A stretch of 64,000 nt of DNA from Chrysomallon squamiferum. Taxonomy: Eukaryota; Animalia; Mollusca. Positions 1 to 64,000 of the stretch are shown in pieces. The notes under the pieces are model-generated. The model worked only from the letters and a program-made list of their open reading frames with translations, was not told the origin of the DNA and searched no databases. Numbering within the stretch: position 1 is the stretch's first letter; each line of letters opens with the position of its first letter. A program made the translations under genes and the position numbers. Location of the stretch: the NCBI GenBank assembly GCA_012295275.1, contig CM022665.1, positions 39,866,001 through 39,930,000 of the forward strand, given 5' to 3'.

Positions 1-334
1 TTACCCCGAATTGAGATTACCTCCACTCTCAGATTTGCCAGATAAATGATCTGGTACCTGTACAATTTATCAGTTTTTAAATGTATTTTGTTTTGTTGGT
101 TTGTTAGAAACATTCCATGTCATAAATAACTCAGGGACACATAGTTGACAGAATAAATTTCCATGACAAATGATAATTCCAAGAAAATAACTTTGGCACT
201 AAAACAAATCTCCATGTTAGGCAATTCTAAGTTGTAATTAACAAATTAAATTAACACATTGTTAAATATTTGAAGTTTTGTTGTAAATCTAGTGATCTTG
301 TTGGCCTTTTTCCTTTTTCTTTTCTCTGTTTCTT

Positions 335-373
<39 letters not shown>

Positions 374-465
374 GAAAAAGAGCCCTGTGTGAAGGCACTT
401 GAAAGCTAATAATTTTAATTATAACTTCAGTTTGTTTTATTTTTGGGCCCAAATCTGTTAGGAAA

Positions 466-500
<35 letters not shown>

Positions 501-2548
501 CTCTAAATTCAGTAGAAAATTGTTTTAAAGTTACTTTATTGTTGGTTTATGTAAGTGTGGATGCTAGCCACTAGCTTGTTCACATAGTTTCCACTGTTAA
601 AAGCTTTGCTGGCATGGCTGTTAAGATTGTTGAACCTAACAAAGTTTCCTTGTTTTATTAAGGAAAAAATAGTTCAGGGTTATGGGAAATTTTACCTTTT
701 TTCATGTGCTTTCATTTACCACAACAGTTTGACTGTGATTGTTTTTATGAAAAAAATATTTTAATGTTCTGATTTAGTTATTCTTTAAATATTGTATAAA
801 TGTCTTCTTTAAATCCTTTTTGTAAATATACAAGATGAATATTTCCTTTTTTAATTCTATTACTATTATTGTTTATTTAATGTAGTTTTTACATTTTCAG
901 AATATTACTTTGTCATACTTTATCTGTTGTTTCTCTACAAAATTGTTGATTGTTGAATGAAATATAAATTATTTTCTCAAAGAAAAATATTCTATGGTGT
1001 TGACTGAAAAATACACATCTGACAGAAACATCACCAGTAAAAAATGTTCTATTCTTTGAATTCATATGAATTAAAATTCATTTGTTCATTTGTTTTTGTT
1101 TTTATATTTAAACATTATTTATCTGGGTTGAATTTAAAATAAGTGGGGTTTGTTTGAAAATTAAAATGTAATTGTATTGTTTTTATTGACTTCACAAAAC
1201 TTTATTTGGTAACTGCCATATCCTTCATACTTTTATTTTATATGTTTTTAAATAAATAGATAAAAAAAGAAAACAAAATCTACCATATAAAATAAAAATA
1301 GAAAAAAGAAAAGGAATAAAGGTGAAAAAGAAAATTTGATACATTATTATGACTAAGGATTTGTTAATATAAAGAAGATCTAGAAGAAAACAACAAAAGG
1401 AATAAAATTATATACTTATCAGCGACAGAAAGTGAAACTTCAGTGAAAAAAAAAATAACATGAAGATAAACAAGAAAACATCTTACAATTAACAAATTTT
1501 CTTATTAACGAACAGACAACTCTGTTTATCTTGATTAAATTAAATTCATATTAATCTTTAGACTTGGCATTAGATAATAAATACTTAAACTAAACATAGA
1601 TAAATATATTTATAAACACACACACACACACACACACACACATTTGGAATTGGCTCTGTACAGGAAAAAGCTGGTATCTTATAAGAAAATAACCAGTTAT
1701 TTATTTTATCCTGGAGTTATAAATAAATTAGTGGTTTTATTTTTCAACTCATCTCTCGAAAGTAATAGTTTCATATGTTTTGATTTAGTTTTCTCCTACA
1801 AAAACTATATATCAAAATAGTTTGTAAATAATAAAATTTATTGTTAATTTTTTTTAAATGAAAATTATATTCAAAATGGTTTTTCAACATCTAAAGCAGC
1901 AATTAAACACTAAAGAAATATATTTTCCAAAATATTATATAGGTAGTAAGTAATTTATCAAACTAAAAATAGTTTTCTTCCAAAATGTTAAAAATATTTA
2001 TTTTTGGCCAAAAATATAGAAATTGATAATTAATCTAATCATCATATCTTGCCACTATATCTACAATGACTGCATATATATATGTTTATCTTGCAATCAT
2101 TGTAACTAATTGTTACTAATTTATACAGGAGATTAAGAAAAACTGATGGAATTTCGTGACATAAATAATGGATAAATAAAAAATATAAACAAACATAGAA
2201 GTAGGCAAATAGAATAAAATAAAAACATAAACATAACTAAACAAACAAAATAATAATAATAATAATAATAAACGAATCAGTCAATTAATAATTAAATAAT
2301 AAAATACTGTATTAAATTCATAGGTGCCTCAGTGTTGTTGTTTTTGTTTTTTAAAGAAAAGATATTTAAATTCAAACATTGATTTCTCACTGTTACCAGT
2401 CACAGTTTTAAACTTCTGATTCTGCAGATATTAAATCAGAAAATAAATTAAAGAAATTAAAGAACGAAATATAAATAAATAAAAAAACGAAATCCTTCAT
2501 TTTCTTTACATCTTTCAAGTATAAATTCTGTATTAGTCAATTACAGTT

Positions 2549-2602
<54 letters not shown>

Positions 2603-3472
2603 TAGGCAGTAGTAGTAGCAATAGCAGCAGCAATAATATAACAATAACATATCTGAAACCGTTTTCTTTTAAATTAAAACAAAAACATCATTTTTCAAAT
2701 CCATTTTAAAAATGATTTTATTACAGTTTTCATCATTATTACAAACGTATTTTATTTAATATGCATAAACTACAATATAAGTAGGCTTTATTTACATTTA
2801 TCAGTCAGAGACTGATTTAAAAATATTTATATTTTAAAAACACATGCAATGTATAACAAAATCATAGGATTTCATCTTAACAGATGCTAAGGGCATTTAC
2901 TACCAATGGAATTAATGCGTTGCATTTTGACCGGGGTCGATTTTTGTTCGTTTGGTTTTCACTCTGTTTGATTTTTCTTTTTTTATAATAATAATAATAA
3001 TAAAAAAAAAAAAAAAAAAACCATTAAAAAATATATATTTGTAAAAAATAGAGGCATTCTAGCCATTTATTGATTTATTAAAAAAAAAAAAAAAAAAAAG
3101 AAAAATTAATAAATAAAATAATTTTAAGATTTACAAGTAGATTGTCGTTACAGTTCCGATTTAAATCTTGGAAGAGTTGTGGTCCCTGAGTATATATTGT
3201 TGATAACGAAACCTACTGTAAAACGCCAATGTTCTCCCCTTAGTGATTTCAGTTTTGTTACATTTTTTATTTATTTTAAAATATTATTTATTTACTTATT
3301 TATTTATTAGTATTATTTTAATATTATTTTATAAAAGAAAATAATAATATAAAGAAAAAGGAAAGTATTTATTGTATTTTATTTTTATCGAACTAAATAA
3401 AATTATTTACGTAGAGAGCGTAAATCAGAACGAGACAGAAAAAAAAATTAATACTGGGGAATAAAAGAAGAC

Positions 3473-3505
<33 letters not shown>

Positions 3506-4272
3506 GAAAACAGCAAATGAAATACTTCACGTCAATGATTTAGTTATCTGTCTTAAAATATTTTTAAAAAAAAAAAAAAAAAAAATTGATGTATATGACT
3601 ATTTTTTAAAATTTGTTATTACTATTATTATTTTGTTATTATTTCCTTTTCAAAACAGACTGATTAAGAATAGTTCGAATTAAAAATGTGTCTGATTTTC
3701 GTTTTCATTTTGTTGTTGTTGTTATATGCATAACTGTTTCTTTACTGGTATATTTTAAGTGAACATTTCAAAAATGATAATTTGGCAATAGAATTAGAGG
3801 ACAGGAATTTTTCTTCCTTTTTTTTTTTTTCTTTTTCTAAAATGGATGGAAAAAAACAACAGTATTTATATTCATACTATCTGCATGGAAATGAAACTTT
3901 ACAGTACAGGCATAAAACTGGAAAATAATGTATAAAAAAAATATATATATACCCCATCCATAAATATAAATAAATAAATAAATTGTTTCTTTTGTCTTTT
4001 ATTTATTAAATTTAATTTGGCTGAACACTGAACACAAAAGCCTAATGAATGTTTTTGTGATGCATCTATTTGTGTATGTATTCAGTTATTTCAATTCTAT
4101 TTACGTATTTTATACATTTTGTAAAATAATATACATTTATAGATTACTGAATTCGACTAATTATTAATTGTAAAATAAAACACACAATTACTATACAAAA
4201 TACAAAATAATATATATAATATTATGATGAACAAAGTATAGTGTTATATGCCATAATCTTATTGTTTTCAAT

Positions 4273-4320
<48 letters not shown>

Positions 4321-4693
4321 TAATAATAATAATAAAATGAATGATAATTAAATAAATAAATAAATAAATAAATAAAATAAAGTTTATCTTAAAAACAAAT
4401 CATTAAAATTAATGAGGCATATTACAGCATGTTACGTTATTGTTTTCACTGGAAGGCACATAAACATTAAAAGTTGACTAGTTCATGGTCCCACGATAAT
4501 GGTGACCTTGACCCTTGCATGTATCATCGTAGGTCAGATTTCATAGGAATGACACATTTCCATTACTGCATATGAGTAATGCTTAATTTAAAACATGAAA
4601 TTTGATAAGTGCTAGGATAATAATGATTATTTTTGTTTTTCTCTCGTCTGAAATTATAACATTTTTATTATTATTTATTATTACTAAAAAAAA

Positions 4694-4726
<33 letters not shown>

Positions 4727-6305
4727 TATGAAGGGTTTCTGGTTACCCGCTGATGAATTAATTATAACAAGCGAGTTCGTGCCCAGAGCAGGCGTACATG
4801 AATCTGAATGAATATAAAGATATTAATTACACTACAACAACATTCTCTAATACGATGCCTCTTCCTTTTAGTAATGTAGAGTTTTCAGGGTGTGTAAAAA
4901 GAATAATGGCCTTATTTCATCGAAGCCGTTATAAATTATAATTAAAATATTTTTAAGGTTTATAATGGACAGTTCGATAATGAGGAGATTGCACGACCGT
5001 TCTCTAAACAAACCTACTAACTAATCTAAGTCCAGTGTACAAGCATGTAAACAAGTATTAAGGAACATGACACACGATGATGGAGAACATAATAATTTCC
5101 TGTCATGCAGGACCCGAATTAACCCCTCTCCTCTACGTAACCTGTGCTGATTTATAATACTGTAATAATTTTAAAATGTATTAGACTCAGAGAGAGAGAG
5201 AGAGTTTACAAAAAACAAATATAATAATAATAAACAAATAAATAAATAAATAACAAAGAAAAAGAAAGAAGAAAAAAAAGTCCATTATGCAAGACTAAGC
5301 TTGCTCCAAACAAAATGCATAATATATTCATTGATTTTACCAAATATTTGATTTTTTTTTTCTTTCTTTCTTAATAGTAAAGAAAAAAAATGTAATAGAA
5401 TTCGGTTATCTTACATTTATGTACAGTATTGTGTGGTTAATTACATATAGTACACACCTAAGGAAAAAAACACAAAAAAAACAACCTCTCAGTTCCTTAA
5501 TTAATATGATAAACAGGTCATTTCCGGCGTCGGTGTGAGAAAAAAAAAAAAAAAAAAAAAAAAAAAGTATAAAATAAAATAAATAAAGTACATGCAGTTT
5601 GTCCTTCTGACTTTTACGACGCTTGTCAAAATATTTCTATGTAAATTTGTAACGAACGTTCTTCGCTCTATAATCCATCAATTTCAAAACGCTCGGAAAA
5701 AGATCCTATGTGTTATACGTGAGCTGTTAATGGTATAATACACTATTTCAATGTGAAACAACAGTCATGCACATCTGTCCGGTGATACATTTCCGTAAGG
5801 TTAAAGTTCTTTATATGGGTTTTCTGAAACGTACGTACGTCATTATGCAGGTGGACAACGAAACAGACCTTTTAACACTAGAAAATAAAACTAGATGTCC
5901 TTGTTTGAATTCTTCATTCTTGAAAGGAGATTTTTTTTTTTTTTTTTTTTTTTGTTGATGTGTATTTAATACACAGTATAATCAGAACATTAATATAGTA
6001 GTTCTGGAACGGGAAATTCAGAAAAAATAAAAGAAAAAATATTTTAGGAAAATTGTTCAGTAAGCTTCTCAAATCAGTGAAGTATACATTTTAACTTGAA
6101 TTATGGAGCACTATTTTTTTAACAATTTGTACACGGGCGTATTTACTTTTATTTATTTATTTATTTTTTTTTTTTTTTTTTTTTTTTCCACAAGGCACCA
6201 TAAAACAGTATTTAATAACGGTTTTGACTAAAATATTTCTAATTAAAACTGATTTTCATTAAAAAATAATTTGTGTTTTGTACTGTCCAGATCTGATTAT
6301 TTTAA

Positions 6306-6522
6306 TCAGGTATTGCCATTATCGATATCATTTGCATCCCCGCTGTTGTCGCGGTCAGCGTCGTTGAGGTCGTCTTCCGAGTCTTCCATCCTCGATTCAG
6401 TGGCAGCCTGGTTCCTCAGCATCACACTGATGACGTCAACATCCGTCGGGTCGCAAAGATCTAGAGGGCGCTCGCCTTCTTCCGTCAGAGCCGTGCTGTC
6501 AGCTCCTTTCTTTAACAGATAT
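6306..6522 (-). CDS. PPP1R27: PPP1R27-like terminal coding exon (ankyrin end plus acidic tail)
   Basis: acceptor TTTTTTTCAG at 6523; YLLKKGADSTALTEEGERPLDL; TGA at 6308-6306. Missed by the ORF track. Confidence 0.9.
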
Positions 6523-6572
6523 CTGAAAAAAATATAAACAGAGAATAAATAAACGAATTTTTGTACTTTAAA

Positions 6573-6634
<62 letters not shown>

Positions 6635-7247
6635 AAGAATAACAACAACACTGTCAATAATAACTAAAGTAACAACAACAGCAACAATAATAAAAATGAT
6701 GATGTTCACTATAATGATAATGGTCATGATAATGATGATATTTAACACAAATAAATAAATAAAAAATAACATGACCTTCATTATAAAATGACATCAAACA
6801 CCGAAATATATAAAAAGCAAAATTCCCCATTTCAACTATTATTCATTAGCAAAGTATCTTTTACATGCAGATATTAAAAAATAATTCAGATTAACCTTAA
6901 TGTATATCAAATATATATATATATGTTGGAAAGGAAGCATTAATCAGAACGGAAAAAAGATTAACGGGAACACGGTGTAGGACTGAACCAGCTTCCCTTC
7001 ACATCTGAAGCTAGTTTTTTAGCCGAGCTTCAGCAGATAAGTTTTGTCTGAAAACAATCTTTCGAAGAAGTTTCAAAGAAAAACTAAAATATACAGACGA
7101 TCGAATACGAAAAAGAAATTCCGTCGTTGAAAATCTCTGTTAACACTGTCGTGCGGTCCTGAAAACATTTCACGGTTACGTATTTTAAGCAGTTGCAAAT
7201 CTTCGAACAGATGTGATGTAAATTTAAAGCACATGTATTTTTATTCG

Positions 7248-7278
<31 letters not shown>

Positions 7279-7530
7279 GTGTAATGGATACGTTCTTTTC
7301 AAAAACATTTGTAATGTGTCTGAAGAATTTTAATGACTTCTCAGTGTTTTTATTTCACCGTGTTATTGCTGACAGCTGCCACGTCCTAGGTGTTGAGAAT
7401 ACGTCAACACGAAATCAGCATAACAGAATGGTTTTGTCTGCCAAGAAACGTTTACTTATCTTGTGACAGATTTTAAAATTTGGAATAATTTTCATTAGTT
7501 ATAGATAGCTTAAAAAAAAAAAAAAAAAAA

Positions 7531-7561
<31 letters not shown>

Positions 7562-7838
7562 TATGAATCTTCTGTTGTGTTAAAACAGACCATAAGTAAT
7601 TATTAATGAAATAATTCATTTTAGTTTGAATTTTGTGATTTGATATGAAATAATACCTTAGATATATTAATTATATATGTACGTATTTACTTGCGTTAGT
7701 GTATGTGTATGCACACATTTAAGCACGCGTACGTACGTGTATTGTGACATATATAAACATTTAAGTACGGATATTCATACATACACACATAGATATACAT
7801 AAATACATGGAACGTCAGAGATAGACCAAGAGGCAAAG

Positions 7839-7912
<74 letters not shown>

Positions 7913-8422
7913 AGAAGAAGAAGAAGAAGAAGAAGAAGGAGAGAGGGGAATAAACAAAGTATCATTCCTGTAAACACAAGCATATATGCTAATAAGATAA
8001 TATTTATACAGTTGACACTACACATTTCTACATGTATTAACTTCGCAGTAAAGACCAACAGCAAAATATTTACAAAAATGCCACAAGACTTTTCTTATCT
8101 CAACATTTACAGACGAGAATGAAAGGTAAGACAATGTTTGTGTATACAGCAGAATGATTTAACATATGGACTAAGACAAACACGCTCTTTTATTCAGCGT
8201 TGTTTCTATGTTTCTACAACGATGACTTTGAACTGTGTTTAATGAAGAAAAAAAAAAGAAAAAAAAAAACAAAGAAGAAAGAATGAAGAAAAAATGTTAG
8301 GATGAAATATGCCAAACGCCTCTGCAAAGTTAAATATCGTTGCAAAATTTAAAAAAAAAAAAATCTTTATCTGAAGGGAAACGTATAAAGCAACACTTTA
8401 TATAGAAATGTATTTACGTATC

Positions 8423-8453
<31 letters not shown>

Positions 8454-8745
8454 GCACACAATGTGAAAATCCTTGACATTATTTAACATGTATTTTGTAC
8501 ATATACGAGCAGCAACTCGAGAAGGTTGCTATAAATCGGATTTTTACGTCGTGATAAATAAAAGTGGGATGTGAGACATTTATCACGTGACCTGTTACCA
8601 TCACTTCCCGTGGAAGCAGACGTAAACACACGGATAAAAGATTAAAATTGTTATCAGTTAGTTTTGACTGGGTTTAAGACATCCGGTGCTCGAAGAGACG
8701 TTGACGATTTCAATAATAGTTTGAAATGACGATTAAATGTGTATG

Positions 8746-8821
<76 letters not shown>

Positions 8822-8900
8822 ATTATTATATTCGTTTTATCGTTTCGTAACGTAACAGTGCAATAAAATCTTTCATAAAAGTGCACAATTTTTATCATTT

Positions 8901-8936
<36 letters not shown>

Positions 8937-9966
8937 CAATAATAATAATAACAATAACAGTAACACGTAAATCTTTGCTAATAAAAAAGTTAAAAAATAA
9001 AAATAATAAATAAATAAATAAATAAATAAAACAAAAGACGACAACAGTAGCGTGCCAACAGCATAACTACCTACAATACTGCACCGCAGAAACATGTTTT
9101 TATTGTTTATTTATATTTATTATAATTTGTAACATTGTCACAGAATGCACCTTGCAGTCTTTACGTAACTCCCTTTATGGTTCACAGTATAACAACGGTA
9201 AATATAAATAAATAAATAAACAGCGCAAGAAAGAAACAAAAAAAGGAATAAAAAGTACTACAAAATAATGTCAGAAAGGTTTTAAACTAAGCAATGATTT
9301 ATGAGGATTTATCGGTCATAGAATTAATTATTATAAGAAAAAATAATTTACTGTTTTACAGATTTATGAATATGCACCGGTTTTAAGATATATTTTATAA
9401 TACAAATATTGAAATGTTTTTAAAAATTTTATAATTAATGAATATGTACTAGTCACAATATATATAATAATATAATGAAAATAATCAAATGTTTTTCAAA
9501 TATTTGTAAATTTATAACATTGTACCCATCATAAGATATATATAAAAATATTGAATTGTTTTTAAAACATGAATATGAGTAATTCATAACATTTATCACT
9601 AAAATAAAAAATTTAAATCTTAACAGTTTATGAAAATCTATAAGTCAAAAAATGATACTGTAAAACAGGTTCTTTAATTTTTTTTTTTTCTTTCTCTTAA
9701 ACGAAGGAAAACATTTGTTTATAATTTTTAACCACTGGCAGAGATCCATGAACAAAATATAAATATAATAAGCATGCGTTCTTGAGAAAATTAATGGTAA
9801 GTGGAAGGGTAATGAAAAACATGTTGCACAGACAACGAGGGAATTAAGTACATTAGAAATTTCGTTCATCTTTGATGACTTGCAAGCGAAGTGGTCGCCA
9901 AAGATAACATGAAGGTTGAATGGTTGTTGAAGATAAGTGATGGTGTTAAAATAAACAAAATTATCC

Positions 9967-10050
<84 letters not shown>

Positions 10051-10468
10051 ATTTCTGAAGATAGTATTCAAAAATCAAAAAAATAAAATAAAATATAACA
10101 AAATAAAATAAATAACATTAAATAATAATAAAGAATTTTTTTTGTTTTTAAATTTGTTGGATATTTTAACCCTGTTTTCTCTGTTTTAAATTTATATTAA
10201 AAATGAAGTCATATATAAATTTAAGATTTACATTATTAATTCCTTTGTTTTCTTTCTCTTTAATTTTTTGTATTCATCCTACCTTCTTTATTAGTTCTTC
10301 GTTCATTTCTTTCTTTCTTTCATTCTCTCTCTCTTTCTATTTCTCGTAATAAATAAAAAGCCTGTTAGGACTAGGGTTACAAGAAACAATTTCTAGTGAG
10401 GATTATTATTATTATTATTATTTCTCCTGTACGATAATTTTCAGTTTCTTTTTTTTTTCTTCTTCTTC

Positions 10469-10503
<35 letters not shown>

Positions 10504-11339
10504 GAAAGGCTCATTTCCCCATCAGGGATTTTTATCCAGACTTATGCGAATTGCTGTGATTTGTTTTCTTTTTCTTTTTTTTTTGACTCAACTTCAGCTT
10601 AATCTTTAACACTTGATTTCAAATCACAATTATTCTTCATGACGTGTTTCTTCGTCTTTTTTTATTTATTTTTTTACAAAACTCTACGTTTCGTGAAACT
10701 CCTCATCGACAGCTTACTGAAATAGTTTTATTTTCTCTTTTTACGTCTGTTGTTTAAAAAATAAAATAAAAATAAAAATAAAAATGGCATGAGGATTTAA
10801 CACGAAATATTTCCACACTATCAGTCTTCCATCTTAGACATTAGCGCATAGTTACATGACAAAAAAACAAAAAACAAAAAAACAAACAAAAAAACTGTTG
10901 GGTTCTATTCTGAAATGAAGAGATAACGTATTCGAGTAATACATGAAAGAACGTTTTTCTTCTTTTTATAACTCGAATCTTTGTGTCGAGTTGTGGTTTC
11001 TTTTCTTTACAAAGTCTTTTTTCAACAGTTATCAGTCGATCTTGTTTTATTTGTATAGGCTGTGCTTGCTCGTTACGTTATAACAATTCATAATGTTCCA
11101 TTTGCAGAAATTTGTAAAGTAAAAATAGCAGACTTACTTAAAAGATCGGCTTAATGTTTGGAAACATTGACTTTGAGTTTTCAAATTCTCTTCTTTTTTT
11201 TAATCTTTTTTTTTCTCTCTCTCTTAGAATGGTTTTCCTCATTACTATTAATTTCGTCCAACCATCTATCTCTCTTTAAGTCCGTCCTTCTGTCTATTTA
11301 TTTACGTCGGTCTCGTTTTCTTCGATATTCCTTTCATTC

Positions 11340-11383
<44 letters not shown>

Positions 11384-12751
11384 TCCTCTCTGTCATCCAT
11401 CCGCTCACTCAGTCTTTCTGCCTGTCTCTCTTTCTCTCTACATATTATTATAATTATTGTTACTAATACTATAAATAGAACAAACCTTGCTATATCTGCA
11501 TGTCCTTCTGCGCATGCGGCGTGGAGTGGCGTCCAGAAATCGGCGTCTCTCTTGTTGACATTGGCGCCATGACTGATCAGAAGTCTTACTGCACCCAGGT
11601 TACCGTCTAACACTGCCTGGTGTAGAGGAGTGAGACCTATAATAATAATAATAATAGTAGTAGTAGTACTAGTAGTAGTAGTAGTAGTAGTAGTGGTAGT
11701 AGTAATAATAGTAATAATAGTAATAATAGTAATAATAATAATAGTAGTAGTAGTAGTAGTAATAATAGTAATAATAGTAAAAATAATAGTAGTAGTAGTA
11801 GTAGTAGTAGTAATAATAGTAATAATAGTAATAATAATAGTAGTAATAGTAGTAGTAATAATAGTAATAATAGTAACAATAGTAATAATAATAATAATAA
11901 TAATTATTATTATTAATATTATTATATTAAAAGAATAATAATAGTATTAGTAATAATAGTAATAATTGTAGTAGTAGTAGTAGTAGTAGTAGCAGTAGGA
12001 GTAGCAGCAGCAGTGGTAGAATTGTAGTAATAAAAGTAATAGTAATAATAACAGTTATAATAATAATAACAATAGTAGAAGTAGCTGTAGTAACAGTAGT
12101 AGTAGTAATAGAAGTAGTAGTAATAACAATAATAATAATAAAAACATAATAATAGTAGTAGTAGTAGTAGTAGTAGTAAAGGTAATAATAATGGTAATAC
12201 CAACAACAGCAGCAGCATTTTAAATTAAACAAAAAAATTAATTATAAATATATCTTAGACCTTTTTACTGGTACTGTCATGTACATGTCTGAGTATATGT
12301 TTATGTTTGTGTGTATTTTGACAATCAGTGTGTTTCAGCTGACACACGTAATTACCAAGTTAGTTTTTATTGCCACTGTTTCATTGCTTTACAGTCCTGA
12401 ATATTTTAATGACGGCTCAAAGCCATTTATTATTATTTGAATGAGAGCCAAATGTGTAGTAAAGTAACGTCTGAAAAAAGGTTCTTTTATTCAGATGATT
12501 TTTTTTTTTTTTTTTAAATTAAAAATTTAAGAATTTCTGCACTGAAATAGAGTTAAGAAGAATCTTTACTTGAAGATGAAGAGTCAAATTCTTCCAGAGA
12601 TTTATTTATTTAAAAAAAAACATATATATTTTGATGAAGATATAACTATTATGTGTTTTATGTGTATTTATGTAAGTGTCTGTGTATAAGTGCTTATATT
12701 ATGTATTAATGTATGTTTATAAGTATGTATGTATGTGTATGTATGTATGTG

Positions 12752-12782
<31 letters not shown>

Positions 12783-13948
12783 GTGTGTGTGTGTATATAT
12801 ATATGTATGTATGTATTTTAAGATCTGAATATTATTTGTGTTATGTACGTGTGATTAGACTTTGCACATAGACAATATTCGGGAACGCACTGGTGCAGGA
12901 GGACAAAGTCCAATCACGACCTCAAAAACCCCGTCAGATGCCGCTGACGAGACTCGAACGTATGGCACCCATTCGCCCGCACTCCCAAGCCTGACGACAT
13001 TATCGTTCGGCCACCGAGACAAGCTTTGAAAAAAAAAAAACAGTTGCTCAATAACAGAAAGTAATCATCGCTTCCTACGAAGCACGCCGTTCTTTTTGTC
13101 TTTTGTCATTTTTGCGAGGCATTTAATTTTTGTGGGAAACCTGGCACGGTCAAGTACGTGTTTTAGGATTTGAATCTTCTCTGTCTAATGTACGTCTGAT
13201 TAGACTCTGCACATTGACAAAGATGAATGTAACTTTGATTAACTAACAGTCAGCATCATATCAAAGTAAACATTTATCACTCATTATTCTTTACCATCAC
13301 ACAACATACAGTCTGACTCACAGCGCAAATTACACTCGGATAACCTTTAGAGGAATCTACTGGTATAATTATCATTTTAAATAACCCGAAAATATTTATG
13401 TACATTGAGATACATGATAATAAATTGCTATAATTGGCGTATTGGCTATGGCCTGTAGGTTGCCTTAATAAATTAGAAATTGTAGCATTTAGTGTATAAT
13501 TATACTATAAAGATGATAAATGGTATTTCTATGTCACTTCGTCTGCTGTGAACGATAACGTATATGAATATCCGTTCTTTATGGTTCTAGATAATCTGTT
13601 TGATTTTCTGAATATCTATTCGTTTGCCACGTCTCTCTTCCTCTCTCTAGATACCTAGATCATTCATCCATCTGTCTGTATATCCTTTTATCTGTTCATC
13701 CATCCGTCCTTCCATCCATCCATTCATACATCCACACATTCATCATCCATACACACAAGTACACAGACATACACAGACATACATATCCACATACACAAAC
13801 AAATACACATATTCAACACTTACATATATACGTATACATTTTTCATATAAATAGACATATACACATATATAAACATATATAAACTCATATATATACATAC
13901 ACCACACACACACAGACACACATATATATTTTTTTTTTTGAATTTATT

Positions 13949-13996
<48 letters not shown>

Positions 13997-13998
13997 TT

Positions 13999-14029
<31 letters not shown>

Positions 14030-15576
14030 TTTTATTTATTTTATTTATTTTTTTTTTATTAATTATTATTATTTTTTTATTATTTTTTTTTTTTTATGTA
14101 TTTTCCTTACAGCACTGCAATTATTTTCTCGTTATTCCATTAACCAACACACTAAATAATTATTCCGAATGCTGTTTAATTTGGACTAGATCTAGCTGGG
14201 CTATTGCGTTATTAAGAACTCGTTATTTCTGTTACGACATCGAGATTATTTTAGACCATACATCATTCAAAGACTGACAACACAGATGTAATTGCCTGTT
14301 ACAGGTCATTTTATAATCTTGAAAATACAGAAAGACGTTTCAGCTTCAACAGAACCTTTTGTTGTCTAGATTGCAAAACCACGTGCATTATTACGTTCTC
14401 ACAAAGAGGCTGTGTGTTTGTGAAATTACAAAGTAGCTGTTCAACGCGTAGAGCATGTTATCTGAAACAGGTGCGGGACTAGATGGGGTGGATCCAGGGA
14501 AGCCCCTCTTTTCACCCCTATTATTTTGCCATTATCTCTTCTTCTTCTTCTTCTTCTTCTTTTCTCTCCCCACCCCACACTTTTTATCTTTATAAATAAA
14601 ATATAACGCTGTTGGTTAAAAATATATCATAACGATGTTGACACCCTCTTTTTCATTTCCTGGTTTCGTTCCTGAAAGCCAGAAGAACGATCCAATAAAA
14701 ATGCAGTATTCGTAACTTTCATTTCATTTTTTTCTTCTTTTATTTTAATTTTAATTTTTTTTAATTTTAGCTGTTTACGCTGATAGCGTAAACTTAAAAG
14801 ACCAAAGTCTCGTTTGATCTAGATAATTAAAAACGTCAGGTGCTGGGATCTAATCTTGCCACTGCCTTTTTTCCCAGCGTTCATTGGAAAGACATTACAC
14901 TGATTTTTGTTGCATGCTTGAAGTCATGCACGTGTAAAACAGCACGCGCCAAGGCGTGATTAAAGGAATGTTTTGGTGTTTTCTTTGAACAAAAACAAAA
15001 TGAATGAGAATATTATTGCTACATCAGCTGCAAATGTGTTACAGATCTTCCATCCTTTTTTCAAAAAAGCAAATAAATATCTTTGATTAATATATATATA
15101 TATACTTATAAAATAAAACAAACATCAAACAAAAAAAAAATAGAAGAAAAACTACGAATTTCTAGCATACTTTAGCTCTTTCCCAAATAGCAAAGGAAAT
15201 CTATCGTTATCAATTCCAAATGCTCTTTTTTCTCTCTCTCTCTCTTTCTCTTTCTCTCTCTCTTTCTCTCAGATTTGATCAACAACAATTCGCTCGCGCT
15301 GTGCTTGAATCAACAGAACGATGAAAATCAGAACCCCTGCTACGCCATTACTGCAGTAAATATAATTGACCACTAATCAAATTGCGCAGATTGAGACCAG
15401 TTATCAAAATAGGCAGCTGAATGTCTGAATAATCACAAATATAATGGGGCAAGGAATCAAAGCTATCGTTGAGAATCGTAAGTGACTATTGCTCCGGTAC
15501 CGAGAAAAATCCAGTTAAAAGTTAAGCACCCTGGCTGTTTATGTTGCTTTTGACCTTCGCCAGAAAACACTTTTTC

Positions 15577-15609
<33 letters not shown>

Positions 15610-16154
15610 AATCACCAGTGATATTTGAATTATGATAATTCTCTGATAAGCGATAATGTCATTTGGTTTTGCTTATCCTTTATTTGTCTTTGGATGAAGG
15701 GAATGGTATGTGAGTTTTGTGTAGAATTCCCGATACAACCGCGTTTTAGGTCAAACGTCTGAAATGGTATCTTATATCTATGAAAAAAAATTAAAGACTG
15801 CTATCAAACCAAAAAGGCCACATATTAATTACTGTCATTATTATCTACTAATAGTTTATTATTATTATTAATATATTTGTAATACTGCTTTATTAGTACT
15901 GCTGCTGCTACACAACAACAACTACTACTAATACTGCTATTATTGCTACTACTACAGTTACAACAATAACTACTACTTCTAATACTACAAATTCCATTAC
16001 TACTATGATTACTATATTACTATTTATTTATTTATTAATTTATTAATTAATTTTTAAAAATAGGACACTGAAAGGTTCCTTTATTTATTTATTATTATTA
16101 TTATTATCATCATTATTATTATTATTACTAATATTGTTATTATTATTATTAATA

Positions 16155-16186
<32 letters not shown>

Positions 16187-17572
16187 TATTATTATTATTA
16201 TTCAGATTTTTGTACCAAGATGGCCTATGTCATTTGTAACATTATGCAGCAGTATTGTGAAAGAAGAATTAAATTTCCATATGAAGAAAAAATCAATTAA
16301 CTTGTATGAGAAGAATACAAAATAGATGTTCACACAACCATTTTGACAATAATGTATTCCAACAAAGTGTAAAATTACAGGTGCTTAGAAATAACTTTAG
16401 GTATGATAAGAGTTTGAGAAATAAAGTATGTAAATGGACGGCATGTTATCTTTTGAAAGTATGCTAAGTAAGAGAAAAATATACGGATAAAAATATTAAA
16501 AATATATATATATTAAAAGTAAATAAATAAATAAATACAGTGGAATATTAGGTAATAGAAAATCTGAAAAAAGAAAATAATTATAACTTACATATAAAAC
16601 ATAGATGGATAGAAAATAAGAGAAAGATTTGGTGAAAACTTATTTTATTTCGAAATATGATCATAACGAAACGGTAAGGCTATGTATTATCTTGATGTCA
16701 TGATGTCATTATGTTAGTACGTTAAATGGTTGCAAGTATGTTATAAATTTAACAGAGCAGCTGTTATCACAAGAAACCATAACCCAAAGGCATCTATCAG
16801 TATGTTAATGTGATCGCGAGATAACAGAATTGTTCAAGTATGTCTGACGTGGTTACCTCTCTCTCTCTTCGTCCAAACCAGACGACATATGGAACTGATT
16901 CCCGCTGTTTTTCATAGTGTTTCAGGCAACAACCGTAACGCGGATACTTAATTAAAGCCCAGCCTTCCCATCTCGTTCTTTAAACACCCTTGGAACAGGA
17001 ACTCAAAAGCCCGTGCTGTTTAGAAGTACTAAAAATATTAATGTACGTACGAACACACTGTGACGTTTTGCAAAAATTTATGACGTTCAGAAATTACAGA
17101 TGGCTCTTCAGAAAATTCTCGGTCGTTGTACTTTATTTAATGAAACAAAACAAAAACTGTAGGTGCGACCAGAAACTAATTATCTACGTTGACTGAGATC
17201 CCACGTGTTTTCTCTTTCATCGCGAGGTAGAAAAAAAAAAAAAAAAAAAAAATCCTTGGTAGTTTTATAGACGTCATTTTCGTGGTTACGTCAATGCTCG
17301 GCAATTTACGTAAACTCGTAAGAGTTACACGAACACACCAGGACGCACATGCAGCCGGCTCGCAGTAACCAAGTCGTTTGTTATTTCGGTCAAGTCGCTG
17401 GCAATCAGAAATTCCATTAATTTTATCTTGGCAGGTTGCTCGATCGCGAACACGACTGGTGAACCAACAACTAGTTTTGTACTTGAGTAATTTCAAGTGC
17501 GAGACGGGGTTAAGTCTTCAGTCTTTGAGGATTGTATCGTCCAGGATCGCATCCTTGTATGAACTCTTATCC

Positions 17573-17614
<42 letters not shown>

Positions 17615-18150
17615 AATAATAATGTGATATTTCTATAATTTTTTTTTTTTTCTTGCTAATCCAATAATTATTAACCCTAACACCGATTAGTGTTGATAAT
17701 ACAGTTCCTTTGTAACACAATAACCAAAGCAGACCTACTTCATACAGAAACACAGTAACAGATTCACTCGATGATATTGTTGATAGTATTAAGATATTGC
17801 TATCTGTAGAAAAATTATAATTAATATAACTCATTTACAATAATAAAAATACTATTTAAAAGGTTTTAGAATGTATAGTTTAAACGAAAGATTTTGTTTA
17901 ACAACACGTCTATACTAATTTAATAACAAAAATTTACTTGGAGTCAGTTACACGTTTTTGTACAACAACAACTACAACAACTACAACACTATACAAAAGA
18001 ATGCTATCACCACATGTACTGACTGACAGCAAGAGATAAGATACAAAAATCTCCCCCAAAAGACAGCAAAATCTCAAACCATAAACTTTCAAACATTTTT
18101 CGTGCCAACGAAAAACGCCCCAACAGGATCGATCCCGCAAACGACATCGC

Positions 18151-18241
<91 letters not shown>

Positions 18242-19346
18242 GTTTCTAGCTTTATATTCACGCTAACACCATTAACACAACACAAACCACTGTTAAAACA
18301 CGTTCTAGCCACTTTTACTTTTAAGCTGCAAAACCTTCTCTGCATATAAATCTGGCTATTATAATTATTTTTATATTCCACTGCTCGGTTCAATCTTACA
18401 CCAAGTAAATTGAGATCTCGGCCATTGCCTGCTTATTTCAGCAGCTATATATCTGAATAGAAGCTGACAGACGTACTTCATCACGCTTCTCTTTCTGAGG
18501 AAATCAGTGGCGGAACCGGAGGACAAGAAGAAGTAGGAGAAACGTCAGTTAGGGTTGAGTGATTCAGAAACAAAGAAACGACGCTGACCGGGGAGAGTAA
18601 ATAATTATTTATGTCAGTGACAAAGGAGGACGTAAGTAGGAGTAGGTGTTACAATGAATAAAACGTCATCACGTTGACTTGTTGATTTTTTTTTTTTTTT
18701 TTTTGTTATTTATTTATTTATTGTTTTTTTCTCTCTTCCTGCTAATTAGGATTGGGATTAAGAAAGATAATGATAACGTTAAGTTAAGAAAAATATAAAG
18801 TGATATTAATATATATATATATATATAATGTGGAGTTAAAATATATATATATATAAAAGTTAAGAAATATATTAACTAAGGTTAAGAAAGACATAAAATG
18901 ATATTCATATATATATATATATATTATGTGGAGTTAAAATATATAATGTGAAGCTAAGAATGATATAAAGTAAGGTTAAAATAGGTATAAAGTGAATTTA
19001 AGAGATACAAAGTGATATTTAAACAGATATAACGTTAAGAAAGATACAACGCGAGGTTAAGAAAGATATAAAGTAAATAATCATAGAATAAATTTTGAGA
19101 TAGAAAAATGTATGTCATATAAGCTAAGAAAGATATAATGTAAGGTTAAAGACAGAATATAATTTAATGTGAGGTTAATAAAGATATAACATGGGGTTAA
19201 GAAAGATGTTATTTCATGTAACCCCAGTGATAACAAATATGAAATAATATTAATGCTAATATACTGAGTTAATATAGTGAGGATAGCCGTATCAGTCATC
19301 TTGTCCTGAACGAAGACGCGATCCCTGTACATACACAAATACCCCC

Positions 19347-19404
<58 letters not shown>

Positions 19405-19823
19405 TACATACCCCCAGCACACACATACACAGACATACAAAAAATAAACACACAAAAAATAAATATATATAAAAAAAACGATGACAAATAAAAGTTTTTT
19501 TTCATGTGAGTCAGCAATATTCGTATCACCTCCTTCCTGCCTTGAGGAATTCTAAAGCCCACGATACTACACAAGTTTATACTTTTTGCTTATATCAAAG
19601 AGGTCGCCCGTGGTCAAATGCTAACTGACACGTTTATGCATCATTTGACACGTTTAAGACAGATTACTTCGACAATATATAAATGATTGTACGAAGCCTG
19701 AAACCACGAGAAGTAATAACAGCTACTGTTAATAATTCCTGATGATCCTGTACCACAGATACCAGTCTAACAGTGTAAAGTTATATACATACTTACATAC
19801 ATAGATACACCTACATACACACA

Positions 19824-19859
<36 letters not shown>

Positions 19860-19927
19860 TATACACACACACAAAAATAAATAAATATATAGATATTCAT
19901 AAAAACGTAGATACTACATACACACAC

Positions 19928-19976
<49 letters not shown>

Positions 19977-22101
19977 AATAAATAAACATACGTATAAATA
20001 TACAGACATTCATAAAAAAAAGTAGATACTAGATACAAACAGACAAAATAAATCTATGTACATGTACAAACATATATACAAAACAAATACACACATACAT
20101 ACATACATATAAGCAAATGTAAAAAAGAAATAATTACATATAGACACACAGGTACCTACATACCATACGTAAATCTAAAATGGACATACATACTCACATA
20201 CACAGATACAAACCAACCATTCAAACATTCACGCAAATATACAAACACACATACACATAGAACATACATAATAAACATATCATCAACAAATATTTGTTCT
20301 GTAAATCTGTGTTGATCTGAAGAATCTGACTCTTCATCTTCAAGTAAAGATTCTTCTTAAATCTATTTCAGTGCAGAAATTTTTAAATTTTTAATTTAAA
20401 AAAAAAAAATCCTCTGAATAAAAGAACCTTTTTTTCAGACGTTACTTTACTACACATTTGGCTCTCATTCAAATAATAATAAATGGCTTTGAAATATTCA
20501 GGACTGTAAAGCAATGAAACGGTGGCAAAAAAACTAACTTGGTAATTACGTCTGTCAACTGAAACACACTGATTGTCAAAAATATCGCACTGGAGCGCTC
20601 GTTAATCGATACAAAATCATTTTTGAGCAGAATGGTGTGTTTTCAAATGGTGCAAGTGTAGCTGGTGTCACATATATATTTGACTAAGTCTATAGATAGA
20701 TAATTTACTATTAACGTCCAGATGGCCATCAATGGCCATGATCAGTCTTTATCACCACTCGCCAATGATTTTCTCATCTTTACCTGAGATAAGTCCAGAT
20801 AAAGACCTGTTTGATCTTTTCTGACTCACAAATAAAAATGATGTCAGTTTTGAAATAGCTGACGACAGTTGACTTTATTTCTATTCAGCTGTTTCTAAAG
20901 ACAATAAATCTGAATACATATGTTTGAAAGTTTGTATATATAATTATCTTTGTAATCCAGATGATAGTAAACCGTATTATTGTTATTTCTGTGGGTTTTT
21001 TTGTTGTTTTTTTGTTGCTGCTGTTGTTGTTGTTGTTGAAGAAGAAGAAGAAGAAGAAGAACAACAACAACAACAACTAGTACTACTACTACTACTACTA
21101 CTACTATTATTATTATTATTATTATGATTATTATTATTATTATTATTATTATTTGCTGTTATACAAAATATCATGTTTCTAAGTGTAGTAATGCAGATAT
21201 GCTGAACGAGGTGCAGGAAAACAAGAAGCTAAAATTTTCTCGACTGATTCCCTTTAAATCATTGCACTCAAGATCTGTATGATATACATAAACAACGGGA
21301 AAGTTATACGCATTTATCAGTCTACTGTTAACAATTATCTAGTCTAGAATTATCTTTCTTTGCGTTCCTGAATTGAAAAAGTATTTTCTAACACCAGAAC
21401 TGGCTACAATTAGACACCATTAAAAAGATCATGATCAAACTCAGTTGAAGGTATATACGTCTTTATCTTTATTTTGCTAGTAACTGTCTCGTCTAATCTT
21501 ATTTTTGTTTTCAAATGTATATTCAAAACACTGTGTATTCTCTTATTATATATTTCAAACAGAAGACACACCATTATCAGTCATGAAGTTTATTATTTGA
21601 ATTATAAACACTGGAAAAGCTATACGTTTTTTATCGTAATTCTTGATAGTTAATATATCTGCTGCCTTCTTTTCGTATCAACGAATTGAAAATATGTTTA
21701 TCAAACACCGCGAAAGGCCACAAAGTACGTGAGTATTATAATGTATGACTTTATCAGTATGACGATAGCGTATCGTTTAATTCCATCTGCTTTAAAGTGC
21801 GTGAATTCAGAATCTGTTTATCAAACGCCGGAACAGACAACAGTTTTAAAAGTACATTGCCATGAACTAATATGTCATAAAGGGAAATTATGTTAAGTTT
21901 ATAAATACAAAACTTGCATTAAGACTGTTAGCAAATATTACCAGTGTTTTCCTATTAAATATATATAGTGAGAGATCAACTCCCTTTAAATACTTTTAAT
22001 AGTTTTATTAAATTTTAATTCACTGGAAAAAGCTGATGTCTAAACATCAGTGTGGTTTGTACGTATTTCGTCAAAAAAGATTCCCTGGAAATGGCGTTAA
22101 G

Positions 22102-22139
<38 letters not shown>

Positions 22140-23357
22140 TAATAATAATAATAATAATAAATAATAATAATAATCCAATAATCCGTGTAATAATAATAAT
22201 AAATACATATATATACTTATAGACAAACACACACAGAGACTCACACTCACGCACACACACACACACACGCACAAAACTTTTTATTAATTTACACTGTCAG
22301 CGATTTATTGCTTCTGAATTTATCACCAACAACGTTTCTCTTCAAAACGATAAATACAACGTCATATACGTCTGCTTCAAAATGAAACAACATTAACCCT
22401 TATCTATGCAAAACAGTCTCTTTAAATTCTTAAATTTCAAAAACACATAAATTATTTGAAACATTAATACAATCTATGTTAAATATGTCCAGACTCTGGA
22501 ATAAATTACATTTTTATGACTATTATCAAACAATTTAGGAAATACTGAACCCACTCAAATTCCTTTTATTTTAAAACGTGTGTTTGAAACATTAGAAACA
22601 TTAGAATGGAATAATTTTATCATCAACATATTTATTTAATCAAATAATGGTTATAATTCGTTTTTAATAAAATGTTTGTTTAAAACATTAGAATACAATG
22701 GATTTTTTTTAACAATATATAACAGTTATTAAGCTTTAATATATCAACAGTACAGCTTCAATTAAATCTATTTACATTTCCAAGTTTTAAAATCTGTTAT
22801 TAAAAAAATAATAATAATAATAATAAAAAAAACAAAAAAAACAACAAAAAAAAACGTGGATATCTTATCAGTGTTTAACTATTAAAAGTAACTGCCAGAC
22901 ATCTTTAAATCTTTAGCATGGTATTGTAAACAATATAACAGACTGCATTTCTAACACACGATGCTATCAAAAAAACAAAACAAAAAAACCCCAAAACCCT
23001 CAATAATAATTAAAAAAAAGAAAAAGAAAAAGAAACAAAAAAAAGTATAACATTAAACATATTATCTCTTCAGAAACTTTGTATTTAAAATTTGTGTTCC
23101 GGAGAATTTCGAACTATTGTACGTTCCTTTATCCCTCTGACGCTAGTGAATAAAACTAACTTATAACGTATTTTTATTGACCTACCTGCGTCATTAAGTC
23201 CGTTAATGTCCACCTGGACACTGGCTCTCCGCAGCATGGAACTCACGGCCGGCAGGTCATTCTCTTTGATGTTGTCCAAGAACACGAGCTCGTCTGGGAA
23301 GCGAACTTTAGGCTTGCATTTATTCTGCTTCGCTAGCAAACTGGCCCGTCTGCTCAT
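6306..23357 (-). CDS. PPP1R27: Protein phosphatase 1 regulatory subunit 27-like ankyrin-repeat protein, 179 aa, spliced CDS join(23186..23357,11486..11636,6306..6522)
   Basis: Spliced translation MSRRASLLAKQNKCKPKVRFPDELVFLDNIKENDLPAVSSMLRRASVQVDINGLNDAG/LTPLHQAVLDGNLGAVRLLISHGANVNKRDADFWTPLHAACAEGHADIAR/YLLKKGADSTALTEEGERPLDLCDPTDVDVISVMLRNQ...NGNT*. It has a KVRF (RVxF) PP1-docking motif followed by ankyrin repeats. All junctions are GT-AG and phases 1 and 2 are compatible (172+151+217=540 nt). Short length and layout match PPP1R27 rather than the longer PPP1R12/16. Confidence 0.88.
11486..11636 (-). CDS. PPP1R27: PPP1R27-like coding exon 2 (ankyrin repeats)
   Basis: acceptor TAG at 11637-11639; two TPLH ankyrin motifs; donor AG|GTTTGT at 11485. 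Confidence 0.92.
11638..12215. repeat. Compound (AAT/AGT)n trinucleotide microsatellite
   Basis: Continuous triplet repeats abutting the PPP1R27 exon 2 acceptor. Confidence 0.95.
12316..12594 (+). repeat. Long inverted repeat, left arm
   Basis: Reverse complement of 20319-20582 apart from scattered substitutions, poly-T length and one ~11-bp indel. Confidence 0.93.
12816..13020 (-). mobile_element. tRNA-derived SINE, copy 1
   Basis: Minus strand: A box TGGCCGAACGA, B box GTTCGAGTC (12959-12951), body GGTCGTGATTGGACTTTGTCC...AGTCTAATCA, followed by an (ACAT)n tail at 12721-12815; homologous to 49995-50190. Confidence 0.82.
13040..13116 (+). repeat. Short dispersed repeat, copy 1
   Basis: GTAATCATCGCTTCCTACGAA.CACGCCGTTCTTT..GTCTTTTGT.ATTTTTGCG shared with 48080-48156. 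Confidence 0.85.
13160..13218 (-). mobile_element. 5'-truncated fragment of the same SINE family
   Basis: ATGTACGTCTGATTAGACTCTGCAC is identical to 50021-50045. Confidence 0.7.
14484..14674. mobile_element. Degenerate MITE with GGGGCGGATCCAGG-type termini
   Basis: GGGGTGGATCCAGGG at left and CCCTCTTTT...TTCCTGGTTTCGTTCCTG at right; right TIR decayed. Confidence 0.4.
18765..19210. repeat. Degenerate ~22-23 bp minisatellite (AAGGTTAAGAAAGATATAA...)
   Basis: Recurring GTTAAGAAAGATATAA motif. Confidence 0.8.
20319..20582 (-). repeat. Long inverted repeat, right arm
   Basis: e.g. CAGACGTTACTTTACTACACATTTGGCTCTCATTCAAATAATAATAAATGGCTTTGA is the exact reverse complement of the left-arm segment near 12417-12473. 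Confidence 0.93.
23186..23357 (-). CDS. PPP1R27: PPP1R27-like coding exon 1 (ATG, RVxF motif)
   Basis: ATG at 23357; KPKVRFPDELVFLDNIKEND; donor G|GTAGGT at 23185. Confidence 0.9.
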
Positions 23358-23699
23358 TTTTGTTTGTAATTTTAGTTTCTTTGTGACAGTAATCCTGTCA
23401 AACAAGAAAATTATTTTTTTTATGTTCGTTTTTCGTATTCTGATTGCTCCAGACCACGTCAGTCGTTTTCTTGTCTCTCTTACTTTTTTTTTTTTTTTTT
23501 CTTCTTCTTCTTTTTGTTCTAGTTATTTTACTCTATGTTTATGGATTGTTTTCCGGTTGTTTTTTTTTTTTTTGTCGTTGTTAAATCGACAAATAGATTT
23601 AATTAAATGGTTTCAAGTTATATGCAGCTGTGCTGTAACGTTTTACTCCTTCGAAGTATGGATCTCGCCTCCAACTGTATAACATGCCTTATTAATTAC

Positions 23700-24520
23700 G
23701 GCAGTTTTCTTTGCTGCTTGTGAAAACTTGTATCGTTTGAAAAAGTTTCAAAAAAACAGATGCTCAGATAGTAAATCTGTCTTGTAGTGCATGCGCTGTG
23801 GCTGGGAATCTCTGTGGTTTTTTATTACCGGAACTGTGAGGCACGAAACAATAGGCAAAAACAGTATACAAAACTCAATTAACACTTTATAACATTTCTC
23901 TGCACCATCGTCACGTTTTTCGGCCTTTCTCGGTCTGTCAGTTTCTCACAAAACGACTGCACGAAAACACCAGAGTCGGTAATATGAAACGTTTTTTTTT
24001 TGTTCTTGTCCCAAAAAAATTCTCAGTCGGTCGAAGACTTTCGTAACATTCAGTGCATTAAAACAAAGTTCCTTCACTCTTCGAATCTTTCCTTCCTTCG
24101 TCCAAACAACATAACGGAACAGCAGCAGCGGTCGAGAGTTGGAAGAATTATGTGCAAGCATCCGCGGGCCAGTGGCATCCAATGGTGTTTCTCCGTGTGT
24201 GCGGATCAGTAACGGCCAGCATCGCCTGAAAAGAAATTCAATACGTCTACACAAGAAGAAACAAGATAGCTTCCGAGAAGATCGCGCGGGTTCTGTGTTT
24301 ACACCGTAATGTTCTGCAATGATCTGGGAGAGGCCGGGAAGGGCGTGTGTCTGTGTGTGTGTGTCTCTGTGTGTGTGAGTGTGTTTGAGTGTGTGTCTAT
24401 GTTGTTTTTGTGAGTTTCTGCACGAGGAAGACCAGCTAGAAGGTCAGAGGTCGTTGCGAATCTGTGTGTGTAAACACGGATGGTTTAATCGCGATGTCTG
24501 TGGTTGAAGGCATGGATACA
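23700..24520 (-). promoter_or_regulatory. CpG-rich block upstream of the PPP1R27 ATG: probable promoter / 5'UTR
   Basis: Non-repetitive, GC- and CpG-enriched relative to flanks; lies directly 5' of the gene; no convincing protein ORF. Confidence 0.4.
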
Positions 24521-24580
24521 GATAGCTACGTTGTTTTATTGGATTAAGATATTCCCCGTGGCCCTGTTTGTAAGCGCCTG

Positions 24581-24611
<31 letters not shown>

Positions 24612-25429
24612 AAAGAAAGAAAGAAAGAAAAAAAGATGCCTGTGTTTTGTGGATGATCAGGATTTTGCTTAATGGACAGATTTTTGCAATAAACTGTGTT
24701 TGAACTGTATATGAAATGGTGAAAATAGATTAAAGTAGTAATTGTGTTTTCTTTTAACAATAATTGTTGAGATAATATTTATGACAGAAAAAAAAAAAAA
24801 AAAAGACAGTAATGTAGAGACCTATTTATTAACAAAAGGATGATTTAACATTCTAATGAGTGTGTGTGTGTGTGTGTGTGTGTATTTGTTAAAATAACAT
24901 TTAATCATGTTTATCAAAACATGGACAAAAAACGTTTCTATTTATTATTACTATATCCATTTACTTTTAACGACATCCGTAATCTCTAGCCCACGTAATT
25001 AATTTTCATTAACTATTCATTTTTTCTTATTAACCGAAGTTCTAAACATCTGAACTATATATGTATAGCTAATTATTCAATTTCACTGAAACACGTTAAT
25101 GAAACGTTAACCTAATTATACATTATTAATTATGGGAAATTAATCGCGGTTTGTAAATGTATTTAACCATCACACTCTGAAGAGAACCGAGGCTCACGTG
25201 ACAGTTCGCGAGATCTCGTCGCCTTGATGGATTTTCAAAATAATTTCTCGTTACAGCTAAACCCTTCAGATTTTTATGATGATAATGACAATGATTGCGA
25301 TGATGATGATGATGATGATGATGATGATATAATAATAATAATAAAATTTAAAACCTCCATAATTTGAGAATATTTGTTTTATCTCCAAACTGGTGAAAAA
25401 ATATTTTACATTTAGAGATAATTACAATA

Positions 25430-25955
25430 ATAAATAAAATAAAATAAAATAAAATAAAATAAAATAAAATAAAATAAAGTAAAGTAAAGTAAAGTAAAGT
25501 AAAGTAAAGTAAAGTAATGTAAAGTAAAGTAACGTAAAGTAATGTAAAGTAATGTAAAGTAAAGTAATATAAAGTAATGTAAAGTAATGTAAAGTAAAGT
25601 AATGTAAAGTAAAGTAATGTAAAGTAAAGTAAAGTAATATAAAGTAAAGTAAAGTAAAGTAAAGTAAAAATAAATGTAATGTAATGTAATGTAAAAAGTA
25701 AAGTAAAGTAATGTAATGTAAAAAAAGTAAAGTAAAGTAAAATAATGTAACGTAAAGTGAAATAAAGTAAAATAAAGTTAAATTACAATGTAATGTAATT
25801 TAAAGTAAAGTAAAATAAAGTAAAGTAAAGTAAAGTAGGGTAAAGTAATGTAACGTGAAGCAAAATAAAGTAAAATAAATGTGAAGTAAAATAAAGTAAA
25901 GTAAACTAAAATTAAATAAAATTAAATAAAATTAAATATAATTAAATTAAATTAG
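25430..25955. repeat. Pentanucleotide satellite with variant units (AAAAT, AAAGT, AATGT, AAATT)
   Basis: Direct reading. Confidence 0.95.
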
Positions 25956-26254
25956 TAAACACATACATATATATAAAAATAATTCGACATTTTAAATGCA
26001 CATAACACAGACACAGGCAGACACACACACACACACTTAATAAACATATCTTAATAAATACATATATTAATGTCAGTATAGTATACATGTACTACACATT
26101 TAGTAAATTAAATGACTTTAATATATATTTATTTATTCAGTAAATGGCTTTTATTACGTAATTGAATTTTTATATCTTTTATTATAATTTTTTTGAATGT
26201 ATTTATTAACTCAGTTTGGAACACGCACACACACACACACATACATACACACAG

Positions 26255-26462
26255 CCACATACACAGACTGCTACAAAACACAGACTACTAACACAACGGT
26301 GTTTGTATTTACGCATGTATGTATTTATGTGGGTGGGTGAGGGTGTATATACATGTATATATATATATATATGTGGGTGGGTGTGGGTGTATATGTGTAT
26401 GTATGTGACAAGCATCCTGAGTAAACTCAGATAAGACAACAAAGCTATATTTGAAAACACGT
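26255..26462 (+). repeat. Dispersed direct repeat, copy 1
   Basis: 52-bp core 26411-26462 identical to 34246-34297; upstream CTACAAAACACA and TATTTACGCATGTATGTAT...GGTGGGTGAGGGT also shared. Confidence 0.9.
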
Positions 26463-26569
26463 AAGCTTAAGCCGCGCTCTCTGTACTAACGTGTCAGATA
26501 ATGAAAACAGATAAGCAGTTCGGATTCCTCACTGGAGATTTCATTACGAAACATGAACATCAGTGAGTT

Positions 26570-26945
26570 ACAACATTTGACCACGAATAGGGCGCACAGT
26601 TATGTTGAACGTCGCTGCTGTTATGAATTATTTTAAGGTCATTTGTATTATAACATTTGAACGTCAATGGCGTAACATTTGAACGTCGATGGTGCAGTTA
26701 TGTTGAACGTCCCTGCTGTTATATTGTAAATTATTTGAAGGTAATGTCTGTGGCGTCAATGGCGTTGACATCTGAACAAGAATGGTGCTGTTATGTTGAA
26801 CGTCACTGCTGTTATACACTATTTTAAGGTCCTTTCTGATATAAACATTGGAACGTCGATAGATTTCTAATGTTTGAACGTCAGTGACCGTCTGAAGGTC
26901 ATTTATGTTAAATCATTAGAACGTCAACGGCTTTATAGTTAAACG
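26570..26945. repeat. ~95-bp tandem repeat built from ~21-bp TGAACGTC subunits
   Basis: GTTATGTTGAACGTC.CTGCTGTTAT at ~26599, ~26697, ~26790. Confidence 0.85.
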
Positions 26946-27046
26946 ATAATTCCGTTGTAAAGTTCTTGACATAAAATAAGGTTATTATAAGAATAAATCT
27001 GATACCACATTTTAAAGTTATTTTTGATTTAAAATGCTTACCTTTA

Positions 27047-27081
<35 letters not shown>

Positions 27082-27359
27082 TATAGTTAAACAAAAATAA
27101 CAAATACAATGTCTGACTACGCAGTAGTGTTAGTAAATACAAAATTACCTATAATACCTATCTGCCTACTTGTTAGCACACGTACACACAGACAGACTTG
27201 TATACAAAAACATACTTATACATACACACACATCTTCCATATTCCGTCCATTTATTCATCCATCCATCCGTCCATCTATTCATACATAGAGTTAGACAGA
27301 CAAACACACACATATATACACATACATACGTACAGACCACCCATCACTCCATCTATCAC

Positions 27360-27409
<50 letters not shown>

Positions 27410-27855
27410 CCCAAACAAACACAAAGACAAACACACACACATACAAATATTTCTAAGTAAAATGACTTACCGATAAGGTTATCGCGTAGAACATTAACTA
27501 AAAAACAGATCGGAGATCGGAGAAAGAAAAAAAAAAAAAAAAAAAAAACTGTATCAAGCCGGAAAATGCTTGAGGGTAATAATAAAGAAATGAACTGTGG
27601 TCTATTCCGCGGCACGTACTTTCACAAAACACTAATATTGTCACACAACGTGTCACTGTGTGTCGCTAAACAATAAACATGTTTACGTCATGTCGTTGAT
27701 TAAAGCGACATTTGTGTAAATTATATGTACGCGAACAAACTGGAGATAGAGAAGTACTCGTGTTTAAATTACACATATTTTTGATGTTGTTGTTGTTGTT
27801 ATTACTGACTTTGGGAACAACAACAGTTATAGCAGAAACAGAGAATACGTTATTG

Positions 27856-27886
<31 letters not shown>

Positions 27887-29894
27887 TATTACTCTTGTTA
27901 TTATTATTGTCATTATTATTATTACTATTATTATTATTGTTGTTGTTATTATTATTATTATTATTATTACTGACACCACAATATCTAATACAAATACAAC
28001 TGCCACTATAGCCACCATTAACATTATTGATGTTACAACAACAGCTACTTTTGTTACCACTACCACCTCTTACTCCAGCTGCTACAACGACTACTAGTAT
28101 TACAGTTTCTGATATACTACTACTGCTACTATTAAAGTTTTTACAATTAATGTAACAACAACATCAACAACAACAACAATAATAATAATAATAGGAAGAA
28201 CAAAAATAAATAAATAAATAAATTTTTAAAAAATAACATATATATATATATATATATTAATTATTACACCATTCTTCAAAGTTTACCTACCTACCTTACT
28301 GAAACTGTATCACAGCATCATTCCTTGATATTCAGGGTAACTGTTACGAACTTGTAGTTGTTAAATATAAGAAAAGATCAAAAGAAAACTTCTGATAAGA
28401 TCACAATGTTGTACGTGTTGGCAGGCTGCGGGCTAGAATAATAATTCTACTTAATTACAAATAGGTCACTAAACATAGAAATTAACGAGTTATTCGGAAA
28501 GAATGTCGTTTATATTTACAAACATATATATATCTATTTAAAGATAAACACATTCTGGCTATGGCACGCAACCTATGTCGATGATTAGGCCATCTACTTT
28601 AGTATTGACAGGTTCTGAGTTCGAATACTGGAATACTCTATGGACTGAGTTATTTCTGACTAATCCTTGTAACAAACTAACCATATATATATAATGGTGT
28701 GTGTGCACGTGTGTGTTTGTCAGTATATGGTTAATCTTAAGATTCATTTTTAATACTAATAATAATGACGGTGTTTATGATGAAAACGAATCACACATAT
28801 ACACACACACGTTTATGTGCGCGTGTGTTTAAGTGTTTGTATGACGCTCATTATTATTAAATAACTGAAAACATTCAGAGATAAAAGACCACTGTAATAA
28901 ATAACAAAAAACAAAAACAAAACAAAACAAAAATTGATAGCATCCCAGTCAGGTCATGATTTATAACAGCCAAACTTTATTATTAACAAAGACTGGCCTC
29001 CAGTAACAAACAATACAAAACACTTGAAAATATAGGAAACGTTTCTTTTTTATGCTGTACCATAATTTTAAGTCAGCATATCTGTCAACTCCTGTCCCAT
29101 TTTTTACCGTACTGTTCATCTGTCTGTCTGTCTGTCTCTCTGTCACCCACTAAGTCCAAATACATCTCTGACACTGCAGCTTGCATTGTCTACATTTCTG
29201 AGTCACATGAAAGAACGTTACTCTTTATCATTCTGCTTTGATTGTTCAGTAATAAAACACTTGTTAGTTCGTTAACTTGAATGTTCCAAACATGTGATAA
29301 TTTATTATGATGACTTAGTTATTTAAGTAATGTTTAGGAATTATGGCTATGTAATTATAGGTACAGATAGGACAGATAGGCAAGGAAACGGATATGCGGG
29401 GAAACAGAAGAATATCACCCATATATGCATTTACACACATACACATACGTACATACAAAGATACATACGTACATACATACATACATACATACATACATAC
29501 ATACATACATACATACATACATACATACATACATACATACATACATACATACATGCACACACGCATAGAAACATACTCACATATGCATACATACCTTCAT
29601 TAGGACGTACATTCATACAGACACACACATGCATGCATACATATATTACGTATACACATAGACAGAGAGTCACATACATACATACATACATACATACATA
29701 CAGACAGACACACTTACACAAATAACATACATATAGAACTTACACACAGAGACATTCACACATGCACACTTATACATACATACATACATAAATTCATATA
29801 TTCAAACATAAATAATTATGCACACTTATATCTATAAACGTCAATTAAACACGCGCAGATGGAAACATATGTTCTGTGTTTGCTCAGAGAAACA

Positions 29895-29943
<49 letters not shown>

Positions 29944-30299
29944 TGTGTGTGTAATATGTACTTTACATTATTAATAAAAAGTATCGCATTACTATCGTAT
30001 TAAGTCTTAATAGATGCGAAATCAGGGCGTTTTAGATTTCGACCAATCAACAAGCACCTAACTGCCGGGTTAGGTCAACAAACGAGATATCTGATTGGGC
30101 GGCCACAACCCTACGCGATTGGTCTCCGTCATCTCCCACGTACGAAAGACTGCGGGCCGCTACGACTGTGATAACCTACAACATTAAAACACACACATGT
30201 TGGAAGACATATTTTAATGGCGCGTTCCGGGTCGTATATGGCCACCTGCCGTGAATCTTATTACAGAGAAACAAGAATCATGTAATGATGTTAAAGAAC

Positions 30300-30406
30300 C
30301 CGCAGCTCAGTAATGCAATTCACTGCTTGGTGATAACGTGTTTAAGACACAGCTTAGGGATAGTGTTATGTGGATCATAGCTTAGTAATAGTTATGTATG
30401 TATATG

Positions 30407-30485
<79 letters not shown>

Positions 30486-31090
30486 CAGCATAATAATAAT
30501 ATTATGTAAGACACAGCTTAGTAACAATGTTGTTATATGTAACAGCTTTGTGATATTGTTGTATAAGTCCCAGTTGAGTAATAAAGTTATATAAATCATA
30601 GCTTAATCATAATGTTAAACAGGTCACATTTTAGTGACATGTTATATATAACAGGTTAGTAATATTGTTGTATACATCGCAGATGAGTGATAATGCTACA
30701 TAAAACCACAGCTTAGGAATAATGTTATATACTAGTAAATTATAGTTGCTTAGCAATACAGTTATATATCTCACAGCTTAATAAAAATGTTTTATTACTC
30801 ACAGCTTATAAATAATGTCATATAAATAAAAGCTCAGTAATATTTCTATACAAGCCACAGCTAAATAATAATGTCATATATCTCGCATCATAATAAAAAT
30901 GTTATATATCTCATAGCTTAGTAAGAAAAAAATATATATTTTATATTTATATAAATAAATATATATATATATATTTCACAGCTTAGTAATTAATGTTATG
31001 TAAGTCACAGCAAGGTAATAATGATATAGATATCACATGAGGAATAATGTTATACAAGTGATGTTCAACAGTTCATTAATAACGTTATAT
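30300..31090. repeat. Degenerate ~29-30 bp minisatellite (CACAGCTTAGTAATAATGTTATATAAGT) interrupted by (TA)n
   Basis: Recurring CAGCTTAGTAA...ATGTTATA; (TA)n at ~30410-30483. Confidence 0.88.
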
Positions 31091-32509
31091 CCCTGTCTGT
31101 CTGTCTGTCTGTGTCTCTATTCATTTTCTTTTCTCACTATTTCTATCTATCTATGAATTTTTTTATTTATCTGTCAGTCTGTTTATGTCTGTCTATTTGC
31201 ACGTCTATATATGTCTATTACACTTTCTATCTGTCTTTCTATCTGCCTGTCTGCTAGTCGGTTTGTGAGTGTGTGTCCAGGTGTGTGTCTGTATGTTAGA
31301 TTTAGGTAAAACAACAATATATACAGAGTAATAAGCATATGTAAGTGTGTATATGTGTATGTGTGTGTCTATATATATATATACACACACACACACATAT
31401 ATACACATATATTATTTCCAGACACATACATTTATTACTGTGGATGTTTCTGCAGGTGTTAGTTACCTACCTGTCTACGTACTTACCTACCTCGTAACTG
31501 AAATGAACACTATTACATCATTCGCTCTAAGTGTTTTAAATGTTGTTGTTGTTGTTTTTTTTGTTTTTTTTCTGTCTGTTTGTCTTTGTGTCACAGAGTG
31601 TAAATATAATTTATAAGCACGTGTACTGTCGCTGACAACAGCTGTTTCATTTTCAACTGTAATTCGATATTCCTGAGATACATTATCATGAAAATAATTT
31701 TTATTATAATTTTAGGTGGTTTTTTTGTTGTTGTTTTTTTGTGTGTTTTTTTTTTTGAATGTTTTTAGTGTTGTTGTTTTTTTGTTGCCGTCTTTTGAAT
31801 TTATTTTATACTTATTAAATTACCGGTCTATTGATTAAGGAGTAACAGTATGGGGGAAAAAAAAGGTTCAACGGAGAACATTTTTTGAATAGAAGCGGTA
31901 GAAACTGAAGGTACGTACGTAATTCAGAAGAAGATTTATTGCGGTGAACTGCAGAGGTAAAAAAATAAGACAGATAAGAGAGAGAGAGAGAGAGAGAAAA
32001 AATGCTACTTGCAAATAAAGACGTGAAATCATTACTGGTATGGGCGGCTTAGCAAATTAATTATACTCCGTGTTTTCAAGAAGTAAATAAATTATTCTTG
32101 GTTTTGTAAATAATATTATTTACTACACTGAACACTAAAACGTATTTTATTTAATATACATACGAGATAGACAGACAGAAAGACAGACAGACAGATTAGT
32201 ACATACAGAGGTAGCAGACAGAGAGATAGACAGACAGAAAGACAGACAGTCAGACAGCTATAGATATCAAAGGTAATTATTTTACACTGGTAGTGTCGTT
32301 TTAAACTGGAACAAATTAAGTTACTGTTACAGACACCAGCTATCAATGAAGAAATAGAAACAACTGGATTAATCTGTTAATTAATTAAGATAGATGGATG
32401 GATGGATGAATGAAAGGATGGATGGATGGATAGATAGACAGATAAATAAATAGACTGACATTCGAATATAGATAGGTAGACAAGCAGAGAGATAAACAGA
32501 CGTATACAG

Positions 32510-32564
<55 letters not shown>

Positions 32565-32577
32565 TAGATAGACAGAC

Positions 32578-32623
<46 letters not shown>

Positions 32624-33030
32624 TTAATTAGCTCGACAGACAGACATACAGACAAACAGACAAATATATTATACTAAATAAATAAATAATAATAATAATA
32701 ACAATAACGATGTATAATAATCTGACAAAATTAACATTAATAATAAAGCAATTTTAAATGACTACTGCTAAATGTCATTTAAAAAAAAAAAAAAAGCAAA
32801 AATATTAATAGATGGAGTCTGGATTATTCTAAACGTCATTAATAATAAACAGTAATCAGGATCTGATTGTAAAATAATATGGGCGGCTGGCATGGATGAC
32901 ATTCAATATAATTTTTCTATCTACGCCCTATTTATGTGCACGTACACACACATCTATACATTTACATAAATATGGATATGTGTGTATATATATCTTCAAA
33001 TAAAACAAAATAATTTAAAATATATATGTA

Positions 33031-33078
<48 letters not shown>

Positions 33079-33631
33079 ATATAAAATATATATTTAAAAC
33101 TGACCTTGAATATTTGAAACCCAAATTTAAATCGAGTTGACGCCACAAAAACCTGACCGTCCGAGGGAAAGAAGCCGATATAAAACACAAGAACTCAGTC
33201 TGAATAGACGTGTGCTTCGCTACAGCGCAATCATTGTTATCATTACATTAGTCCGCAAAATCAACACGGCAGTCTCGAAGATTTTCAACCGGTACTTTTA
33301 GTATTCATTTCACTTATGAGAACAAAAGAAAAAAAAAAAAAAAAAAAAAAGACAACAATAAAAGTCTCAGATCGTAGCCACGTTAAAATAACAAGCAGTG
33401 ATGTGCCTTTAAGATATCGGCAATTTTGCCGGGTAGACCTCTGTAAACAAAGATTTTCTCTTTTCTTTGAAAACGAGCAGAGACTTATTGTTTCTCGAGA
33501 GTGTGTTGACATTGCCCCTGTGATATCTCTCTTGTTGCTGGAATCACACAGGGGCTTTGACACGACCCCTCGGGCGAGTCTGTGAGGAGGTACAATTAAA
33601 GTTAAGTTTTTGCGTGTTGTTTTTAAAGTTG

Positions 33632-33673
<42 letters not shown>

Positions 33674-33769
33674 GATGCTTTGCGCGCAGTCTGAGTCAAA
33701 GTAGTTTATAATAACAACTGATTGATAAATTGAAAACAAAAGTATTTGTTCGAAATATATAGGTACATA

Positions 33770-34110
33770 CATACAATACGTACATACAATAGTACATACA
33801 ATACGTACATACAATACGTACATACAATAGTACATACAATACGTACATACAATACGTATATACAATAGTACATACAATACGTATATACAATATGTACATA
33901 CATACATACATACAGCCAGACAGACAGACATACAGACATACAAACACATACATACATACACACACATACATACATACACACATACATACATACATACATA
34001 CACACACACACATACATACATACATACATACATACATACATACATACATACATAATACATACATACATACATACATACACATACATACACATACACACAC
34101 ATACACACAT
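33770..34110. repeat. ~13-bp TACATACAATACG repeat grading into (TACA)n
   Basis: Direct reading. Confidence 0.85.
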
Positions 34111-34297
34111 AGACACATACAGAGACTCCTACAAAACACATCTTATTGACACAGTGTTTATTTACGCATGTATGTATATGTAGGTGGGTGAGGGTATATA
34201 TTTGTATATATGTATATGTGGGTGTATATGTGTATATAAATGCCTAGCATCCTGAGTAAACTCAGATAAGACAACAAAGCTATATTTGAAAACACGT
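34110..34297 (+). repeat. Dispersed direct repeat, copy 2
   Basis: AGCATCCTGAGTAAACTCAGATAAGACAACAAAGCTATATTTGAAAACACGT identical to copy 1. Confidence 0.9.
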
Positions 34298-34463
34298 CAC
34301 TTATATACATACATACATATAAACAGAGACTCATAACTATTTACAATATGCGCGATATGAACAGTCCCAGTTCGTATTAATTTATAAATAAGCATTCGGG
34401 CAAAAGATCATAACAACAAATTAATGTAATAATAATAATTACAGTAACAAAAACAATAAAATC

Positions 34464-34498
<35 letters not shown>

Positions 34499-35346
34499 AA
34501 AAATGAAATAAAAAAAATTAAAAAAAAAATTAAAAAATAAAAATAAAAATATCATAATAGTTTTTATATTTTTTATATGAAATACAGCTAACGTGGTGAC
34601 TGCAATAACAAACGATGTTGTTTATTTAGTCCCCGAGTCCTGACAGAAATAATAACAATTTGACCTTACAAACCACAGTTAAAAAGTGACACGGGTATTG
34701 TTTACGATGATTTAGTGCGGGTGACAGCATTAGCACCGTCGTATAATTACACATTAAAAAAAAAACCTAAAAAAGATAAAAAAAATAAAAAAAATAAAGC
34801 GATATGGAAATTATTCAAAATCTGAAATGAAAAAGAACTCACCAGAGAGATACAAAAAGGACAAAGAACAAACAGCAGACGTAATAAAATTATTAACATT
34901 TCGTGTATAGTTCATTAAAAAAATAAATGATGAATTATAATCTTACCTGCACGAGAGTTTTCTCTGACCATTCAGCTGTTTGTTTCTGTACACCGTATAT
35001 AATTCCAACAAATCAAGAAAACGAATGCAGCTAGATTGATAAACAAAGCGCTTTGGATGTCCGATTCATTACGAAGATAATCGATATTAACTGCACAGCG
35101 ATCGGCAAGAGCCAACGGTCTTTTACGGCGACTGTCGAGCACTGACGATTGTTTCAGTACGCCGTCTCCGATTTCCAAATGTTTAACAGCTCAAGGTCAT
35201 TTATTCCTTTCTCGTCATCCCGTTTTTTTAATCGATCTCTCGGCATCGCCTAATAATAAAGCCTCGCAAACTCGTATTTGTCATTCGAAAGTTATGAAAC
35301 TGCTTTGAGCTTTCGAATATTCATTAAATGAAATAGGTCATAACTC

Positions 35347-35451
<105 letters not shown>

Positions 35452-35819
35452 CATATACATTTTTTAAATCCGATAATGGTTTTTATTTGTTATAAAATCG
35501 ATCAAAGACGTGACATTCTGACGTCAACTAATGGCTGTACAGTTAGTTACACATTACCTGTATAAAGTATACACAGGATAGAAATAAAAAAATAAATAAA
35601 AAAATACCTAAACAGTTTTGGTACATTAGTTAATATGTTTTAAGTTACCATTGTTTGGTAATAATAAGGTATGGCTGTGGTGACGTCATTTAGCTCATAG
35701 AAAAAAAAAAAAAAAAATTTCTACAGCACATAACTCCAAAGAACCCGCACAAATCTGTTATATTATTATAATTATTACAGAGAAAAATTAGAAAGAAATG
35801 AACAGACAAACAAATAATA

Positions 35820-36215
35820 AGCTAATCATATATTTAAACATACTACTATAAAGTAGATTTATCTCATATTTAAACATACTGCTATATATTAAATTACTGT
35901 TATATTTAAACGTACTGCTATATAGTAGACTAATATTATCTTCAAATATACTGCTATAAAGCAGACTAAGGTTATATTTAAACATACTGCAGTGTAGTAA
36001 ACTGATGTTATATTTAAACATACTGGAGTATAGTAAACCAATGCTTTATTTAAACATACTAATATTATTTCTAAACTTACGTAGATTATTGCTTGTTTTA
36101 AAGATACAGACATATAGTGAACTAACATTATTTTTACACATACTGTTATAATTTATAGTAAATAATGCTATCTTTAAAACATACAGCCACACAGTAAACC
36201 AGTATTATATTTATT
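35820..36215. repeat. ~33-bp minisatellite (TATTTAAACATACTGCTATATAGTAGACTAATG)
   Basis: Recurring TATTTAAACATACT at ~33-bp spacing. Confidence 0.88.
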
Positions 36216-36535
36216 TTCACATGTATACTCAGACGCACTCTTGAGCACGCATTATGCACACACACGGTTACCAATAACGCAGTCACACGCAGCTTTTGAC
36301 CATTCCAGCGCGGCAGTTGCACTGAAGGAAAGATGCACGTGCCACTCTGTGTATGATTAAACGTACCGACGGGCAGCCACGCCCCTATATCTGGTTCACG
36401 TCAACGTATCTGACTGGACTCGTACTAACAGACATCAAAGCGAAGTCGAAATCACTTGCTTTATCAACAGAGTCACGCGTGTGATCTAGTCTAGCCTGGT
36501 TAGGTAAATATGTTCGTTATGGAATAAAGAAGGTC

Positions 36536-36897
<362 letters not shown>

Positions 36898-37048
36898 CGT
36901 CTGAAAAAGAACAAACAGACAGACACACAGAGAGACAGAATCAGGCAGAGGCATCTGGAGTAAAAAAAAAAAAAAAAAAAAAAAAATAACACCAGTTAAC
37001 TATATTCACAAATATAATTTTAAAAAATAAGCAGAAAAACAAACAATA

Positions 37049-37083
<35 letters not shown>

Positions 37084-38264
37084 AGCCCCAAACAAACTGT
37101 ATTTAAATCAGTATTCGTAACAGTACGAACAATACACGTCAACCTACCAACCAACTCACACACCATTTCTCAATATGCCCGCATTAAACTTCAGCAATGC
37201 AAGACAACTACGAACACATCTGAACAGCAAATCACAACACCGTCGATAATTACGACTACGCATTTAAGGCCATGTTAAAAATACAAAAATAATTACCTTC
37301 GTTGGAGATTCGTAGATGAAAGAAGCTTTAAGATAATCAATGTATTGACGGACTGGTTTTGAGATCCTTAATTCCGCTCTGATAGAAGTTCTTGGTCAAA
37401 TCTAAAAATTTAATATTTTTACATACGTTTAAAGCTGTAGAAATTTTAAGTGTTTTAAATAGAAAAAAAAAATAATAATAATTATAAAAGTCAGACATGA
37501 AAGAATAATAGATATAAAATTTTAAAAAAAAAGAGAGAAAAAAATAATGCTAATAAAAAGTAACTAAAATATAACTAATATACAAATACGTACAAAAATT
37601 ATCGAAAATTATTCAATGATTCATCGCTTGTTGCTGTTTTATTTTCATAAAATAAATTTATGTGTATAGCAGGTGTGTAATGAATTTTAACGACTTTTCG
37701 CAGGTGACTAAAATAAGTCTGACGTCACAGGTAAGCCACGAAAAAGACCTTTCTAATGACACCTTGACCTCTTTTTTTTATGACCATTAACAGGAAAGTT
37801 ATGGCAGTTTAAGTGTCGCTTTGATTTGCCATTTTTCGGCTTTTGTGTTAAATGGTAAAACAACCAGAGCGCCGTCATTTTCGCTTCAGAAACTGTGTAA
37901 ATCTCTGGTTAAAGAATTTTGGTTTGACTGGAAAGCTTAAATAAAGCCTGATAAAGACAATAATGTATTTAAAATTCCTTGAACCGAAATGGTCTTTCTT
38001 TATTTTTTTTTTTATTTTTTTTTTTTTATATTTATTTTTTTATTTTTTTTTTTTTTTTTTTTTTGCTTTATTTATTTATTTATTTTTTATTTTTTTTTTT
38101 TTTTTTTTATATTTTTGTAAAAATAAAAAAGAAAAGAAAAGAAAAGAAAAAAGGAAAATGAAAGCATTTGTAATTGTAAATAAATGACGTTAGCCAATGA
38201 ATATTCAGGATATTGGCCACGAAATTATTACTCATCAAACGTCGGAGTAATAAAAAATAAACTG

Positions 38265-38301
<37 letters not shown>

Positions 38302-38887
38302 ATCGATAAATGTCTTCTTGAAATACCACGAAATCTGATTCTATAAAAACTGAAATTAACACATTTTTAATGGTTCTGTGATCAGTTACAGAACTCGTTT
38401 TGTAATTTTTTTAATTTTTTCATTTTTTTTTTTTATCGTGAAAATGTGCAGATCGAGAGCTTCCAAATCTGAATATCGATCAAGACGCAGCTTTGCAAAG
38501 TGATTGGTTATTGATCAGTTTCCATTTCCATTAAATTTAGCTAGTAGATCACTAAAAAAGAAAAAACCCAAAGAAACTTATTATACAGGCTTGAACTTTT
38601 TTTTTTTATTATCATTTGTCTTCTGTATAATCGAGATGGTTTTCACGACCACAAAACGAAGAAACTTTGGCAGAAAAATCTGGAAATTTAGCACCACGGG
38701 TTCTGAAGAATGTAACAGAGAGGCTGGCACATTAGTCACAAAATTATGACAGGTTTGTAAAGAACAATGAAAGCCGATTTTGGAATCGGTTCTTTACTAA
38801 AGGCTTGACTCGCGATTGAAACGAAAACGAGGCTATGGACGAAAACGTGCCCGGCACGAGTATTGTGACATACCTGTTTTATGTGCG

Positions 38888-38943
<56 letters not shown>

Positions 38944-39392
38944 TACTTTATAAATGTTTTAAAGTCAATGACTTGTACATAAACTATTATGACACAGTGT
39001 TACTATACTCAGACACATAGGAATTGAATGACAAGTAGAAACAGAACATTTATTAACGTAGCCCTATCCAGGCAGTAGTTCTGACAAATTTTACCTGATG
39101 CGTTCGTTAAATATATCAATAATATCAGTGGTACTATTAAAATAAAATAAAATAAAATAAATAAAATAAAAAAAAAAAAAAAAAAAAAAATAAAAATAAA
39201 ATAAATTAAATGAAATAAAATATATTAAATAAATTAAATAAATAAATAAATAAATGAATGAATTAATGAATTAATTGAATTAAATAAATACTTTGAACTA
39301 AAATTAATGGCATCATTAAAAAATGTATTATTTCACACTAATATCTGTATCTAATTGTAACAATAGCAGCAACAATAACAACAACGACAATA

Positions 39393-39445
<53 letters not shown>

Positions 39446-40981
39446 CAGAAGAAGAAGAAGAAGAAGAAGAAATCACATTAAAGCATTGAAAACGGACTGA
39501 CGACTTTATAATTATAATGATCATGATGATAAAGATAATGACGATGACAGTAATGATGATGACGATGATAACAATGACGACGGGAAGGCGACGGTGTTGT
39601 TAATGATGATGGTAACCGCAACACAAATAAGATTAACAAAACGGCAAAAATAAAAAAATAAATATTGAAAAATTAATTTACAATAATCACACTTAATGGT
39701 TACGTAATACTACTCTTCGGTTTGTATTAATGTATTTTTAATTATTATCATTATTTTTTTTTTAATAATTATAACAATATTAAACCTTTAGAAAAAAATT
39801 ACAAAGAACGTAACTTACCATCCAGTTCTCGAAAGAGTACCAACAGTGTGTATTATCTAATATATTGTATGACATACATTGTATGAATGGTTCTTTCACT
39901 GGCCATTCTGTCGTTTCCTTGAACCTTCAGTATTTGTTTTGGGGTTCGGCGAGTTTAGCCAATAAATTTAAGCAAACTGCTAAATAACCACGCTGCAGTG
40001 AAGGTGAAACAAAATGGCGTCCGCCATCTCTTCGCTTATTCTGATTTATAAAGTTTTGTGGTCAGTAGAATTCAAAATGGTTGATACGTGGGTTACATGC
40101 CTTTCAAAATGGTGTCATTGTTGATCTTAATATTGTTGTTGTTGTTGTTGTTCTTATTATTATTAACACTGTAATGGTAATCAAAATTATCATCGTCGTT
40201 GTCGCCATTGCCGTTTTATTATTATCATTATCACCAAAGTCGTAGTTGTCGTTTTTATTGTTACTGCTACTACTACTACCATGATCACTACAACTACTAC
40301 TACTACTACTATTGTTACTATACTACACTATACTCTACTATTATTATCATTATTATTATCACTATCATCATCATTATCATTAACATTATTATTATTAGTA
40401 GTAGTAATAGTAGTAGTAGTAGCAGTAGCAGTAGCAGTAGTAGTAGTAGTAGTTGTAGTTGTAGTAGTATTGCTGTTGTATTTGTTGTTAGACCAAAATA
40501 ATAAGTTTCAAGATTATTTAATTGTTAACGTTACAACAAAAATGTACATAAAATTGTAAATACTGACGTAAACGATTTTATCTTTCAATTAAACCAGGTT
40601 TACTATATACACACATACATACACACACATGCACGCACGCACGCACATGACGTAAACTATTTATTATTTTTAAATGAACCAATTAAAATTACGATAATAT
40701 ACACTAACAATAATAAAAAGCAATGTTCACCAGTTACTATTTCTCAGCAGTTTATTTATTTATTTTTTAATTTATTAATTTCGTTTTAACTATAGTTGAA
40801 ACTATATATATATATATATAAATACTCTCACGGTTTGTTTTTATTTAGAACATGTACCTTGAAATATGGAGAAGTAACTTTATATTTTAATTTGTTTTTA
40901 TTACAAATAAATTACGTTTTTATTTATTATTTATTATTATTTTTTTAATTTTGGTTTCGTGCTTGAAACGATATACACAAG

Positions 40982-41019
<38 letters not shown>

Positions 41020-42494
41020 TCTTGGTATAGAGCATATAAATACAAATAGCTAGGCCAGGACGTAAATTAATATTCTTATATTTTTTGTTTGACATAAATT
41101 ATGTTGATTTATTTTTAATATTAGTTTTCATGCTATATATTGGTCTCTTTGTATGTTTTTTTTTTATAAATCGTCGTGTCAAGAAGTAATTAAATATTAT
41201 CATTTATTTATTTATATATTTATTTGGTGCACTGTCAGGATAACATTTAAAGAAATCTGTAGCGAAGATAAATAAATAAATAAATAAATAAATAAATATA
41301 TAAATGATCTAACAAAGAATGAATGAATGAGTGAATAAACCAATGAACTAACAAATAAACGAATGAAAGAATGAAGAAATGAATGAATGAATAAAAAACA
41401 AACAAATGCAGTAACAAATGAATGAACAATTGAATTAATAAATGAATGAATGATTGAATAAATAAATAAAACACGTAGCTGACTAGAACATAAAACAACA
41501 GCAACAGCAATTCCACAACTGTCACGTCAGTCATCACCTCTTCAAAAACAACAACAACAGCTACACAATGACGATGATATAATTATGTCAATAATGAAAT
41601 GACAATGGCGACGATGATGGAGTTATGATGGATGTGATGATGATGAACGTAGTCATGGTAACGGACGTGATATTGGAGGTGGTGATAATTGACGTGCTGA
41701 TGACTGTAATGGTGATGATGATGATGACGAGTCGATGATGATAAAAATATGTTTCTGTCAATTTCTGTGCCTCTGTGTTTGTCTCTCTCTCTGTCACATT
41801 TTCTGTCTCTCTCTCATGTATATGTATACACACACACACGCATATATATATATATATATAGACATACAGATAAATAGATAGATAGAGACAGTTAGACAGA
41901 CAGACAGACATACAGACAGAGATAGATAGATATATAGATAGACAGACAGATAGATAGACAAACAGATAGATAAACAGATATACAGATAGATAAATAAATA
42001 AATAGATAGACAGAAAGATAAATAGAGAGATAGACAGACAGACAAATATTCCTTCACCTAATCTTTCTCATCGTTTCATTTTCAGTAAACTCAAAGACAA
42101 CAACCAAACACGCTGTTAAAAAAAATTAAATAAAAATAAAAACATTACAACGAAACGAAACGAAAAATATTCTGCCTGTCTTGACTTTTCCCTTCACTTA
42201 GTGCCCCTCACTCTTACGTCCCCAAATCAAACACGTAACTTTGACTGAACGTGTGTACTCGGACAGTTAGTGTGGGCTCGCTAAATATCGCACACTGCTG
42301 ATGACTTGCATTTACTAAACATTGACGTGTGTGGACCTTGTGTCTGTGTGTTCAAATGATTAAACTTTGATACCTTTCATCAGTGTTAGCAAACACGAGA
42401 TCAGTTGTTGTAGGCACAAATCATTAACTAGAGTGTACTTGTAAAATGACGTGCGTGCATACTATTGTTTATAAATATAAGATGCATAATAATG

Positions 42495-42912
42495 TTAACA
42501 TACGTTAGATAACATATTTACTATACGATATATGCAATATGCATACGTAATGTAATATAAGTTATGTATCATATGTGATATAACATTCAGAATATAACAT
42601 ACGAAACAAACATGATAGAATATACGTAAAATGAGTAATATAACATACATAATATAGCATACGTAATATAGGACACATAAAGTAACATAAGTAATAAAAC
42701 ATAGTAACATACATAACATAATATACGTTACATACATAATATAACATACGTAACATAAGTAATATACATAACATACGTATCATACGTAATATATATATAT
42801 AACATACATAATATATTAAATATAGTATACGTAATATAACATACCTAACATAACATATGTAACAGAGGTAATATAATATACGTAATATAACATATGTAAC
42901 ATACATAACATA
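42495..42912. repeat. Degenerate AT-rich tandem repeat (CATACGTAATATAA)
   Basis: Recurring ACATACGTAA/ATATAACATA motifs. Confidence 0.75.
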
Positions 42913-43178
42913 AGAAAGGAGTTTATGTCTTGAATACGATTTTGGGTGGATACTTGACCCCCTTCTTAGTATATTTTTCTTCTTTTTCTTTTTTTTTTTT
43001 TTTTTTTCCTATTTTCATCTTGTTATATTATATATAAATTATATGTGATGTACGCCTCATATATCGCTGAATGATAACACCTTCAGAATTTGTAACAGAA
43101 GAAGATATACGTAGTTTAAAAAAAGAGTGTAGAACTGTTTGAAAATATTGCATTTATCATTATGAATTATACGTAAAT

Positions 43179-43269
<91 letters not shown>

Positions 43270-44439
43270 ATCTACCGACCTCTACACACACATATACGTA
43301 TCAGATACATACATATACATACAAGTACATACAGACATACAGACATTGAAGCATATAATATAATAAAATGAAATAATACTAATTGTAATGACGATGAAAG
43401 TGATGATTATTAAAAAATTTTTTAATAAAAATAAACATTTAAAGCAAAAAAAAAAAAAAAGAAATAAAAAAAGAAATTTAAAAAAATGTAAAAAAACAAA
43501 ACAAAATGAAAATAAAAATAGTAATGACTCCGACACGACGTTCACGTGGATGACCACGTTTTTTGCTGTCTTACAGTCCATGTCCACAGACGACGTCGTG
43601 CAAGATGTTGTCTTCATGTCAACTAGGGATCGGCTACATGTCAAAAACAAGAAACGGAGAGAGACGCGGGTTAATTAAACACAATATTTCACCCAGTGAA
43701 TCACTCTGTTAACTTGAGTTTCGCTAGTCACAATATTTTAATTTTCTCAAGGAATCAGACACACAGACACATTCAGCTTTACCACAGTAGTTCTCTAATG
43801 GACCGGTATTTAACAGAAAGCTGTATTATTTCCGTAACTGTAAGTATGCAGGTTAAACTATTTTGTATAAAGTCTCTCATAGTTCCATTGGAGTAGCATT
43901 TGTTGGTTCTTATTTTAAAATTAATGTAATATCATTATTGCCGAAATTTTTAGTCTGTTATTTTTTTTTTTAAATTTAGTATTATTTTAATAGCATAAGG
44001 TTAAAGAAATTATTTGATAATTATAAAGTGATATAATTATTATTTGGACAAAAATGGAAAAAAAAGTTAAGAAAAGAATTCTATACTTGCACAATATTTT
44101 GATACTGATGATGATCTGAAAAAAAAGTTTCGTAATTTCAGCCAAAATATGTTTTTGTTGTTTTCCCCTGTTATTTGAATAGTTTCATCTGTAATAAATT
44201 ATTTCGATGATTTCCAAAATAACAGATTAATTTCAACATCATTACTCTGTTTTCGTTGCTTTAAATATAAAAAAACATAACAAATTTTGATATCTTAACT
44301 TTATTTTATCATTTCTTTTTTTATTTTTATTTTTTTTTATCACCTTTTAAAATGCATATTTTGATAGCAAAACAATAATTATTTTAGAAGTTTCGGTGAT
44401 AATATTTTTTTTATTGTTACTTTCATATTGTTACAAAGT

Positions 44440-44775
44440 TGACTAATGTTAAATTTAAACATACTTCTATATCCTGAACTAATGATACATTTAAACGTGC
44501 TGCTTCGTAGCAAACTAATGTTATTTTTAAACATACTTACATATTAATGTAGATTAATGCTAGTTTTAAACAATGTTGTTGTTGTTATTTTAATTAATAC
44601 TATTATTATTTTTAAACACATAACAACATGAAGCAAAGTAAGTACTCGCTTGGTATTTAGTCGATATGTTTATAGTCATCTGTTTATACTTAATGTCTTT
44701 AAACACGTTCAATACTATTTATTGAAATTTAATTACATATTACGTTAACAATGCTTATTAAATTTATATTTAAAG
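44440..44775. repeat. Degenerate ~33-bp minisatellite of the same family as 35820-36215
   Basis: ACTAATGTT...TTTAAACATACT units. Confidence 0.7.
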
Positions 44776-44823
44776 GTATAAGCGTGCACGTTATTGCTGC
44801 CGATTGCTACTACAACAGCCACA

Positions 44824-46197
44824 ATGACGTTGTTCTGGGACACGTTTTCTGGCGATGTTGAGACGGAGGCTTTCAGATCATCGGTAGAAGTTTCAGACTC
44901 CGAAGTTTCAATCTCAGCAGATTTCCTTCCCTTTAATAAAATAAACCATTCAGTTTACAAACACATCTTGACACCGTCGTCAACTGTAACACACAGAAAT
45001 GAAACATTTTTCAACACGACGACGACGACGACAACGACAACAAATATGTTGCTGTCAGTCGTATCAAGTTCTGTGCCAGAGATTGTGTACAGTGACGTTA
45101 AAATAAACATGATGGACAAGACGTCATACGGTTTGTTTGGAGAGCTGGAGAGATACAGCGAGCTGTGGATTGCCAAATATCTCAATCTCTATTACCTTTG
45201 GGTTATTTTTCTTTTCGGGTTTTCGGGAAACTTCGCCATTTTTATCACAGTCATCAAAATGAGGCCGCACCGGTCGTACACCGTGTGCATAGCCGCGCTC
45301 GCCGTCGTGAACAACTGCGCGATTATCAGTAAACTTCTCTTTCACCAACTCACTCTCTACGACGTCCCCATCGGTCTCTGGGGCTGCAGGGTCCTCTACT
45401 ACATCGGCAGCTTCTTCACCGCGTACTCGAGCTGGATAATCGTTGCCATGACGCTCGAAAGATTCGTCGCGATTTATTTTCCTCTCAAGGTGATCACCGT
45501 CTGCTCGAGAACCAAGATCATTTTCTTTCTGGGAATAATGGCAACTTTCCTGTTGTTCGCCGACCTGCACTTTTTCTGGACGGCCACAGACACGTTTCAC
45601 CCGGTTTTCAAAGAACACTGCGGCTTCCTACGGCAATATCAGCACTTCATCCAGTACTACTGGTACTGGATGGACGGCTGCATGTACGCCATTGTCCCCT
45701 GCATTCTGTTGCTGATCTTCAACGTCGTCAACATATTCGGGATCAGGCAGTCGTACAAGACACAGAAAGAATTCCTGAAGAACAGAAGTGAACTCATCGT
45801 GGAAAGGTTTCGAGACCAAGGAAAGATAACCATCATGGTCGTCGCTGTGTCCGTACTCTTTCTTCTCCTAGTTATTCCAAACTGCTGTCATTACGTCATC
45901 AAGCCCACGTGGGTCTACACGCCAGTGAGTCACGAGCACGCGGTGTTTTTACTCACAAGAGAAATCATCTTCGTCCTCTCAGACGCCAATCACGGAATTC
46001 AGTTCTTCATCTATTTCGTCATGGCCAAACCATTTCGGCGAGAATTCCTGAACTTCTTCTGTTGCAGAGAAAACAGAAAGCGTGGATCGTCCAGCGCTTG
46101 TTACATGGTGTCTGGGTTTAGACCGTTTAAAAACGTCAAACTGCTCTCTGTGTCTACGATCAGTGTCATAGACATCTCAAAAAGCGCGGATTACTGA
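44824..46197 (+). CDS. Class A (rhodopsin-like) orphan GPCR, FMRFamide/peptide-receptor-like family, uninterrupted CDS, 457 aa
   Basis: Long GC/CpG-rich ORF with first ATG at 44824. Seven hydrophobic segments; TM1 GN, ECL1 W-G-C, TM3 MTLERFVAI, ECL2 Cys, TM5 IVP, TM6 LVIP, TM7 NHGIQFFIY, helix-8 FRREF, C-terminal CC. N-glycosylation sequons (NHS, NET, NTT) in the N-terminus. Confidence 0.93.
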   Translation: MTLFWDTFSGDVETEAFRSSVEVSDSEVSISADFLPFNKINHSVYKHILTPSSTVTHRNETFFNTTTTTTTTTNMLLSVVSSSVPEIVYSDVKINMMDKTSYGLFGELERYSELWIAKYLNLYYLWVIFLFGFSGNFAIFITVIKMRPHRSYTVCIAALAVVNNCAIISKLLFHQLTLYDVPIGLWGCRVLYYIGSFFTAYSSWIIVAMTLERFVAIYFPLKVITVCSRTKIIFFLGIMATFLLFADLHFFWTATDTFHPVFKEHCGFLRQYQHFIQYYWYWMDGCMYAIVPCILLLIFNVVNIFGIRQSYKTQKEFLKNRSELIVERFRDQGKITIMVVAVSVLFLLLVIPNCCHYVIKPTWVYTPVSHEHAVFLLTREIIFVLSDANHGIQFFIYFVMAKPFRREFLNFFCCRENRKRGSSSACYMVSGFRPFKNVKLLSVSTISVIDISKSADY

Positions 46198-46217
46198 AAC
46201 GACTGATTATGTTTCAC

Positions 46218-46510
46218 AGCTGAATTATATTTTACGAAAAATAGATGAATTATATTTTACCACAAAAAAACTGAATTATATTTTACCACAAAAAAACTGA
46301 ATTATATTTTACGACAAACAGATGAAATATGTTTTACGAGAAAATATTGAATTTTATTTTACGACAAATAGATAAATTATATTTTAAAACAAAGAGTTGA
46401 ATCATCAGTTACGACAAATAGTTGAATTATCAGTTACGACAAACAGATGAATTATATTTTACAACAAACAGTTTACTAATATTTTACGACAAACGAATGA
46501 AATATGTTTC
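46218..46510. repeat. ~26-bp minisatellite (TGAATTATATTTTACGACAAATAGA) directly after the GPCR stop codon
   Basis: About 11 head-to-tail units. Confidence 0.9.
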
Positions 46511-46685
46511 ATAAAAAGATGTAAACATGATTTGTAATACATAAATAAAATATTCTATATGATAATATGCTTTAACAAGTAACTGGCGGAATGAATATTA
46601 ATTTTATTTAACGGCAAATCGATTTTAGTTACAAGTCCGCCGTTTTATCGGTATTATTTAAATGATGACATCATAAAGAAAATAT

Positions 46686-46810
46686 TCTACTGCAGCAACA
46701 GAGGTTACTCTTCTCGATCAGCAGCAAGGAATCTTTTATTTTCAGTCTTTGTTAGAGAGGAAAATATATTCATGGTCAGTTAATCAGCCAATTTTCCACT
46801 GGCTGAAATG
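46686..46810 (-). mobile_element. Degenerate fragment of a conserved-domain SINE (Nin-type central domain as recalled)
   Basis: GGTTACTCTTCTCGATCAGCAGCAAGGAATCTTTTAT...CACTGGCTG resembles, from memory, the abundant mollusc SINE core GGCTACTCTTTCCGATTAGCAGCAAGGGATCTTTTATATGC...CACTGGCTGG; not database-verified. Confidence 0.5.
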
Positions 46811-47648
46811 TCTTTTTTATCACACTGTGTATTTTAAATGTGTCAAAATACTACGAGTAAAATATGCTTTATTATACATTATATAATATGTAAAATGTGT
46901 ATTGTAAAATGATGTATGCAACATTTGCATTACGTAACACTGTCAATGAATCATGTTTTATAAAATGTTATCATTGTATTACATCAAGTGTTTATTTTTA
47001 TTTGCTAAACTGAAATGTATCTCATGAACCAATGTACTTTGTAAGTACAGTGTAATGTGTGTAATTGTGGTATTTCAGTTGGAGTGAACAAATGTAAATA
47101 AATGTATTTGTTACAAACGTATCTGAAACCTAAACTTTTTAATGTAGTTACGTTTTAATACATCTCAGAACAATAGTTTAACAAAACAGCGACTCAGTTT
47201 GTTAGGACTTTTTCAACACCTCACTTCTATCGGTTTTTACCATATTTTCATACCGATTATTAACATTAACAACAACGTTTTATTATTTATTAAATGCGTC
47301 TATCTCCAACGATGCACGACAAATATCACATCAGATATAACATTACATAATACAAGTTCTGAATTAACTATTTTGCAAAATGGTCTTAGTTTATTTTTGT
47401 ATGCTAGCAATAATTTATAACATCATCTCTCAATTTCATGACATTGTATTATTTAGCAGAAGATAAAACATCAATACAGAAATTGTATTTTACTTGACTA
47501 CACGTTTTTATCCTTTCACGAACAAGTCAAAATACTTAGTTAACTTGATGACTTGTTTTTTTTCTACCAATAAGCGAAGAATAAATAAAAGTGACAAAAA
47601 CAAAAATAGATAAATAAATAAAATAAAATAAAATAAAATAATAAAATG

Positions 47649-47692
<44 letters not shown>

Positions 47693-47722
47693 GATAATAA
47701 TAATATAATAATAATAATAATA

Positions 47723-47753
<31 letters not shown>

Positions 47754-47885
47754 TCAATGTTACAATGAAATATAGTCTCTCCTACTTTAACCAAATAAAA
47801 TTATTTCATATTTTATTATAACATATCTAACTTGCAGAATATGAGATAAATAAATAAATCCAAGATTATCTTGTATTTTAAACTG

Positions 47886-47952
<67 letters not shown>

Positions 47953-48079
47953 TTATTTCTAATGCATAGGTATGCATATGCATGCATGTATATATGTATT
48001 TTAGCATTTGAATATTCGAACGTATGGTTCCTATTCTTGCCTGAATTCCTGTTACTGTTCAGCCATCAAGACAACCTTT

Positions 48080-48156
48080 AAAAAATCGCCCAGTAACCGA
48101 ACGTAATCATCGCTTCCTACGAAACACGCCGTTCTTTGTCTTTTGTAATTTTTGCG
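48080..48156 (+). repeat. Short dispersed repeat, copy 2
   Basis: Matches 13040-13116; followed by (TATG)n. Confidence 0.85.
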
Positions 48157-48202
48157 TGCATCTATGTATGTATTTATGTATGTATGTGTGTATGTATGTA
48201 TG

Positions 48203-48234
<32 letters not shown>

Positions 48235-49601
48235 TGTATGTATGCAACGAAATTCAAACTACTTAACAAATGTATCTTTCTATGAACATCCGCATGTTTT
48301 ATTTTTGCCACCGATTTTTCAACTCCATGAGGTTGTTTTAAAAGAGCTTAAACTTGGGAATTAAAGGGAGAAGGAAAAAGGTCAATTAGGCAAGGAACCA
48401 AAGTTTTTGAAAGACATTGCCTGTACGGACAAGTATTGTAAGCCATTGTCTATTCGTATTTTGATAAGGTGTAATGTGCAATTAACCTGTGTCAGTAACA
48501 TTTAACAAACACACATTTTAAAAATTTTAATCAGTCCTCCTCAGTCTTATTTTATCTTCGTTCCCCGTATGACCTTATTCGCATCATTAATCAAAGTTTA
48601 CTTAAATATATGTTTTATCGATTGTGTAATGCATTGTTATCAAGCCCCATTTATATCATAATTGAATAATTAACACACTTGTACCTTAACTTGTGCTGTA
48701 TTTAGTTCTCTAGTGGAGAGATTGAATTATTGATTTATATAGATTGCTGTCAATTTATTTTTTAAATTCCTTGTTATATGGCAGTTATAGCCCTTTTTTT
48801 TTTATCTAGACTGAGGCCTTAACGAAACATCAAAGATGTTTTATCGTGTGGGCCCTGTAACACCGTACATGAACAAAATCTATTTATATTTAACTTTATA
48901 TTAACAAAGTCTGACATCCAGTCTTCCATGATTTAATCTTGTTGATCTAAGTGATGATATAAATGCCTTGAGTAAATGACAACCTGTACAGAAAAACAAA
49001 GGTTCCGTTCCGCTCTACTTTCCTCCATTATTAACTCTTTTTGTTAACGGCCATCAACGATAACCTAAATACGCGATGCTGTTGAAAACTACAGTAATAT
49101 TTTTATTTATTATTTATTTTATTTTTTTAATATCTTTTATTTTTACCTTCACAAAGGAAGAAACATAGCAGGAACTATGGCTTCATAAAGCGATGAAAAG
49201 AAAAATAATGGTGAAATGTTTATATCAGAAATGTTTGGAAATATATTTCATTGATTTTTTATAGAATAATAAAGAAAAAGACAAAGCTGGACAGATGACC
49301 GGTTTTTGCTGATGACCAAATGACGAAATCGTGTACTGGTGTGATAATTGTTAGATGGATAGACAGATATCCCTTGTGTTATTGTCTTATATTTGTAAAA
49401 CGAGTTTTTGAAACTGGAATATTCGAACACTGTGAAACTCGAGCAGTTTTTGCCGACACTTTACATAGTAAAGATAGACTGAACGTTAGTGTTTCGTATC
49501 ACAAAGCAACAGAATTTCTTGTTGACTGATCACGTACGACAACAAAGAGAACACAAATATATGCTTTATTTTAATTTTATTTATCTTCAGCTGAATAATA
49601 T

Positions 49602-49632
<31 letters not shown>

Positions 49633-49994
49633 TTATTTCGTTTTCGTTTTATTTTTAGTAATATATATATATATATTTTATTAATTATTTTATTTGTAAA
49701 TATATGTGTGTGGGTGCATGTATCTCTATACCTTAATGAGTATATTTGTGAATGTTTTTGTTTTTTGTGTGTGTGCACGCATGCGCGTAATTCATTTCAG
49801 CGTTTCCTTTACATTTAATACTGCAAAACAGTAAAATAACGAAGATCGTACAATATAAAGCACTTTAAACTCATTAGGAATCTGGAAATATTTTTTATTA
49901 TTCATTTAAATAACATCATGATGAATAATATTACAGATTATATAAGCACACATTTCATATAATTATTATATCTATGCATATATGTACGTATGTA

Positions 49995-50190
49995 TTTAGG
50001 AATCAATATTCTGTTGTCATATGTACGTCTGATTAGACTCTGCACGTAGTCAGTATTCTGGAACACAATGGCGCGGAAGGACAAAGTCCAATCACGACCT
50101 TACAAAGGTCAAATGCCGCTGAAGAGACTCGAACTCTTGGCACCAAATCTCCCACGCTCCGAAAGGGGACAACGATATCACTCGGCCATC
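49995..50190 (-). mobile_element. tRNA-derived SINE, copy 2
   Basis: A box TGGCCGAGTGA (50188-50178), B box GTTCGAGTC (50134-50126); shares AGGACAAAGTCCAATCACGACCT and ATGTACGT.TGATTAGACT.TGCAC with copy 1; short degenerate ATAC tail. Confidence 0.82.
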
Positions 50191-50341
50191 AATAAAATGA
50201 CGAGTTATTTAGGCATATTAATATACTAATACCAGTTATTATAACGATAAGTTTTACACATTTTTAATATGATTCACAAATGGAATTTTAACTGATGTCC
50301 TGAATCAAATGATGCAACGAATAACCCACAACAGAAATTTA

Positions 50342-50377
<36 letters not shown>

Positions 50378-50573
50378 ATTTTGCTTTCGATACCACGGAT
50401 ATAATTTAGCAAAAGCTAACATAAATAAATAAATAAATAAATAAATACAGTTATTATTTAATTCATTAGTTTTTAACTTCGTCTATATTTCTACGATACA
50501 AATAAGATGAACACAAAGTTTCACAGTCATTTAACGTATTTTAAAAACGTGGTTCATGAATTCACTGGCAACT

Positions 50574-50627
50574 TCATATTCGAAACTGTAGAAGAAGGAA
50601 GAAGTAGGTGATGTAAAGTCCAGCAAG
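50574..50627 (-). CDS. GRL exon 4 (TM7b, TYFFLLLQF)
   Basis: TTTTCAG acceptor; LAGLYITYFFLLLQFRI followed by TGA. Confidence 0.9.
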   Translation of the reverse strand, partial: LAGLYITYFFLLLQFRI

Positions 50628-51055
50628 CTGAAAATTTAAAAATAGAATAACAATATATATATATATTACAAAAAGAAAGAAAAAGAACAAAAAGCAGAAT
50701 GATTCAAAATATTACTATTATTATTATTATTATTATTATTATTACTGTTACTATTGCTGTTGTTGCGGCTGATGTTGTTGTCACTGTCACTGTCATTACT
50801 GCAGTTGAATAATAATGTTAAGTTACTTCATTACAAATATTTTCACCGTATAAGAAGTACTAATGTAGGTCAGAAAATTGTGTGCTGTAGATATAACGCT
50901 GAACACATCTGCAGTCAAATCAAAATAAAAAAAGAAGAAAAAAGAAAAAAAGAAAGAAAAAAAAAAGAAAGAAAAGAAGAAGAAAAAAAAAAAAAAAAAA
51001 AAAAAAAAAATAAATAAAAAAAATAAAATAGAAAAACAAACAAACGAACGAACAA

Positions 51056-51109
<54 letters not shown>

Positions 51110-51795
51110 TTTACAATAATAATAATATTAAAAAGATGAAAAGAAAGTATCGTGGACAAGAGAAATATTTATTAAATTAAATTACGAGATTAAACCAGTG
51201 AACGTGTGTCTGTACTTACTGTAAGAAGCACTTCTTTGGTTAGAACTAACATCCCAAGCACTGTGAAACCCACTGAAGTACCAGTCAGTTGACTTATAAA
51301 CAGCGTTACCTTTAAACAGAAATTTATTTATTTATTTAACTGTTTGTTTTTGATATCATCTTCAACACGTCATTATCTTGGTAATCATCATCATCATCAT
51401 TATCATCAGCAGAGTTATTGTATTATGCAGCTGCTATTCCTGCTGTTTCTCGTCTTCATTTTAGTTTTTTTTTTTTTTTTTTTTAATCTTGCTTTTCTTC
51501 TTTCTTATCTTCATCGTCGTCAGCATTATCATTATTATTGTTGTTGTCGTTGGTGTCGTCGTTAAATGATAAAAAAAATAAAATAATAATAATAATAAAA
51601 CAAACCTCTAGTGATTGATCGGGAGTTATGTTTGTGTGACGTATTTCAAAAATATGCTCGAGAGGGGCAAGTGCCTGAAAAACAACAAAAGTTGTGATTT
51701 GTATATTTTTTTTTTTTTCATTACATTCAAGAGAATTGTTTGTTTGGATATTATGATACTTGGTTATCTTTAAGGAGCAGAGAAAAACAGAAAGA

Positions 51796-51832
<37 letters not shown>

Positions 51833-51864
51833 TTGTGTGTGTGTATGTATATATATATATACAG

Positions 51865-51914
<50 letters not shown>

Positions 51915-53074
51915 TGTAAAATGACATATAATTTATAACAAAAGAACATTTGTCCATAATCCATTAAAAGACACTTAAACTCAATCACCGACTGCTCTGG
52001 CTTTTTAAAAAAATTTTTTTTTTTTTTTTTTACTATTTACTAATAAAACTCGACACTTACTGCATCGTGTACCAAAGCACAACTCAGAGTGACTGCCACA
52101 ATGGAGATGATATTAACAGACAACCAGAACAAATTCACAATGACTGTGATGAGCTGGACTTTGGCGTACACAAGCTGATACACCATGAAGCACGCCAAAG
52201 GTATGTTAATGGCGTATTCCACCGCCACCAGGAGGCGCACCGATCGGTCCAGGACGGAAACTGCTCTGCACATTTGAAGATGCACTCGCCGCAGCCTGTC
52301 AAAATTAGTCGGAATGGACTTCCCCGCTGTTCTGATTTGCTTCTCCAGGACAAGCGTCAGCTGGTCAAAGCTAGCCTTCATTATGTAACAAGTGACCAAA
52401 ATGAATATAATAGGAAAGACGTAGACCCCTATAGCCACTAAGTGTACAGACACCAGAATGATATCGACTGCGATGGAAGAAGGAAAAGGTCTTATTACAG
52501 TCTCTGCGAACGACTTGTCAGCCACGAACTGAAGATACAAGACCGCAATGGTGTTGAATATTGCCCAAAGCCAGCCGGCCACCGTTCCGATAACAGCAGC
52601 TCTAGAAAGACCTTTCGCGCGATGATCCAGATCATAACATCCAGGGTCGAGATAGATCTCGTTCCACTGTTTGTAAAAGGCGTTAAGATAGGTGGATTTC
52701 TCGCAGGTGATGAACATCACTAAATCGCCAATGGCTACAAGTCCTAACCACACAAAAATGACAATTCTTCCCGGCAGATCGCTGTCGTACGGAGGAATTA
52801 CTACTCCACACCTGGTTAAATCTGCCCACATCAGGATCAAAATAAAGACAGAGTAAAAACGAGATAGGATAACCCAGCCATGTGATTTTCGATCTGTATT
52901 TCGTTGGCCGTTCACTTCCGTCAATGGGCTGACGCTCGTCACGTCGTACACGTCGTGGTAGACGCCAAAGAGTTTCATCGAGAACAGCAACGGCTTCAGA
53001 ATGTCTTGTATCCTTTTTTGATCACACTTTACATTCTCAAGTTCCCCATCTAGTTTCCTTTTACTATCCATCAT
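50574..53074 (-). CDS. Gustatory receptor-like (GRL, 7tm_7 / 7TM ion channel) protein, 408 aa, join(52061..53074,51606..51674,51220..51309,50574..50627)
   Basis: One large exon with multiple TM helices (starts MMDSKRK...LKPLLFSMKLFGVY), then three small phase-0 exons ALAPLEHIFEIRHTNITPDQSLE / VTLFISQLTGTSVGFTVLGMLVLTKEVLLT / LAGLYITYFFLLLQFRI*. Ends in the GR-superfamily TYhhhhhQF motif. All junctions GT-AG. Confidence 0.9.
51220..51309 (-). CDS. GRL exon 3
   Basis: AAG acceptor, 90 nt, LF..QL....VGFTVLG motif typical of the GR/GRL pre-TM7 region, ACA|GTAAGT donor. Confidence 0.88.
51606..51674 (-). CDS. GRL exon 2
   Basis: TTTTTCAG acceptor, 69 nt open in phase 0, GAG|GTTTGT donor. Confidence 0.85.
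52061..53074 (-). CDS. GRL exon 1 (TM1-TM6)
   Basis: first in-frame ATG at 53074; donor GCA|GTAAGT at 52060. Confidence 0.9.
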
Positions 53075-53705
53075 GACTAATAAAACAAAAACAGACTTCC
53101 TAGTTATTCTTACCAATAATGCTTTCGGCAGAACAGCACATACAACAATGACGTCCCCGGAATATAATCCTTTGTCACTGGCCGGTCGTTTCAAACGACG
53201 TCATCATCATAATGTAATCTGGGCGCAAAGAATCTTCTGTCAAATTGTTTTGTTTTTCTTGTATCCGCTAATGGTTTAAAATGCATTAAACCTCAACTAG
53301 AGTATTAAATCAACAGGAAAAACGCATTAAAGGAATTGTTATTTACATTTCTCTTGGGGTGCAACGTACCTTTACAAACAAATATAGCTAAAACGGATTA
53401 AACAATAGAAAACGAGTTCTATGAACTCGGCTGCTTATTTCCGTTAATGGTTTGCAGTATGTTTATAGAAATGGGCTTTTGTAAGAGAGCGGTGTGTTGA
53501 AACGTAAAAACAGTATTGATGTGGTAACACAGAAAGAAAGATATATTACTGACAGACAGAAATACACTACGATAGAGTTAAACAGACACCAAAAGGAATG
53601 AATGATAATTGAAAAGACTGAAAGAAAACAGTGAAACAGATTTGAGGAGAGAGAAAGAGAGAAAAAAACACACAAAGAAATAGAGAATAAAATAACGAGA
53701 AAGAG

Positions 53706-53774
<69 letters not shown>

Positions 53775-54164
53775 AAAATATGGTTATCTCAGTAAAATTA
53801 CTAATTGTTAAGTTCACTTTAACTTCGTCCTAACACTCTCATCCGTTTACAAATGTATTTTCATCCAGGTATAATTATCATACCTTATCTATAAACAAGT
53901 TCTATTGTACATCAATTTTTTTTTAATTTTTTCTTTTTTAATTGAAGTAGTAACTAACCTGGACACACAGTCAACACTGGACCGCCACACGAGAATTGTA
54001 AAATGAAAAGCAAACATTTGCAGATTACGTTTAATTTCGTCGCGCTTAATCATGCAGAATATCTGTAATTTTTTCATTGATTGCTTTATATTAAACTAAT
54101 AGCGATATTAATGTAAGTACATGTTATGTATATAGTCGCTTATTACATAATATTAGCTGCTTTG

Positions 54165-54201
<37 letters not shown>

Positions 54202-54594
54202 TGTAGCGGTGTTTGGTCTTAATGAAACAAAAAACACGATGGCTTCGATATTTCTTTCTTTCTTTTTTTCAAACAAAACCAATCAAATCAACGGATGCAG
54301 ATAGTGGGAGTAGAAGAGCTATTTAATGAAAGACAAATTGAGGTTAATGTAACTCGGTCAACGTTAGTGATCTATCAGTGGTTTCTGTTTTTACATTTAC
54401 AGATACGAAACGACATCACGAAGGAAGATTAAAATATTGTTGGAAAGAAGTGGTAAATAACAATGGAGAATAATACAGTATTGATTAAATTACATTTTGT
54501 TATCAGTTAAGCTTAAGTTTTCTTCTATGTATTGATTAAATTTAATTTAACCGCAATGACTTATTCCTCAACCCAGTATATCACCATGCTTATA

Positions 54595-55350
54595 TTGTTA
54601 CTGTTTATTATTAGCAAAGGTTGTTATCCATAAACCAATCACGTTTCTAAGTCTTAAATAACTTCAGAAAAGGAGAGACAGTTATGATTAAAGTATTTTT
54701 CTATTATTATTATTATTATTATTACTATTATTATTATACTTTATTATTAGCAAATTTTAGTATCCACCTACAAGTGAAACCATTACGTTTCTAAGTATCA
54801 AATGAAATCATGAAGGAGAAATTACATTATTGTGTTGTTCTGTTATTAGCAAACATTGGCATTCATAAGCAAATGAACCAATCACACTTCTAAGTATCAC
54901 GAATGAAAGGATAATTATCATCAAAGATTTGTTATACTGATGTAATACTTTATTATTAGCAAACGTTGATATCCATAAACAAATAAAGCATCATGTTTCT
55001 GAATAACAAATAACATCATAAAGGAAGGAAAGATGTAACATCAAAAGGTTTGTTATTTTAGGATCATACTTTATTATTAGCAAACGTTGATATGCATACA
55101 CAAATGAACCAATCATGTTTGTAAATATCAAATGAAATCACGAAGGAAGAGATGATGCAACTTCAAAGGATTGTTATTGTAGGATCATACTTTATTATTA
55201 GCAAACGTTGGTATCCACAAACAAAGGAACCAAACATGTTTCTAAATATGAAAAATGATATCATGAAGGAAGAGAAAATGTAACATCAAAGATTTGATAT
55301 TTTCATATCATACTTTATTATTGGCTAAGGTTGTTTACCCATTAACAATA
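54595..55350. repeat. ~105-135 bp tandem repeat (about 7 units)
   Basis: TACTTTATTATTAGCAAACGTTG.TATCCA...AACCAATCA.GTTTCTAA repeated at ~54605, 54741, 54843, 54949, 55070, 55192, 55314. Confidence 0.9.
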
Positions 55351-55749
55351 CAATGACATATAATTTAAAGAGTATTTGTCCATGTTATCACCGGTTTGTT
55401 ACTAAGTCCTTTGACAATAAAGGAACACAAATAACAACTTGTTAATGTTGTAAAAAAATTAAGAAACTTAATGTTTTATCCAATTTATTTTCAGATAATA
55501 ATAATTATTTACTACAGTGCTTTGTAAAATACTTCGTTTGTCAATGATAAAAAAATAAATAAATAAATAAAATAAAATAAAATAAAATAAAATAAAAATC
55601 TAAATATTTAGCAAAATTCCTATTTCTGTTTGATCTGTTTAGCTTAGAATATTTAAGAAATATTTTTACTAATAACAAAAGCATTAAAAGAAAGAAAAAA
55701 AAAAAAGAAAAAAAAAAGGAAAAATATAATAAATAAATAAATAAATTAG

Positions 55750-55780
<31 letters not shown>

Positions 55781-56174
55781 AAATCATAGCCATAACTTGC
55801 AACAGTGGTTTGAAACTAACATACATTCTCCATGCACACAATTCACACACACACTGTTTCAGAATAAATGTTTGTTTTAGATGCAATGATATTGAAGGTT
55901 CAGACAACATGAGCATGCCTTTACAGACACTCAGATAAAATAATGTCTAATTAATAATAATAATAATAATCATTCCTAGATTTCATTAACTGACAACAAT
56001 ATTCATTAATAACAATTCTTCACTGTCAACAACAGTTCTAATATATTTATTCTAATTCTTATTAATAAGATTATAATATAATTGATAAATAATTATAAAG
56101 ACCAATTTTTAAATAGTTTTTTTTAATTCCATTTATTTTGTGCAAACCATTATATGGTTTCAGAAACAAAACAG

Positions 56175-56209
<35 letters not shown>

Positions 56210-56278
56210 ATAATAACAAAATTAATATTCCACTGATGCAATGGAAAAAAAGCAAAAAATCCTAGATTGTGGGTTATG

Positions 56279-56451
56279 TCAAAAGCCTGGTTCCCAGTCT
56301 ATGTCCTGGGTGACCTCCTGAAGGTCGTAACATTTGATGATGTCACCGACTTGAAACTTGACGTTACGATCCTCCAAGCTTATACCACACTCGACATCAG
56401 TTTTTATACTGTCCACTTCATTTTTAAAGTGTTTCAGAGACGATACTGGAC
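56279..56451 (-). CDS. MTIF2: MTIF2 terminal exon
   Basis: [57 protein letters not shown] followed by TGA. Confidence 0.95.
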
Positions 56452-58560
56452 CTAAAACAAAAATTTAAATTATGAATAAGTAGAAAAAAAGAAGAAAAAA
56501 ACCATAAAAAAAAGAGAAAGAGTGAAAAAGTTTTGTTTAGAAAATAGAAATAAAAGTAAATTTTTAAATAAATAAAAATTTAAAAAAAAACACCCCAAAA
56601 CAGAGAAATATTTAATTTGCTTAAAATAAAAATGTCAAATTTAAGTGCCAAGTATGTGAGTAATTAATTTTAAATAGGAATAATAATAAATGTCACCTGC
56701 AGTCATTTTTTATTTTTTATTTTTTTTATTTATTTCTTACTGACTTAAAGATTTTTTTACCCTTTCATTTTTCTAAATTTCCAAATATTTTTATCATTTA
56801 AAAATAAATAAATACAAACATGAAATATATATGTATTCACCTAAATATTTAGGTTGATATTTATATATCTGAAAATGTCTATGTGCATTAAGTGTTTGTG
56901 GTTTCAATAACATATATATGTACTTATATTTTTATAACTTTTAATAACCAATTTTTTTTAAACTCTTCATATATTGCACAAAAATAATTGTAAATTATAT
57001 TATGTGACTATTTAAACGAAATATGTTACAATATAATGTGAAATTTACAAAAGGAAAAATAAATAATTTTTGTTTTACCATCGTATATGATATCGTCTCC
57101 ACGAAGCACTTTGAATTGTTTCTTTTTATAGAGAACTCCCCTTGTACACCTGCATCCAGCCACAGGTATTTTCTTATTACCCTCTGTGATCTGAAACACC
57201 TGTTGTATCTCAGCTTCACCTGAAAGACAGTCACAGATAAACTGTTTTATAGGTGTGTTTGTCTGTGAGTGTTTGTATGTGTGTGTGTCTGTTATGTCTA
57301 TGCATGTGTGTGTATATATGTGTTTGTGTGCATGTGTGTGTGTGTGTCTGTGTGTGTCTGTGAGTATGCATGTCCATGTATGTAAGTGTGTGTTTTTCTG
57401 TTTGTGTTTCTGCATGCATGCATGTTTTTATATGAATATGTGCATCTACTATACATTCATATCTTAATAGGCTCCTTTATTACCATAGGAGCATCTGTGT
57501 GTATCTTGTACGTGTGTGTGTATCTGCTTGTTCGAGTTGGTCTGTCTTATGTACATTTGTGTTTGTGTGTGTTTGTGTGTGTGTACATTTGTGTAAAGGG
57601 GATGGTGTGTGTGCACAAACTTAGAAGTTGAATTTCAAACATGGTCAGTTTTGAATGAAGTAAGAAAGAAAGAGAGAAAGAGAAAAAGAGAGAGAGAGAT
57701 ATGAAAAAAAGAAAGAAAAAACAAAAGAAACTTACCAATAGTTTCTTCTTCCTTTAACACAGGCAGTCTGGAGCTGAGGCTTTCTTTCAAGTCGTCAAAC
57801 AGTTTGTAGATCACTTTGTGCAGTTTGATAGGAACCTGCTTAGACTTGGCCAATTTCAACACCGAATCAGGAGCCTGTACGTTAAAACCAAATATCTCAC
57901 CTGCAAAAAAAAAAAACAAATATCTTGTTACACACAGATTTTTAAACTTTATTAGCAGAATAAAAATTAGTGAAATCAAAAATAATTTGTATGGTTTTTA
58001 ATCTGTGCCATTGTGTCTGTAACTACAAATTTGATTTAAAGTGAACATACATCAATCAATCTTTACAAAAGTTAGTTCAGAATCTGTTCTCCTTTGTTTA
58101 CATACAACAGTAATAAGTATTTTCTTACAAAAGCAAAAACCATTATAATAATAACAATTAGCAATAAGCATTAGTATTAATCTATTTTATCCAAATGCTA
58201 GGGACCAGAAATGATTCAGATTTCAGAATATAAAGAGATAGCCAAGAATAGGATCTATGTCTAAATATGAATTTCATATACTGCTTATACAGAACAGTAT
58301 TCAGGAATTTTTATTTAACATTTTTAATAATTTTGTGCATAATATAAAGTTTATGTATTGAAATCAGTCTGAAAACTGTAACACATCAACATTTCTGCTG
58401 CTTGGAAAAAGGTTTTGTATTTAAGAACTTTTTGGATAAGGGATCCTCAAACTTTATTAGTATTGGTGTTTAGCATTAGTAGTGTTAGTAGTATTAGTAG
58501 TATTATTGTTAGTAGTAACAGTTCTAGTAGTAGCATTAGTATTAGTGTTAGTAGTATTAA

Positions 58561-58598
<38 letters not shown>

Positions 58599-58794
58599 GT
58601 AGTAGTAGTAGTAGTAGTAGTAATAGTAGCAATACTAATAGTAATTATAATTGTAGTCATAATAGTAATAGTATTAGTAGTATTAGTAGTAGTGGTAGTT
58701 GTAGTAGTAGTATTAGTAATAGTAATTATAATTGAGTCATAATAGTAGTAGTTGTTGTTGTAGTAATAATAGTTGTAGTAGTAGTATTTGTAAC

Positions 58795-58836
<42 letters not shown>

Positions 58837-61800
58837 TATTAACCTTGAAATGCTTTTGCCAGTTCCACATCAGATTCAGTTACATTTCCAACACCATAGT
58901 GAATGAGATCAAGTCTACACTGTTTGGAATGAAACGAGTCAAGTGTGTCCAGAATTGCTTCAACTGACCCATCAACATCACCTGTGAAACGTATTAAATT
59001 TAAAAAAAAAAAAATTTTAACAGTTGTTTCTAATTTTTAATATACCTGTATGTCTATAAAAGATTTCTCACTAAAAATTTAAAAAAAAAAAAAAAAAAAA
59101 TTCTGGAAAAAAAAGTTAAAAAAAAAGAAGAAAAAAACAAAATGCAGCTTTAAGTTTAATATTACATTCACAAAATTTTGTCTTTCATTTGCTTGCATAA
59201 CAAACTAACACTTCTCATTTTTCCATTTCTTTTTCTTCCCCTTCCTTTCAAAGATTAGCTTAGATAATGAGTTCTAAATATCCAATCAGAATGATCTTAA
59301 ATCTCGATGTAAGATGGCAAAAACATAAATTTTTTAAGAGGTACATATACTTAACAAACATAAGAATTTAATGCTAATTACAACTGGAGAGAGAGAGCCA
59401 ATTATGGCCACTGCTTCTTAGTCAGTCATCAACAAATATTAAAAAATAAATATATGTATATATATATATTTTCATCAATTTAAAATAACGATTTAAAAGT
59501 AGAAATACCAATCCTGTTATTTATACTATATTTAGAGGAATCTGAATCAAAGCAACACCTTTCAAAATGAGTGACAGCTGGGGCCCTTCGTGGGTTATGA
59601 TAATTTCTTTTGGTTTAGGCATTCGTGTTGATTTTTTTCTACCCGCGGCTCGCCTTTTCATCAGCTCCTCTTGGTACACCTGGTCATGTTCTGCGCGCTT
59701 CTCATCTATTGCAATCTGATCTTCCTCCACCTTCTTCAGCGACTCCTGCTCTCTGCGCCATGTGGTTACCTCCCTTGCAACAGACTTCATAAAAGGAGGA
59801 AGGAAAAAATTAATTAATGAATATTAATAAATACTAACTGTATGACTGAGATCATATCAGCTATGAAATTCATTAGACTATTTATAAATACAATTTAATT
59901 TTATTAAACATTTTTTTACTATAATATAACATGTGAAATTTCATCAAGTGATTTGGAAATAAATAATAATAATAAAAATTAAAACGTCTTTTTTGTGGGT
60001 CAATATTACAACATTTTCTTTTCTTTTTTTTTTTCATTCTAAAAATTGTCTATTTTATGGGTCAGTACTCAGTATTACAACAAATTACCTTTTTTTCATA
60101 TTATGTATTTTCAACACATATTTCTTTTTAAAAACATTTTTAAATTTTAAATGCAAATATTTTTGTAACTTCAGGGACTGTGACTCTTTGAGTCACACTT
60201 TAATTTCACAAAATATATTATTTTTACCTCAGATTCTACTTGGAGTGCTTCATCTCCAGCAGAAGGTAAATCCTTCCAGCCAATGATCTCTACAGGAGTT
60301 GCAGGTGGAGCTTCTTGAACTGGCCGTCCAGTGTCATTAAACATGCCTCGAACCTAGGAAATATTTTACATTAATAATATTAAAATCTTACTAAAAATCC
60401 CTCAGGCTTACAGATAATTTATACATTAATAATTTTAAAAGTTACATTTTGTACACTAATAATATTAAAAATTACAATTTGCACATTTAAATCCACTGAA
60501 CCTACAGACAATTTATTCATTAATAATATTAAAAGTTCCTTAAAAAACAATCTTTTTCAAAATCCCTTGAACCTTCAGTTTACAAATTAATAAAATTAAA
60601 ACTTTTCAAAATCTCTCAAACCTGGAGATATTTTGTATATTAATAATATTAAAACTTTTAGTACTAGCTATAATAGTGGTAGTAGAAGTAGTAGTAGCAA
60701 TAGTAATAGTAGCAGTAGTAATATATCAGTAGTGATAGCATTAGTAGCATCAGTAGTAATATTAGTAGTAGTGATAGCAGCAGTAGGAACAACAGCAGTA
60801 GTAGCAGTGGTAGTAGTAACAGTAGCAGTAATATTAGTAACAAACATAAGCATGTAGCAAAATAAGAACATTGTGTAAAAATGTGGTACTGGATATAAAA
60901 TTTGTATAACTTTTTAAAAAAAATATTGTTTTTCAGTTCTTAAATAAGCATAATCATGAAATGACAACAGAATGTTAAATTTATTTAAGAAGTAATTAAC
61001 AGGATATTTCTGTCTACCTTTGCCCAAACTGTACCAGCAACCAGACAGTGACCCTTTTTAAGTGTTCCTCTCTGAATAACCAGAGTTGCTAATTTTCTGA
61101 AAACAAAACAAAACAACAAGTGTTAAATAATACACAACAATAGTCTGTTAATACAGGGTGCAGCAAAAGTAATGCCCCTTTTATTTGCTTTTACTGAACA
61201 ATATATGTAGACATAGATAGAGATATGTAAGAACAAATATAAGTATTATTTATAAAAATATATAATATTAAACTAAAAAATGTATAGAAATATATACAGT
61301 GTGAAATGATAAAAACAGAACTAAAGAAGGAATTACTTTTGCCATTCTCTGTATTAAAAAAAAATATATATTTATGTATTTACATCTGAAAGAATTATTT
61401 AGAGATATAAACTTAAAAAAATAATAATTTAAAAATCCTTCTAACTCTAAGGGTCATACCACATTATTATGAACTTTTGAAAAAAAATAACACATTTTTA
61501 AAGTCAGTATTGTGGTGAAAAAAAAATATACTGGCAATGTAAAATAAAAAAAAAATTAAAAAAAAATAAATTAAGTAAACAACAAAAGAAAAAGATAGTC
61601 TAAAATCTTTAAAGCGTCTGCTTTTCTGCTGAATACTAGCATTCTTCTAACATATAACATGATGATCAACAGAAATAAAGAAATAGAAGAAATCTATTTA
61701 GGCTAAAGAACCTTTACACAGTACAAAAACATGTTATTTAACAAAGACTTACCCTCTTCCTGCGTCTGTTTTTGATTCAATGACAGTGGCCTCCACTAAG

Positions 61801-62005
61801 CCCACAGGATCAGCTTTGAGTTCCATCACTTCAGCCTGGGTTATGATAGCTTCCTCCAGCTCCAGCAGATTAGTTTTCTGATTAATAACAAAATAACTTA
61901 TTTACAAGAGAAATAATACAGAGAAGAATTTTCAATAATAATTATATTTACAATTACAATATATTTGCGAAATTAAAGGAAAAATTCAAATACTACAAGA
62001 AGTGA

Positions 62006-62047
<42 letters not shown>

Positions 62048-63756
62048 CTTTATTAATGTTCATGTGTAAAAATGTCTATATTTATTTATACTTTCAGTTA
62101 CTGTGGTTAATGAGTTATTTCATGTTCAAAATTTCAGTCAACATGTTGAATTCTGTAAGAACTTTGATCGTATTAATAGAAAAATCCTAATGAACATAAC
62201 CTTTAGGAGGAATTTGCAAATGATCTGATCAATATTAACTGGATTTTGTTTTCATTTCAATATATTTCAAGTGGATTAAATCGAAATTTTGAAAAATGTG
62301 CTAATTTTATATGAAAAATATTACTAATTTTGATATTTTGTTAACATACTGAAAACACACAGTGCAGTTTTGGTTTAAATTTAAGAATCGTAAGTTAGTT
62401 GTAAAAATAAGTTTTTGTTTGTCAGATACCAGTGAATGAATCTGGAACTATTATGTATTTGTTAGCAAGTGTTTATATTTTAAGTAAAAAAAATTAATTT
62501 ACTTTTAAAGCAGAAATAGGAACAGCCTGTACATCTCCTCCAAAGTCTTCAAGAATCAACTGATGTTCTAACAACATTTGTTTTGTTCTTTCCTGCAAAT
62601 AAAGTAAAAAAATATATATTTCAGTACCTTAGCACTAAATTAATGAGTATATATATTTAGTTAAACAACTACAAACTTTTTTACATAAGTAGTTGTTATA
62701 TGTCAAATAAACTGGTTTTTCTTTTTTCTTTTATTATTTCCCTTTTTTTTCTTTTAAGAAAAAAGAGAAAGACAATCTTCTGACATTATTCAAAGGATTC
62801 CTTATATTCATGAACAGTAAAAAAAAAAAAAAAAATTTAACAGGCACTTTCTCGGATAGTAAAGCTTGTGACAAATTCTTACTGAAATGTTTGTGAGAAA
62901 ACCTTTATATAATTCCATTTATAACAGAACAGAATAAACTCATTGGATTAAAAAGAGAAAAAGAAAACCAGTGAAAAATAATGAAAATATATATAAGTGA
63001 AAAGAGAAAAAAAGTAAATAAAAAATAAAAAGTAAACACTCACAATGTCTGCTTCTGGTTTGTCAATCTTGTTTATAGCAACTATCACAGGAACTGGGGA
63101 AAAAATAAAAAATAAAAATAAATACCCAGTAATATTACTTTATAGTAATTATAGAAATTAAATGCATGATCTTTTTGTTTCAAAAGAATAATGCTGTGAA
63201 ATAGCAAAAAAAACAACCAATATCACAATGCTAAATAATAACTGCAATACATTAACAAATACACTGAATAACCCAGTGACAGTAATAAAAAAATTTAACT
63301 ATCCCCCAAAAACAATTCACATCAAAGTCAATTTTAATAATATCTGTCTTATAAAATTTATTCTATCAAATAGAGTTAAAAAAAAAAAAAAAAATCATAA
63401 AGCCTCAGAGGTAAAAAATAATATTAAATAAATATTTTTCCTAGTTATATAAAATTAATTATATTATAAAGAAATAAAAAACATTTTTTTTTTTTTTTTT
63501 TTTCTTTATATTAAAGCTTTTGTTCACCATTTGCATTTTTTAGCATTTTTTAATTCTTTGTATTAAATCTTTTGTTCACCATTTGCATTTTTGGCATGGC
63601 CGATGGATTCCACTGTCTGATTCATGACTCCATCTTCAGCAGCTACGACTAACACGATGATGTCTGTGACCTGTGCCCCTCTTGCCCTCATTGCACTGAA
63701 TGCAGCATGGCCTGGTGTGTCCAGAAATGTAATTCCTTCTCCATTGTCAAGTTTAA
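56279..63756 (-). CDS. MTIF2: Mitochondrial translation initiation factor IF-2, 5'-partial (11 exons in window)
   Basis: G-domain motifs [10 protein letters not shown] (G3), NKID (G4), ISAL (G5); [10 protein letters not shown]; SLKHFK..V......ECG; C-terminus WEPGF as in animal MTIF2. All junctions GT-AG with matching phases. G1 motif and N-terminus lie beyond 64000. Confidence 0.96.
57079..57219 (-). CDS. MTIF2: MTIF2 exon
   Basis: [47 protein letters not shown]. Confidence 0.95.
57736..57900 (-). CDS. MTIF2: MTIF2 exon
   Basis: [55 protein letters not shown]. Confidence 0.95.
58187..58454 (+). mobile_element. Internally deleted pogo/Tigger-type DNA transposon remnant (Tigger4/Zombi-like) in an MTIF2 intron
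   Basis: Left end TTATCCAAATGCTAGGGACCAGAA and right end TTTGGATAAGGGATCCTCAAACTT-TA are mutually inverted (TTATCCAAA / TTTGGATAA) and resemble recalled Tigger4 termini; TA flank on the right. Confidence 0.65.
58455..58838. repeat. Compound (TAG/TAT)n microsatellite next to an MTIF2 donor site
   Basis: Direct reading. Confidence 0.95.
58844..58981 (-). CDS. MTIF2: MTIF2 exon
   Basis: [46 protein letters not shown]. Confidence 0.95.
59559..59784 (-). CDS. MTIF2: MTIF2 exon containing the mitochondria-specific insertion region
   Basis: [76 protein letters not shown]; AAG acceptor and GTGTTG donor fixed by phase and homology. Confidence 0.88.
60228..60353 (-). CDS. MTIF2: MTIF2 exon
   Basis: [42 protein letters not shown]. 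Confidence 0.95.
61018..61096 (-). CDS. MTIF2: MTIF2 exon
   Basis: [26 protein letters not shown]. Confidence 0.95.
61154..61351. mobile_element. Tc1/mariner-type MITE (198 bp) in an MTIF2 intron
   Basis: TA-CAGGGTGCAGCAAAAGTAATGCC ... GGAATTACTTTTGCCATTCTCTG-TA: imperfect ~23-bp TIRs beginning CAG, with TA target duplication. Confidence 0.75.
61753..61877 (-). CDS. MTIF2: MTIF2 exon
   Basis: [42 protein letters not shown]. Confidence 0.95.
62503..62592 (-). CDS. MTIF2: MTIF2 exon (G5)
   Basis: [30 protein letters not shown]. Confidence 0.95.
63044..63093 (-). CDS. MTIF2: MTIF2 exon (G4 NKID)
   Basis: [17 protein letters not shown]; CAG acceptor, GTGAGT donor. Confidence 0.95.
63580..63756 (-). 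CDS. MTIF2: MTIF2 exon (G3 DTPGH)
   Basis: [58 protein letters not shown]. Confidence 0.95.
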
Positions 63757-64000
63757 CTGCAAAGTTATAATGATAATAATTATTTTGTTTGTTTTGGTTT
63801 TGTTGGGGGTTTTTTCCATAGAAAAGTAAAAAAAAAAAAGACGTTTGTCTGAAAATAATGTAAATGCAATTTTGTCTACAATTATGTTTTGGTGATGTAG
63901 ATTGTTGTTAAAAAAAAATGGCAAAAGAAAAATCGTAATGAAAATAATAAAAATCTAAATTATTGAAGAAAAAGATATTATATACACATAGCCATGCATA

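Follow-up and report, generated by a model that had tools for sequence, protein, structure and literature searches.

A four-exon gustatory-receptor-like gene of a probable gastropod, predicted to encode a subunit of a ligand-gated cation channel

We analysed a stretch of 64 kb of DNA (hereafter, the window) and found on its minus strand a four-exon gene with an unbroken gustatory-receptor-like (GRL) reading frame. The protein is a GRL, of probable gastropod origin. By analogy with the insect channels, four such subunits are predicted to assemble into a ligand-gated cation channel, with Q405 and F406 as its gate. We consider it rather probable that the gene encodes such a four-subunit channel and that it serves as a chemical sensor in the animal. 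The window is AT-rich with many simple repeats, like animal DNA. The features of the gene are as follows, P0008 being a full-length abalone relative used throughout the analysis.

53074-52061, minus strand: exon 1, 1014 nt, aa 1-338, an open frame with the N-terminus, the S0 helix, predicted TM1-TM5 and most of TM6 (helices mapped from the P0008 model)
51675..52060, minus strand: intron 1, 386 nt, GTAAGT..TTTCAG, phase 0
51674-51606, minus strand: exon 2, 69 nt, aa 339-361, the end of TM6, a loop and the start of TM7a
51310..51605, minus strand: intron 2, 296 nt, GTTTGT..TTAAAG, phase 0
51309-51220, minus strand: exon 3, 90 nt, aa 362-391, TM7a, the beta-hairpin and the start of TM7b
50628..51219, minus strand: intron 3, 592 nt, GTAAGT..TTTCAG, phase 0
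50627-50574, minus strand: exon 4, 54 nt including the TGA stop, aa 392-408, the pore helix TM7b
50583..50609, minus strand: TM7 signature T398-Y-F-F-L-L-L-Q405-F406, from a six-frame motif scan

All four exon lengths are divisible by three, and the three introns are GT..AG introns in phase 0. The spliced product has 408 aa, and its sole stop is the terminal one. These boundaries coincide exactly with those proposed in an earlier note on this DNA. The note had the protein end in TYFFLLLQF; the motif is indeed present, but the true C-terminus lies two residues further (TYFFLLLQFRI). It had also remarked that the list of open reading frames is limited to the first exon. This is the case, since only exon 1 is visible there, read into intron 1 as 344 aa, and the C-terminus stays hidden. 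A hydropathy scan of the spliced protein gave seven hydrophobic regions. There is no upstream in-frame Met before the next stop, and the start site has the same position in two close relatives. At 53077-53099 (minus strand), a run rich in pyrimidines closes with an AG that is separated from the start codon by two bases; it resembles the acceptor of a 5' untranslated intron. In one sequencing run, which may be the one behind the window itself, two contigs of 134 nt cover positions 52605-52738. One is identical to the window, and the other has seven differences, altering four residues (123, 128, 142 and 147) and introducing no stop; it may represent a divergent allele or a close paralogue. Elsewhere in the window, an intronless ORF of 457 aa (44824-46197, plus strand) encodes a rhodopsin-type GPCR (7tm_1 E 2.7e-13, Srw E 7.6e-12), which could be a neuropeptide-type or a chemosensory receptor. 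It faces the GRL gene across about 4.4 kb, a linkage that may be due to chance.

The splice model was derived from sequence and homology, with independent support of three kinds: an abalone protein, the residues found in relatives at the boundary of intron 1, and the exons of distant loci. The main reference was P0008, a Haliotis rubra protein of 411 aa (LOC124289844, RefSeq) recovered in a profile search, to which exons 2-4 align without a gap (38 of 70 residues identical). By exon, the identity is 103/331 for exon 1, 7/23 for exon 2, 18/30 for exon 3 and 13/17 for exon 4. When the last 75 aa of P0008 were searched with tblastn against the 64 kb window, exon 3 (E 2e-8) and exon 4 (E 2e-4) were recovered, and the next match had E 2.0. 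Exon 2, missed by this search and little conserved relative to P0008, is the least supported of the four. Among 25 stop-free, phase-0 AG..GT candidates, it scores best of those without overlap with exon 3 (28 vs 23), and including it raises the profile score from 266 to 312 bits. Its support comes from its size, its position and this gain of 46 bits. For exon 3, an alternative donor would give an exon of 114 nt with a slightly higher local alignment score (100 vs 95), but it would insert eight residues absent from the full-length relatives.

To survey the boundary of intron 1, we used 273 proteins, 200 of which aligned over residues 325-338. The TM7 motif is absent in 173 of these 200 relatives, and 154 of the 173 have a Val directly after the exon-1 boundary. 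A Val at this place, encoded by a GTN codon, is what results when translation runs on through a phase-0 GT donor; the 173 proteins are not independent, because many come from one metagenome clade. Among the 27 relatives with the motif, 23 have an Ala directly after the boundary, and 23 have a tail of 69-71 residues, compared with 70 in the window protein. Many database relatives thus stop at intron 1.

A scan of metagenomes returned 95 candidate stretches that reduced to four loci, all distant (26-27%); L002, L003 and L004 represent a single locus from three different assemblies. All four have the 69-nt exon in the corresponding position. The 90-nt exon was found in all but L003, and a terminal exon carrying the TM7 motif in L002 and L004. 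The layout of 69-nt and 90-nt exons with all introns in phase 0 is the published ancestral GR/GRL structure, and GRL introns common to arthropods, cnidarians and placozoans are described in PMC5850775. Hence, the ancestral intron architecture claimed in the earlier note matches the published structure and recurs in distant loci. In L001, intron 1 apparently begins with GC rather than GT (position 2126), and exon 1 has a stop and a frame change near position 1709. L003 harbors two tandem copies of exon 1 (1-784 and 1658-2923) that are 85% identical in DNA, the upstream one being frameshifted, and the same locus is seen in L002 and L004. We found no 69/90-nt tail exon in the 873 nt between the two copies, and a single tail set follows. 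It looks like a first exon that was duplicated upstream of a single tail, comparable to the Gr loci of insects that undergo alternative splicing. Finally, we searched the contigs of four runs, three of which are RNA contig sets of another study. No contig spans a junction, which gives no evidence either way on expression.

Several searches place the protein in the GRL family. Against Pfam, exon 1 passes the cut-off of Trehalose_recp (PF06151; 31.6 bits, E 9.2e-8, cut-off 21). Its score for 7tm_7 (PF08395), the family proposed for verification in the earlier note, is below the cut-off (16.2 bits, E 0.0067, cut-off 26.6), whereas the full-length P0008 exceeds it with 45.6 bits and also passes Trehalose_recp. 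Exons 2 and 3 alone matched no relevant Pfam family. Among eight relatives scanned with Pfam, four, including P0008, pass 7tm_7 and two have no match at all. In the ESM Atlas, the top matches, at 0.95, are 7tm_7 or gustatory-receptor clusters. A sequence search of the PDB with exon 1 returned no relevant solved structure; with P0008 it returned Drosophila Gr64a (E 1.4e-5), and with the 148-row family profile it returned Gr64a (E 7e-16), followed by OR28, Gr43a and Orco. GRs and GRLs are described as having about 350-500 aa in PMC7746228, and the window protein, with 408 aa, falls in this range. The same source defines the TM7 motif as (T/S)Yhhhhh(Q/K/E)(F/L/M), and T398-YFFLLL-Q405-F406 matches at all four defined positions. 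The match to PF06151, the Pfam matches of P0008, the TM7 motif and the phylogeny (see below) all agree with the family assignment that had been made from the sequence.

The fold was assessed on a stand-in. The AlphaFold model of P0008, built from an alignment of 148 rows, has a pLDDT of 91.5 and a pTM of 0.89. It consists of seven long helices, TM4-6 among them, with TM7 split into 7a and 7b by a beta-hairpin. Foldseek gave 23 matches to this model at E<=0.001, and among the matches listed all are insect odorant receptors (OR) or GRs. The best is Gr64a (E 6e-9, TM-score 0.70). VIA-align superposed the model on Orco chains with Z 33 and an rmsd of 3.3-3.5 over about 363 residues, and the best unrelated chain reached Z 6.8. 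The model of the window's own exon 1, built from eight rows, is of low confidence (pLDDT 44). Its top eight Foldseek rows are ORs and GRs (best E 0.034), and it has no match at E<=0.001. The resemblance to Orco and GR structures anticipated in the earlier note was thus found for the P0008 model and not, at this threshold, for the window exon-1 model. Since the window's own model is of low confidence, its fold is carried over from P0008, which is 33% identical, and on this stand-in the window protein would have the Orco/GR fold. Going by the superposition on Orco, the N-terminus would lie inside the cell.

To place the gene among its relatives, we built a quick tree of 50 rows, 49 of them hand-picked from 275 proteins and excluding insect sequences. 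The closest proteins to exon 1 are P0001 (57% identical), P0002 of Gigantopelta aegis (52%) and two more at 47%. The window protein forms a clade with the Gigantopelta aegis protein and three further proteins (SH-aLRT 99), and this five-protein clade is nested in a 17-row group holding abalone proteins (SH-aLRT 98). Limpet, bivalve, annelid and hemichordate proteins are placed further out. This bears out the molluscan origin suggested earlier for this DNA, and, judging from this one gene, the DNA probably comes from a gastropod. An 8-row profile of close relatives matched 558 clusters (50% identity) at E<=0.001 and 245 at 1e-10. A second profile matched 142 proteins, with at least 17 named Haliotis entries among the 120 matches listed, 13 of the 17 carrying the TM7 motif. 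Three of the relatives (P0128, P0139 and P0263) have very long matches (1448, 866 and 1091 aa), two of them with several matched stretches, and are possibly fused gene models of tandem GRLs.

The abalone GRLs are the best points of comparison. They include P0008 and proteins of H. asinina and H. cracherodii named 'gustatory receptor family protein 3-like'; some abalone relatives are thus already annotated as gustatory receptors in RefSeq. Most have 407-437 aa, like the window protein, and share its clade in the tree. Their tails align to it without gaps, and TYFFLLLQF is identical in most. They differ in exon 1, where only about 31-33% of the residues are identical. Their names were given automatically, and our literature search found no published function for them. 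We found nine relatives in H. asinina, all from contigs of one and the same length, three of them models lacking the tail. The other six are full-length, 42-78% identical over exon 1 and 70-89% over the tail; since their tails differ, they are separate genes. Such divergence fits a pore that is conserved and a pocket that varies, as judged from the sequences.

The nearest named relative is the Gigantopelta aegis protein (LOC121371614, XP_041353563.1), 52% identical over the whole of exon 1. In contrast with the window protein, it has 348 aa, ends about 12 residues past the exon-1 boundary and lacks TM7, so that it appears to read into intron 1. Five named RefSeq proteins in all (P0002, P0009, P0019, P0020 and P0050) end just past this boundary without TM7. 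These are probably truncated gene models, or first exons sharing the tail of another gene.

Outside arthropods, the GRLs of Nematostella, Trichoplax, sea urchin and spionid annelids belong to the same superfamily as the window protein. GRLs are already on record in Mollusca, according to PMC7746228. Profile matches with the TM7 motif were found in Patella, Lottia, Saccostrea, Ylistrum, Sinanodonta, Owenia, Ptychodera and Glandiceps; these limpet, bivalve, annelid and hemichordate rows are distant, with 22-31% identity to P0008. Insect GRs and ORs share with the window gene the TYhhhhhQF gate motif and three phase-0 introns at the 3' end, and with the P0008 model the split of TM7 by a beta-hairpin. 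The solved GR structures (Drosophila Gr64a 8JME/8ZE0, Gr43a, Bombyx Gr9) and those of ORs and Orco (6C70, 7LIC, 8V00) have the same fold as the P0008 model, with Z 29-33, but the structural alignments have only 9-15% identity. Gr64a is the best structural match, yet this gives no ground to call the window protein a sugar receptor: there is no orthology to insect GRs, so the sugar ligand is not transferable.

How such a channel would work can be drawn from the insect proteins. As described in PMC12635824, four subunits join at a cytosolic anchor and S7b lines the pore; the Phe of the motif blocks the pore, and the neighbouring Gln replaces it upon binding of a ligand in the S1-S6 pocket. By analogy, four subunits of the window protein would meet via a cytosolic anchor made of TM4-6 and TM7a, and four TM7b helices, encoded by exon 4, would line a pore shut by F406. 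A small molecule would bind in an outward pocket of TM1-6, all encoded by exon 1; binding would tilt TM7b, Q405 would replace F406 and cations would flow. In this scheme, the hairpin and most of TM7a would come from exon 3, and the gate Q405/F406 from exon 4. Residues conserved in the family are kept in the window protein, namely R88 (108/143 rows), W109 (130/146), R262 (144/148), Y299 (136/148) and W317 (141/148). R88, W109, Y299 and W317 are first candidates for pocket and coupling residues. R88 and W317 are reminiscent of Arg86 and Trp354 of BmGr9 (PMC12635824). That the protein is a functional ligand-gated channel, as the earlier note proposed, we infer from its family membership and intact gate motif.

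The alternatives differ widely in probability. It is hardly conceivable that the protein belongs to another, unrelated family with seven helices, for example the GPCRs. One weak row of a profile search is an adrenergic receptor (E 0.022), but neither exon 1 nor the scanned relatives match a GPCR family of Pfam, the P0008 model aligns to ORs and GRs with Z 33 versus 6.8 or less to GPCRs, and the TM7 motif and the intron layout are of the GR type. It is also very improbable that the gene is silent or has recently become a pseudogene. Chemoreceptor families do shed pseudogenes, and examples are at hand in the frameshifted exon-1 copy of L003 and in the in-frame stop and frame change of L001. The window gene instead has 408 codons free of stops and frameshifts despite 43% divergence from the nearest relative, its six splice sites are canonical, and the family-conserved residues are kept at 28 of 31 listed columns. 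More weight, within the improbable, goes to a gene organized like Gr28b, in which exons 2-4 would be a tail shared with further large first exons upstream of the window; this would be compatible with either function discussed below. The distant locus with two tandem exon-1 copies before one 69/90/terminal exon set is of this kind, three of the nine H. asinina models are tail-less, and three of the close relatives are found on contigs with the same two lengths. Yet all six frames of the window, which extends 10.9 kb upstream of the gene, hold one exon-1-like segment only, each of the six complete H. asinina genes has its own distinct tail, and gene callers that ignore splicing would be expected to produce database entries without a tail. 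Neither additional first exons nor broken copies turned up in the window when it was searched using three profiles and seven tblastn queries (best stray match E 0.046, near 32827-32961). Hence, the 64 kb hold a single copy of the GRL gene and no array.

The remaining question is what the channel would sense. We favour an external cue, water-borne or acting by contact and read by sensory cells, as a weaker part of the proposed mechanism. This is because the relatives occur in tandem arrays that diverge fast, as is the case for tuning receptors, because among the expanded relatives the exon of the pocket diverges faster than those of the pore, and because a pair of annelid GRLs is reported as expressed in the head region (PMC11730519). 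The same type of channel might instead sense an internal or physical signal, such as a body-fluid metabolite, oxidants or light, or heat, or act in development, which is plausible and, in our view, rather unlikely. Precedents for an internal or physical role are nematode LITE-1 and GUR-3, isoforms of Gr28b and a motoneuron homologue, and anemone and urchin GRLs expressed early suggest roles in development; overall, the non-chemosensory tasks of non-insect homologues include light responses and control of egg-laying in nematodes and patterning in cnidarians (all in PMC7746228). Insect fructose receptors act in the gut and brain (PMC12635824), and the window gene has no neighbour of the same kind in 64 kb. 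Against this, its close relatives have expanded within particular lineages and their pockets diverge, which is a better fit to tuning receptors than to one conserved gene of development, and the external chemical sensor remains our preferred reading. Our literature search, conducted mostly without subscription journals or supplements, which may list molluscan GRLs, found no paper with a ligand, function or channel recording for a molluscan GRL.

Taken alone, the window gene is one more molluscan GRL, in a family known since 2015. Its practical use is to provide a complete and well-supported model of 408 aa with a canonical gate for a clade in which the closest named entry has no pore helix; it also illustrates how often relatives end at intron 1. 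In molluscs, the GRL family is large and has received little study. The window gene or its abalone relatives are a reasonable test case for what non-arthropod GRLs sense, and the window copy offers no advantage over the abalone genes in this respect. More broadly, and only tentatively, it is quite possible that insect-type taste channels form a large and mostly unannotated repertoire in molluscs and annelids, which has escaped notice because gene callers miss the three small exons of the pore, and that the window gene is one tuning receptor of this repertoire, in a vent-snail relative. If true, the gene could serve directly as a clone in the search for the first ligand of a lophotrochozoan GRL, and ionotropic chemosensing of the GR type would not be a speciality of arthropods.
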